Source of the DNA: a virus
Lineage: Duplodnaviria; Caudoviricetes
IMG/VR virus record: IMGVR_UViG_3300028840_002749
Coordinates: 1 to 49,460 of that record
DNA: 49,460 bases
Strand: one strand, 5' to 3'
Shown: positions 1-49,460 of the stretch, one piece after another
How the letters are laid out: each line of letters opens with the position of its first letter
Position numbering within the stretch: position 1 is the stretch's first letter
Translations under genes and position numbers: made by a program
The notes under the pieces: generated by a model
Seen by the model: the letters and a program-made list of their open reading frames with translations, nothing else
Told to the model about the DNA's origin: nothing
Databases searched by the model: none

Positions 1-144
1 GAGACGCTAGATGATATTACGGCCTCTGGGGCCGGTAGCGTTGATCTAAGCGCAAGCCTGGCCGAAACCTTAGACGATATTACCTCTGTAGGATCTGGCA
101 GCGTAGACATAACTGGGAGCCTTGCAGAGACTTTAGGAAATGTA
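1..144. repeat. Terminal direct repeat / circular assembly overlap (identical to 49317-49460)
   Basis: GAGACGCTAGATGATATTACGGCC...TTTAGGAAATGTA occurs at both ends; the reading frame of the 47334 ORF continues across the junction. Confidence 0.95.
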
Positions 145-558
145 ACCGTAGTAGGTACTGGAGTAATAGGAGATGCGCCGATAACAGGCAGCCTATCAGA
201 GACTCTAGACGATATAACGGCTGCAGGATCTGGAGACGTTGACGTAGACGGTAGCCTATCGGCTACTTTGGATAATGTCACAGCTTTAGCTAGTGGCCAG
301 GTAGATGTAGACGGTAATCTAGCGCAGACTCTAGACGACATTACGGCTACAGGAGCTGCTAGCGTAGATCTAACCGGCAGCCTTACGGCTACCCTAGAAA
401 ACGTGACGCTTGCAGGATCTGGGGTAATAGGTGAATATTATCGCAAGGTAATTAGCCTGGAGGTTACAGCAAACCAGGTAATAGCAGAGGACGTAACTAT
501 AAACCAGGTTATTAGCGAAAACACAACCATAAACCAGGTTATTAGCGAGGATATATAG
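1..558 (+). CDS. C-terminal part of ~846-aa repeat-containing virion fibre/adhesin-like protein (starts at 47334, wraps the junction)
   Basis: Frame 1 is open from base 1 (ETLDDITASGAGSVDL...) to the stop at 558. Contains 21-aa repeats, then three ~10-aa NQVI(A/S)E repeats. The track ORF 268..558 is only its tail. Confidence 0.85.
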   Translation, partial: ETLDDITASGAGSVDLSASLAETLDDITSVGSGSVDITGSLAETLGNVTVVGTGVIGDAPITGSLSETLDDITAAGSGDVDVDGSLSATLDNVTALASGQVDVDGNLAQTLDDITATGAASVDLTGSLTATLENVTLAGSGVIGEYYRKVISLEVTANQVIAEDVTINQVISENTTINQVISEDI

Positions 559-560
559 AT

Positions 561-890
561 ATGACTGACACAGCGCAAGTAGCGTATTTAAACGACATAG
601 GCACAGCTATTAGGCTTACTATCAAGGATCAGGACGGCAATATTATAGATGTGTCAGGATCTACCGTTAGAACGTTGAAATGTGACAAACCAGGCACAGC
701 TACTAACATCTCAAGAAATATGGTATTTTTTACGGATGGGTCAGACGGGATAGTAGAGTATATAACTATAGACGGCGACTTAGATACTATAGGCCTTTGG
801 GAGCTGCAGGCTTACGTAGAGATGCCCGGCGGTAAGTGGCATACAGCAGAAACAACTATGAGAGTTAAGCCGGTTTTGGAGGTAGCGTAA
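561..890 (+). CDS. Small virion structural protein, BppU-N-like Ig fold
   Basis: DIGTAIRLTIKDQDG...DGSDGIVEY...DLDTIGLWELQAYV pattern typical of BppU-N-like phage proteins; RBS GAGGA. Confidence 0.55.
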   Translation: MTDTAQVAYLNDIGTAIRLTIKDQDGNIIDVSGSTVRTLKCDKPGTATNISRNMVFFTDGSDGIVEYITIDGDLDTIGLWELQAYVEMPGGKWHTAETTMRVKPVLEVA

Positions 891-2146
891 TGGGTATGCT
901 AGAGCCTTACTGGGGAGAGTTTTTAATATCCCCGATACCACTAGAGCTGAGTCTAAATTACTGTAGTCATAAATGTGCTTACTGTTTTGCTAATCTAAAC
1001 AGCCCTAAACGGCGTGGCGATATAAAAAAGATTATGAGCTTTTTAGCTGACTTTCATAATAGAGAGACGCTAAGCGCTAGACTTATGCAGGACAGGTACC
1101 CCGTTTGTATTTCTAATAGATCGGATCCTTTTGCCAGATCTAACGATAGTCAGATAACGCCAATACTAGAAACCCTGGCAGCCATTGACTACCCGGTGAC
1201 ATTCCAAACCAAGGGCGGGGCGGGGGTTGAGGCCGGCTTGAGTTTATTTCCTACCGCCGTTTGGTATATTTCGGTATCCTTTGCTGATGACGATTTACGG
1301 CGCAAGATAGAGCCTGGCGCTCCGAGTATCGCTAGCCGTTTTGAGCTTATGGAGAAGGTTACCAGGGGCGGGGGCCGGGTAATTTTGGGCTTAAACCCAG
1401 TAGTACCAGAGTGGATTAGTGAGGAGGAGACAGAAACCGTATTGAAGGTAGCCCAGAGCATAGGCGTAGAAGGAGTCTGGATAGAGGAGCTGCATTTAAA
1501 CGCCAGGCAAATACAGGCCATGAGTAAGGCTGAGGTAAAGGCAATAGGTAAAGACGTTTTAGAGAGAGCTAAAAAGCGCCGTAAAGAAGATAAAGACGCT
1601 AACGCCTTTTTTTACGCAAGGGAAGTAGCGCAGGCTATGGGTTTTGAGATCTTTAGTAACGGGCAGCCAAACAGATCTAATATATGGCAGATCTACAGAG
1701 ACGTATACGCTAATACCTTCCCTACTAACCAGGATTTTGTAAACGACTGTATAGAGAAGGGCTGGCATAGCTCATTATTGACATTTCCACACTGGTACGA
1801 ATCTGTAAAAGATCTACCAGCCGGCAAGTATCGCATGAATAAGTACATTGGCGCTAGTGCTAGATCTATTTTTGATGAGTACCAGATTCCAAGCAAGCTA
1901 ACTTTTACGGAGCTGCTAGGTGTTATCTGGAGTACAAAGAGAGCAAAACAAAGCCCGGTACGTATGCCTAACTTTAGCTATGCTAGCGTATGGGCCGAAA
2001 ACGGCTATTTACAGCTTGTAGACGAGTCAGACATGCCCTACCTCGTATTTGACGAGACAGGCTCTTTAGATAGCTACTATACGCCCGTAGCGCCTATCTG
2101 GAGTAAAGAGGTAGCAGCGTCTGGAGAGGTTATCAGTTATGGCTAG
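890..2146 (+). CDS. Radical SAM enzyme, spore-photoproduct-lyase (SPL)-like family
   Basis: CSHKCAYCFA (CxxxCxxC), SDPF, FQTKG and RKIEPGAPSIASRF motifs typical of SPL-like radical SAM proteins; TAATG coupling to the upstream gene. Confidence 0.85.
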   Translation: MGMLEPYWGEFLISPIPLELSLNYCSHKCAYCFANLNSPKRRGDIKKIMSFLADFHNRETLSARLMQDRYPVCISNRSDPFARSNDSQITPILETLAAIDYPVTFQTKGGAGVEAGLSLFPTAVWYISVSFADDDLRRKIEPGAPSIASRFELMEKVTRGGGRVILGLNPVVPEWISEEETETVLKVAQSIGVEGVWIEELHLNARQIQAMSKAEVKAIGKDVLERAKKRRKEDKDANAFFYAREVAQAMGFEIFSNGQPNRSNIWQIYRDVYANTFPTNQDFVNDCIEKGWHSSLLTFPHWYESVKDLPAGKYRMNKYIGASARSIFDEYQIPSKLTFTELLGVIWSTKRAKQSPVRMPNFSYASVWAENGYLQLVDESDMPYLVFDETGSLDSYYTPVAPIWSKEVAASGEVISYG

Positions 2147-2960
2147 TAGTGGCGGTCACTGGGTAAAGATAGCGCAGGGAGATATAGGCGCTATGGTGTT
2201 TGTACCAAAAGGCAAAACTGTAGAGCAGGTTACTATAGGCCGTAAGCCGGCGGGGGGAGGATGGCCTCCAAGCCTAAACGCTGTACAAGAGGTAAAGGGC
2301 TTAGGCGGTTCTACGGGTGCTAAGTTAGTACAAGACGAAAACGGTAATTTGTACGTTATGAAAAAGGGCGCAAGCCAGGCTCATATACAAAGCGAATCGT
2401 CTGCAGACAAATTATATAAAGAGATGGGCGTAGACGTACCAGATCATAGAATGTACGGCAATACAAAGTTAGCCAGGTACGTAGAGGGCCAGACGCTGCA
2501 GCAAGCCCAGACAAACGACCCGGCAGCCTACAATAGCGCTATCAAGAGGCTGCAGGATAACTTTGCTGCAGATGCTTTACTAGCTAACTGGGATGTTATA
2601 GGCCTGAATAAAGATAACATCCTGATAGACAAAAAGGGTAAAGTCTGGAGAATAGACAACGGCGGGGCGCTGGCTTACAGAGCGCAGGGCGCAAAAAAGA
2701 GCGCTGCAGGCTGGAATAATAACCCTACTGCTATCTTTTCTATGAGAAAACAAGGCGTAGCCGGCTCTGTATTCGGTAAAATGAGCTGGAATCAGGTAGC
2801 AGCCAGTATAGATAAACTACCTTCAAAGATTGGAATCTCAAACAGTAGCAAGATAGGAGCCAGGCTAGCAAAACTAAAAGATCTGTCATCTCTTATCAAG
2901 TCTGGAATGCCAGAGGCAGATATAGAAAACTATATGACCGCTTTGTGGTCAGGAGGCTAA
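2139..2960 (+). CDS. Leader-tagged HipA/PI3K-like (CtkA-like) protein kinase effector
   Basis: GGSTGAKLV (P-loop), YVMKK, ESSADKLY, DALLANWDVIG, DNILID and RIDNGGAL motifs; N-terminal MASSGGHWVK leader. Confidence 0.75.
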   Translation: MASSGGHWVKIAQGDIGAMVFVPKGKTVEQVTIGRKPAGGGWPPSLNAVQEVKGLGGSTGAKLVQDENGNLYVMKKGASQAHIQSESSADKLYKEMGVDVPDHRMYGNTKLARYVEGQTLQQAQTNDPAAYNSAIKRLQDNFAADALLANWDVIGLNKDNILIDKKGKVWRIDNGGALAYRAQGAKKSAAGWNNNPTAIFSMRKQGVAGSVFGKMSWNQVAASIDKLPSKIGISNSSKIGARLAKLKDLSSLIKSGMPEADIENYMTALWSGG

Positions 2961-2963
2961 TTT

Positions 2964-3263
2964 ATGGCTAGTAGTGGCGGTCACTGGGTAAAGGCGCCGG
3001 CAGGGCGCTTAGCAGGTACAGCTATTTTTGTACCGGATCCGGGGGATTCTAGTTATGGCTCTATTTATGAGGAGGCAGCTAACGCCTATGTAGCTAAGGC
3101 GCAAGCTGAGGGCGTAAGTACCGATACTCTTTATACAGACGGTAGTAAGTTTATGGATTTTGCGGTACTAGCATATAAGAATCCAGACGCTTACAGAAAA
3201 AAGATAGACGAGACGCTAAAGGTAATAATTAATCCGGTGCAAGCGGATTTATTCGGAGGCTAA
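2964..3263 (+). CDS. Leader-tagged hypothetical protein (99 aa)
   Basis: AGGAGG RBS; begins MASSGGHWVKAPAGRLAGTAIFVP. Confidence 0.8.
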   Translation: MASSGGHWVKAPAGRLAGTAIFVPDPGDSSYGSIYEEAANAYVAKAQAEGVSTDTLYTDGSKFMDFAVLAYKNPDAYRKKIDETLKVIINPVQADLFGG

Positions 3264-3266
3264 TTT

Positions 3267-5090
3267 ATGGCTAGTGCAGGTGGACACTGGATGAAAGCAA
3301 AGGTAGGGCCGTATGCTGGCTCTATGGTTTTTGTACCTGGAGTAAAGAGCGGTACGGCCAAAGAGCATTACTACCCGGCAGGATACGGAAACAAAGGTAA
3401 AACTATAGAGAAAAACGCCAGCGTACAAGGCGGTCTATCTGTGTACCAGAATGAGGCCGGGGAGTGGGTAGTAGCCCACACCGACTCAGGTATGTCATTA
3501 GGGCCAAAGTTTGATAACAAGGCTGGGGCTATGTTGGCAATGGAGGAGCTAAACCAGGCCGGCGGTAAGATCTGGACACAAAACGCGAACGAGATACAAG
3601 GTAGCGCCAAGGATCTAAAGCCATTAGCTGACAATCTGAATAAGTATAAAAATATAACTGAGGGTAGCGCCGAGATTGGTATGGACTTATTGAAAGAAAA
3701 CTACAGCATAAACCAAAAAGCGCTACAGCAAAAGGCAGCTAAGTTAACCCAGACGTCTACACAGGCTAACCAGGCTGCAGCTGCAGCTAAGGCGCCTCTT
3801 ACAAAAGCTAACCCGGAGAATTACGGACTAGGTAGCCCGACAATAAAAGGTATAAAGGTAGAAGGCGGGCAAGTAGTCTACAACAAAAAGACGGGTAAGT
3901 ACGATGTACTTGACGATGATAATAACGTTGTAAAATCGTATATATCGCTTGGTAACGCCCAAACTGCAGCGCCTGGAGCGATTGCAGCCAGCAAGGCGGG
4001 CCAGGCCAGCCAGACCGGGGCGCAAGTATCGCCGGTAAAACAAGGCAAACTAACAGCCACAGTACCGGAGGGAGCTAGCCAGACTTTCAAGGATAACGCC
4101 CAAGACGTACAAATAACTACCATAATGGGCAAGAAACAGACAGTAGCCGGTATACCTGTAGAAATATCTGGAGTAGAAGGGCAGCCCAGCATTACCTACA
4201 ACAAGCAGACCGGCAAATATCATGTAAACGATCCTAACGGCAAGACGATCAGTAAAGGGCATGATACCTTTACCCAGGCCGGCAACTCTCTAGCCAAGCA
4301 TTACGCACCAAAGGAGCCTAGCGGTACATACGCCAAGGCAGAAAAGGCCTCACTGAGTACGCCCACAGGTAAGAAGCTAGAAGGCGTAGCCGTAGACGGC
4401 GGTCTAGTATCCTTTAATACCCAAAGCGGTAAGTATGAATTGCACAACTTTGACGGTAATAAAATATCTGAGCATAGTAGCCTTGGGTCAGCACAAACCA
4501 AGGCCGGCCAGATCAAAGAATACTCTAACCCTAATGTATCTCACTGGGTAAGCGACAAATACGGCAGCGTAAGCGCTGGGGAGAGCGCTTTAGCTAGCCA
4601 TTTCGAGAAACACGCAGCTAGCCTAACATCTGGGGAAAATTCCGCTATGAATAGTTACCAGGATAGCGGTTATACCGATTTAAACGGCTCTATGTGGTCA
4701 GGTAACACAGCTTGGCAGGCAACTAAGATAGCCAACCTAAATAGCGCTATAAAGAAATCGCCAGGCTTACCACAGGCCGTAAAACTGAGCTACAAAACCA
4801 GTAACAGCAATACGGTAGCATGGGCCAAAAATGCCAAAGTAGGCGATATATGGAAAAGCAAGGCATTTACAAGCACGTCTATAGATAAAAACGTGTGGTC
4901 AGGAGAAATCAAGTTTAGATTTAATGCGCCAAAGGGCCTAAAGGGCTTTTTCATGAATGCAAAAGGGCGCTACAGCTCACACCCTGGAGAAAAAGAGTAC
5001 CTGATAGGGCCTAGTAACAAATGGAAGCTGGTAAATAAGACTCAGTCTGGCAGCTCTATTTACTTAGATATGGAATGGATAGGAGACTAA
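3267..5090 (+). CDS. Leader-tagged multidomain protein with C-terminal VIP2/Alt-like ADP-ribosyltransferase domain
   Basis: C-terminal YQDSGYTDLNG...LNSAIKKS...LSYKT...FTSTS...GEKEYL (R-S-E clan pattern); internal ~40-aa repeats; MASAGGHWMK leader. Confidence 0.75.
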   Translation: MASAGGHWMKAKVGPYAGSMVFVPGVKSGTAKEHYYPAGYGNKGKTIEKNASVQGGLSVYQNEAGEWVVAHTDSGMSLGPKFDNKAGAMLAMEELNQAGGKIWTQNANEIQGSAKDLKPLADNLNKYKNITEGSAEIGMDLLKENYSINQKALQQKAAKLTQTSTQANQAAAAAKAPLTKANPENYGLGSPTIKGIKVEGGQVVYNKKTGKYDVLDDDNNVVKSYISLGNAQTAAPGAIAASKAGQASQTGAQVSPVKQGKLTATVPEGASQTFKDNAQDVQITTIMGKKQTVAGIPVEISGVEGQPSITYNKQTGKYHVNDPNGKTISKGHDTFTQAGNSLAKHYAPKEPSGTYAKAEKASLSTPTGKKLEGVAVDGGLVSFNTQSGKYELHNFDGNKISEHSSLGSAQTKAGQIKEYSNPNVSHWVSDKYGSVSAGESALASHFEKHAASLTSGENSAMNSYQDSGYTDLNGSMWSGNTAWQATKIANLNSAIKKSPGLPQAVKLSYKTSNSNTVAWAKNAKVGDIWKSKAFTSTSIDKNVWSGEIKFRFNAPKGLKGFFMNAKGRYSSHPGEKEYLIGPSNKWKLVNKTQSGSSIYLDMEWIGD

Positions 5091-5094
5091 AAAA

Positions 5095-5313
5095 ATGGCT
5101 AAATATAAAACGATAAACGGCGTCAAGTATAGATTTTTGAGCCATGCGGAAAAAGAGGCCAAGGATCAGGAGCTTACAGATCAGGGCCTATCTGGGTTTA
5201 TCATCGAGAGGGACGGTAAAAAGTACGAGTTTATAAACGGTAAAATGGTGCCATTGTCAGCAAAGAAGGCTAGAAAAGCTATCGGACGTGGTAAAAAAGC
5301 CAAAAAGGCTTAG
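5095..5313 (+). CDS. Small basic protein, paralogue of 42683..42880 (possible immunity/regulatory partner)
   Basis: Shares DQELTDQGLSGFxIxRDGxxYEF with ORF 42683..42880; Lys-rich tail. Confidence 0.65.
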   Translation: MAKYKTINGVKYRFLSHAEKEAKDQELTDQGLSGFIIERDGKKYEFINGKMVPLSAKKARKAIGRGKKAKKA

Positions 5314-5329
5314 TTAGGTAAAGGTAAAG

Positions 5330-6034
5330 ATGACAGAGAATCGACCTCTATATGAGCGCCAGGACTGGGATACCCCCGCCGGCTGGGCGTTCTTTAAGTG
5401 TTATCTAGCCCAGGATCCCCCAAGATCATTAGTAAAAGCGTACAATACGTACAGGGAGGAGAAAAAAGGGGCTAAAGAGGGGCTGAAAAAAGCAAAGAGG
5501 GTGCCTGGCTCATTTCGTAACATGGCAGCTGGAAAAAATCGTGATGGTACGCCTAGACCGTTTGCGGTTCCATTTACAAAACGAGTTAGAGCGTATGAGG
5601 ACTACTTAGACGAGTTAGAGCGTAAGAAGTGGACAGAGCGCCGGCTTAAATTGCGTGAAATGGAGTGGAATATAGGCGAGAAGATCCTAGAAAAAGCGCA
5701 AAATATGTTACTTTTCCCGGTGATGGTAAACGATACAGAGAAAACAGAGGACGGGACAATAATACACCGTATTATGCCCGCTGGTTGGTCTTTCAAAGAT
5801 ATACCAGGTATGCTTAGTACGGCAAGTAAGATAGCTAGGCTGGCTGCAGATATGCCAACAAAGCAAGTTAAATTAGATTGGAGATCAGAGGCAGAGAAGG
5901 ACGGTATAGATCCTGATGAGTTTTACAGAAACGCCCTTAAAAACATCCAAAAAGAGTTGGATGGAGGAAGCGCTAGCGGAGGCGTACCAGGAAGCCAAGA
6001 GATTAGCCAGGGAGAAGAAGAACAGGGAGGCTAA
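5330..6034 (+). CDS. terS: Terminase small subunit (putative)
   Basis: Position directly before terL; YERQDWDTPAGWAFFKCYL...RSLVKAY...RVRAYED pattern typical of phage small terminases. Confidence 0.65.
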   Translation: MTENRPLYERQDWDTPAGWAFFKCYLAQDPPRSLVKAYNTYREEKKGAKEGLKKAKRVPGSFRNMAAGKNRDGTPRPFAVPFTKRVRAYEDYLDELERKKWTERRLKLREMEWNIGEKILEKAQNMLLFPVMVNDTEKTEDGTIIHRIMPAGWSFKDIPGMLSTASKIARLAADMPTKQVKLDWRSEAEKDGIDPDEFYRNALKNIQKELDGGSASGGVPGSQEISQGEEEQGG

Positions 6035-7457
6035 CAGGGCTAAGTACGCTGATTTTCAGGCAAAGTATAGGGATGACTTTGCCGGTTTTGTGCGTGAGTG
6101 TATAAGCTGGGGCAAAGATGAGGGGCCTAGCGACTATCAGGAGGAAATAGCAGAGAAAATATCAGAGGTAGATAGAGTATCTGCAAGGGGGCCTCATGGG
6201 CTGGGCAAAACCGCCCTAATGGCTATGGCCGTTTTGTGGTTTGCGCTAACCAGAGACGGTACAAAAGATAAAGACTGGAAGGTAGTAACAACGGCTAGCG
6301 CCTGGAGGCAGCTAGAGAAGTACCTATGGCCTGAGATCCACAAATGGGCCAGGCGTCTAAACTGGGAAAAAATAGGCCGGCCTCCGTTTCATAGAGACGA
6401 GCTGCTAACCCAAAAGCTAAAACTAAAAACAGGGGAGGCTTTTGCCGTAGCCAGTGATGACCCAGGCCTTATAGAGGGCGCCCACGCAGACGAGATTTTA
6501 TATATCTTTGATGAGTCTAAGAGTGTTTTACCGGCAACTTTTGACGCTGCAGAGGGAGCGCTAGGTACGGAGGGTGCTAAGGCGATTGCTTTTAGTACGC
6601 CTGGAGAGCCAAGCGGTAGATTTTATGAAATACAAAGCCGTAAGGCAGGTTATGAGGATTGGTGGGTAAGGCATGTAAAAAAGGACGAGGTAATAGCAGC
6701 GGGGCGCATGACGGAAAAATGGGCAGAGGCCAGGCGCCGGCAATGGGGGGAGAAAAGCAGCGTATACCTAAACCGTGTAGAAGGTAAGTTTGCCTCTGCA
6801 GACGAGGAATCGGTAATCTCTCTGGCCTTAGTTGAAAAGGCTATAGAGCGCTGGTACGAAAAACAGGATCAGGAATACTGGGGAGATTTTGTAACGGTTG
6901 GCGTAGACGTGGCTAGAACGGGCCAGGATCAAACGGCATACGCGCTTAGGTTTGGTAACTCTATCAAGGAAATTAGAGTAACGAATCAAGAGGATACTAT
7001 GCAGACCTCTGGTAAGACAAAAGGTATAATGAGCAGATATGACGGCGAGGCCATTGTAGACACAATAGGAATCGGCGCCGGCGTATTTGATCGACTGAGG
7101 GAGCAAGGGTTACCAGTAGTAGCTTTTACGGCCAGTGCTAAAACCAGGTTTACGGATATGTCAGGCGAGTATGGTTTTGCAAATGTGCGTAGCGCTGCTT
7201 GGTGGAATCTTAGAGAGATGCTAGATGATGACGACCTAGGTATAGCTTTACCTGATATTGACGAGCTTATAGGGGATCTAACTACCCCTAAGTGGAGAGT
7301 TAATAGCGGTGCTAGAATATCAGTTGAAAGCAAAGACGACATTAAGAAAAGAATCGGCAGATCTACTAACCTTGGAGACTCAGTAATTCAGGCCTTTTGG
7401 GACGGTATGCAAGCTACAGAGTATGGAGAAAACCCGTTAGAGGGCTACAGAGGCTAA
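5916..7457 (+). CDS. terL: Terminase large subunit (true start may be 5961)
   Basis: Walker A GPHGLGKT, Walker B YIFDE, coupling motif STP, nuclease VGVDVARTGQDQT and RSTNLGDS. Confidence 0.95.
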   Translation: MSFTETPLKTSKKSWMEEALAEAYQEAKRLAREKKNREANRAKYADFQAKYRDDFAGFVRECISWGKDEGPSDYQEEIAEKISEVDRVSARGPHGLGKTALMAMAVLWFALTRDGTKDKDWKVVTTASAWRQLEKYLWPEIHKWARRLNWEKIGRPPFHRDELLTQKLKLKTGEAFAVASDDPGLIEGAHADEILYIFDESKSVLPATFDAAEGALGTEGAKAIAFSTPGEPSGRFYEIQSRKAGYEDWWVRHVKKDEVIAAGRMTEKWAEARRRQWGEKSSVYLNRVEGKFASADEESVISLALVEKAIERWYEKQDQEYWGDFVTVGVDVARTGQDQTAYALRFGNSIKEIRVTNQEDTMQTSGKTKGIMSRYDGEAIVDTIGIGAGVFDRLREQGLPVVAFTASAKTRFTDMSGEYGFANVRSAAWWNLREMLDDDDLGIALPDIDELIGDLTTPKWRVNSGARISVESKDDIKKRIGRSTNLGDSVIQAFWDGMQATEYGENPLEGYRG

Positions 7458-7460
7458 AAA

Positions 7461-9056
7461 ATGGCTACATTTTGGAGTAAACTTATGGAAGGTATCAGAG
7501 CTTTTAGACAGGCATACGTTAGCGCAGGATCGTTAGACTCAGCTGATTATGGAGACATAGAGGCCAGGCAGTTTAGGTATATGCTTTACTGGGCATTTTA
7601 TGAAAATACGATCTACAGCAATGTACACAAGTGGAGCGTAAACTACCGGCAGCTAGAAGGGCTTTACAGGTATATTAGAGGAATCTATAACCCTAGCTAT
7701 AGAATCGGTGAGTTTTGGCGCTCTCATATCTGGGGAGGCACCCTAGACAGTGAGGCCGGTACCGGTGAGTCTGGTAATGATACTGCTATACCTATCATTA
7801 CAGATAATGACTCAATCAGGCCGGCTATAAGTAATCTCTGGAGTTGGTCAAATTGGCAGACGACTAAAGGAGTCTGTAGCTTACATGGGGCCGTAATGGG
7901 TGACGTGGGCATACAAGTAGTAGACGATGTAGACCGGGGCAAAGTATATCTGCAGCTGGTACACCCAGCTACCCTAACGGATGTACAGCTAGATAACTTT
8001 GGCAACGTCAAGGGCTACACAATTGAGGAAAAAAGAGTACACCCAGATTACCCAGACAGAGAGGTAGACTACAAAGAAATAGCCAGCAGAGACGGTATAA
8101 ACGTAGTCTACAAGACTTTTCTTAATAACTCCCCTTACCCCTGGAATGGTCAACAAAGCGAATGGTCAGAGCCTTATGGTTTTGTACCTATGGTCATGAT
8201 ACAACATAACAACGTAGGTATTAGCTGGGGATGGTCAGAGCTACACGCAGGCCGGGTAAAATTCCAAGAGGTAGACGACCTGGCAAGCAAGCTAGGGGAT
8301 CAGATCAGGAAAATGGTAGATGCGCCCTGGCTACTTTCAGGCGTAAAAAAGCCAAGATCAAGAATCAGAGCAACCGGCGAGGATCCCACAGTAAGTATGA
8401 CTAAGCCAAGCCGTGAGGAGACGCCCATACTTTATGCTGAGGCCGGGGCGAAGGCTCAAAGCCTGGTAGCCTCGTTAGATCTTGGAGCAACCAGCGGGCA
8501 TATCGGTACCGTGTTGTCTGAACTTGAGAGGGATTACCCAGAGCTACAAATGGATATATGGAATGCTAGCGGGAATCAGTCTGGCCGGGCATTACGGACA
8601 GCCAGACAGCGGGTATCTGAGAAGGTTTACGAGCGCCGGGCAATTTATGACGATGCCTTAGTAAGAGTACAGCAAATGGCTTTAGCTATTGGCGGGCATA
8701 GAAATTATGATAACTTTGCCGGCCTAAACTTGCAGAGCTACGACTCAGGCGCCCTAGATCATCAGATAGGAGATAGGCCGGTTTTTACGGAGGATCCATT
8801 AGACGACATAGAAGTAGAAGGCGCATTTTGGAAGGCTGCAAACGAGGCTATACAGGCCGGCATACCCCTTATGGTCTACCTGCAGCGCCAGGGCTGGAGT
8901 GATGACGACATAAAGCAAATAGAGGAATCGGAGGAGTACCAGCTAAAGCTAAAGGCCATGCGAGCAGCCGGCATGATGCAAGATGCAATGAGCGAGGGGG
9001 AGGGCGGGGAGGCGCCCTCAGACCAATTGGACGAGGTAAGCCCTGATAATGCCTAA
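7461..9056 (+). CDS. Portal protein
   Basis: 531 aa directly after terL; VPMVMIQHN...GWSEL and SGRALR motifs resembling SPP1-type portals. Confidence 0.85.
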   Translation: MATFWSKLMEGIRAFRQAYVSAGSLDSADYGDIEARQFRYMLYWAFYENTIYSNVHKWSVNYRQLEGLYRYIRGIYNPSYRIGEFWRSHIWGGTLDSEAGTGESGNDTAIPIITDNDSIRPAISNLWSWSNWQTTKGVCSLHGAVMGDVGIQVVDDVDRGKVYLQLVHPATLTDVQLDNFGNVKGYTIEEKRVHPDYPDREVDYKEIASRDGINVVYKTFLNNSPYPWNGQQSEWSEPYGFVPMVMIQHNNVGISWGWSELHAGRVKFQEVDDLASKLGDQIRKMVDAPWLLSGVKKPRSRIRATGEDPTVSMTKPSREETPILYAEAGAKAQSLVASLDLGATSGHIGTVLSELERDYPELQMDIWNASGNQSGRALRTARQRVSEKVYERRAIYDDALVRVQQMALAIGGHRNYDNFAGLNLQSYDSGALDHQIGDRPVFTEDPLDDIEVEGAFWKAANEAIQAGIPLMVYLQRQGWSDDDIKQIEESEEYQLKLKAMRAAGMMQDAMSEGEGGEAPSDQLDEVSPDNA

Positions 9057-9921
9057 AAACCCTTTAGAGACTAACCTAAAACATGCTCTAATTGACGCCC
9101 AGAAGCTCTCTAAGCTATTTAGGGCCTTTGGTAGGACAGATTATGTAGGTACTCCAATTTTGAAGGCCTACAGGGCCACTTACAGATCTTTAGACCAGGC
9201 GCTACAAGCCGGCGCCGGGCATGAGGCCGTACTAGATTCCTTTGAATCTCTTAGGGCCAGCGTACAGGCTAGCTCTGCAGAGATCCTAATGAGAGCTGCA
9301 AGACAAGGGGTTGAGTCAGCTAGCGTACAGCTGCGTAATTATGGGGATCAGGTAAACCTAACGCCAGACGAGATAATTAAGCTAAGAGCTAACGCAGCCG
9401 TAGGGCCAATACTGGCAAAGGTAGATCAACAAGAATCAGCGATAATGGCAAGCTGGCTAACCGGGCCAGACAGATCTATGATACTTGGAGACAAGAGCAG
9501 ATCAGGCCAGCTCAGGCCTGCAGATGTTTTAGTTACCGGGGCGGTATGGGCAGCAGCTCTTTTTTGGTCTTTGTTTGGTTACATGGTGAATGATACGGTA
9601 GGGCCTGGAAAATATGAAAAAATGGCAGTAGCCGGCCTAGACGAGCGTACTACTGATTGCTGCCTACGTGTTCATGGTCAAGTACAGCCCTTATCTGGCA
9701 AATTTAGGCTCAAAGGTACACCCAGGTTTGCGGATCGTATTAGCTGGCCTCCGTTTCATTGGTATTGTAGGACGTCTGGAGTCTTGTACCAGGCCGGCTA
9801 TGACGAAAACCTATCTAGCCTTATGCAAACAAGCGCTAAGAAGATTCTAGACCGTAGAGCAGCTGGCTTACCGATACCAGAGATACACCCGGCCAGCGCT
9901 TACCTTGTAGCTGGTTTGTGA
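9049..9921 (+). CDS. MuF / SPP1 gp7-like minor head protein (short, no toxin extension)
   Basis: DERTTDCCLRVHGQ...PPFHWYCRT signature; follows portal. Confidence 0.85.
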   Translation: MPKNPLETNLKHALIDAQKLSKLFRAFGRTDYVGTPILKAYRATYRSLDQALQAGAGHEAVLDSFESLRASVQASSAEILMRAARQGVESASVQLRNYGDQVNLTPDEIIKLRANAAVGPILAKVDQQESAIMASWLTGPDRSMILGDKSRSGQLRPADVLVTGAVWAAALFWSLFGYMVNDTVGPGKYEKMAVAGLDERTTDCCLRVHGQVQPLSGKFRLKGTPRFADRISWPPFHWYCRTSGVLYQAGYDENLSSLMQTSAKKILDRRAAGLPIPEIHPASAYLVAGL

Positions 9922-10023
9922 TAAAATATTTATACTCAGATCAGAAACCCATTTTAGAGGATCCCTGGAGACGTAGCGCTACCTAGTAGACGTACTAGGC
10001 CAGGGATCCACAGACATTAAAGC

Positions 10024-10057
10024 AAAAGAGCCTTACCGTTTTGGCAAGGCTCTTTTT
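10024..10057. terminator. Bidirectional intrinsic terminator between convergent operons
   Basis: AAAAGAGCCTTACC-GTTTT-GGCAAGGCTCTTTT hairpin with A-run before and T-run after. Confidence 0.8.
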
Positions 10058-10089
10058 ATTTCGGACTAAATAGGACTAAACATTTAGTC

Positions 10090-10329
10090 TTATTTAGTCC
10101 CTAGATGGTTTACCCATTTTCTAACTAAAGATCTATCTACGTGATACTGGGCTGCCAGGCGTTGTATTATTATTGTCTTTTGGTAGGCGTCTGGCTTACC
10201 ATTACAGCTCAATAGCTCTCCCTTTATAGCCTCTTTCAGTGGCGTTTTTTGAAAATGTGGCTTTTTTGATGGCATTTTAGCTATAGCTTTTCGGTTGTTA
10301 TCTCTCTTGTCAGGGGCTGCTATTGGCAT
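10090..10329 (-). CDS. Small HTH-like protein
   Basis: C-terminal IQRLAAQYHVDRSLVRKWV resembles an HTH; last gene of the leftward operon. Confidence 0.5.
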   Translation of the reverse strand: MPIAAPDKRDNNRKAIAKMPSKKPHFQKTPLKEAIKGELLSCNGKPDAYQKTIIIQRLAAQYHVDRSLVRKWVNHLGTK

Positions 10330-10563
10330 TTAGTTTTCTCCAAAATCCCAGGATTGGCGGGCAGCCTCCCCAGACTTCCATAGGGCCATTAGCGGATCGT
10401 TAGGCCAGATCTGGTAGCCAGACTCCACAATAGCCTGAAAGAATGTCATAATTTGATCTACGGAGTTTAGGTAAAGTACGCCCATATCAGGGATGATAAT
10501 TACGACTCTGTTTTCTTGGTCATCAGCTATTATTTTTATTTGCTTTTCGCTTATGTCACTCAT
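10330..10563 (-). CDS. Hypothetical protein
   Basis: Tightly packed in the leftward operon, GGAGG RBS. Confidence 0.65.
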   Translation of the reverse strand: MSDISEKQIKIIADDQENRVVIIIPDMGVLYLNSVDQIMTFFQAIVESGYQIWPNDPLMALWKSGEAARQSWDFGEN

Positions 10564-10564
10564 G

Positions 10565-10966
10565 TTAAGCCTCCATTGTCATAGTCATTTGTATGCCTTC
10601 TCCCCAGGCTGCTTTACCTGCAGCCGTCAAGGCTCTATCTTGCTCTGCCAGATCCTTTAGCCTGGCTCTTACCTCGTTATCTAGGTAATCGTTTAGCTCT
10701 TTTGGGCTGGCAGCCAGCCAGTACCCGCCGTTTTTACCGCCGGTGCTACAAATCATTACGCCGGCTTTTCTCAGCTGGTTTACAGCCAGGCGCAAGGTTC
10801 GATCATCCACAGCCATTACAGATCTAACGTTTTTGAGTAAGTAGGCTCTTGAGATTGCGCTATCTCTACCAACATGATAAGACAGTACACGCAGTACAGA
10901 CCTCTCAAGGCCTGTAGGCATACCCTCGATCATTGCGCTTACGTCTATACCTATGTTATGTTTCAT
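10565..10966 (-). CDS. Winged-helix DNA-binding protein
   Basis: AISRAYLL...DDRTLRLAVNQLRKAGVMICS...GGYWLAAS, a common phage wHTH pattern. Confidence 0.7.
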   Translation of the reverse strand: MKHNIGIDVSAMIEGMPTGLERSVLRVLSYHVGRDSAISRAYLLKNVRSVMAVDDRTLRLAVNQLRKAGVMICSTGGKNGGYWLAASPKELNDYLDNEVRARLKDLAEQDRALTAAGKAAWGEGIQMTMTMEA

Positions 10967-11023
10967 TTGTCATCTCCCTTTATGTTTGTGTTAATCACAC
11001 TTATCGAAAGCATAAAATTATTT

Positions 11024-11167
11024 TTACCTAACAGACACTTTCCATTGAAATTTCTTACAGTGTTTACACTCCCTCCCCATTAGCAAGTCAAACCCATTAG
11101 GGAATCGGTCTACTCTCCAAGCTCCCCAGGTATGAAAACCTAAAAGACATTTAATTTTTTGTATCAT
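11024..11167 (-). CDS. Small Cys/His protein, DUF1660-like (not in ORF track)
   Basis: Own translation: MIQKIKCLLGFHTWGAWRVDRFPNGFDLLMGRECKHCKKFQWKVSVR (C-x4-H-x-W ... CxxC); overlaps the stop of the upstream gene. Confidence 0.6.
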   Translation of the reverse strand: MIQKIKCLLGFHTWGAWRVDRFPNGFDLLMGRECKHCKKFQWKVSVR

Positions 11168-11570
11168 CTTGACTCTCTCTTTTTACAGCTACCGCCCAGA
11201 CCAACGGTGATAATAGGCCGGCCACAATTAGCAAAGGTATTAGGCCGATACCTGAGCTGCTAGCGCTAAAACTGACAAGATCTACACTAGCAGGCTCTTT
11301 TATAGCAGGATCAGGGCCTATGGGTTCTGTAGGTATTGGCGTGGCCGTAGTAAAAGCCGGCTCCCCTATCACAGGCGCCGGGTATGGGTTTGTAGTCGGA
11401 TCTGGAAAAACAGGTGCCGGGTATGGGTCTTGCTCTTGGGCATGGGCCACTTTTACAAACACAGGGGGCATATACATAACAAGCAGCATTACCAATATTG
11501 CGATTACTACAATAATAGCAAGCAATATTAGTATCTCTAGCTTACTTAGGTTCATTTCTGGCCTCCGCAT
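11151..11570 (-). CDS. Exported/membrane-anchored Pro-rich protein
   Basis: N-terminal hydrophobic helix plus AHA cleavage-like site, two YPAP motifs, ASVDLVSFSA motif, C-terminal TM then KR. Confidence 0.7.
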   Translation of the reverse strand: MRRPEMNLSKLEILILLAIIVVIAILVMLLVMYMPPVFVKVAHAQEQDPYPAPVFPDPTTNPYPAPVIGEPAFTTATPIPTEPIGPDPAIKEPASVDLVSFSASSSGIGLIPLLIVAGLLSPLVWAVAVKRESQDDTKN

Positions 11571-11844
11571 AAAGTTGTATAAAATACTCTAACTCGTCTT
11601 GGAATACGCCTGCAGCGTCTGGGCGTATTCTCTTTAGGGCGTGGTTTACGTCCTCGATTAGGATAAACCTGAAATTACCTCCCCAGGCTGGCCGGCTGCG
11701 CTGGCCTACGATTCTACAGATTATTTCGTGCCTATCACATAGGGCCGGGCTTGTATGGGCCTGGCCTGCAGCGTAGCAGCCCGGAAAGCTGCATGGTAAT
11801 TTTCTTGACTGACTTTCAAATAGTTTTCTAGCGTTCAATTTCAT
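11542..11844 (-). CDS. Hypothetical protein (possible Zn-binding)
   Basis: CSFPGC...CDRH motif; in the leftward operon. Confidence 0.55.
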   Translation of the reverse strand: MKLNARKLFESQSRKLPCSFPGCYAAGQAHTSPALCDRHEIICRIVGQRSRPAWGGNFRFILIEDVNHALKRIRPDAAGVFQDELEYFIQLYAEARNEPK

Positions 11845-12133
11845 ATATTTTTTCCTTTTCTATTTCTTTTAGGGCCTCGTCTACCCACTCAGGGGCGCCG
11901 TCTTTTACTATAACCTCTACTCCCCTGGTATATTCTACGCTGGCCTGGTTGTAATACTCATCTACAATCATGTTACCGGCGTTATCTCTCATACACAGAG
12001 TAGCCGTTTTTTGTGTGAGGTTTACTTTTAGGGTATCCTTTGTGACGTCTACCCCACCAACCGTAACGCCAACAAAGCGAGCTATTTTATCGCCCGCTTG
12101 TATGATCCCTGGCAGCTTGTTTGCTCTAATCAT
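11828..12133 (-). CDS. Hypothetical protein
   Basis: Overlapping gene chain in the leftward operon. Confidence 0.6.
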   Translation of the reverse strand: MIRANKLPGIIQAGDKIARFVGVTVGGVDVTKDTLKVNLTQKTATLCMRDNAGNMIVDEYYNQASVEYTRGVEVIVKDGAPEWVDEALKEIEKEKIYEIER

Positions 12134-12350
12134 CGTATTTAGATTCCTTTGTGCCGGCCACTATTCCAGACATACCAAAAAAGGCGCCTAAAAAAGGGCT
12201 TACGAAAATGATAACTATAGACATTACATTAGGCTCTATAATAAAAATTATTATATGAGCTATACCGGATCCTACAAAAAAAGCGGATATAAGATACAAA
12301 ACCCATTGCAGAATCATTACGGCCTCACTATTATTTCTTTTGCCGGCCAA
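12126..12350 (-). CDS. Two-TM membrane protein
   Basis: Two hydrophobic segments; start codon uncertain. Confidence 0.55.
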   Translation of the reverse strand: MAGKRNNSEAVMILQWVLYLISAFFVGSGIAHIIIFIIEPNVMSIVIIFVSPFLGAFFGMSGIVAGTKESKYDD

Positions 12351-12556
12351 GATACAGCAAGCAGCAAGATAAGAAAAGTAAAAGACAGAGATACGGAATT
12401 ATAGCCTCTTACCACATCCAAACCTATTAGCCTGTAATGCCTAAATTGACCGTCAAATGTATACCATAGGGGATTCTCCCCTATGCTTGGAACGGTAGCG
12501 GATAATATAAACGTTCTACTATTCCTTATCTTTACAGCCTTACTAGCCTTGTGCAT
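12317..12556 (-). CDS. Hypothetical protein, first gene of the leftward operon
   Basis: GGAGG RBS and promoter-motif copy immediately upstream. Confidence 0.6.
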   Translation of the reverse strand: MHKASKAVKIRNSRTFILSATVPSIGENPLWYTFDGQFRHYRLIGLDVVRGYNSVSLSFTFLILLLAVSWPAKEIIVRP

Positions 12557-12575
12557 ATTGATCCTCCATTTTATT

Positions 12576-12609
12576 TAGACAATACAAAATAGTTTACTGG
12601 TTAAGCAAA
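12576..12609 (-). promoter_or_regulatory. Phage promoter motif copy 1 (TTTGCTTAA-N15-GTATTGTCTA)
   Basis: Reverse complement TTTGCTTAAccagtaaactattttGTATTGTCTA, oriented toward the leftward operon. Confidence 0.8.
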
Positions 12610-12611
12610 TA

Positions 12612-12620
12612 TGCTATAAT
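12612..12620 (+). promoter_or_regulatory. Extended -10 element (TGnTATAAT) for the head/tail operon
   Basis: TGCTATAAT ~70 bp upstream of the scaffold gene, back-to-back with motif copy 1. Confidence 0.55.
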
Positions 12621-12686
12621 TTAGCTAATAGACCTACCAGGCAAGCGCCGGTAGGTATTTTTTTAATAAGCACAGGAGGCTTAATT

Positions 12687-13367
12687 ATGTTATACGATCC
12701 TATTGTACCCATGATCTTTTATGACGTTGACGGGGCGCCAAGTGGCGGGCCTGATGTGTCCGGGGAAGATACCGAAGATCAAGACGTTACCGTAGATGAG
12801 GTAGAAGATACCGACTTAGACGGTGAGGATCTGGAGTTAGACGGCGATTATGACCCAGACAGGGCAAAACGCACTATAGCAGCACAGCGAAAAGCAGAGA
12901 AAGAGCTAAAAGCCAAGCTATCAGAAGCCAACAAGACCCTAAAGGCCTATAAAGAGGCAGAGGCCAAGGCTGCAGATGCAAAAAAATCAGAGCTACAAAA
13001 GCTTACTGAGAAATCCGAAAAACTGCAGGCGCAACTCTTGGAAGCGCAAGAGATCGTACAGGGCCTGAGACTGGAAAAGGCTTTTAGCACTACCGCCAAA
13101 GAGCTAGAGCTATCTTTTGCTAGCCCACAGGCAGCCTCAGACGCTTTTGATTTGGTAGATCTGGAAGGCGTAACCATTGACGAGGACGGCAAAGTAAAGG
13201 GCCTTAAAAAGGCAGTAGAAGCTTTACGAGATAGCCGGCCTTATCTTTTTTCTGACAATGGAAAAGCTAGCCTAGGCACCCCTCCGAGAAGCAAGGTACC
13301 CAAAACTCCCCCGGCCTCCCCAGAAGGTAAGCAAACAGAAACTTACCCAACATTAGTTAAACTCTAA
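12687..13367 (+). CDS. Capsid scaffolding protein
   Basis: Acidic N-terminus, coiled coil KKSELQKL, AVEALRDSRPYLF motif; precedes capsid genes. Confidence 0.8.
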   Translation: MLYDPIVPMIFYDVDGAPSGGPDVSGEDTEDQDVTVDEVEDTDLDGEDLELDGDYDPDRAKRTIAAQRKAEKELKAKLSEANKTLKAYKEAEAKAADAKKSELQKLTEKSEKLQAQLLEAQEIVQGLRLEKAFSTTAKELELSFASPQAASDAFDLVDLEGVTIDEDGKVKGLKKAVEALRDSRPYLFSDNGKASLGTPPRSKVPKTPPASPEGKQTETYPTLVKL

Positions 13368-13382
13368 ACAAGGAATCAGGAA

Positions 13383-13802
13383 ATGGCAGACATAACACGT
13401 ACAAAGGCTCAAGTAGCCGTAGTTTTCCCTCAGAATGCGGAGATTTACGATTTTATCGCAACTGAGGCAATCGAGGCAGGCCAGCCGGTTTACCAGCTGA
13501 CTACTCGTAAGGTTGGAGTTGCAGACGCTAACGCAGCCGGCAAACAGCAAGTTAGGGGGATTGCCCTTAAAGACGTTGGCGCCGGCCAGGCAGTAAGCGT
13601 ACTCAAAAAAGGCCATGTAGAGGGTTTTGACGTTTCAGGCTTAAATGGCGATGCTCTGGTTTATCTTTCAGACACAGCCGGCGAGCTTGCAGACGCAGCC
13701 GGTACCCTATCCGTTACCGTAGGGCGTGTTTTTGGCCTCTCAGACGCTAATCTAACTCACGTTTTATACGTTGATGCGGACTGGATTGGTACATGGGCTT
13801 AG
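13383..13802 (+). CDS. Head decoration / capsid cement protein
   Basis: ATEAIEAGQPVY...GIAL...VYLSDTAG...VGRV pattern (DUF2190-like); between scaffold and MCP. Confidence 0.7.
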   Translation: MADITRTKAQVAVVFPQNAEIYDFIATEAIEAGQPVYQLTTRKVGVADANAAGKQQVRGIALKDVGAGQAVSVLKKGHVEGFDVSGLNGDALVYLSDTAGELADAAGTLSVTVGRVFGLSDANLTHVLYVDADWIGTWA

Positions 13803-13861
13803 TCTGATGCTTTATTCAGATAAAACCATAAACCACATATAAATAAGAGGTATAAAAAACT

Positions 13862-14932
13862 ATGTCACAACTTTTAGGACTTTTGAATATTGCGGAGGCA
13901 GCTGCAGAGCGTACCTACGTAAACACTATCGGCCAGCGAGTCGTATATGACGCTGTAAGAATGGTGATCGACCAATACAACCGGGATCTTAATGCAGCGG
14001 TTAGCATGTTTGTAGAGCGAGATACTACAGATTGGAAATTCCGGTATAAATTACCAGGCGCCGGCAGGCTGCAGCGCCGGGGAGGCCAGGCACAAAGCGG
14101 GGCGGTGAAAGCTACCGGCTCTTGGGATGTGGCTATCCCGTTAGAGGACTTTGGCGCCCAGGTTGGCGGTGATGATATTGCGCTTGCCTATATGACGGCT
14201 GCAGAAATGAATCGCCACATACAGACCGTAACCATCCAAAACACAAACACGGTAAGGCATGAGATCTTGCGGGCCATGCTTAACAGCGCCCAGCGTACCT
14301 TTGCTGATGATATTGCCGGCAGCTTGACCGTAGAGCCACTGGCTAACGGCGACTCGGTAGTTTACCCGCCCGTTTTAGGGTCTGAGGCAGAGGCTACCGA
14401 AGATCATTACTACGGCGTAAACTACATTACCAGCGCTATCTCTGATACCAACAACCCGATTTACACTATCGTACAGGATCTTGAGGAGCATTACGGTGAT
14501 GATATTGGCTGTGTAGTCTTTATCAATCCTACCGCCCAGCCTTACGTAGAAGCCCTGGCAGACTTTGACGAGGTACCAGACCGATACATTAGGCCTGGAG
14601 ACGATACCGCCGTACCGTTTGGAATGCCCAGCGTACCCGGTAAAATTATTGGCCGTTGCTCTGGCGCTTGGGTTAGTGTTTGGCGCTGGATTCCAGATGG
14701 CTATATGCTTGGAATCAATACAGATATGCCCTCCCCACTCATGCGCCGTATTGATCCCCCGGATACCGGACTCAAGCCTAACTTAACCTTAGTTGCTAAG
14801 AGTGATGAGTACCCCCTGGAAAGCTCACACTACCGGAATCGGTTTGGCTATGCGGTTACTAACCGTCTGGGTGGCGTTGCTATCCAATTAGTAGCCAGCA
14901 CGACCTACACCACGCCTACCGCCTACGCATAA
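13862..14932 (+). CDS. Major capsid protein
   Basis: 356 aa, position in the head module, HK97-like C-terminal RFGYAVTNRLGGVAIQL. Confidence 0.8.
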   Translation: MSQLLGLLNIAEAAAERTYVNTIGQRVVYDAVRMVIDQYNRDLNAAVSMFVERDTTDWKFRYKLPGAGRLQRRGGQAQSGAVKATGSWDVAIPLEDFGAQVGGDDIALAYMTAAEMNRHIQTVTIQNTNTVRHEILRAMLNSAQRTFADDIAGSLTVEPLANGDSVVYPPVLGSEAEATEDHYYGVNYITSAISDTNNPIYTIVQDLEEHYGDDIGCVVFINPTAQPYVEALADFDEVPDRYIRPGDDTAVPFGMPSVPGKIIGRCSGAWVSVWRWIPDGYMLGINTDMPSPLMRRIDPPDTGLKPNLTLVAKSDEYPLESSHYRNRFGYAVTNRLGGVAIQLVASTTYTTPTAYA

Positions 14933-14989
14933 AGTAATAGGGTTTACCTGGTAGAAATAATACAAACGATCTAAAGATGAGGTAATACT

Positions 14990-15148
14990 ATGAAAAAATC
15001 CGTAGCAATGGCAAAGCAGACTAAGGCCTTTGAGGAGCTGGCAGCCAAGGTAGATCTACTCGTTAAGCTTGTAGATCCTACCGGCAGCAAACGGGCTAAG
15101 CTAGAAAAAGAAGAATCTAAGCCAGAGCCAGAGAAAAAAGAGGCCTAG
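14990..15148 (+). CDS. Small charged protein after MCP (not in ORF track)
   Basis: GAGGT RBS; MKKSVAMAKQTKAFEELAAKVDLLVKLVDPTGSKRAKLEKEESKPEPEKKEA. Confidence 0.6.
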   Translation: MKKSVAMAKQTKAFEELAAKVDLLVKLVDPTGSKRAKLEKEESKPEPEKKEA

Positions 15149-15160
15149 GCCGAATAGACA

Positions 15161-15189
15161 AAAGGCCAGGGCTAAGCTCTGGCCTTTTT
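15161..15189 (+). terminator. Intrinsic terminator after capsid genes
   Basis: AAAGGCCAGGGC-TAA-GCTCTGGCCTTTTT. Confidence 0.8.
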
Positions 15190-15207
15190 CAGATAAAGGC
15201 ATAGAAA

Positions 15208-15669
15208 ATGAGCCTAACAAGAGAGACGCTAGACGTTATTTTGATTGCAAGGACAGGCGCCCTACTAACTACAGTTGGAAAGGACGGCTCTACAGATGAC
15301 GGCAGTAATACAGATCTTGTAGATCCTATTCGGGCAGCTCTAAAAACGCTGGGCTATAGTGTTTCTGATTTTACAACCGTAACAGATACCGACTTAGCCG
15401 GCGTGGCTGCAGATGACGAGGAGGCCTTGATAGATGTAGCAGAGCTAAAGATATTAGATAATGTTATATATCCAGGCGCTGCAGCTCTTGTAGACATTAG
15501 CGTAGGGCCAAGGCGTGAAAGCTTAAGCCAGTTTTCTAAACATATCGAAAGTATGTTAGAGAAAAAGGTAGCAGCTGTAAACGATGCCTACGGCTCTCTC
15601 TTTGGTGATAGCCTGGAGGCCGGCGTAATCTCTGTAGCCAGTATAGAGGACGGCGAAAATGTCTATTAA
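15208..15669 (+). CDS. Head-tail adaptor (putative)
   Basis: Position; VDISVGPRRESLSQ motif. Confidence 0.6.
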   Translation: MSLTRETLDVILIARTGALLTTVGKDGSTDDGSNTDLVDPIRAALKTLGYSVSDFTTVTDTDLAGVAADDEEALIDVAELKILDNVIYPGAAALVDISVGPRRESLSQFSKHIESMLEKKVAAVNDAYGSLFGDSLEAGVISVASIEDGENVY

Positions 15670-15994
15670 TATCCGAGAGGGTGACATTTTAGTAGTCGAC
15701 TCCAAAGAATACCCTATAAAATCATGCGGTGAGTATACGGAGTTTGGCTCTACGCCCACTTTTAGACTGATGGCTACGAAAACTGCTAGCACAAAGCGTA
15801 CCCCAGCAGCCGTAGGAGCGCTCAGGGGGGCGCCTACAGAGGTTTTAAGTGATCTTGCGGTTACGCCCTTAGACCCAGCGGATCAAGAGCTTAGAGAGCG
15901 AACTGGCGTAAATAGCATACATGAGCTTTTGCAGACATTTGCAGCCGATTCGGATGGCTATGTACACTTGATTCTAGAGGATCTAAAGACCTGA
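15659..15994 (+). CDS. Head closure protein (putative)
   Basis: Position and size; IREGDILVVDSKEYPI. Confidence 0.5.
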   Translation: MSINIREGDILVVDSKEYPIKSCGEYTEFGSTPTFRLMATKTASTKRTPAAVGALRGAPTEVLSDLAVTPLDPADQELRERTGVNSIHELLQTFAADSDGYVHLILEDLKT

Positions 15995-16365
15995 TGCCTA
16001 TAACGATAAAAGGGCTGCAAGAAACCCAGCGGGCGAATCAAGAAAATGTAGCAGCCATGCGCCCTACTGGAATCTTTGGCCTGGCAATAAAAAACGCTAC
16101 TATACAAGCGCAGGCCTACGAGGCCGGCGTAATACACGTAGACACAGGCGCCCTAAAGTCTAGCCGTCTGATAAAGGTAGTCGGTTTACAGGGGCAGATC
16201 TATACAGATCCTGGCGCCTACGGGCCGTCTGGTAGGCCGTATATTTACGGCTTTTGGGAGCATAAGCGGGGAGGCTCTCACGCCTTTGCGGAGCGTACCG
16301 TAAAAGAGGCCGGGCCAATGATAGGCCGGAGAGCTGAGGATACCTTACTAAGAGGCCTGAGATGA
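15994..16365 (+). CDS. HK97 gp10-like neck/tail completion protein
   Basis: ITIKGLQE...HVDTGALKSS...Y-x3-EH motifs. Confidence 0.7.
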   Translation: MPITIKGLQETQRANQENVAAMRPTGIFGLAIKNATIQAQAYEAGVIHVDTGALKSSRLIKVVGLQGQIYTDPGAYGPSGRPYIYGFWEHKRGGSHAFAERTVKEAGPMIGRRAEDTLLRGLR

Positions 16366-16802
16366 TTAGAGCCAATAGAAAAGAATGCAGAAAACGCCTG
16401 GCAGAGCTGATAGAGAATAAGCTAACTGTAGAGAATAGTTTTGCTAAAGAAGTACACGCCGAGTCAGTAAAGATGTTTACGGAGACGCCGGCGGTAGTCG
16501 TCACAAGTGACGGGTCAAGGCGTACACAGCTCACTTTTCAAGGCCTGGCAGACGCTTATTATTTTCTGATAGAGACTTTTATAACCTTCCCTACGCAAGA
16601 CGATACAACCTACACGAGAGAGACCGTAGAGGACTCTTTAGACAACATAGAGGCAGGCATAGCCGAGGTAATATCAGAAAACAACAAGGAATCGGGCTAC
16701 TGGGAGCATTTAGCTTTTGCCGATAGATCAGATACCATAAACGTACCTGGCTTAGACGGCACCCAGTACCGTTTTGAGAGAATACTAATAGAGGTAACCT
16801 AA
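16362..16802 (+). CDS. Tail terminator protein (putative)
   Basis: Position before the tail tube; TPAVVV, acidic. Confidence 0.55.
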   Translation: MIRANRKECRKRLAELIENKLTVENSFAKEVHAESVKMFTETPAVVVTSDGSRRTQLTFQGLADAYYFLIETFITFPTQDDTTYTRETVEDSLDNIEAGIAEVISENNKESGYWEHLAFADRSDTINVPGLDGTQYRFERILIEVT

Positions 16803-17029
16803 TGGCTAAAGAGGTAAAAGCAGAGATCCTAAAAACCGTATCATCAAGGCACCATAAAAAAATCGTACACCCAGCGGGCGAAGGCGAAAAGCCAGTTATT
16901 CTAACCTGGCCGGTTGAGGATGACGAGAACGGGGCGCAGTTTTTAGCAGCGCTAAAAAAGATTGAATCTGAGGGTTACATAAAAATTATCCCCCAGGCCA
17001 AAAAGAAACCAAAAGAAATTAAGGAGTAA
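16802..17029 (+). CDS. Hypothetical protein
   Basis: TAATG-coupled ORF in the tail operon. Confidence 0.6.
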   Translation: MAKEVKAEILKTVSSRHHKKIVHPAGEGEKPVILTWPVEDDENGAQFLAALKKIESEGYIKIIPQAKKKPKEIKE

Positions 17030-17034
17030 GTATC

Positions 17035-17484
17035 ATGGCACAAACTACAGATGCTTTATCGGCTATTGACTGTCTAATTGAGATCGGAGATGACGGCGCA
17101 ACCTGGACAGATATTAGCGGTTTTGCTAACAGTATTGAGGTAGAAGGTGGAGATAGGCAATCTGGAGAAGTACACACTTTTGACGGGTTTACGCCTATTC
17201 TGACATTAGGTAAAGGCTCTTTGTATGAGATTACTTGTAAAATTGTTTACACAGAGGGCGCCACAGATCCTACCGAGGTAATTAGGGCAGCCTACGAGGG
17301 CGGGACTGAGTTTTACATTCAGTGGACGCCCAAGGGTGGGGCAGCTGGCGACTTTGTTTATACATCTGGAGCCGGTTATATCCTATCTCACACTTACCCA
17401 AGCGCAGACGCTGGCAGCCCTGATGCTATCGGTATAGAGTTTGTCGTAACCGTACCAAACATCACAAAATCAGTAGCCACATAA
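17035..17484 (+). CDS. Major tail (tube) protein
   Basis: WTDISGFANSIEV...VHTFDG...WTPKG; precedes chaperones and tape measure. Confidence 0.75.
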   Translation: MAQTTDALSAIDCLIEIGDDGATWTDISGFANSIEVEGGDRQSGEVHTFDGFTPILTLGKGSLYEITCKIVYTEGATDPTEVIRAAYEGGTEFYIQWTPKGGAAGDFVYTSGAGYILSHTYPSADAGSPDAIGIEFVVTVPNITKSVAT

Positions 17485-17498
17485 TAGGAGATTAAAAG

Positions 17499-17753
17499 AT
17501 GCCTGATGAAAAATCGAACGCCAATGAAACGGCAGGAATAAACATTGTTGTAGACGCCCAGAAACTCTCATGGAAAGAGTTTTTACAAGTATCAGGTGTT
17601 GAGGAGTCGGAGCCTGGCTTTGCCGGCTATGCCCTTAACAAGATGATCGTAAACAAAGAGGAAGTAGAAGATCTGCCTTTTCTGGAAGTTTACCAGGCGC
17701 TACAGAATGTTTTAGAACAGGAATTTAAAGCCCTAGCAAACCCAAAAAACTAG
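17499..17753 (+). CDS. Tail assembly chaperone (gpG-like)
   Basis: Between tube and TMP; ends at slippery CCCAAAAAAC. Confidence 0.75.
   Translation: MPDEKSNANETAGINIVVDAQKLSWKEFLQVSGVEESEPGFAGYALNKMIVNKEEVEDLPFLEVYQALQNVLEQEFKALANPKN
17741..17750 (+). other. Programmed -1 frameshift site (C CCA AAA / A AAA AAC)
   Basis: XXXYYYZ heptamer just before the stop; the -1 frame (CTA GAG TTA CGT CTA ATG) is open into ORF 17765..17968. Confidence 0.75.
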
Positions 17754-17764
17754 AGTTACGTCTA

Positions 17765-17968
17765 ATGGCTCATTTGCACACTGGAGGCAAGGCGCCTCCA
17801 GAGTACATAACTCTAGTCATGTGTAGAGACGTTTTCCACTGTACACCCTCACAGCTGAGACAAGAAAAAGCTAGCGATATTTTAGTAGCGCTAAAAATAC
17901 TCAGTATGGAGGAGAAACACAGGCAGAATCAGTCTAGCAGCAATAAACCACGAACTAGGAGCCGTTAG
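17765..17968 (+). CDS. Tail assembly chaperone frameshift extension (gpT-like)
   Basis: In the -1 frame of the upstream ORF; FHCTPSQL motif. Confidence 0.7.
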   Translation: MAHLHTGGKAPPEYITLVMCRDVFHCTPSQLRQEKASDILVALKILSMEEKHRQNQSSSNKPRTRSR

Positions 17969-20323
17969 ATGGATCATAAAATAACGATTACCGTAATAGG
18001 TAAAGATAGAGCCAGTGGCGCCTTTAGAAACGTTGGAGGCGCCCTGTCTAATATGGGGCAAATAGCCGGGGGGATCCTAGGCGCTAATCTCTTTATGAGA
18101 ATAGCCGGCAGCTTGCAGGGGATTGTAACTAAGTCTGTTATGGCTACTGGCGCTATGCAGCAAATGCAGGTAGGAATGGAGGGCTTAATAGCCAGAGAGA
18201 TTATGCAGGCAGACGCTGCTAGAGTGGCTGCAGATGAAACAGGGCTACTCAATAGGCAGTACGAAAACATAGGAGACGCTTTACCAGCTGCAGAAACGGC
18301 AGCAGCCGGCCTTATGGACGAGTTAGCCAGGATAGCTATTTTTAGCCCATACCAAGTAGAAACTATTCAAAACACGTTTAGAACGGCTATGGCTTTTGGC
18401 TACTCTACGGATCAGGCCAAAGACTACACTACCGCCCTACTTAATGTAGCAGCCGGTACCGGTGCCAATAATGAAATGATGGGCCGAATGGCTTATAACC
18501 TTGCTCAGGTAAGAATGCAGGGACGGGTAACGGCGGTAGATATACGGCAGCTAAGCATGGCAGGCTTTGACCTGGTAGGCGTTTTACGCTACATGGGAGA
18601 CGAGCTAGGGGTACAAATAGATAACCATGAGGACTTTAACAAGGCCATAGACAAGGGCCTTATAAACTGGGATCAGTTTACAGAGCTATTTGCAAAGTAC
18701 GCTGATGATAACTTTGGCGGGGCGTCCGAGAGGATGAGCCGTACACTGACCGGCCTTTCGTCTACGTTTGCAGACGTCTTTACTCTCACTATGCCACAGA
18801 TTTTAGGTGATAGCGTAGAGATGTTTACTGAGTTTGCCAATGGGATCCTTGACGCCTTCTTAGACGTGCGAGAATCCCCCCTAATGGACGTAGTAGCGCA
18901 GCGTGTAACTGATGCTACAAGCGCAATAATAGACGGGCTGCAGCCGTTTGCAGACGCTATAGGGCGCTTTTTTCAGGCTTTGGGGGCCGGCTATAGCCCA
19001 GCACAAGCTTTTGAAAAGGCAATACTTGTAGCTTTTTCTGGTAATGCCAGAAAAAACGTTTTCGATCTGATAGACGGCATAAGGGGCCTGGTCGACAGCT
19101 TCTTTAGACTTAGGGACGCTGCAGCGCCGTTTGTAACTAAAATAGCAGACTTTATATCTGAGTTTGTGTCATTCAAGGATGTTTTAATTGCGCTAGGCGT
19201 CATAGTTGGCGTGTTTTTGGTAAACGCTTTTCTAGGCCTTGTAGCTAGTATGGCTCCCCTGTTTGTACTAATTGGCGTTATCGCCCTACTGCGTAACGCT
19301 TGGGAGAATAATTGGTTTGGTATCAGGGATACGCTTACCCAGGTATGGTATGAGACGATCCTACCGGCCATAGAGCAGCTAAAGGCCTGGCTGCAGGTGA
19401 ATTTACCCATAGCCATACAGGCTCTAAGCGATTACTGGAATAATGTTTTATACCCGGCTATGCTGGCCTTTTGGGAGTGGGTACAAACCTACGTTTTCCC
19501 TGTTATAGGCCTGCTAATTGATTGGTTTAGCGTGGTCATTCCAGACGCTATAGCCGTTTTGTCTGATATATGGACAAATATACTTTTGCCGGCAATTCAA
19601 ACGGTTTGGGAGTGGATAAGTACCGTACTATTCCCACTGTTTGTAACTTTGCTTGAGTGGCTATCCGTAAACCTTCCAGAAGCCGTAGCCTGGCTACAGG
19701 AAGTCTGGGCAATGTTGGTAGACTTCTATAACGAGAGCTTAGGGCCTTTGTTAGAAGCCCTTGCAGAGCTGCTAAGCGTAACTCTGGCTCTGGCCTTAGA
19801 GATCCTGGCCGGATTATGGCAAAATGTACTACTACCGGCGCTTACGGAGGTATGGGCCTATCTTTCAGAGAATCTAATACCCATATTTGAAAATATAGCG
19901 GAATGGTTAGGCGAAAAGCTAGGTATTGAGATAGGCAAGGGCGTTAGTTTTCTTGAGACGCTACAAAGTACCTTTGACAAGGTAGGCCAGGCTATTTCTA
20001 CCGTTATCGGATATATAAAAGATATGGTAGAGCGCCTACAAAATGCCACTCTACCAGACTGGCTAGTAGGCCACAGCCCTAGCCCGTTTGAGAATACCCT
20101 AGCCGGTATAGCTGAGGGCTTAGACCTGATAGCTAAAAAATCTCTGCCGGCTTTTGATGCTAACGTATCGGGGGGCTTTGGAGCCGGCGCAAACATGCCA
20201 AGGCTAGGAGCTGCAGCGCCTATTACTGTAAACGTGAATGTAGATAGCATGAGTACAGATGTAGACATAAGCAACGTAGCCTATAGAGTAGCTGAGGAGA
20301 TCAGCAGGAGGCAGCGTACATGA
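17969..20323 (+). CDS. Tape measure protein
   Basis: ITITVIGKDRAS start, tape-measure domain, W-rich amphipathic repeats, LVGHSPSP motif. Confidence 0.92.
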   Translation: MDHKITITVIGKDRASGAFRNVGGALSNMGQIAGGILGANLFMRIAGSLQGIVTKSVMATGAMQQMQVGMEGLIAREIMQADAARVAADETGLLNRQYENIGDALPAAETAAAGLMDELARIAIFSPYQVETIQNTFRTAMAFGYSTDQAKDYTTALLNVAAGTGANNEMMGRMAYNLAQVRMQGRVTAVDIRQLSMAGFDLVGVLRYMGDELGVQIDNHEDFNKAIDKGLINWDQFTELFAKYADDNFGGASERMSRTLTGLSSTFADVFTLTMPQILGDSVEMFTEFANGILDAFLDVRESPLMDVVAQRVTDATSAIIDGLQPFADAIGRFFQALGAGYSPAQAFEKAILVAFSGNARKNVFDLIDGIRGLVDSFFRLRDAAAPFVTKIADFISEFVSFKDVLIALGVIVGVFLVNAFLGLVASMAPLFVLIGVIALLRNAWENNWFGIRDTLTQVWYETILPAIEQLKAWLQVNLPIAIQALSDYWNNVLYPAMLAFWEWVQTYVFPVIGLLIDWFSVVIPDAIAVLSDIWTNILLPAIQTVWEWISTVLFPLFVTLLEWLSVNLPEAVAWLQEVWAMLVDFYNESLGPLLEALAELLSVTLALALEILAGLWQNVLLPALTEVWAYLSENLIPIFENIAEWLGEKLGIEIGKGVSFLETLQSTFDKVGQAISTVIGYIKDMVERLQNATLPDWLVGHSPSPFENTLAGIAEGLDLIAKKSLPAFDANVSGGFGAGANMPRLGAAAPITVNVNVDSMSTDVDISNVAYRVAEEISRRQRT

Positions 20324-21750
20324 GTCATACTATGACTTTTACAAAAACCGGCAAAACGATAACGCCTACCAGTGGGGTTAGCCGTGTGCTGAATTACAAC
20401 ATAGGTACCCCGCAGCTATCGGCTACAGAGGTACTAGACGCCTACCAAGACGGGGGAGACGTAACAAACGTAACCAGGCGCAACGTATCGGAATCGGTAG
20501 AGCTTATACTGAGACCTACCGGCAGTAACGATATGAGCGAGGTAGAAACCTTTATACAAGATCTTGAGGTTATGTTTCTTGAGGCCGAAAGATACCAAAA
20601 AGACAACGGGGGCGCTCAGTGGTTTGTCAACTTTACCCCCCAGGATACTACTGGTACCTGGAGGTCAGAGATCCTGGCCGGCAGCGTACACGTACCCCAG
20701 GAGTCAGTAAGGGACTGGGCGATAGGGGATAACGCTATAATTTACGTTAGTTTGGTTAGGCGCTTTTACTGGGAAGGGGCATTAACAGAGTTGGAAATAT
20801 ACAACCCGGCCAGCTCTACCCCGGCCACAGGCGGTAAAGGGATCACGAATCAGCTAGACTCAGGTAACAGCTACTACCACTATGTAGACTGTGATAGTGA
20901 GGACATAGATACGATTATACCTACTCCAATTAGGCTAGAGCTTACCTCGTCTTATTCTGGAGGGCGTATATACGACATACACGTAGGGCAGCTAATATTT
21001 AGCCCTAACAGAGACAACCTTACCTATGTCTACGAGGCAGAGGACGCTAGCGCTAACGGATCCCCAGGCACCCTAAATAATACGGAATGGAGCGGAGGTA
21101 CAGCAGAGCAATACCTAAACGTCACTCAATATACCTATGCCTCTTTTATGTGGAAATGGGAGCTAACCAGCACACCACTTATAGCAGCTGCAGGCCGGCG
21201 CTACAAGATTTTGGCGAAGGTAGAAACGGCCACATCCCCTAACACTGGATTCCATGCCAAGGTAGAGATCTGGCTACCCTACAGCGCTTTTCTAAACAAG
21301 ATAGCTGAGACAGGGGAGGTATATTTAGCGGATTCTGATGGCTTTGTAGATATGGGTACACTTGTACTACCTCCCTGGTTGCCTAACGAGGCCGACTACT
21401 ACCCGCTAGGCCTTGGCTTTACGTTTGCAGACTTTGAAGAAATCGGGACTAAAGACTTTACGCTAGATGCTTTGTACGTGATGCCAGCAGATCATTACCG
21501 CTTTTTGGATTGTTATAGCTATGGTATCGAGAATGGGGAGCGAATAGTAGATGATGGGATTACGGGGCGTACATTTGTTGACGGGTGGACGGCTAATACA
21601 GATGGCGTACTTGGTTACTACACAGGAATAGGAGAGCCTTTGATGCTCTGGCCTGGCAAGGATCAGCGCTTTGTAATAATTTCAGACTCTCACGTACTGG
21701 CTACATCTACAGTTAGAATTTACTACAGGCCTAGGAGGCTTACCGTATGA
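20320..21750 (+). CDS. Distal tail / tail tip protein
   Basis: Follows TMP; ends YYRPRRLTV. Confidence 0.65.
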   Translation: MSHTMTFTKTGKTITPTSGVSRVLNYNIGTPQLSATEVLDAYQDGGDVTNVTRRNVSESVELILRPTGSNDMSEVETFIQDLEVMFLEAERYQKDNGGAQWFVNFTPQDTTGTWRSEILAGSVHVPQESVRDWAIGDNAIIYVSLVRRFYWEGALTELEIYNPASSTPATGGKGITNQLDSGNSYYHYVDCDSEDIDTIIPTPIRLELTSSYSGGRIYDIHVGQLIFSPNRDNLTYVYEAEDASANGSPGTLNNTEWSGGTAEQYLNVTQYTYASFMWKWELTSTPLIAAAGRRYKILAKVETATSPNTGFHAKVEIWLPYSAFLNKIAETGEVYLADSDGFVDMGTLVLPPWLPNEADYYPLGLGFTFADFEEIGTKDFTLDALYVMPADHYRFLDCYSYGIENGERIVDDGITGRTFVDGWTANTDGVLGYYTGIGEPLMLWPGKDQRFVIISDSHVLATSTVRIYYRPRRLTV

Positions 21751-23273
21751 CACAGGCAATCATTAGGGCTAAGGATCTTGGTAACAGCGTAACTATAGTA
21801 CCAATGACTCTGAGGCCTAAATGGTACTCGTTTTCTGCTATGGGCGGGCCTAAACTTGCTAAAATTGACATATCGGGCAGTAGAGACGCCGTATTTAACG
21901 TATTGAATTACCTAAGAAACCCTATAGCGCTTTACAGCAATATAGCTAACCCGGTTTGGTGGGGTTATATTGAGTCTATCAGCTTGGCCGTAGGAGCCGT
22001 AGAGTTTGAAGTAAGTATGAGATCTATGTATAACGAGATACAAATAGTGTACACAACTTCAAATAATTTACGCAATACTACAGATGCTATAGAGAATAGC
22101 CACAGCATAGGCCTGTATGGTCGAAAAAAACTGCTAGGTACCCTAAACTCTGTAGGCCTTGACGCTGCCACGAATCAGGCTGAGGAGCTGCTAGAGCTAT
22201 TGGCTTATCCAATAGCTCAAACACGCACCACAAACGACAATAGAATAGGCGCCTCTATAACGGCCTCTGGTTGGTGGGAGACTCTATCTTGGCTGTATTA
22301 TTCAAGGGGCGAGGGCGTGGCCGGCTGCTATGAAGGCGTAGCAGATAGCGCAGCGAATCTAGGAGATACCAGCTCAAACGAAAAACTAGCTCATTATTTT
22401 AGCGCTACTGGGTGGGGTGCCTTGATAGCTACTATACAGATAGCAGTAGAAGGCTCCCCCTCAGACTCTGTACGTGTTTCTATTTATGACGACAACGGCA
22501 GCCAGACGGCGCCAGGCTCTACACAGATCGGGTACGCAGACGTAACAGCAGCAAATATAGGCAACGGAGGCGCTATAACGTTTGAGTTTTCTAGCTTGCT
22601 AACCCTAAGCGGGGATCATTGGATAGTGATAGAACGTACAGGAGCTGCAGACGCCAGTAACTATTACGGGATCTATGTAGCTACTGAGGAGCTGCTTTGT
22701 ACAGGCCGTACACAAGTATACAACGGGTCTACCTGGAGCCAGGCCAGCCCTGATAGCAACATAATTTTTAGCGTGGCAGGTGGGGAAAACTCTAACTTAA
22801 CGATAGAGGACATACTAGAGGACGCCGGGCAGTTTTTTAACGGTTACCAGGTAGAGGAGACAAGCTTACCCGTCTTTATCTATCGTGACGGTGATACTAC
22901 CGCCCTCAAAGAGGTACTAAAGCTAATGGGGGCCGGCGTAGATGGTGGCCGGCGCCTGGTATCTTATGTAGACAAGGATCGTAACGTAAGGATCAGGGAG
23001 GACGAGACCTTAACACGGAATCAGGTAAAAGTATTTCTACACGGAGACGGTACCTACCGGGACAGGGCAGGTAACAGAGTAGAGCATACATGCCCTATAG
23101 GCTGGGTGCAATTTAAAGACGTATTCCCTACAAGCCTAGACACAAGCGGAGTAACCGTAGCAGACGCTTTTTACATAGAGGAATCAGAGTACAACGTAGA
23201 GACAGGCCGGCTAACTATAGTACCCAGAATGGGTAAAGAAGTCTGGGACATTGGAGGCTTTAGCATAGGATGA
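21747..23273 (+). CDS. Tail tip hub / Tal-like protein
   Basis: VWWGYIESI and SIGLYGRK motifs, with an internal beta-rich domain. Confidence 0.6.
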   Translation: MTQAIIRAKDLGNSVTIVPMTLRPKWYSFSAMGGPKLAKIDISGSRDAVFNVLNYLRNPIALYSNIANPVWWGYIESISLAVGAVEFEVSMRSMYNEIQIVYTTSNNLRNTTDAIENSHSIGLYGRKKLLGTLNSVGLDAATNQAEELLELLAYPIAQTRTTNDNRIGASITASGWWETLSWLYYSRGEGVAGCYEGVADSAANLGDTSSNEKLAHYFSATGWGALIATIQIAVEGSPSDSVRVSIYDDNGSQTAPGSTQIGYADVTAANIGNGGAITFEFSSLLTLSGDHWIVIERTGAADASNYYGIYVATEELLCTGRTQVYNGSTWSQASPDSNIIFSVAGGENSNLTIEDILEDAGQFFNGYQVEETSLPVFIYRDGDTTALKEVLKLMGAGVDGGRRLVSYVDKDRNVRIREDETLTRNQVKVFLHGDGTYRDRAGNRVEHTCPIGWVQFKDVFPTSLDTSGVTVADAFYIEESEYNVETGRLTIVPRMGKEVWDIGGFSIG

Positions 23274-26200
23274 GCAAAACAAGTTTGACAGATTTTTTAG
23301 ATCAGGCTAGGCCTATCATTGTGGGATGGATAGAGGACGCCACCCAGTTTAGCCCAACTAGCGGAGGGGGCGGGGCGCCTTCTCCACACGGCTTAGACTC
23401 ATCCCACCATACAGGCACCCTCGTAGACAGTCAGGCTCCCCAGTTTTTGAAAACGGACGGCACAAGGGCGCTTACAGGTAATCTGGGCGTATCAGTTGGC
23501 GTAACGATAGACGGCGTAGACATATCAGAGCTAAGCTCAGATTACCAGGGCCACATAGTAGACTACACAAACCCACACCAAGTAACCCTAGAGCAGGCCA
23601 GGACACAAGATAATGAGCTGCAGGGAGACGTATACTTTAGCTCTGGCAGCTTGGGCATAGGCGTATCGCCGTCTTATGCGCTGCAGGTTAGGGATACCTC
23701 AGTACCCCAGGTGCAATTTGAGTACGATGCTAGCAATTATGGGCGTCTATTCGCCGCGTCTGACGGGGATATTGTCTTATCTAGTACAGGATCTAACATA
23801 TACCTACGCCCTATAACAGATACGGTAAGCTCTGACATTATTCTTGGCGGTGCAAATGCCACAAATACAACGATAAGGTTATACACTTCCAGCGGTAACC
23901 CTGCTATTTATGCTGATAGTGGTAATTTATACTTTAACCCGCCCACAGATAAACATACATACTTTGTGATGGGCAATACAAGTACCTCCCAAATTTTGGT
24001 ATATCCTTCTGATTGGTCGAGCGCTGTATTTAGACTGTATGCAGACGGGGATATACAGGCTACCAGGATAGGAGTCGGCGTACATCCTACTTATCCATTT
24101 ATGATTAGGGACGCTACCACATCTCAGCTAAGGCTAGAGTATGATGCCACAACTTATACCAGTTTCACGGTCAATTCATCTAATCGGTTATTGATTGCCA
24201 ACTACGGACAAACCGTGTTATACAACAATTCTGGTAATAATGATTTTTATATTCGTGGTGTTACGGATAATGCTGCTCTTTATCTTCAATCGAATTATGA
24301 CAATCTTGGAACTGAGGAAAGTTGCATATATTTTTATGATTACAATTTACAAAAGTACATTTTTTATAAAGACGGAAACAACGATTTGCGCCTTTATGAT
24401 ACTGCCAATACTCAGCACATTCTACACTACGATGTTTCAGAATCTTCATTATCATTAGAACCAGCAAACTATATCTCTCAGACTGCTGGTTGGGCGATTA
24501 CGGGAGAAGGCAACGCAGATTTTAGGTATATCTTTGCAGACGAGTTACACGTAAGGGCTTTTATAGCCGACATTTACCAGGCCGTAGTAGGTGGGCTTAT
24601 CATTACGGAGGGCAGGGGCCGGCTGAGTCGTGATTTTACAATACCTAATACAGGTGTAGGCGCTACTATTTATTTTGAGGATCTGGAGGGCTTTGAGGGC
24701 TACGCCCTATTTACGGCCAGTGATTACGTTTTGCTAAGAGTTATAGATACAAGCGGTGGGGGCCTGATTGTGGCCGATGTTTGGGGCCAGGTAACCAGCT
24801 ATACGGATCTTACCGGCGGTGAGCAGAGTTGGACATTTACAACTACTACACCCTCTTATACATCTGCAGACACAATATATACCGGGGCGATAGCGCTAGG
24901 TTATGGATCTACGGGATCTGGCGTATGGATGGCTACGGTAATGGATGCTGGCAACTCTCCCTACAGCCAGGTAGAAACCTGGAGTACCGTAACAAGTGGA
25001 GAGCCTAGCGGTTTTGTCGCACATACCAGAGTAGGAAATTTAGACGGTATAAGCGGAATCGGTAACGAGTACGGACTATGGGCCGGCGAGGGTACCACAA
25101 ACACAGACGGCCAGATCATAGCCAGCGATAGCCAGCTAACCATTAGAAACTCTAACTTGTCTATACATGATGGTACCAACTTTGTTTTTGAGGTAGACAG
25201 GGATACCCCTAGCCTGGCTATGGGATCCAATATTAGTACCATGAGCTTTACGGCAGGCGCCGGCCTATGGGTTGGCTACGATAGCCCTTATTACAAGTTT
25301 AGGGTAGGAGACCCAGACGCCCAGGGTATTACTTGGGACGGTGTAAACATGGATATTACCGGATCCTTGACGGTAGCAGAGGAGACGGTAACGATCAATA
25401 ACGAGGCTATGACGCTTGATCGGTTGGGGTATTCTATAAAATATTTAGATAATGGTACAGAGTTTGGCTCTCTATTTGCGGGTCATTACTCAGACGGCGT
25501 AGACGACTATTATTACACTACGCTGCTAAGCGGTAATCTAGACTCTGTTACTATGACTAACCCAGGCTTTGAGAGCGTGCTTACGTCTGGCTGGACTACT
25601 TCCGTTAGCGGTGATGGATCTATAACAAGAAATAGCAGCGCAGCCCGCAGCGGTAGCTATGGCTGCTATATGTGGGTCTACGGCAACGTGGGAGGGGCGC
25701 AAAACACGCTAACAAGCTCTACCTATTCTGCCTCCCCTAACGATATCGCTACCCTGGTTTTCTACTACAAGATATCGCTACGGGATCCTACTTATGGGAT
25801 TACGCTAACAATTCAGCTAGATTGGATAGGCGCCGGCGTAGGGTCTGAGTTTTGGATATATAACGCAGAAAACCCGGCCTTAAATGATTGGACAAGAATA
25901 GAAATGCAAACAGACCCGGCGCCAACCGGTACCACAGGCGTTAGGGTTATCGTAGATGCGTCTTTACTAAACTTGGGCCAATGGGGTCTATACTTTGACG
26001 ACTTTGAGCTAAACGTAGGCGCTATAGACGGCATGATGAGGCTGGGCAATGAAGAAGTAAACTTTTATGCTACTACTGTAATTGCGGATAACGATTTTAC
26101 CGTAGGCGATACTATAAATATGGGATCTACTACCGGTTACATAGCACAGGGAGGCGATAACAGGGTAAGAATCGGTACAGATCATGGATATGTAGACATA

Positions 26201-26776
26201 GGGCCGTTAAATACGTCATGGACTCATTATACGTCTAGCTTGGGCGCTCATTATTTTTATGGAGATGTAGCTGCAGCTGGAGACTTTAGGGCCGGCAGCG
26301 GTATAGCTTCTGGAGATACAAGCCTAAACCCATCTAATGGGGATATCATGTATACAGATACCCTTGTGTCCTACAAAGGATCGGCTAGCTACGAGGTTTG
26401 GGGTTATAGAGCGCAAGTTACGCCTTACCAGTTGTCAGGATGGGCGGGTAGTCCTAGATCTACAATGTCTAAAACTCAATTAGATATGTCCTCACTAACG
26501 CCGGCTTTGCCTACCGACTACATTTATGCTTATAGGCTAAAGGTTGCTACCAGAGACTCGGCCAGCTCTACTAACAATGTTTGGGGTACGATTGGAGCTA
26601 ATAACACAGCTTCTAACGGGGCTTGGTTTGGTTGCGCCGGCAACGCCGATGATGAGTGGGTAAGGCAAGAAATAACCGCCAAGGCAGATAGTAACGGGGA
26701 TATCTGGATAGATCTTAATACAAGCGGATCAGGTACCTGTGATGTTGTTTTGCAGGTTTTAGGATATTACATATAG
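23270..26776 (+). CDS. Tail fibre / receptor-binding protein
   Basis: 1168 aa, G/S/T-rich; NPHQVT motif, two G(I/V)GV-x-P repeats, CBM-like NPGFE...YFDDFEL domain. Confidence 0.8.
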   Translation: MSKTSLTDFLDQARPIIVGWIEDATQFSPTSGGGGAPSPHGLDSSHHTGTLVDSQAPQFLKTDGTRALTGNLGVSVGVTIDGVDISELSSDYQGHIVDYTNPHQVTLEQARTQDNELQGDVYFSSGSLGIGVSPSYALQVRDTSVPQVQFEYDASNYGRLFAASDGDIVLSSTGSNIYLRPITDTVSSDIILGGANATNTTIRLYTSSGNPAIYADSGNLYFNPPTDKHTYFVMGNTSTSQILVYPSDWSSAVFRLYADGDIQATRIGVGVHPTYPFMIRDATTSQLRLEYDATTYTSFTVNSSNRLLIANYGQTVLYNNSGNNDFYIRGVTDNAALYLQSNYDNLGTEESCIYFYDYNLQKYIFYKDGNNDLRLYDTANTQHILHYDVSESSLSLEPANYISQTAGWAITGEGNADFRYIFADELHVRAFIADIYQAVVGGLIITEGRGRLSRDFTIPNTGVGATIYFEDLEGFEGYALFTASDYVLLRVIDTSGGGLIVADVWGQVTSYTDLTGGEQSWTFTTTTPSYTSADTIYTGAIALGYGSTGSGVWMATVMDAGNSPYSQVETWSTVTSGEPSGFVAHTRVGNLDGISGIGNEYGLWAGEGTTNTDGQIIASDSQLTIRNSNLSIHDGTNFVFEVDRDTPSLAMGSNISTMSFTAGAGLWVGYDSPYYKFRVGDPDAQGITWDGVNMDITGSLTVAEETVTINNEAMTLDRLGYSIKYLDNGTEFGSLFAGHYSDGVDDYYYTTLLSGNLDSVTMTNPGFESVLTSGWTTSVSGDGSITRNSSAARSGSYGCYMWVYGNVGGAQNTLTSSTYSASPNDIATLVFYYKISLRDPTYGITLTIQLDWIGAGVGSEFWIYNAENPALNDWTRIEMQTDPAPTGTTGVRVIVDASLLNLGQWGLYFDDFELNVGAIDGMMRLGNEEVNFYATTVIADNDFTVGDTINMGSTTGYIAQGGDNRVRIGTDHGYVDIGPLNTSWTHYTSSLGAHYFYGDVAAAGDFRAGSGIASGDTSLNPSNGDIMYTDTLVSYKGSASYEVWGYRAQVTPYQLSGWAGSPRSTMSKTQLDMSSLTPALPTDYIYAYRLKVATRDSASSTNNVWGTIGANNTASNGAWFGCAGNADDEWVRQEITAKADSNGDIWIDLNTSGSGTCDVVLQVLGYYI

Positions 26777-26786
26777 GAGCTGGATT

Positions 26787-27095
26787 ATGTCTAACTTTGA
26801 AGATTACGCAGAGCAGGTGCCGGTACAAGTAAAGAAAATACGGCTAGAGATCGTATCAGAAATGGTAGAGGACTTTGACGGTAACGGGGATCCTTTAGGT
26901 ACATTTACGGAAATAGAATACCTGGAAGCCAGGGCCGTAACGGTTGACGCTAACGGTAAATTTGTAGATGAACACATAGCAGACGCTGACAGGCTTATGA
27001 GTGTTGGGGTTATGAGCGCTCAGGAGCTGCTAACTGTAAGGGATTGGATAATCGCATTCAGGGACAGCGTAGAGGCTAAGGTACTGCCTGGCTAA
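26787..27095 (+). CDS. Hypothetical protein (possible fibre chaperone)
   Basis: AGGAG RBS; follows the fibre gene. Confidence 0.55.
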   Translation: MSNFEDYAEQVPVQVKKIRLEIVSEMVEDFDGNGDPLGTFTEIEYLEARAVTVDANGKFVDEHIADADRLMSVGVMSAQELLTVRDWIIAFRDSVEAKVLPG

Positions 27096-27174
27096 CCTTT
27101 CAAATTTGTAAGGTCTACTATGATATACTGAAATAAGGCTAAAGATTAGAATATTCATAAGGAGACCTAACCAA

Positions 27175-27690
27175 ATGACGCTAAAACTTTACAGATTGAC
27201 GCTTGCAAGCCGGCAGCTCATTATAAACGTCTTAGGATCCCTAGAGGATCTATCGGGAGACGTACCTCACAAGGTACGCACTATTCGTAAAACGTTTGAG
27301 CTAAAAGATGTTGAGAAATATGTAGACAAGCTGCAGCAAGAAATAGACGAGCCTTATCAGGTAGAGCTAATAGCCTGGAATAACGCAAAAAAGGCAGCTG
27401 AGGAAAAGGGCCAGTCGTTTAGTGAGAAAATGCCAGTACAGCGCCCTCTTAATTGGGATGATCTAGCAGGTACAGAGGAAAAGAAATTTACAATAGATAA
27501 CCTGTACGCAGACTGGCTAAAAGAAGTTGTCAAAAGTCATAACTGGCGAATCATCAAAAACCGACAAACCGGCCAAGATCAAGAAATCAATATATCGGTA
27601 GATCATATTTGTGCTATCGCAGATCTTGAGGACGCTTTAGCCGGGGAAGGGATACCCAGAAAACCAGAAAAAAAAGAGAGTAAGGAATAA
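27175..27690 (+). CDS. Hypothetical protein
   Basis: AAGGAG RBS; upstream TGATATACT extended -10. Confidence 0.65.
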   Translation: MTLKLYRLTLASRQLIINVLGSLEDLSGDVPHKVRTIRKTFELKDVEKYVDKLQQEIDEPYQVELIAWNNAKKAAEEKGQSFSEKMPVQRPLNWDDLAGTEEKKFTIDNLYADWLKEVVKSHNWRIIKNRQTGQDQEINISVDHICAIADLEDALAGEGIPRKPEKKESKE

Positions 27691-28955
27691 TGAATCAGAT
27701 ACTAGGTAAGTCTACAATGCTCTGGAAAATCAAGGACGTTTTAGGCGGTGACCCAGAGCTAATAGCAGATCACTTAAAGGAAATGGGCGCTAACTCATTG
27801 CAGGTAAAAGCTGCAGATGGAGTCGGCGCCTACAATCTTAAGCTTACCCCTACAGGCTGGAAAGACGTACTAATAGGGCCTCTCTCAGACGCCTTAGAGC
27901 AAAATAAAATAGATCTATGGGGCTGGCATTATCTGTATGGAGTAGAGCCAGAGAGAGAAGCCCAGAGAGCAGCAGAGCGCATGAGCGCCTACCCGTTCAA
28001 GGGCTGGATATTAGATGTAGAAAAAGAGTTTAAGAAAAACAACCAATACAGCAGGGCCAGGCGCTTTATGTCTACGCTACGCAGCCTGTTACCAGATGCT
28101 ACTATAGTGCTTTGCTCATATCGCTACCCAAGCTATCATAGAGAGGTACCCTGGCAGATCTTTTTAGACGGCTGCGATTTTGTTATGCCACAGGTATACT
28201 GGGTAAGCGCTCATAACCCAGCATTTCAGCTAAACAGGACTATAGACGAGTACCAGGTACTGTACGATTCTTACGCTATGGAGCCTTTACCCATGATTCC
28301 GGTAGGATCGGCCTATAAAGAATGGGGTTGGCAAGCTGCAGAAGCCGATATAACAGAATTTTTGGACGCTGCGAAAAATGACCAGGGTCTAGGCGGTGTA
28401 TCTTTTTGGAGGCATGGGCATATCATTAGCTTAGGGCTAGACGAGCCGATTATAGATTTTGACTGGCCGGTAGAGCCTGTAGATCCCCCGGATCCCCCGG
28501 ATCCTACTGACCCAGAGCTAGTAAAGCGAGTAGAGAATCTAGAAACGGCGGTGTATTTACTTGATGAAACAGTAGAAGTACACGGCAGCCGGCTAAACAA
28601 CCTGGAGAGCCGGGTAACCAACCTTGAGGAGCGCCTAGCAGATCATTTAGTAAACCATCCCGGCGGGCAGCCATTACCGCCAGGGCAGGCAATAGTAACC
28701 GTAAAGGATACACACGCCCAGGCGTGGGGCAGTAATTCTACTAACGGCCAGGGCTATCCGGTTATCAACATAAACGTTTACAACGAGACAAAAGACCCGG
28801 CGCTTAGATGGGATTACGGGGCGCCTATCTTGGTCTACGCTGGGTTTGTAGACTCGGACGGCGAGGACGATTTTTATAAACTTGTACTAGATTACCCTGT
28901 ACACGGGTATGATTCTCTATACGTACAAGAAAAGGACGTAAAGTTAGCAGTATGA
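27690..28955 (+). CDS. Endolysin-like glycoside hydrolase (TIM-barrel) with Pro linker and coiled coil
   Basis: QVKAADG, WGWHYLYG, ILDVEKEF, MPQVYW and GVSFW motifs; PVDPPDPPDP linker; next to holin-like genes. Confidence 0.7.
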   Translation: MNQILGKSTMLWKIKDVLGGDPELIADHLKEMGANSLQVKAADGVGAYNLKLTPTGWKDVLIGPLSDALEQNKIDLWGWHYLYGVEPEREAQRAAERMSAYPFKGWILDVEKEFKKNNQYSRARRFMSTLRSLLPDATIVLCSYRYPSYHREVPWQIFLDGCDFVMPQVYWVSAHNPAFQLNRTIDEYQVLYDSYAMEPLPMIPVGSAYKEWGWQAAEADITEFLDAAKNDQGLGGVSFWRHGHIISLGLDEPIIDFDWPVEPVDPPDPPDPTDPELVKRVENLETAVYLLDETVEVHGSRLNNLESRVTNLEERLADHLVNHPGGQPLPPGQAIVTVKDTHAQAWGSNSTNGQGYPVININVYNETKDPALRWDYGAPILVYAGFVDSDGEDDFYKLVLDYPVHGYDSLYVQEKDVKLAV

Positions 28956-29446
28956 GCAACAAGCCGTCTGTAAATTCAGAGCATAACGGAGATTTAGCCT
29001 ATTGGATGGGTAGAGTCGATAATCAATTAGTGACAATACAGCAAACCTTAGCCCAGCTGGCTAGTAACGAGCGCTCTAATTGGTCTGAATTTAAGGCCTG
29101 GAGATCAGACGTAGATAACCGGCTAGAGGATGGGAGCCGTAACTTTGTCAGGATAGACAATGAAGTAACGCATATAAACGGTGAGATCGAAACGATCAAA
29201 AGACACATGACGTCTATCCAGGAGCTACAAAAAGACTGCAGACAAGAGCAGCTACAGTATTTGCGGTCAATTTCTCAGCCGGAAAAAAATAAAAAAGGCA
29301 ACGGCGTGTTAGACAGGGAGATAGCAGAGGGTCAAAACATTACTTATAAATGGGTGCTAGAAAAAATACTACTGCCGGTAGGAGTCGGGTTTGCTGCGTG
29401 GTTTTTGCTGACTGTACTACCGGATCTAATCAAAAATAACTTATAA
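28952..29446 (+). CDS. Coiled-coil protein with C-terminal TM (lysis accessory)
   Basis: Heptad pattern plus ILLPVGVGFAAWFLLTVL. Confidence 0.55.
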   Translation: MSNKPSVNSEHNGDLAYWMGRVDNQLVTIQQTLAQLASNERSNWSEFKAWRSDVDNRLEDGSRNFVRIDNEVTHINGEIETIKRHMTSIQELQKDCRQEQLQYLRSISQPEKNKKGNGVLDREIAEGQNITYKWVLEKILLPVGVGFAAWFLLTVLPDLIKNNL

Positions 29447-29455
29447 GGAGTCACA

Positions 29456-29785
29456 ATGGAAACAGATACTATTACCATTTCTCAGGTTTTGATACTGGCA
29501 GCCCTTGTAGAGTCGCTGGTACAAACCGTAAAGCCTATATGGGAGCCTAAAGAGCGCTCTATAGTTTATTTTGTAAACCTTGGGGCCGGTTTGCTGGCCT
29601 CAGCAGCCATAAATTACCTGGCAGATCTTGACTTATTCGCAGCCTTGGGCGTACCGCTGGTTAGATTCCCTATCGTGGGCGTGATCTTGACCGGTATACT
29701 GCTTAGCCGGGGCGCAAACTTCGCACATGACATTATACAGCTGGCTCAAAAGGTTAAGTATCGAGTAGATCCAGAGCCAAAATAA
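29456..29785 (+). CDS. Holin (putative)
   Basis: 109 aa, 3 hydrophobic segments, GVILTGILLSRGANFAHDI motif, charged C-terminus. Confidence 0.7.
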   Translation: METDTITISQVLILAALVESLVQTVKPIWEPKERSIVYFVNLGAGLLASAAINYLADLDLFAALGVPLVRFPIVGVILTGILLSRGANFAHDIIQLAQKVKYRVDPEPK

Positions 29786-29897
29786 CTTAGTAAAACCAGG
29801 CCGTTAGTAAAGCACCCTCGGCCTGTTTTTATACCTACCTCCGCTAATCTATACTGGTTAGGTCTACCCCAAAAAAAACGGGGTAAGCGGGGGTAGG

Positions 29898-29931
29898 TTT
29901 GCTTAATAAATATTGCGTTTTGTATTGTCTA
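29898..29931 (+). promoter_or_regulatory. Phage promoter motif copy 2
   Basis: TTTGCTTAAtaaatattgcgttttGTATTGTCTA upstream of the replication initiator. Confidence 0.8.
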
Positions 29932-29957
29932 TAAAAATACAGCTATGGAGGTAGCCC

Positions 29958-30758
29958 ATGAGTGGAATAATTAGGATCAAAAAAAGACCGGAACGATACA
30001 CAATACTAGACAACGAGATAATAAATAACGGCGCTATGACTTGGGAGGCCAGGGGGGTACTAATTTATTTATTGTCTAAGCCCGATAACTGGGTAATGCG
30101 TATGGATGATCTAGTAAACCAAAGCCCAGCCGGCATAAAAGTAGTCAGGCGTATCATAAAAGAGCTGCAGGCCTTTAGGTTTTTGTATAGATACAAGTAC
30201 CAAGGGCAGGGCGGTAAATGGGTTTGGGAGTCTGTTTTATTTGACAGGCCATATAAAGTAGAGGATCTTGTACCCCTAGATCTGGGGGGTAAGCCTGGAT
30301 TTACACCATATACCCCTAATGGTGATATGGTAAAACCATCTATCCCTTACGGTAAGACCGTCACGGTAAGACCGTTAGGGCAAGATATAGTTAATACTGA
30401 ACAAATATTAACTACTACTGCTACTGCAGAGCAGAAAAAAATTTACCGGCTTTGGGAGAAAAACATAGAGCCTCTATCTCAAATGATTGGAGACAAGCTA
30501 GACCTTGCTTTAGAGCAGTTTGGCTACGACTGGATAGAGTACGCAGTAAGCGAGGCGGTAGAAAATGGAGTACGTAATTTTGCGTATGTTCATGGCATAC
30601 TACAGAGAATGAAATCAGACGGCGGTAAACGAGGTAAGCCTACCGCCCAGAAACGTAAACCGGCCAGCCGTAAGGCGCCGGCGAATAATGCGCCCTTATT
30701 TGATCCTGATATATTGGAAGCAATCGAGAATCAGGTAGGCGCTATTACAGGAGATTAG
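29958..30758 (+). CDS. Replication initiator (wHTH plus DnaD-like domain)
   Basis: YTILDNEII...MTWEARGVLIYLLSKPDNW; C-terminal WIEYAVSEAVENGVRNFAYVHGIL. Confidence 0.85.
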   Translation: MSGIIRIKKRPERYTILDNEIINNGAMTWEARGVLIYLLSKPDNWVMRMDDLVNQSPAGIKVVRRIIKELQAFRFLYRYKYQGQGGKWVWESVLFDRPYKVEDLVPLDLGGKPGFTPYTPNGDMVKPSIPYGKTVTVRPLGQDIVNTEQILTTTATAEQKKIYRLWEKNIEPLSQMIGDKLDLALEQFGYDWIEYAVSEAVENGVRNFAYVHGILQRMKSDGGKRGKPTAQKRKPASRKAPANNAPLFDPDILEAIENQVGAITGD

Positions 30759-30762
30759 GGAA

Positions 30763-31614
30763 ATGAGACACATTAAGAGAGGGAAGTACGCAAAAGGGAA
30801 AGTGGAGCAAGCTGCAGACGTTGGGGCCAGGCTGCGAGCCAGGGTAGAGCGAGATTTATTAGAGAAGGGGATAGCTAATCTACCGGATCATGGCACACAG
30901 AAGGGCTACGCTTGCCAGATCTGCAATGATAATAAGTTTGTAAGAGCAGGAGATTATGATATTCACCATCCTATGTTTGGTATGTTGGTGCCTTGCCAGT
31001 GTAATACCGGCGGGGATACGAAAGAGCTAGCAGACGAGTATACGAATCTATTTCCAAGGGATCTTAAAAGGACTTGGGATAGCTTAGTAGAGGTAGACGC
31101 TTTGCAGACAAACATACATGAGGCCATTTATGCCATAGATCAGGTTACCAAGGTTGGCTATGGATGGGTTTACCTTTGGGGCGGGTACGGTACAGCTAAG
31201 ACGGCCATACTTAAAACAGCTTGCGCTACGGCTATGAGAGCGGGGCGCCATAGTTGTTATACACGTATGCAAGATATAGTAGATGGGGTCTTAGCTGCTT
31301 ACGATCAGGGCCAGGGGGCAGCGGTACGCATGGTGAAAAATTGGAGCATGGTAGATTTTTTGGCAGTAGACGAGCTAGAGAAGGTAGCAGAATCTAGGGA
31401 GGTTATTAAGCGTAGATTCCAGATTTTTGATTACCGGTATAACGCCAGTACGGACGGGCGTAACGGTATTACGATTATGGCCGGCAACGTACCGCCCAGG
31501 GAGCTAGAGCCGGCGTTAGCCAGTCGTTTAGTGGACGGGCGTAACTATGTAGTAGAGCTAACCGGTACGGACGCCAGGCCTTATACAAAGGCGCTAAACC
31601 TAGACGAGGAGTAA
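30763..31614 (+). CDS. DnaC/IstB-like helicase loader ATPase
   Basis: CQIC...CQC zinc site, Walker A variant GGYGTAKT, LAVDELEK, FDYRY, ALASRL. Confidence 0.85.
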   Translation: MRHIKRGKYAKGKVEQAADVGARLRARVERDLLEKGIANLPDHGTQKGYACQICNDNKFVRAGDYDIHHPMFGMLVPCQCNTGGDTKELADEYTNLFPRDLKRTWDSLVEVDALQTNIHEAIYAIDQVTKVGYGWVYLWGGYGTAKTAILKTACATAMRAGRHSCYTRMQDIVDGVLAAYDQGQGAAVRMVKNWSMVDFLAVDELEKVAESREVIKRRFQIFDYRYNASTDGRNGITIMAGNVPPRELEPALASRLVDGRNYVVELTGTDARPYTKALNLDEE

Positions 31615-31621
31615 AATAACA

Positions 31622-31915
31622 ATGTTTACAGATAGACAAAAAGAAATACTACAGCTGCTTGCTGATGGTCACACCTATTCGGATATAGCTGTACTGTTAG
31701 AGATTAGTCAAGAAACGGTAAAGGATCATGTAGGCAGGATCATTAGCAAGTCGGAGGCTAATAACGCTACTCACGCCGTATACCTGGCTACTTTGAGTGG
31801 TGTTTTGCCGTTTGGTAAAAACGTAGATGCAGCTGCAGTAATAGCAGAAAACGCAGCCAGGATACAGCAAACACTAGAAACCATACAAGGCAAAGGACTT
31901 AGCCGGCGTGGATAA
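31622..31915 (+). CDS. LuxR-type HTH regulator
   Basis: FTDRQKEILQLLADGHTYSDIAVLLEISQETVKDHV. Confidence 0.85.
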   Translation: MFTDRQKEILQLLADGHTYSDIAVLLEISQETVKDHVGRIISKSEANNATHAVYLATLSGVLPFGKNVDAAAVIAENAARIQQTLETIQGKGLSRRG

Positions 31916-32121
31916 TCAGGCAGATTTTTTTGTAGAGTTTGGTTTAGAGGATTCTATACCGGTTACAATCAGCACAGTAGAGCAAACCCTACCGCGCAAG
32001 GCAAAGGACTTAGCCGGCGTGGATAATCAGACAGATTTTTTTGTAGAGTTTGATTTAGACGATTCTGTGTTAGAGGATTCTATACTGGTTACAATCAGCA
32101 CAGTAGAGCAAACCCTACCGC
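31886..32121 (+). repeat. Tandem duplication (31886-31995 and 31997-32121)
   Basis: Near-identical ~110-bp copies; the second has a 15-bp insertion. Confidence 0.9.
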
Positions 32122-32264
32122 CCTCTTTAGGCGGTGGGGTTCGCTATTTAACCCTGATAAATAGCGGTTGGTGGCTTGGCTACGGAGAGACGCCAGAGGC
32201 CAGCAAGAAAACCGCTATAAATAATCTCAAAAACGAAATAGAGGCTTATCAAAGATGCCAGTAG
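31908..32264 (+). CDS. Hypothetical protein with duplicated N-terminus
   Basis: DNQxDFFVEF...EDSIxVTISTVEQTLP occurs twice. Confidence 0.55.
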   Translation: MDNQADFFVEFGLEDSIPVTISTVEQTLPRKAKDLAGVDNQTDFFVEFDLDDSVLEDSILVTISTVEQTLPPSLGGGVRYLTLINSGWWLGYGETPEASKKTAINNLKNEIEAYQRCQ

Positions 32265-32680
32265 CTAACGAGTTTGATAGTTTACCTGTAGGTACCGAGC
32301 ATGAGGAGCAATCTAAGGTTATATCTTGGGCCGAATCTATGGGCCAGGCTATACCTGAGCTGCAGGCTCTTTATGCTATCCCTAACCAGAATATACTTTT
32401 TTCAAAGATCACTAAACGGCATAGATTCCAGGCCATAAACTACATGAGATCGGAAGGCCTAAAAAAAGGGGTGCCAGATCTTCACTTGCCGGCAGCCAGG
32501 GGGGGATACCACAGCTTATACATAGAAATGAAGGTGAAAAAGGGTAAGCCGTCTGATGAGCAGGAAATATGGGCAGATAGGCTCTCAGATCTGGGCAACT
32601 TGGTAATTTATTGCTGGACTTCTCAGGACGCCATACAGGTAATAGCAGACTACTTAAACGGCGTCTATACTATTACCTAA
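32255..32680 (+). CDS. VRR-NUC domain nuclease
   Basis: EHEEQ, YAIPN, EGLKKGVPDL and YIEMK...GKPSDEQ (PD-(D/E)xK). Confidence 0.9.
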   Translation: MPVANEFDSLPVGTEHEEQSKVISWAESMGQAIPELQALYAIPNQNILFSKITKRHRFQAINYMRSEGLKKGVPDLHLPAARGGYHSLYIEMKVKKGKPSDEQEIWADRLSDLGNLVIYCWTSQDAIQVIADYLNGVYTIT

Positions 32681-32696
32681 CAAACCTGTAAGGCAA

Positions 32697-32730
32697 TTTG
32701 CTTAATAGATTGGTCTTTTTGTATTGTCTA
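32697..32730 (+). promoter_or_regulatory. Phage promoter motif copy 3
   Basis: TTTGCTTAAtagattggtctttttGTATTGTCTA upstream of the sigma gene. Confidence 0.8.
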
Positions 32731-32733
32731 CTA

Positions 32734-32762
32734 TTGACACACCCCCGAAAAGGGGGTATAAT
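32734..32762 (+). promoter_or_regulatory. Perfect consensus sigma70 promoter with palindromic spacer
   Basis: TTGACA-N17-TATAAT; the spacer holds the inverted repeat ACCCCC-GAAAA-GGGGGT. Confidence 0.85.
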
Positions 32763-32838
32763 GCCTGTGTAGGTTGATTGCAGCCTACCGCCGGCCAGCT
32801 CAGGCCAGCGCTCACACTAGCACACAGGAGACAATAAA

Positions 32839-33393
32839 ATGATTAGCTTGACAAACCAAACCCTAAACGACATAAAAGAATATAACGAAAGATTAGCTCA
32901 GCTCATGCCAGATATTCAGGCCATAGCCGTAAGGTACGCCGGCAGCGGTACGGGTGCCGTAGCAGACGAGTTAGAGGCCGATATGATCTACAGTATTTTA
33001 GAGCGCCAGGATAAAGACCCAGAGTTTTTATCAGATAAAAATAACGATAGCTATATTTTGCACTTTGCCCGCTTTATACCTTGGGGATATATTCAGAAAA
33101 AGCAGCGTAGGTTTGACGTAGAAGTAGATGGCATGAATGATGCCCAGTACGCCAAGCTAGACGCTGAAATGAGTCAGGTACTCAGTAAGGCAGATGACAT
33201 TACTAGGGCTGAGTGGGCGCTAGACATAGTAGACGCTGTAAGCCTACTGAGCAAGCGAGAGACCCAGGTAGTAGCGCTAGTAGTAAAGGGCTTTGAGACG
33301 CCAGAAATTGCAAAGAAATTAGGCGTAACCCAGCCGGCAATTTGCAGCTACAGAAACCGGGCGATCAAGAAAATGAGGGCAGCCGTTTTATAG
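32839..33393 (+). CDS. ECF-like sigma-70 family factor
   Basis: Region 2-like LMPDIQAIAVRY...ADELEAD; region 4 LSKRETQVVAL...PEIAKKLGVTQPAICSYRNRAIKKMR. Confidence 0.75.
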   Translation: MISLTNQTLNDIKEYNERLAQLMPDIQAIAVRYAGSGTGAVADELEADMIYSILERQDKDPEFLSDKNNDSYILHFARFIPWGYIQKKQRRFDVEVDGMNDAQYAKLDAEMSQVLSKADDITRAEWALDIVDAVSLLSKRETQVVALVVKGFETPEIAKKLGVTQPAICSYRNRAIKKMRAAVL

Positions 33394-33625
33394 GCGCCTT
33401 CCAGAGCTGCGGGTAGCTCCCCGACAAACCCAGTGGTACTGCTGGACTCGTAGAGTGGTGAGCGCCTAGCCTAAGTAACTAGGTAGCGGGTACCCCAAGC
33501 CGAATCTACACAGTGTAGACGGCAACCACTCTAGCAGCTCTGCAAGGTACTTATCAAGGTGGGCAATACCCCCCACCGAAAACAGAGAGACCCTACCGCC
33601 TCTATGGAGGTCTGAGATAAGAGTA
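33394..33625 (+). ncRNA. Candidate structured ncRNA downstream of the sigma gene
   Basis: Nested perfect stems 33402-33410/33534-33542 and 33451-33459/33525-33533 plus several internal hairpins; no convincing ORF. Confidence 0.55.
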
Positions 33626-33630
33626 GGAGT

Positions 33631-33659
33631 AAGGCCAGGCAAAAACGCCTGGCCTTTTT
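33631..33659 (+). terminator. Intrinsic terminator
   Basis: AAGGCCAGGC-AAAAAC-GCCTGGCCTTTTT. Confidence 0.85.
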
Positions 33660-33690
33660 GCTTAATAGGTGCCTTCTAATGTATTGTCTA
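33657..33690 (+). promoter_or_regulatory. Phage promoter motif copy 4
   Basis: TTTGCTTAAtaggtgccttctaatGTATTGTCTA. Confidence 0.8.
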
Positions 33691-33726
33691 AGTAAGACGA
33701 CATAATAACAAGTAACAGGAGTCGAA

Positions 33727-34074
33727 ATGAAAAAGAGAGAGAAAATAAGTTTAGCTGCGTTCATGCGTAGTAACGGCGTATGGGCGATAGCAACAAGACT
33801 AGATAAGAATGATAGCCCTAAAATATTTAGCGCTAATTATGCAAAGGCTATAGCTTGGGTACTTAGGGGGCATGAGCTAGACAAGCCTAACAGGATTATA
33901 GGGTATTACGTAAGCTGGTTTAGAGATAATTTTTCTGAGGCTCTTATACCAGACATAGCAGATCAATTAGAGAGTCTAGCAGCTCTTGTAGATCGTGAAA
34001 ACGGGACAAAAAATCCCTGGATGCTGAGAGGAGAGGTTATATATGGAGATCAAGGTACCAAAAAACTGCATTAG
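33727..34074 (+). CDS. Hypothetical protein
   Basis: AGGAG RBS after the promoter motif. Confidence 0.7.
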   Translation: MKKREKISLAAFMRSNGVWAIATRLDKNDSPKIFSANYAKAIAWVLRGHELDKPNRIIGYYVSWFRDNFSEALIPDIADQLESLAALVDRENGTKNPWMLRGEVIYGDQGTKKLH

Positions 34075-34573
34075 AGTAGATCTTGAGGTAATGCCCACAG
34101 GGGCGGTTAAGTTTGCTTGGTGGGTAGACGGGTACAAAGTGGATGACGAGGAGGCCGGGGCGCAATATTACGAGCCTGGCTCTCTTTTTCAGATCTGTAA
34201 AGCGCTAGATGATAAAGGATTTAGCGTACACGTAGACCGGGACGGCCAAAGGGGGCGGGCGTTGTCTGGACAACCTACTAGGATTGACTTGATAAAAGTA
34301 GGGCAGCGCTGGGTAGTCAGTAAATACCCTTACGGCTGGACGGCCTCTACAAGGCCTGTAAGCAGCGATACTAAGCCGGCTGAGTTTGATATAGGCCAGG
34401 CGGTAGAGTGGCTGCAGAGCCATAAATGGACTGTCCTAGAGTGGAATCTAGGAGACAGGCAGGGCTACAGAGCCTACAAAGGCAAACCAGAGCCAGTAAA
34501 TGACGCCAGGACTATACAGATCCTGAGACGCCAGTACCCAGAGACACAGTTAGATTTAGCGTACTACTTATAG
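34043..34573 (+). CDS. Hypothetical protein
   Basis: GGAGAGG RBS, operon context. Confidence 0.7.
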   Translation: MEIKVPKNCIRVDLEVMPTGAVKFAWWVDGYKVDDEEAGAQYYEPGSLFQICKALDDKGFSVHVDRDGQRGRALSGQPTRIDLIKVGQRWVVSKYPYGWTASTRPVSSDTKPAEFDIGQAVEWLQSHKWTVLEWNLGDRQGYRAYKGKPEPVNDARTIQILRRQYPETQLDLAYYL

Positions 34574-34584
34574 GAGAGTGGATA

Positions 34585-35325
34585 ATGAAAGAAAAAGACG
34601 TACCATATAACCCGCCGAATCAGATTATAACGATATTTCCAACCAACAAAACAGGCTTTAGCATTCAAGACGCTTTAAGCTTGGACGATCCCAAAATACA
34701 CTTCTCTCTTTTCCCTACGAAAGAAGGCAGCGGAGAGCGGGTAGACTTTTGGGTAAATGTACACGCAGCCAGGGTACTATTTACCGGCGGGCAAACTGGC
34801 AAGCTGCCAGATCTGATAGCCAGGCATAACAAAAAATCAGACCCTAACGTAGGCTTTGATCTGTACGCCAAGATGCAAAACGGCTACAGGACGCTAACGA
34901 TCAGGGCCGGGGAGAGCGGGGGCGTATGGGTTACGATTGTAAACAAAAACGGATCAGATTGCAGACAGAGCGTATTTTTACCGCCGTTTACTTGGGCTAG
35001 CGTAAGTATGGCAGTTTTAGAGTATTTACGAGACTACGGCGCCGTAAAGCTGGCTAGGGTATACATACCACAAGAAACGGCAGAAAGCGCCTTAGAGACC
35101 CAGGAAAGCGCCCAGGCAGCCGGTTTTGAGCCGTCTATACGGCCTGAGCTTGCTACAAGGCCTGAGTACGAGCTGGTAAAGACTCCAAGCGGGAATCTTA
35201 TTGGAGACCTAAGTAACGAGCAAATAGATGCTCTAATAAAGAGCAGCCTAGAGACCGTAACCAAGTATATGAGAGAGTCGGCTAGCCTAGTGAGGCAAAA
35301 CCGACTCTCTAAAGGAGAGTGGTAA
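34585..35325 (+). CDS. Hypothetical protein
   Basis: AGGAG RBS, 246 aa. Confidence 0.7.
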   Translation: MKEKDVPYNPPNQIITIFPTNKTGFSIQDALSLDDPKIHFSLFPTKEGSGERVDFWVNVHAARVLFTGGQTGKLPDLIARHNKKSDPNVGFDLYAKMQNGYRTLTIRAGESGGVWVTIVNKNGSDCRQSVFLPPFTWASVSMAVLEYLRDYGAVKLARVYIPQETAESALETQESAQAAGFEPSIRPELATRPEYELVKTPSGNLIGDLSNEQIDALIKSSLETVTKYMRESASLVRQNRLSKGEW

Positions 35326-35595
35326 ATGAGTGTCACAGAGGAACGTACAGTAAAGCTGCTAAGCGCTGAACGGGTATTATTTAATTATGAAAAATTCCCA
35401 AGCTACACACCGTATTGCATAGCAGACAGGATAGCTAATATTGAGAGTGACCCTAAGAAAATCGAGTCACTAACTATAGATCTAAAAGAGCTGCTAGAGG
35501 ATGCTGGATTTAAGCCGTTAGATCTAGTTGTAGAAAGTATGCTTAGAGAGGCTAAAAGAAATCGAGAAAGACAACAAGAGGAGAGTGGTAAATGA
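35326..35595 (+). CDS. Hypothetical protein
   Basis: AAGGAG RBS. Confidence 0.65.
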   Translation: MSVTEERTVKLLSAERVLFNYEKFPSYTPYCIADRIANIESDPKKIESLTIDLKELLEDAGFKPLDLVVESMLREAKRNRERQQEESGK

Positions 35596-35864
35596 GTGTT
35601 TATGTAGATATTTTGGAGCGCTTAGAGGATCTTTTAGACATTCCTAAAGCCCAGGTAAGCCCAGCTGTACGGCAGGACAGGATAGAGACCGAGATAAAGC
35701 GCCTGCAAATGGTCGAGGCTTATCATATAGAGCATATCTTAGAGGACGGGCTAGAAAACCCGCTTAGCCAGGATGAGGCTTTGCCTCTTATAGCCAAGGT
35801 GTTATCTGAGCTTGGGCTAGACCCAGAGATAGCACAGCAAATACTAGACGCCAGGGAGGCCTAA
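35592..35864 (+). CDS. Hypothetical protein
   Basis: ATGA overlap coupling. Confidence 0.65.
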   Translation: MSVYVDILERLEDLLDIPKAQVSPAVRQDRIETEIKRLQMVEAYHIEHILEDGLENPLSQDEALPLIAKVLSELGLDPEIAQQILDAREA

Positions 35865-35867
35865 TAT

Positions 35868-36062
35868 ATGTATATTATCGTAACGCCAGAGGACGGCAGG
35901 CGGGTAGAAAATACCCGTTTTAGTAGCGTAGCTGCAGCCGTAAAACGGATCAAGCACCAAGCGGGCAAATGGTCAGACCTGCAGCCACAAAACGAGCTAG
36001 ATCTAGCTGCAGTAATCAATCAGAAAACCGGCGTAATTATGACGGTACGCCGGGAGACCTAA
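35868..36062 (+). CDS. Hypothetical protein
   Basis: GGAGG RBS; followed by a terminator. Confidence 0.65.
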   Translation: MYIIVTPEDGRRVENTRFSSVAAAVKRIKHQAGKWSDLQPQNELDLAAVINQKTGVIMTVRRET

Positions 36063-36069
36063 CCAGGGC

Positions 36070-36105
36070 AAGAGCCAGGGCTAATAGCTCTGGCTCTTTG
36101 CTTTT
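36070..36105 (+). terminator. Intrinsic terminator
   Basis: AAGAGCCAGGGCT-AAT-AGCTCTGGCTCTTTGCTTTT. Confidence 0.75.
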
Positions 36106-36111
36106 AATCAG

Positions 36112-36145
36112 TTTGCTTAATAGCCTGGCTGTAATGTATTGTCTA
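36112..36145 (+). promoter_or_regulatory. Phage promoter motif copy 5
   Basis: TTTGCTTAAtagcctggctgtaatGTATTGTCTA. Confidence 0.8.
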
Positions 36146-36166
36146 TATAAAAATGGAGGTAGCGTA

Positions 36167-36772
36167 ATGAAAATCAGGATCAATAAGATCGTTAGAAACA
36201 GTTTGGTAGATGGGCCTGGAGAGCGATTAGCTATCTTTTTACAGGGCTGCGCTCTGGCCTGTAAGGGTTGCCAGAATCGGGCGCTTTGGGATTCCAAAGG
36301 CGGTTACGAGACTACGGTAGAGGATCTTGTACAAGTGGTAGAGAATCTGGGGTCAGATCAAGTAACGATAACCGGCGGGGAGCCTCTACTACAGGCTGAG
36401 GCTGCTATAACTTTGGGCCTGCAGCTGAAAAACGCCGGCAAGCATGTTATCTTATACACTGGCTACGAGATAGAGAGTCTGCCAGTATTCGGCTATCATT
36501 GGATCTTACCAAGGGCCTTTGATGTTATCGTAGATGGGCCATTTATAAAAGAGCTAGATCATGACAAGCTAACCTATAGGGGATCTGCTAACCAAAGGCC
36601 TGTAGATGTAAAGGCTACTTGGGAGACCGGCCATGTAGTAACCCTAGAATGGGATAATGAGCTAGTTATAGCGCCTAATGGAGATCTGGTAATGCCTTTG
36701 GGCTTTGCAGACGAGCTGGATTTAGGGCAGGCTGAAAATTCCCGTATGTGCGGGCAAACCAGGGGGTACTAA
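36167..36772 (+). CDS. NrdG-like radical SAM activase (no NrdD partner recognised)
   Basis: SLVDGPGERLAIFLQGCALACKGCQN, TITGGEP, YTGY, DVIVDGPF and RGSANQR; start reassigned to the ATG after GGAGG. Confidence 0.85.
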   Translation: MKIRINKIVRNSLVDGPGERLAIFLQGCALACKGCQNRALWDSKGGYETTVEDLVQVVENLGSDQVTITGGEPLLQAEAAITLGLQLKNAGKHVILYTGYEIESLPVFGYHWILPRAFDVIVDGPFIKELDHDKLTYRGSANQRPVDVKATWETGHVVTLEWDNELVIAPNGDLVMPLGFADELDLGQAENSRMCGQTRGY

Positions 36773-36987
36773 TGGCAAAACGAAAAAGCTTTACACGTAT
36801 GAGGCGTAGCGCTACAGCATATCTGGTAAAACTAATGCAGCGTGAGGGCTGGAGTAGTAGCCTAAGCGCTGCAGATGCTTTTAGCCAGGGCGTAGAGAGA
36901 ATCGGGGATCAGTACCCAAAGATGCTGAATAAAGACGTTAGAATATGTGTGCTAAGGGCTATGCAGAAAACATACAAAAATAATTGA
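36748..36987 (+). CDS. Small basic hypothetical protein (likely start 36772)
   Basis: TAATG coupling with the NrdG-like gene. Confidence 0.55.
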   Translation: MRANQGVLMAKRKSFTRMRRSATAYLVKLMQREGWSSSLSAADAFSQGVERIGDQYPKMLNKDVRICVLRAMQKTYKNN

Positions 36988-37005
36988 GCGCTGGAGCAAG
37001 CAAGC

Positions 37006-37194
37006 ATGAAAGTAATCATAACTACAAAAACTATAATAACTTGGTGCCAGATCTGTAATGAGTGTCTGTCAATTAGCTACAGGCCAGGCGGTAACGTTAC
37101 TCTGTTTTTGCTAAGCGCAAAAGAAAAAGGTTGGACGGTGTACAAAATAAGCAATAGTAAAGAGTACGTTGTAAAATGCCCGGATTGCAAATAA
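37006..37194 (+). CDS. Small zinc-ribbon protein
   Basis: CQIC...GW...CPDC. Confidence 0.65.
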   Translation: MKVIITTKTIITWCQICNECLSISYRPGGNVTLFLLSAKEKGWTVYKISNSKEYVVKCPDCK

Positions 37195-37281
37195 TCCCCC
37201 TCCCCCTCCAAGGTATTACGCCTGGAGGGGGAAAATTGCGTTAAATTCGCAGGCAGGCTAAGGCATTATCTAGGTAAACTT

Positions 37282-37977
37282 ATGGCAAATGTGAGTAGTG
37301 TATACGTTCAAATAAAACAAAAAGGTAAAAGCGACTGGCTATATATGGCTGGCTATAATCACGAGATAACGGTAGTAAGAACGGCTACGGATACTGGCCT
37401 AGAGTACAGCGTAAAAAGCATGATTCCGCTACTTACTAATGGATGGTACGAGATAGAGCTAGTTAGCTATCTGGATAATAGCGATATAGAAGTATTCAAT
37501 AATCGGCTTGCTATTATGGATGATGCTTTTTTCTTTAGATGGTTTAATGAGTCTGGCTTTTGGTACGTGACCGAGGCAACCAAACAGAACTACGAGATCT
37601 ACTCCCCTCCGTTTCATGACGGCATAACACAGGTAAAGTATTTTCTAACAACAAAAGCTATAGAGCATTACGATAGCCCAAAAGGATCTAACACAAAGAT
37701 AAGCCTAATAAACGGAGATAAAGAGATAGATATAACAGAGTATGTAGGTGGCTGGGATCTGGCAGGCGTAGACACGGAGGCCTTAGACGATTCCTTAGAT
37801 GATGCTAGGAGCAAGCTTGAGCTAATGAGAAAACGCAAAGAGCGCAAAAAACTAAGAAAAAAGCTTGAAAAGCTAGAGTCAGACCTGGCAAAGATGGAAA
37901 AGGACGAGCCGGTAAAGAATATTAGCCGGGCAAGCCTAATAGAGATAGACAAAACAGAGAGCAACAATGAAAAATAG
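37282..37977 (+). CDS. Hypothetical protein with C-terminal coiled coil
   Basis: 231-aa ORF. Confidence 0.6.
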   Translation: MANVSSVYVQIKQKGKSDWLYMAGYNHEITVVRTATDTGLEYSVKSMIPLLTNGWYEIELVSYLDNSDIEVFNNRLAIMDDAFFFRWFNESGFWYVTEATKQNYEIYSPPFHDGITQVKYFLTTKAIEHYDSPKGSNTKISLINGDKEIDITEYVGGWDLAGVDTEALDDSLDDARSKLELMRKRKERKKLRKKLEKLESDLAKMEKDEPVKNISRASLIEIDKTESNNEK

Positions 37978-38695
37978 ATCAGAGTATAGGATTTACCCAT
38001 TTGATACGCCAGGGGAGCTGGCTACCGGGATCCTGGCCGGGCTATCGTTTATCGGGGCGCTAGGCCTGGTTGGTTTGTACGGGGAGTCTTTTTGGAGCCA
38101 GGCTCTTTTAGCTTTATCGGTAATTATATTTCTACTTTACGTGATTCCAAGGCTCATAGCCTGGCTGCTAGCGTTACTTGATGCTGGTATGCAGGCGCAA
38201 GCTGAGTACAGGGCTACTACTTCCAAGCTGCTAGAGATTGAGGCTAGTATACAGCTGGAAAGAGAGCGCCGGCAGAGTATACAGGCGCTCAGATCTTTGC
38301 AGGCGCCACAGCTTGAGTACGCCCTAAAGCTAATGGACTTTAGCGACATTATCAATATTTCGGGTACTACCGTAAACTGGGTAGTAGACGGCCAGAGTAT
38401 ACCTGTAGACTTTGCTATAGATTGGATGGAAGCCTACAAGGGCAGGCCAGGTAACCAGCTGCCAGCTCAGAGCGACTTTAGCGGATCTGTAGACAGGGAC
38501 AATAAGCGTAGGTATGTAAAAGCGATTACTGCAGCGCTCATGAGAGCTGGGTACGTTAGGGACGCCGGCGGGCCTATACCCCCAAGATGGTTAGTACAAG
38601 ACGAGAAGGTAAGGGCCTCAGCTCTGGCCGGGATCGGTTTAGAGCTGGCCTATGATCTGGCCGTGTATGTGGCCGAAAAGAGAGGCGAATCGTGA
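37967..38695 (+). CDS. Membrane protein (2 TM, coiled coil, possible wHTH)
   Basis: N-terminal hydrophobic pair; C-terminal AITAALMRAGYV. Confidence 0.65.
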   Translation: MKNRSEYRIYPFDTPGELATGILAGLSFIGALGLVGLYGESFWSQALLALSVIIFLLYVIPRLIAWLLALLDAGMQAQAEYRATTSKLLEIEASIQLERERRQSIQALRSLQAPQLEYALKLMDFSDIINISGTTVNWVVDGQSIPVDFAIDWMEAYKGRPGNQLPAQSDFSGSVDRDNKRRYVKAITAALMRAGYVRDAGGPIPPRWLVQDEKVRASALAGIGLELAYDLAVYVAEKRGES

Positions 38696-38783
38696 AACCT
38701 AAAATATGCCATAGTGGGAGTAGAAAAACGAAAAAACTAGAAATCTTGATAAAAAAGAAAAAAGAAAGAAAGAGAGGTAGATA

Positions 38784-39074
38784 ATGCCAAAAGTAAAGTA
38801 CGAAAATCTAGACTTAATAGCCCAAAGGCTTGTAGACCGTTTACCTTTTAGGGTATTAGAAGCCAGGGCGCTAGCCTCTGACTGGCTTATTATCAAATAC
38901 AATCTAAGAGTAGCTACAGATCAAGTAAACCATCTAAAAAGGGAGCTTGCCTGTATAGAGTCTGTAGCTATGGAAGCTATAGGAGATCAAAGTAAATCAA
39001 ATGTAGCGGTAGGTGTAATAGCCACTTTGGCTAGGAATGCTATAAAAAACGAGCAAACGCAAGTGAGGCAATAG
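38784..39074 (+). CDS. Hypothetical protein
   Basis: GAGGT RBS. Confidence 0.6.
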   Translation: MPKVKYENLDLIAQRLVDRLPFRVLEARALASDWLIIKYNLRVATDQVNHLKRELACIESVAMEAIGDQSKSNVAVGVIATLARNAIKNEQTQVRQ

Positions 39075-39770
39075 ATGACAAAAAGGCGTAAAGGTAGAGA
39101 CTATAGCCAGATGCTAATATGGGCTGCAGCTCTTGTAACTGTAGCCAGGTACGCCGGCGCCTTTGTCGCTAGTGACGTTGGAGAGCTAAGCGGTGCCGTA
39201 TCGAGTCTAATTACAGGATCTATGGTAATTACTGGGTTAGGTATGGGTGTTTTAGATGTAATCGGGGGAGCTTATATCTTTGACGGTTGGCGCCGGGCTT
39301 TGCCAAGACGGGGCGCTAAGTGGTCTAGCAGGTTTAGGCTTTTGACTGTCTTTGTGTTTAGTTTGATCCTGGTAGGTATCGGGATCCTGATACCTTTTAC
39401 CGTATCAAGGGTAGCAGATCAAACCATGAGTCAGGTACTACCGGGCTGGAGTCTATGGCTTTGGGCTGCAGCTGTAAATGTGGCGCCTTACTTGTTGATC
39501 GGTGGGGTAGTCATGAGCCAGGCCGGCGTAGTGACCGTTAGAGTGGCCGAAGGTGACCGGCCAGAGACCGGACATAAACCGGTCAAGCCGGCCAGTAAGG
39601 GGCCAGTATACGAGAGCTGGCCGATGGTGCCAGCTGCAGACCGGCTAGCTATTCAGTCTATGACCGGCAGCCAGGTAAGTAAAAAGTACAGCGTACCGGC
39701 CAGGACAGGCCGGCGCTGGGTAGAGTACGCGCAAAAAATGGAGGTAGGTAAAAATGGACAAGAAAACTAA
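39075..39770 (+). CDS. Multi-TM membrane protein with C-terminal HTH
   Basis: Four hydrophobic segments; MTGSQVSKKYSVPARTGRRWV HTH-like. Confidence 0.65.
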   Translation: MTKRRKGRDYSQMLIWAAALVTVARYAGAFVASDVGELSGAVSSLITGSMVITGLGMGVLDVIGGAYIFDGWRRALPRRGAKWSSRFRLLTVFVFSLILVGIGILIPFTVSRVADQTMSQVLPGWSLWLWAAAVNVAPYLLIGGVVMSQAGVVTVRVAEGDRPETGHKPVKPASKGPVYESWPMVPAADRLAIQSMTGSQVSKKYSVPARTGRRWVEYAQKMEVGKNGQEN

Positions 39771-40068
39771 TATAGCCGGCGTGAAACATGAGACCGTTTA
39801 CGGCGTAGCCTGGATAGACAAAAAGGATATGCCCAGAGATCTTGTAGAGCTGGGCAATATGATAGAGCAGCAATATAACGAGACAGGCGAGAAAACAGGC
39901 GTAGTAGCGCAGCCTTTATTTTATGATGACGGTATGCAGCTAAGGTACCGTACTATCTCATGGGATCAGTGGGTAGAAGTTGCCAAGGCCTTTATGGGCG
40001 AGGATCAGATAAAGAGGCTAAAGAAGCTAAACGAGGATAACGAGCAATGGACAACGGACAAGATTTAA
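39754..40068 (+). CDS. Hypothetical protein
   Basis: GGAGGT RBS. Confidence 0.65.
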   Translation: MDKKTNIAGVKHETVYGVAWIDKKDMPRDLVELGNMIEQQYNETGEKTGVVAQPLFYDDGMQLRYRTISWDQWVEVAKAFMGEDQIKRLKKLNEDNEQWTTDKI

Positions 40069-40268
40069 CACAGGCCAAGCGGGATCATCTTGCGGAGTAC
40101 CAGAAAAACGGAGGCTCATTTATTTTAGCTGCTAACGTTGACACAAACGATACCGGCGTAATATTCCCTGGAGGCGTTTATATTCCTATGTCTAAGCTTG
40201 GATATAACGACAATATAGGTTATTTTGACGCCAGGGTATACAGGAATCAAGAGAGTATATGGGATTAG
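40047..40268 (+). CDS. Hypothetical protein
   Basis: GAGGA RBS. Confidence 0.55.
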   Translation: MDNGQDLTQAKRDHLAEYQKNGGSFILAANVDTNDTGVIFPGGVYIPMSKLGYNDNIGYFDARVYRNQESIWD

Positions 40269-40302
40269 TTTGCTTAATAGGGGCCTGCTATCGTATTGTC
40301 TA
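40269..40302 (+). promoter_or_regulatory. Phage promoter motif copy 6
   Basis: TTTGCTTAAtaggggcctgctatcGTATTGTCTA. Confidence 0.8.
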
Positions 40303-40327
40303 ATCAAAATTATAGAGGAGGTAAGAT

Positions 40328-40846
40328 ATGTGGCTATTTACAAGACATGGATTTTATAGCGTAACGAGATCAACAAAAGAGCCTGATAAGCTGCAGGTGA
40401 GAGCTAGGACAAGGGGAGATCTTGAGAATCTGGCTGGGTTTTTGATTACAAGAGATCAACCTACCTGTATACTTTTAGGGCGTGATATGGAAATTATAGA
40501 GACGCCGGCAGCTGACTATAGGTATAGATGGATCGTAGAGCCTGGAGACTGGCTCATTATCAGCGTAGAGCTTATGGCAGATATTCAGTACCATAATTTC
40601 AAGGATCAGATAAAGGATCACGAGAGACATAATGACTATTTAGGGGTGTGGTCAATTATGAACGGAGTACAGCGTAGGCATGTATATGACGCCAGGCAGA
40701 CAAGCTATATAGACGGCTACGAGTACGAGCCAGAATCAGACCCTTGGGGAGGAGACGTAGAGGCAGATTCCTATTTTGACAACATTACGGATTTTGGAGA
40801 CCCACAAGACGACTGGGATCCTGCTAGCTTTTTCTGGAGAGATTAG
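40328..40846 (+). CDS. Conserved phage-type protein of unknown function
   Basis: MWLFTRHGFYSV...LQVRAR...DL...ADYRYR...YHNFK pattern; acidic tail; GAGGAGG RBS. Confidence 0.7.
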   Translation: MWLFTRHGFYSVTRSTKEPDKLQVRARTRGDLENLAGFLITRDQPTCILLGRDMEIIETPAADYRYRWIVEPGDWLIISVELMADIQYHNFKDQIKDHERHNDYLGVWSIMNGVQRRHVYDARQTSYIDGYEYEPESDPWGGDVEADSYFDNITDFGDPQDDWDPASFFWRD

Positions 40847-40854
40847 CTATAATA

Positions 40855-41013
40855 ATAATGATGCTTGAAACCAGCTAATGCTAGTTAGTTCGTTTCATTC
40901 CCTCCCTTATAAGTCTATCTGGCTTGAGCAGCCAGATAGACGGGATGGGGAAAACAAGCATTTTCTCATTATTCCCCCTCCTCAATACCCCCGGCGATAG
41001 GCCGGGGGTATTG
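40855..41013 (+). ncRNA. Candidate rod-like small RNA plus terminator-like hairpin
   Basis: 12-bp perfect stem GTCTATCTGGCT/AGCCAGATAGAC nested in TCCC/GGGA, TGCTTG/CAAGCA and ATAATGA/TCATTAT; hairpin CAATACCCCCGGC/GCCGGGGGTATTG follows. Confidence 0.45.
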
Positions 41014-41025
41014 CATTTAAGCCAA

Positions 41026-41059
41026 TTTGCTTAATGGGCGTGGTCTAATGTATTGTCTA
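41026..41059 (+). promoter_or_regulatory. Phage promoter motif copy 7
   Basis: TTTGCTTAAtgggcgtggtctaatGTATTGTCTA. Confidence 0.8.
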
Positions 41060-41091
41060 GGTAAGCACATAGACTACTAGGAGGTAGGAAT

Positions 41092-41259
41092 ATGAAAAAA
41101 ATAAGAATTTTCTTGACGTTAGCGTACATTTTTATAGGGCTATCAGCTATTTACTGGCTGGCAGCCACAAAGGCGCCAAGGATCGGCTTTATCCCCGGTA
41201 TCTTTGGTATCGTGGTATTCTTTTTAGGCATTAGCTTAGTATGGGAAAAGTGGAGGTAA
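41092..41259 (+). CDS. Small two-TM membrane protein (not in ORF track)
   Basis: AGGAGGT RBS; MKKIRIFLTLAYIFIGLSAIYWLAATKAPRIGFIPGIFGIVVFFLGISLVWEKWR. Confidence 0.75.
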   Translation: MKKIRIFLTLAYIFIGLSAIYWLAATKAPRIGFIPGIFGIVVFFLGISLVWEKWR

Positions 41260-41263
41260 TATA

Positions 41264-42475
41264 ATGAGCGAGATAAAATCAAAGGCAGCACAAGTAACCG
41301 GTATAGATGAAAGCAACATAATGAGCGTAGGCGCTCAGCTTGATATGCTACGCCGGCAAGGGATCTTGATAGATCTTACGGTAACTGGTACCAGCATGTT
41401 TACACGTACCGCAAATTTTGTAGAGCTTGGGGTACGAGACGAGGCAAAGTTAAAGCGTTATAGCCCTGGTACAAAGTACCTTATCCCAAAGGATCAAGTA
41501 AATAAGCTAAAGAGCGTAGAGGCCAGAATGAGGCAAGCGCTAGATCAGTATACGATGGATATTAGAGGATTTAAGCCTTACAAGTGGCTTAGCTATACGG
41601 CCTGGCCTAAGTGGGTAGAGCGTTGGGCTGAGTTGGCAGCGGAGTTTTACGCTGTGAAGGACGAGATCAAAGAGAAGTACGCTACTTACACGGATCTTTT
41701 GATTAGTGAGTTTGCAGCCGGCGCCGGCCAAACGTGGCAGAGCGCCTTAGACCAAGGTTATGATGCTATTATCTGGGGGCAAAAAGCATACACGGATCAG
41801 GATGCCTTTGTAGACGCCGTTGTAGATGTTTCTTTGAGCCGTTTACCTACCTTGGATGATATAGAGAATAACCTGAAAGCTGATTACTTGGTTGGCGTAG
41901 TTTACGGGGCGCAAGACTACGCAGCTGACAAGGCCAAGGCAGACGAGATAAACGCCGAGTCAAAAGCTCAGCAGCAAGAGACTTACCTAAAAAGCGCTGC
42001 AGTAGACGAGAAATTACGTCACGAGATGAAAATGAATCAGCTGAAAGAGGACGAGCGCCAAGCTAAGATAGACGCTATGTTTAAGGCAGAGATGGAACAC
42101 GCCAAACAGCAGCTACAAGAGCTTGGTAACCCATTGGCAGAGGTTGTAGCTCAGCTCAGAAACCAGATAGCAGAGGACGCCGAGTCGATGCTGAAAAGCG
42201 TAAAGCGTAATGGCTTTGTGCGTGGCAAGATTGCCCAAAAGGGCAGCGGGCTTTTAGAATTTTATGATCTTATGGCTACTCATAACGACCAGGATCTAAA
42301 AATCAAGCTGCAGACTCTAAAGAATCAGATAGGGCCTATTGGTAAACGAGACAAGGATACCCCTGAGCGGGACGTAGATGCTATCTCTGCTACCTTAGAG
42401 GAGATAGCTAGCCTGGCTACGGATAACCTAAAAGATCTTACAGAGGTTAGCCGGGCTGCTTTTCTGGAGATTTAG
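41264..42475 (+). CDS. DUF3150-like coiled-coil protein
   Basis: LIDLTV...GTKYLIPK...LKSVEARMRQAL...W...F...Y pattern; long helical C-terminus. Confidence 0.5.
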   Translation: MSEIKSKAAQVTGIDESNIMSVGAQLDMLRRQGILIDLTVTGTSMFTRTANFVELGVRDEAKLKRYSPGTKYLIPKDQVNKLKSVEARMRQALDQYTMDIRGFKPYKWLSYTAWPKWVERWAELAAEFYAVKDEIKEKYATYTDLLISEFAAGAGQTWQSALDQGYDAIIWGQKAYTDQDAFVDAVVDVSLSRLPTLDDIENNLKADYLVGVVYGAQDYAADKAKADEINAESKAQQQETYLKSAAVDEKLRHEMKMNQLKEDERQAKIDAMFKAEMEHAKQQLQELGNPLAEVVAQLRNQIAEDAESMLKSVKRNGFVRGKIAQKGSGLLEFYDLMATHNDQDLKIKLQTLKNQIGPIGKRDKDTPERDVDAISATLEEIASLATDNLKDLTEVSRAAFLEI

Positions 42476-42477
42476 TT

Positions 42478-42693
42478 ATGCCCAAAGTAATAGATGTTGT
42501 AAATGACGTAACAGGCCGGCGGGTAACCTACGTAGGGCTACCCCCGGCTGAGTGTATCCGCAATGCTTGGGAACAATACACAAAAAATAACTTTCAAACC
42601 TGGAATTACAAAGACCCGGATACCTACGGGATCTACGAGGATGATTACGCTTGGTATCTGGGGGATTGGAGGATAGATAAAAATGACAACTGA
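42478..42693 (+). CDS. Hypothetical protein
   Basis: GGAG RBS. Confidence 0.6.
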   Translation: MPKVIDVVNDVTGRRVTYVGLPPAECIRNAWEQYTKNNFQTWNYKDPDTYGIYEDDYAWYLGDWRIDKNDN

Positions 42694-42880
42694 TTTAAAT
42701 AAAAGGCACCAAGAGAGAGAAAAGGCAGATCAAGAGCTTACAGATCAGGGCTTATCTGGGTTTACGATTACTAGAGACGGTATTGAGTACGAGTTTGTTA
42801 GATCTATAATGATACCTATTATCCCTTGGTTGGGATCTGGTAGGGCTGAGTTTATAGAGGTCGAAAAAGACGAGTCGTAG
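42683..42880 (+). CDS. Small protein, paralogue of 5095..5313
   Basis: DQELTDQGLSGFTITRDGIEYEF; GGAGG RBS. Confidence 0.65.
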   Translation: MTTDLNKRHQEREKADQELTDQGLSGFTITRDGIEYEFVRSIMIPIIPWLGSGRAEFIEVEKDES

Positions 42881-42885
42881 ACGAG

Positions 42886-42918
42886 AGCCAGGGTTATTAG
42901 CCCTGGCTTTTTTCTTTT
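42886..42918 (+). terminator. Intrinsic terminator
   Basis: AGCCAGGGTTA-T-TAGCCCTGGCTTTTTT. Confidence 0.8.
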
Positions 42919-42924
42919 AACCAA

Positions 42925-42958
42925 TTTGCTTAATGGGCGTGGTCTATTGTATTGTCTA
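42925..42958 (+). promoter_or_regulatory. Phage promoter motif copy 8 (within an 80-bp promoter+RBS block repeated at 44668-44747)
   Basis: TTTGCTTAAtgggcgtggtctattGTATTGTCTA. Confidence 0.8.
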
Positions 42959-42997
42959 GGTAACGGTATAAAACTTAGACTACTAGGAGGTAGGATA

Positions 42998-44521
42998 ATG
43001 AATGAGCATTTAGATAAGCTTGACCGATACATTAGGGCGCAATTTCCCCTTATTGGAATTATGAGCCATGAGGAGAATCGGGTAATGGCTGCTATTAAGG
43101 CGCTGGCTACCAAGCGTAACCGCAAGGTAGCTACCTGGAGTTATACGCAAGGATTAGAGAATTTTGATCTAAGCGCTGATGATACCAGGATGCCAGATGA
43201 GGCTATGGCAGCTATTGCAAATTACCTTAAAGATGGGATCAGCGCCAAAGATAAGGCTACAATCTTTGTAATCAAAGATCTACACCACATGCTAGATGAT
43301 AGCTTGATAGTAAGGTATCTGCGTGACATTTCCAATACGGCCAGCCAACATGCGGTAGTTTTGTTATCGCCTAATCTGGAGGTACCAGCGGATTTAGAAA
43401 AAGCTATCTCAGTTATAGACTGGCCTTTACCATCTTATGACGAGCTAAACGCTATCTTGATTAAGGTTGAAACATCATTACCGGCTGATGTAGAAGTTAC
43501 GATAAATGGCAATCGTGAGGAGTTGGTAAGATCAATGCAAGGCCTTACAGCCTTTGAGGCTGAGAGCGTTTTACTGGCTAGCGTGGTATCGCTGGGTAAG
43601 CTCAGTGATGATATTATCCCTGAGATCGTAAGGGAAAAGGCAGCGGTTATAAAACAAGCGCCGGGCCTGGAGTACATTCCAGTACAAGACGATCTACGGG
43701 CCGGCGGTTTGCACAGGCTAGACGCTTATACGAGTATCAAGCTAAATACGTTTAGCGCCAAGGCAGCCAGGGCCGGGGTAGATCCTGCTAAGGGCGTAAT
43801 GTTGGTAGGTATCCCTGGTACGGGCAAGAGCCTTAGCGCCAAGGTAATAGCGGGCGGGCGTATGCCTTTACTCCGTTGGGATCTGGGCGCAATGAAGGGC
43901 GGGATAGTCGGCCAGAGTGAGGCCAATATTCGTAAAGCTACTAAGATTGCAGAGGCGGTAGCGCCGGCGGTAATCTGGATGGATGAAATAGAAAAAGCTC
44001 TACCCGGCCAGAGTGGAGAGCTTGACGGTGGGGTGCAAGTTGGAATGCTGGGATACTTGCTAACTTGGATGCAAGAAACCACAGCGCCACTGTACATAAT
44101 AGCTACGGCTAACGATGTAAGCAGCGTAAAGCCTGAGTTACTACGCCGTTTTGATGACGTCTTTTTTGTAGGCTTACCAGATCTTGAAGGGCGTAAAGAG
44201 ATCTTAGAGATACACTTAGCCAAGCGTAGTCAAGACGTAAGCGCTTTAGATCTTGAAAAGGTAGCTCAGCATACCTGGGGCTACACAGGGGCAGAGATCG
44301 AAAAGGTTGTAAAGGCAGCTATTGAGCGCTCTTTTTTCCAGGGCCATGATTTATCTACAGATCACTTAGTAAACGCAGCTGCAGAGATCATACCTATCTC
44401 TGTTACCAGCGAGAATCAAATTTCAGAGCTGCAAGCTTGGGCTAAAACAAGGGCCAGGGCTGCAGGGGCGAGTCTGGAAAGCAAGCCAGAGGTAGAAGGG
44501 GTAAGAACGGTAGAGATGTAA
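42998..44521 (+). CDS. Ycf46-like AAA+ ATPase
   Basis: IRAQFPLIGIMSHEENRV N-domain, FVIKDLH, Walker A GIPGTGKS, Walker B WMDEIEK, ATAND, ELLRRFD; start reassigned to the ATG after AGGAGG. Confidence 0.88.
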   Translation: MNEHLDKLDRYIRAQFPLIGIMSHEENRVMAAIKALATKRNRKVATWSYTQGLENFDLSADDTRMPDEAMAAIANYLKDGISAKDKATIFVIKDLHHMLDDSLIVRYLRDISNTASQHAVVLLSPNLEVPADLEKAISVIDWPLPSYDELNAILIKVETSLPADVEVTINGNREELVRSMQGLTAFEAESVLLASVVSLGKLSDDIIPEIVREKAAVIKQAPGLEYIPVQDDLRAGGLHRLDAYTSIKLNTFSAKAARAGVDPAKGVMLVGIPGTGKSLSAKVIAGGRMPLLRWDLGAMKGGIVGQSEANIRKATKIAEAVAPAVIWMDEIEKALPGQSGELDGGVQVGMLGYLLTWMQETTAPLYIIATANDVSSVKPELLRRFDDVFFVGLPDLEGRKEILEIHLAKRSQDVSALDLEKVAQHTWGYTGAEIEKVVKAAIERSFFQGHDLSTDHLVNAAAEIIPISVTSENQISELQAWAKTRARAAGASLESKPEVEGVRTVEM

Positions 44522-44527
44522 AGATAG

Positions 44528-44558
44528 GGCCAGGGCTAATAACCCTGGCCTTTTTTTT
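44528..44558 (+). terminator. Intrinsic terminator
   Basis: GGCCAGGGCTA-A-TAACCCTGGCC-TTTTTTTT. Confidence 0.8.
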
Positions 44559-44563
44559 GTCAA

Positions 44564-44654
44564 GTGTGGGTATGTGTGGGTATGTGTGGGTTAATACCTT
44601 CTTAATACCTTTTGGTATATTTTGGTATGTAAAAGGTATATTTTGGTATGTAAA
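44564..44654. repeat. Array of GGTAT/ATACC boxes with mostly 10-11 bp periodicity
   Basis: GTGTGGGTAT x~3, TTAATACCTT x2, GGTATATTTTGGTATGTAAA x2. Confidence 0.75.
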
Positions 44655-44671
44655 TGACGCTAACTAACCAA

Positions 44672-44705
44672 TTTGCTTAATGGGCGTGGTCTATTGTATT
44701 GTCTA
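44672..44705 (+). promoter_or_regulatory. Phage promoter motif copy 9
   Basis: TTTGCTTAAtgggcgtggtctattGTATTGTCTA. Confidence 0.8.
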
Positions 44706-44744
44706 GGTAACGGTATAAGCTTTAGACTACTAGGAGGTAGGATA

Positions 44745-44966
44745 ATGTTAGAGAGACACGAGGTAGACAAGATCATAGACGCCGTAAAGGCAGAGGGTAC
44801 TTATAATCCAGATGAGGTTATGTACCTGTTTGAGGAGAGCCTAACTTTTGCTGAGTACGATAAAATCAAAGGCTTTTTATCATGGGTACATGATACCGGC
44901 TCTAATTTTGGATGGGGTAATATCCAGGCGGTTTACAGTCAGTACACGGAGGCTAAAAATGAGTAA
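44745..44966 (+). CDS. Hypothetical protein (73 aa)
   Basis: ATG after AGGAGG; MLERHEVDKII... Confidence 0.7.
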   Translation: MLERHEVDKIIDAVKAEGTYNPDEVMYLFEESLTFAEYDKIKGFLSWVHDTGSNFGWGNIQAVYSQYTEAKNE

Positions 44967-45405
44967 GTATAAATTGATTAAGCTTGAGATCAAAGATAAA
45001 GATAGCTTGATAAAAGCGCTTGGGGATCTGGGCTTTAGTGAAGGGAACGGCGGTTTAGAGGTTGCAAACGGCCATGAAAACAACTTATCTCTTTACGGGT
45101 ACCAGGGCGATAGACGAGCTGAGACGGCTAACATCCGTATACCCAGACACAGGGTAGCTACAGCTGCTAATGATATTGGCTTTGCTTTTGATAAAGAGAC
45201 TGGTAGTTATCGGGCTATAATCTCAGAGTTTGATAGCGGAGACAGAAAAGAAAAACGGGCCGGCAGCCCTAAATGGCAAAACCGGCTTAAGCAGCGTGTA
45301 AGTTATCATACGGTTAGTAAAGCTGCTAAGCGTAAAGGTTACCGGGTAAAAGAGGTAGCCACAAAAGACGGTACGGTACGGCTGCAGCTGCAGAGCTTTA
45401 GATAA
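44959..45405 (+). CDS. DUF1257 (Ycf35-like) protein
   Basis: MSKY...EIKDKDSLIKALGDLGF...YGYQG...NDIGF...Y...GYRV...DGTVRLQL; start after GGAGG. Confidence 0.8.
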   Translation: MSKYKLIKLEIKDKDSLIKALGDLGFSEGNGGLEVANGHENNLSLYGYQGDRRAETANIRIPRHRVATAANDIGFAFDKETGSYRAIISEFDSGDRKEKRAGSPKWQNRLKQRVSYHTVSKAAKRKGYRVKEVATKDGTVRLQLQSFR

Positions 45406-45418
45406 TGGAGGTTTTACA

Positions 45419-45607
45419 ATGAAACACATAATAGATGTAGTAATTACTGATGACGGCCAGATTGAGAGTACGGTAAAAGGCGTGGCCGGGCCTAAGTGTG
45501 GGCAATTGAGCGCCTGGCTAGATAAGCTGGGCAATGTTGAAGTAGACGAGAAAACAAAGGACTACTACAAAAAAGCCAAGCAAAAGATCAGGGCGGGGGG
45601 GAGGTAA
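45419..45607 (+). CDS. DUF2997 protein
   Basis: IDVVITDDGQIESTVKGVAGPKC...LG...KTKDYY. Confidence 0.8.
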   Translation: MKHIIDVVITDDGQIESTVKGVAGPKCGQLSAWLDKLGNVEVDEKTKDYYKKAKQKIRAGGR

Positions 45608-45795
45608 TGAGCTGGATTATAGACGCTGCAAAGGCGATTATAGAGGCTGTGTTTATCCAGTCTGATTTATACGATATTCCAGACGAGACTCCCTTAGAGC
45701 GAGCTACCAGGGGGGATTATGACAGCCAGGCAGCCAGGGCAGCCGAAAACAACAACCAGAATAACGAAAAACCTACAGGTAAACAGGTTCTATAG
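45607..45795 (+). CDS. Hypothetical protein
   Basis: GGAGG RBS, TAATG coupling. Confidence 0.55.
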   Translation: MSWIIDAAKAIIEAVFIQSDLYDIPDETPLERATRGDYDSQAARAAENNNQNNEKPTGKQVL

Positions 45796-45809
45796 GCACA
45801 AAAAAACAT

Positions 45810-45847
45810 AAAAGCGCTTTACCCTCTACGGGTAAGGCGCTTTTTTT
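45810..45847. terminator. Intrinsic terminator ending the early region
   Basis: AAAAGCGCTTTACCC-TCTAC-GGGTAAGGCGCTTTTTTT; followed by TGTTATAAT extended -10. Confidence 0.8.
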
Positions 45848-45886
45848 GTTATAATGATTAAGACCTAGCCAGGGAGAGAAAAGCTT

Positions 45887-46594
45887 TTGAGCGAATCTAG
45901 GTTAAAAAACCGCATTTTAGAAAGCAAAGAAGTACCGGTAAAAGAGCTGGTAGCTAATAGCTCTAACTGGAGGTTACACCCAGTAAGGCAAAAGGCAGCC
46001 ACAAAAGAGGCTATAGGCTACGTTGGCTGGGTTGAGCGGGTGTTAGTAAACATGCGTACAGGTGACGAGTGGCCGGATGACGAGCGGGGCGTAAGTACCC
46101 TGGTAGATGGTCACATGAGACTCGAAATAGCAATAGAGGCCGGTGATGAAACGGTACCGGTAGACTTTGTAGATCTTACGCCGGCTGAGGAGAGCTACGT
46201 ACTTGCTACCCTAGATCCTTTAGGCGCTTTAGCACGTACCGATAATGAGCAACTTTTAGAGCTTACTAGCCGAATAGACCAAAACAGCAAAAGCGTAAGA
46301 GCAGCCCTGAGAGCTGCAGGTATAGAGAGCCGTGATACGTTGCCTATTTTAGAAGGTAACGGCCTGGAGAATGCCACTGGAAGCCGTAGGGATACGGAAT
46401 CGGACAACGGCCAGGGCCAAAAGCCACAGGTACCCAGCCAAAACCCACAAAAGCCATTACAAAAGTATCCCCTGGCTATCGTATTATCTAAGAAAGATCT
46501 TACACTATGGAGAGAGTATAAAGAGCGGGTAGGGATCCAAACGGATACTAACGCTTTTATAGATCTGTTACGAGCTGTGACAGATGACAAATAA
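45887..46594 (+). CDS. ParB/Srx N-terminal-domain protein (phage type)
   Basis: NWRLHP...Q...IGYVGW...LVDGHMRL...VPVDFVDLTPAEE...LATLDPL; TTG start. Confidence 0.8.
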   Translation: MSESRLKNRILESKEVPVKELVANSSNWRLHPVRQKAATKEAIGYVGWVERVLVNMRTGDEWPDDERGVSTLVDGHMRLEIAIEAGDETVPVDFVDLTPAEESYVLATLDPLGALARTDNEQLLELTSRIDQNSKSVRAALRAAGIESRDTLPILEGNGLENATGSRRDTESDNGQGQKPQVPSQNPQKPLQKYPLAIVLSKKDLTLWREYKERVGIQTDTNAFIDLLRAVTDDK

Positions 46595-46618
46595 AAAGTC
46601 AATTAAAGGAGAAAAGCT

Positions 46619-47017
46619 ATGACTTTAGACATTTCAGATACCGTAAGAAACGCTATGCTAGATCAGATTGAGTCTACAATCGGTACTAGCGCCGTACTAA
46701 AGATCAGATCAGGGGCAGCGCCGGGTATTGGTTCAGCTGATTCGGGTACCGTTTTGGCTAATATGACTCTGCCTTCTGATTGGATGGCTGCAGCTGCAAG
46801 TGGCTCTAAAGCCCTGTCTGGCTCCTGGCAAGACGCAAGCGCAGACGCAGACGGTACCGCCGGGCATTTTAGGATCTATGCAAGTGACGGCACCACGCAG
46901 CATATTGAGGGCAGTTGCGGAGACGTAGGTACCGAGGATCTGGTACTAGATAACGCCTCAATATCCACAGGCCAGCAGGTAACTGTCACGGCGTTTACGC
47001 TTACAGCCGGTAACTAG
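46619..47017 (+). CDS. Conserved virion structural protein (head/neck fibre cassette, putative)
   Basis: RNAMLD...LKIRSGAAP...ADADGTAGHFRI...DLVLDNASISTGQQVTVTAFT; AAGGAG RBS. Confidence 0.65.
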   Translation: MTLDISDTVRNAMLDQIESTIGTSAVLKIRSGAAPGIGSADSGTVLANMTLPSDWMAAAASGSKALSGSWQDASADADGTAGHFRIYASDGTTQHIEGSCGDVGTEDLVLDNASISTGQQVTVTAFTLTAGN

Positions 47018-47025
47018 GCCTCGAT

Positions 47026-47334
47026 ATGGGAGTCGTGGTATTTGATTACCCGGCTATACAGGCGCATGTAGAAATAGACTGGAACGATGTAAACCTACGC
47101 CTAGCAGATGTAACCTGGACTATAGGCGCCGTTTGTACGGTTCAGATAGATATTTACCGCCTGAATATTAGCCCAGATCCTGTTACCACTAGGATAATTA
47201 CCGGGCCGGACTCGGATAGCGAGCCGGTTCCCGGTAATCTTAGAATGGAGGAGTACGAGGATCCAGAGTACCCAGAGGAGGGGGTAAGGATTCTCTGGCC
47301 TGATGGGTTGGTATTTAATGTGGCGGTGCTGTAA
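47026..47334 (+). CDS. Hypothetical protein
   Basis: TAATG coupling to the fibre gene. Confidence 0.6.
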   Translation: MGVVVFDYPAIQAHVEIDWNDVNLRLADVTWTIGAVCTVQIDIYRLNISPDPVTTRIITGPDSDSEPVPGNLRMEEYEDPEYPEEGVRILWPDGLVFNVAVL

Positions 47335-49460
47335 TGGCTATCGAGAATAGTTATTTTACTTATCAGTCTGCAACGGATCCAGTTGATCTAACAGTATCTA
47401 TCAGCTCTAACAGTGATAGGATACTTGGTATTAATATTGTGGTACGTGGGGGCGAAACGGTATCATCTGTCACATTAGACCCAAGCGGAAATAACGAATC
47501 CGCTACTCAGCTACAATCATCCTCAGCGAATAATACAAACATATACACCTATTACATAATCAATCCAAGCTCAGGTGCAAGCCAAACGCTAAGAGTTGAT
47601 CTGTCAGGCACGAACGGGCAATGTAGTGTACATGCGCTTGATATGTCAGGCATGGATACTACGAGCATTGACGATGGTTACACGATAGCAACGGCGAGGA
47701 CGAGCAGCCCACAAGCCACATTTACAACCGGTGCAAACGGTTCTCATATTATGGGGCAATTCTTGAGCGAGGCAAACTCAGGAGTTGGCGTTGATACCTG
47801 GACAGGAGTCACAGGTCAGACCACAGCAGACGCTACAGATCGGGGATCTTGGCAATCTGCGAGCGCGTACGCAACTCAGACCAGCTCAGGCTCTATGACG
47901 GTTGATTTTAGGACAACTCAGAGTGATAACTGGATATGTTCGGGCGTTGCGTGGCCTGTTTCTGCTCTGGCAGCCATAGAAGGTACGCTATCTGAGACTT
48001 TAGACGATATTACAGCTGCAGGATCTGGAGACGTAGACGTAGATGGTACCTTATCTGAGACGCTAGATGACGTTACCGGGGCGGGTACCGGGGAAGTAGA
48101 CATAGCCGGCAGCCTGGCTGAGACCCTGGCCGATATAACCGTAGACGGTACCGGTACTGCAAACGTAGTACCCATTTTGGCTAAAACGCTTGCTCATACC
48201 ACTTCTTATACGACATCTGTAACAACGTCATCAATAGATACAACTGGTGCAGACTTTTTATTGATGGCGATTTCAACTTATAATGCCAATCGCACTTTTA
48301 CGCCAAGTGATAGCAAATCGAACACTTGGCAAAGTCTCACGCAATATAGCACAAGCGACAATAACACAGTACAGATTTTTTACTGCTATAACCCAACCGT
48401 AGGTACTGGACATACATTTACTGTTACCGCTGATGATAATACCTATATAACCCTTTTTGCTTATGCTCTAAGCGGAATGGATACTACATCAGGGGTATAT
48501 GATACGGAAAATGGGGCTAGCGATTACGCCACAGGTAATATTACGCCAAGCGAATCCGGCGAGTTAATATTTTCGATCTACAATCAGTATTCAAGTTCTG
48601 GTACACCCAACGTATCATCCCCGTTTATAAGAGAGGACACAGATCCGTTTAGCTCAGGAGAGACTCCGGGCGGTTCTACGGCTTTTGTAAATACATACGA
48701 TAGCACAAATCAAATACAAGCTACATGGAGTAATGTTGGCGATGGCGAGGCCTCATCAATTGCAGCGTTTAAGTTAGCGTCAGATAGTGTTTCTGGCAGC
48801 CTGGCTGAGACGCTAGATGACATTACGGCTGCAGGATCTGGAGACGTTGACGTAGACGGGAGTCTAGCGGAGACGCTAGATGACATTACGGCTGCAGGAT
48901 CTGGAGACGTTGACGTAGACGGGAGTCTAGCGGAGACGCTAGATGACGTTACCGGGGCGGGTACCGGGGAAGTAGACATAGCCGGCAGCCTGGCTGAGAC
49001 GCTAGATGACATTACGGCTACGGGATCTGGAGACGTTGAAGTAGCCGGCAGCCTGGCTGAGACGCTAGATGACATTACGGCTACGGGATCTGGAGACGTT
49101 GAAGTAGCCGGCAGCCTGGCTGAGACGCTAGATGATATAACCGTAGCAGGTACGGGTACTGTAGTCAGTGGTAATACTGGCAGCCTGGCTGAGACCTTAG
49201 ATGATATTACGGCTGCAGGTACCGGGGAAGTAGACATAGCCGGCAGCCTGGCTGAGACGCTAGACGATATTACAGCTGCAGGTACTGGGGAAGTAGACAT
49301 AGCCGGCAGCCTGGCTGAGACGCTAGATGATATTACGGCCTCTGGGGCCGGTAGCGTTGATCTAAGCGCAAGCCTGGCCGAAACCTTAGACGATATTACC
49401 TCTGTAGGATCTGGCAGCGTAGACATAACTGGGAGCCTTGCAGAGACTTTAGGAAATGTA
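47334..49460 (+). CDS. Repeat-containing fibre/adhesin-like protein, N-terminal part (continues at 145..558 on the circle; ~846 aa)
   Basis: Read manually as open from ATG 47334 (MAIENSYFTYQS...) to the window end, in frame with base 1; missed by the ORF track because it runs off the end. Confidence 0.85.
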   Translation, partial: MAIENSYFTYQSATDPVDLTVSISSNSDRILGINIVVRGGETVSSVTLDPSGNNESATQLQSSSANNTNIYTYYIINPSSGASQTLRVDLSGTNGQCSVHALDMSGMDTTSIDDGYTIATARTSSPQATFTTGANGSHIMGQFLSEANSGVGVDTWTGVTGQTTADATDRGSWQSASAYATQTSSGSMTVDFRTTQSDNWICSGVAWPVSALAAIEGTLSETLDDITAAGSGDVDVDGTLSETLDDVTGAGTGEVDIAGSLAETLADITVDGTGTANVVPILAKTLAHTTSYTTSVTTSSIDTTGADFLLMAISTYNANRTFTPSDSKSNTWQSLTQYSTSDNNTVQIFYCYNPTVGTGHTFTVTADDNTYITLFAYALSGMDTTSGVYDTENGASDYATGNITPSESGELIFSIYNQYSSSGTPNVSSPFIREDTDPFSSGETPGGSTAFVNTYDSTNQIQATWSNVGDGEASSIAAFKLASDSVSGSLAETLDDITAAGSGDVDVDGSLAETLDDITAAGSGDVDVDGSLAETLDDVTGAGTGEVDIAGSLAETLDDITATGSGDVEVAGSLAETLDDITATGSGDVEVAGSLAETLDDITVAGTGTVVSGNTGSLAETLDDITAAGTGEVDIAGSLAETLDDITAAGTGEVDIAGSLAETLDDITASGAGSVDLSASLAETLDDITSVGSGSVDITGSLAETLGNV
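48795..49460 (+). repeat. Coding tandem repeat, 63-bp / 21-aa unit (GSLAETLDDITAAGSGDVDVD)
   Basis: ETL motif at 48807, 48870, 48933, 48996, 49059, 49122, 49191, 49254, 49317..., continuing to ~420; three more units at 47994-48160. Confidence 0.9.

Follow-up and report, generated by a model that had tools for sequence, protein, structure and literature searches.

In T4, the internal proteins IPII and IPIII, which bear a capsid-targeting sequence (available portion of PMC9958956), and Alt, an ADP-ribosyltransferase (ART; available portion of PMC5512222), are unrelated proteins that carry a short N-terminal signal and are encoded near head genes. MuF-fused effectors and polyvalent proteins, such as SPP1 gp7 and P1 DdrB/DarA, form a head-packaged repertoire of ART, NUDIX, GNAT, DdrB-ParB, JAB-like and kinase domains according to the available portions of PMC5512222 and PMC9503650, in which the word "radical" occurs 0 times and no radical SAM enzyme is named. 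Phage ParB-N proteins are encoded next to thymine dioxygenases, often near the terminase, and activate the dioxygenase on double-stranded DNA (PMC13229309). The spore photoproduct lyase (SPL) and Rv2578c/PA0069 families of radical SAM enzymes show a weak sequence match to the enzyme described here and share its partial barrel. To our knowledge, how most phages select the proteins that they pack and inject is not known outside T4, P1 and the MuF fusions.

The locus reported here lies in a window of 49,460 nucleotides, the whole stretch of phage DNA that was analysed. As in T4, a short N-terminal sequence, which we call the tag, is found on unrelated proteins near head genes, and one of these cargos is an ART; however, the T4 signal needs no dedicated enzyme, whereas the tag is tied genetically to a radical SAM enzyme and a ParB-N protein and accompanies several head types. 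The cargos match the MuF and polyvalent repertoire but have no MuF, portal or protease domain, each having instead its own gene and a tag of 10-25 residues. In contrast to the dioxygenase/ParB pairs, ParB-N is here accompanied by a radical SAM protein, with a peptide gene as the third conserved member. The enzyme differs from SPL and Rv2578c/PA0069 in reaching only about a tenth of the family cut-offs, in its 14% identity to SPL, and in its extra C-terminal domain and phage late-gene context. A literature search, covering mostly open-access main texts, found no description of a tag-plus-radical SAM module or delivery route, and within this literature the pairing of tag and enzyme would be new even if the tag acts non-covalently.

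Gene layout and the radical SAM enzyme

The features of the locus are as follows.

45887..46594, +, ParB-N protein with a ParB-like N-terminal domain and a short C-terminal domain (phrog_620/498); likely partner of the radical SAM enzyme
890..2146, +, radical SAM enzyme, Rv2578c/PA0069/SPL-like, with a single CxxxCxxC and an extra C-terminal domain (family matches below cut-offs)
2139..2207, +, tag 1, core MASSGGHW, then a hairpin-like W...F (from sequence)
2139..2960, +, cargo 1, HipA/PI3K-like kinase domain at about residues 40-250 (motifs and Atlas features)
2952..2966, +, Shine-Dalgarno/stop/start cassette, with an identical copy at 3255-3269
2964..3035, +, tag 2 (from sequence)
2964..3263, +, cargo 2, 99-aa acidic orphan with the C-terminal end QADLF (from sequence)
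3267..3338, +, tag 3 (MASAGGHW), synonymous sites diverged (codon comparison)
3267..5090, +, cargo 3, four repeats of about 40 aa and a C-terminal Alt/VIP2-type ART domain (residues 446-587)
5095..5313, +, 72-aa basic ORF, untagged
5330..6034, +, probable small terminase (by position, without a family match)
5916..7457, +, large terminase (phrog_2)
7461..9921, +, portal and a short MuF without a fused effector

A first-pass annotation had described a radical SAM gene overlapping the first of three tandem ORFs with a common N-terminus, and this was confirmed: the ORF at 890-2146 encodes 418 aa with CxxxCxxC at C25/C29/C32, the 273-aa ORF at 2139-2960 overlaps its stop by 8 nt, and the ORFs at 2964-3263 (99 aa) and 3267-5090 (607 aa) are the third and fourth tandem genes. 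The locus had also been placed immediately upstream of the terminase and in one unit with ParB-N on the circle. It does lie near the terminase, but the untagged 72-aa ORF and the small-terminase-like ORF precede the large terminase gene; similarly, ParB-N is upstream but 3.6 kb 5' of the radical SAM gene on the circle, with four probable structural genes between them. The window ParB-N protein scored 145 bits against an HMM of the ParB family that adjoins the enzyme upstream in relatives. A promoter and terminator scan of 1-6200 gave matches at or below chance.

In the radical SAM enzyme, C25, C29 and C32 are invariant in 52 aligned sequences. The window protein scored 18.7 against the Pfam radical SAM cut-off of 29.5, and its matches to the Rv2578c and PA0069 equivalogs (45.7 against 430 bits and 37.4 against 360 bits) missed the NCBIfam curated cut-off. 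No match to PF20903 (SPL) was detected for the window protein, and the relative L457 scored 14 bits against the SPL profile cut-off of 27. A PDB sequence search with the profile gave nothing significant, and BFVD returned only distant unnamed models. The predicted structure (pLDDT 93.9) is a partial TIM barrel matching solved radical SAM members, with the PFL-activating enzyme as the nearest fold (Z 18.3, rmsd 3.2, 223 aligned; VIA) and SPL as the second (Z 16.2, rmsd 3.5, 241 aligned; VIA), while the best Foldseek match was the RiPP enzyme SkfB, with SuiB also listed. The C-terminal domain occupies about residues 262-405 (aligned). Besides the cluster motif, C287 is the only other conserved Cys (83%); the H-donor cysteine of SPL is C140/141.

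The tag and its cargos

The conserved core of the tag is M-A-[AS]-x-G-G-x-W followed by a later F. In a six-frame scan of the window, G[HRK]W[VMIL][KRT] occurred in frame only at the three gene starts, with one further match out of frame. Leaders 1 and 2 are DNA-identical over the first 10 codons, and leader 3 differs from them by 3 synonymous and 2 non-synonymous codons, bearing out the earlier observation that it is diverged in DNA but conserved in protein. AGT and TCN codons for Ser alternate inside one array. From this alternation, and from synonymous divergence alongside protein conservation, we conclude that the tag is under selection at the protein level.

The leader consensus given in the first-pass annotation, with His and FVP, did not prove general: FVP is local to the window and His is replaceable (30/71 tags). 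Gly-Gly is invariant in the aligned tags, as are Trp and the later Phe in the Trp-type tags; Trp-less Gly/Lys/Arg peptides are found at many radical SAM loci, and many tags are made up of just Gly/Ser/Ala plus Lys/Arg. The smallest tag genes encode basic peptides of 32-45 aa without cargo, the net charge of minimal tags is +4 to +13, and arrays contain up to ten tag genes. In some clades the motif stands behind a short extension or within an acidic 24-mer (L123, L140, L022, L158), which is compatible neither with attraction to DNA through charge nor with an exposed amine at the N-terminus. The tag recurs across phyla. Prophages with the module are present in Oculatella sp. LEGE 06141 (L181, L198), where four tags and one ART were seen, and in Chitinophaga skermanii DSM 23857 (L165). 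A PDB sequence search with the tag profile gave nothing significant. Locus L431 and short out-of-frame motif matches were rejected as tags.

Cargos are freely exchanged behind the tag, the 62 cargos falling into 49 families. Domains detected in 68 scanned tagged ORFs were ART (4), NUDIX (2), GNAT (1) and DdrB-ParB (1), a HipA-like kinase is also among the cargos, and two domains (NUDIX plus kinase) occur together on a few tagged cargos. The cargo is thus of the MuF type, and MuF itself was absent by Pfam from the 68 tagged ORFs and from the three cargos of the window. The three window cargos are unrelated, as had been claimed. In the kinase (cargo 1), the Gly loop, Lys, Glu, catalytic Asp and Mg-binding Asp are all kept in 3/3 aligned sequences and Atlas features for HipA_2/PI3_PI4 reached 0.92; it had no Pfam match and no significant PDB sequence match. 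Longer relatives of the kinase are MuF-fused in 66 of the best 120 (79 of 120 by an HMM built here, with the tag in 0), which argues that the tag likely takes the place of the head-packaging (MuF) domain on this kinase. No relative was found for the 99-aa cargo 2, whose C-terminal QADLF we take to be a possible sliding-clamp-binding motif. Cargo 3 matches PF03496 at 45 bits against a cut-off of 23.4, and has the STS and ExE motifs with Lys at the usual Arg position.

Linkage of the tag and the enzyme in relatives

The comparative set comprised 186 loci of the radical SAM family in 104 clusters. The common gene order is ParB-N, radical SAM enzyme, tag gene(s), terminase: ParB-N is directly 5' of the enzyme in 62/73 clusters and the terminase is 3' in 51/62. 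Tag and enzyme are tightly linked. A strict tag was present in 27 of the 104 clusters, its start lying within -40 to +25 nt of the radical SAM stop in 23 of these and two or more tags being present in 13; in the 998 kb scanned, strict-tag matches numbered 57 on the strand of the enzyme and 0 on the opposite strand. A looser start (MA[AGS]+Gly) followed the radical SAM stop in 43/95 clusters compared with 14/623 control genes; the 52 clusters that failed this test include some without a visible peptide. Tag-first scans recovered the additional loci L442 and L457, in which ParB-N, radical SAM enzyme, peptide, TerS and TerL follow in order. The tag thus travels with this enzyme clade, ParB-N and the terminase while carrying varied cargo, and we consider it highly probable that tag and enzyme are coupled.

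Where a terminase was visible (16 clusters), the type beside the tags was lambda-gpA-like in 5 and other in 11, so the tags follow the enzyme and not the head type. On a quick tree of the enzyme (100/104 rows, 4 short rows left out), tag sub-types clustered, with 15 changes against 22.4 when shuffled (0/500), although kinship alone can give such clustering. The Trp-type label required at least 10 changes on this tree, and a single origin of the Trp sub-type is therefore not supported. The family was absent from GenBank phages (0/50,697 records), and a single-sequence search of viral contigs gave no match.

Co-occurrence of tag and enzyme, which had been proposed as a check, was upheld in that most clear tag-first gene starts lie on radical SAM contigs, but not for a capsid clade and a tail sheath. 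The tag octamer also opens proteins of the major capsid clade phrog_212, where it accounts for 10/39 distinct start-like N-termini and members share 36-81% identity. The genomes of this clade have this enzyme in 0/7 complete cases and any Pfam radical SAM protein in 0/5, and one tail-sheath family carries the start without the enzyme. These starts indicate that the motif can function in the enzyme's absence too, as an arm of virion proteins. In the complete capsid-tag phage G004, PHROG named no other modifying enzyme among the 18 of its family's larger proteins that were scanned.

A sister layout was found at genes starting with MGGRG, which have DUF4417 within 3 kb in 71/80 loci. Like the radical SAM loci, these occupy the slot before the terminase, often have ParB-N present or fused, and carry arrayed cargos that are unrelated apart from a Gly-rich start; they differ in having another tag and a TGT/DpdA-like barrel in place of radical SAM. 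The two enzymes were never found together (0/186 radical SAM loci, 0/80 MGGRG loci). The top three matches of the DUF4417 model were archaeosine TGT (Z 9.9), QTRT2 (Z 9.2) and DpdA, which exchanges bases in DNA (Z 9.0), the TGT match being only 0.6-1.5 Z above generic barrels (Foldseek E 0.06). Atlas gave no lead for DUF4417.

Possible roles of the enzyme and the tag

Our preferred, though tentative, reading of gene context and structural models is that the radical SAM enzyme forms a covalent bond between the tag and phage DNA; of the two options offered in the first-pass annotation, modification of effectors or their tethering to DNA, putative covalent tethering is the better. The enzyme would recognise the glycine-rich N-terminal tag, a 5'-deoxyadenosyl radical would abstract H either from DNA or from one of the tag's glycines, and the resulting radical would couple peptide to DNA, with ParB-N as the activator on double-stranded DNA. 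Attached to phage DNA in this way, tagged proteins would enter the head along with the genome and be injected together with it. The ancestral form may have been a basic peptide of 30-60 aa bound to DNA by charge, the peptide coat hindering nucleases, and enzymes fused behind the tag would have gained a delivery route for the kinase, the ADP-ribosyltransferase and other effectors. DNA is suggested as the substrate because of the Rv2578c/PA0069/SPL-like family, the SPL fold match, the ParB-N partner and the basic minimal tags. Against covalent joining, the PFL-activating enzyme, which gave the best fold match, has a glycine in a peptide and not DNA as its target; bulky adducts on the DNA have to fit through the portal; and a cargo of 600-750 aa would need unfolding, or attachment inside the head.

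With greater reserve, we propose a class of phage "peptide-DNA ligases" in which at least two unrelated enzymes, the radical SAM family and the TGT-like DUF4417, would be activated by ParB-N and covalently staple tagged proteins onto the genome, serving both as a peptide-type DNA hypermodification and as an effector injection route. If the link is covalent, the chemistry on DNA would be new and could be put to use for conjugating proteins to DNA, and the class, if real, would supply a ligation tag, encoded in the gene, for fixing proteins to DNA. With a tag of 10 residues and an enzyme dedicated to it, the choice of packaged proteins becomes testable with three genes; the pairing also predicts that dozens of orphan proteins are early anti-defence or takeover effectors, and offers a candidate substrate for a so far unassigned SPL-like radical SAM family.

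We regard as rather doubtful that the tag directs head loading non-covalently, as a beta-hairpin arm docking on capsid or scaffold, with ParB-N and the radical SAM enzyme modifying DNA separately and merely co-located in the late operon. The identical start on the capsid clade and the tail sheath of phages without the enzyme, the substitution of the tag for MuF on the same kinase and the T4 precedent with its signal of about 10 aa (available portion of PMC9958956) agree with such loading. Against it stand the tags that abut the radical SAM stop across unrelated terminase types, the unrelated enzyme DUF4417, which sits at the equivalent position with a different tag, and the peptides without cargo, which need a purpose; the clustering of tag sub-types on the enzyme tree also counts against it, with the reservation about kinship given above.

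Alternatively, the enzyme with ParB-N could introduce a new modified base or a lesion into the phage DNA, the tag being a non-covalent reader by which tagged proteins coat the marked DNA and are carried along with it. This would explain both the linkage and the enzyme-specific tags, the SPL-like family and the ParB partner point to DNA, and the invariant Trp and the Phe further on could provide base stacking. It seems quite unlikely nonetheless, as many tags are too plain for a specific reader, and each of the two unrelated enzymes would require a reader unrelated to the other, both starting with small residues and Gly-Gly.

RiPP-like maturation, in which the enzyme alters the tag itself by glycyl-radical chemistry, epimerisation or a Trp cross-link and so makes it protease-resistant or competent for head loading, is in our view improbable. 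It draws on the invariant Gly-Gly, the glycyl-radical activase as nearest fold, the Foldseek matches to SkfB and SuiB, the short gene adjoining the enzyme as RiPP precursor genes do, the acidic 24-mers of L022 and L158, which resemble precursors, and the existence of protein effectors matured by radical SAM enzymes (available portion of PMC13128918). On the other hand, CxxxCxxC begins at residue 25, leaving no space for an N-terminal RRE, SPASM-type auxiliary-cluster cysteines are absent, and neither His nor Trp is required across the family, findings that also weaken the Trp/His cross-link raised in the first-pass annotation; ParB-N, moreover, is left without a role. That the shared start is a duplicated translation-initiation cassette without peptide function would fit the 10 identical codons of leaders 1 and 2 and the two genes with the same Shine-Dalgarno/stop/start cassette, but is extremely improbable given the absence of opposite-strand matches and the recurrence across phyla, and is largely refuted by the codon pattern, synonymous divergence despite protein conservation.

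The module was seen in many unrelated uncultured phages, at a site just 5' of the DNA-packaging genes.

The locus on the circular genome

The first-pass annotation had placed a radical SAM gene in overlap with the first of three tandem genes sharing an N-terminus. Both observations were borne out: the overlap is 8 nt, and the first 23-24 residues of the three products are common. This shared Gly-rich start is referred to here as the tag, and the protein portion behind it as the cargo.

890-2146 (+), radical SAM enzyme (rSAM)
2139-2960, tagged kinase-like protein
2964-3263, tagged 99-aa orphan
3267-5090, tagged ADP-ribosyltransferase (ART)
45887-46594 (+), ParB-like N-terminal-domain protein (ParB-N)

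The genome is circular, with a 144-nt terminal repeat, and carries tailed-phage genes for terminase, portal, MuF, scaffold, capsid and tape measure. The locus was said to lie immediately upstream of the terminase; the large terminase gene is indeed downstream, but a 72-aa untagged ORF and a probable small terminase intervene. Similarly, ParB-N, which had been assigned to the same transcription unit on the circle, is found 3.6 kb upstream, but four probable structural genes intervene. Positions 47334-49460 and 1-558 form a single repeat-rich structural ORF spanning both ends of the circular assembly, and a second radical SAM gene, NrdG-like, is located at 35969-36772.

Association of the tag with the enzyme

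Three scans yielded 186 rSAM loci, including the window's own sequence (L080), which formed 104 clusters at 80% identity. They occur in prophages of Cyanobacteriota, Bacteroidota, Pseudomonadota, Chloroflexota, Acidobacteriota and others; one cyanobacterial MAG carries eight copies on separate contigs (L169-L175, L185). According to our own HMMs made from these loci and cross-checked with PHROG/Pfam, ParB-N ended no more than 1.5 kb upstream of rSAM in 62 of the 73 clusters for which enough DNA was available; downstream, a large terminase was present in 51 of 62. The terminases beside tags were gpA-like in 5 cases and of other types in 11.

In its strict form, M-A-[AGS]-x-G-G-x-[WF] beginning with ATG or GTG, the tag was present in 27 of 104 clusters, more than once in 13 of them, and within 998 kb it matched 57 times on the rSAM strand and never on the opposite strand. 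Its start lay between -40 and +25 nt from the rSAM stop in 23 of the 27. With a looser definition of the tag start, 43 of 95 clusters had one after the rSAM stop, compared with 14 of 623 other long genes; by eye, many of the 52 clusters missed by this test have Gly/Lys/Arg-rich peptides of another form, and some have none. When 46 tags were aligned, M1, A2, G5 and G6 were invariant, W8 and a later F were almost invariant, and the loop length varied; minimal forms are basic and 32-45 aa long. In the L109 cluster as many as ten tagged genes stand in one array. Among L109, L006/L207 and L017/L198, tagged genes also occur between terminase and portal, and others at 12-15 kb from rSAM. In L123, L140, L052, L122, L178, L169-L175, L022 and L158, the gene after rSAM carries the Gly-rich motif behind a short extension, often Gln- or Glu-ended, for which proteolytic exposure is possible; two of these genes encode acidic 24-mers.

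In the reverse direction, four DNA-pattern scans of viral contigs gave at least 296 tag loci, and flanks were taken for 80 loci from two of the scans. A match was kept when it had a Shine-Dalgarno-like site, encoded 30 aa or more and had an in-frame stop no more than 30 codons upstream, a filter that also discards some true tags; 69 passed, representing 39 distinct N-termini among the matches listed. The expected tie between tag and rSAM held for part of these 39: 14 had rSAM in the locus and two more were on rSAM-bearing contigs, but 10 were major capsid proteins of a single clade and one was a tail sheath. A further N-terminus was on a fragment starting 102 bp upstream, and 11 were others, one of which, L431, was judged unrelated on inspection. 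Following the tag also led to three new rSAM loci, L442, L457 and L514.

The capsid-tag clade is one lineage, and it constitutes the main evidence against an exclusive tag-rSAM link: rSAM was found in none of seven complete genomes, and no Pfam radical SAM of any kind in five genomes. These phages of about 42 kb (L215, L217, L225, L227, L234, L239, L274 and others, G004, G008, G009, G013-15, G021) have a major capsid protein (phrog_212) beginning MA[AS][SA]GGHW; compared with the L037 capsid protein this start represents an insertion of five residues, and it is retained at 36-81% identity. The motif may have arisen by convergence as an N-terminal arm, may be a tag that was captured, or may be what the tag itself mimics. 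The sheath protein starts MASAGGSW (L438:8001-9392, L453), with no rSAM within 8 kb.

Taken across genomes, these patterns make a functional coupling of tag and enzyme highly probable. The ParB-N/rSAM/tag module is real and widespread, and no description of it was found in the part of the literature that was searched.

The enzyme and the cargo

Among candidates of similar length, rSAM has 472 relatives, the closest at 74-80%; none was found among 50,697 GenBank phage records. Models of the Rv2578c/PA0069 type match it at a tenth of their cut-offs. Its predicted structure (pLDDT 93.9) aligned best with pyruvate formate-lyase activating enzyme (PFL-AE; Z 18.3) and spore photoproduct lyase (SPL; Z 16.2), and the Foldseek ranking gave SkfB, SPL and PFL-AE, with E values from 4e-6 to 3e-5. 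SPL has a catalytic cysteine, and PFL-AE carries out glycyl-radical chemistry; in the rSAM alignment the three cluster cysteines are the only invariant ones, and one further cysteine is 83% conserved.

The 71 non-redundant tagged ORFs encode 27-751 aa, and the 62 with cargo fell into 49 BLAST families. Pfam assigned 8 of 68 scanned (ART 4, NUDIX 2, GNAT 1, DdrB-like ParB 1), and JAB-like cargos scored below the cut-off. The window's kinase-then-ART order recurs in L002/L059 and L082, with NUDIX inserted. A Q-x-x-[LM]-F motif, which we take to resemble the clamp-binding consensus, is present in 5 of 71 tagged proteins (window 3240-3254; L110, L111, L136, L198), compared with a shuffle mean of 1.3 (p 0.008).

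For the window's kinase domain, which is of HipA/PI3K-like type, there are 625 longer relatives; in the best 120 of these the tag was absent, and Pfam identified MuF in 66, a minor capsid domain in 2 and a portal domain in 3. Because many of these kinase relatives are MuF-fused, and because ART, NUDIX, GNAT and DdrB-type domains are described in PMC5512222 and PMC9503650 as head-packaged and then injected, the tag appears to occupy the usual place of a head-loading domain. Judging from the genomes, the tagged proteins are probably packaged in the virion.

A sister pairing and the proposed attachment to DNA

A second layout pairs MGGRG starts with DUF4417. Of an estimated 490 MGGRG-start loci, 124 were listed and 80 analysed, in which we found terminase in 66, ParB in 29 and DUF4417 in 71; the MGGRG-start genes (L279-L358) form arrays beside DUF4417 and terminase. 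rSAM was found at none of the 80, and DUF4417 at none of the 186 rSAM loci. The predicted DUF4417 structure (pLDDT 91.9) matched archaeosine TGT (Z 9.9), QTRT2 (9.2) and DpdA (9.0) best, followed by other barrels at 8.4 and 8.0; Foldseek gave no significant match for it. ParB-DUF4417 fusions in phages are listed, without function, in bioRxiv 10.1101/2025.10.10.680097. The two enzymes are unrelated, both come from families acting on nucleic acids, they fill one slot between ParB-N and terminase, and each is accompanied by a separate tag of small residues and Gly, carried on exchangeable cargo.

On dsDNA, phage ParB-N has been shown to activate an enzyme that modifies DNA (PMC13229309). We tentatively predict that the tag would become covalently attached to DNA, which is the simplest reading that gives a part to each of the three genes and to the basic peptides that lack cargo. 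Non-covalent loading of tagged proteins as in T4 (PMC9958956) is less likely; non-covalent contact with capsid and DNA is a known alternative in P1 DarA/Hdf, as outlined in PMC12810830. It is improbable that the tag is a reader of a modified base and, if anything, more so that it undergoes a RiPP-like change (compare PMC13128918). Cassette duplication is a most implausible source of the shared start; leaders 1 and 2 have 10 codons identical in DNA, and leader 3 has 3 synonymous and 2 non-synonymous codon differences from them.

Other repeats were seen in the window. A 69-nt stretch at 5164-5232, in the 72-aa ORF before the terminase, is 83% identical to 42728-42796 in a 65-aa ORF. The frames at 42926 and 44673 share nearly the same first 25 or so codons, which suggests a repeated upstream element; an AAA ATPase gene and a DUF1257 gene lie between and after them.
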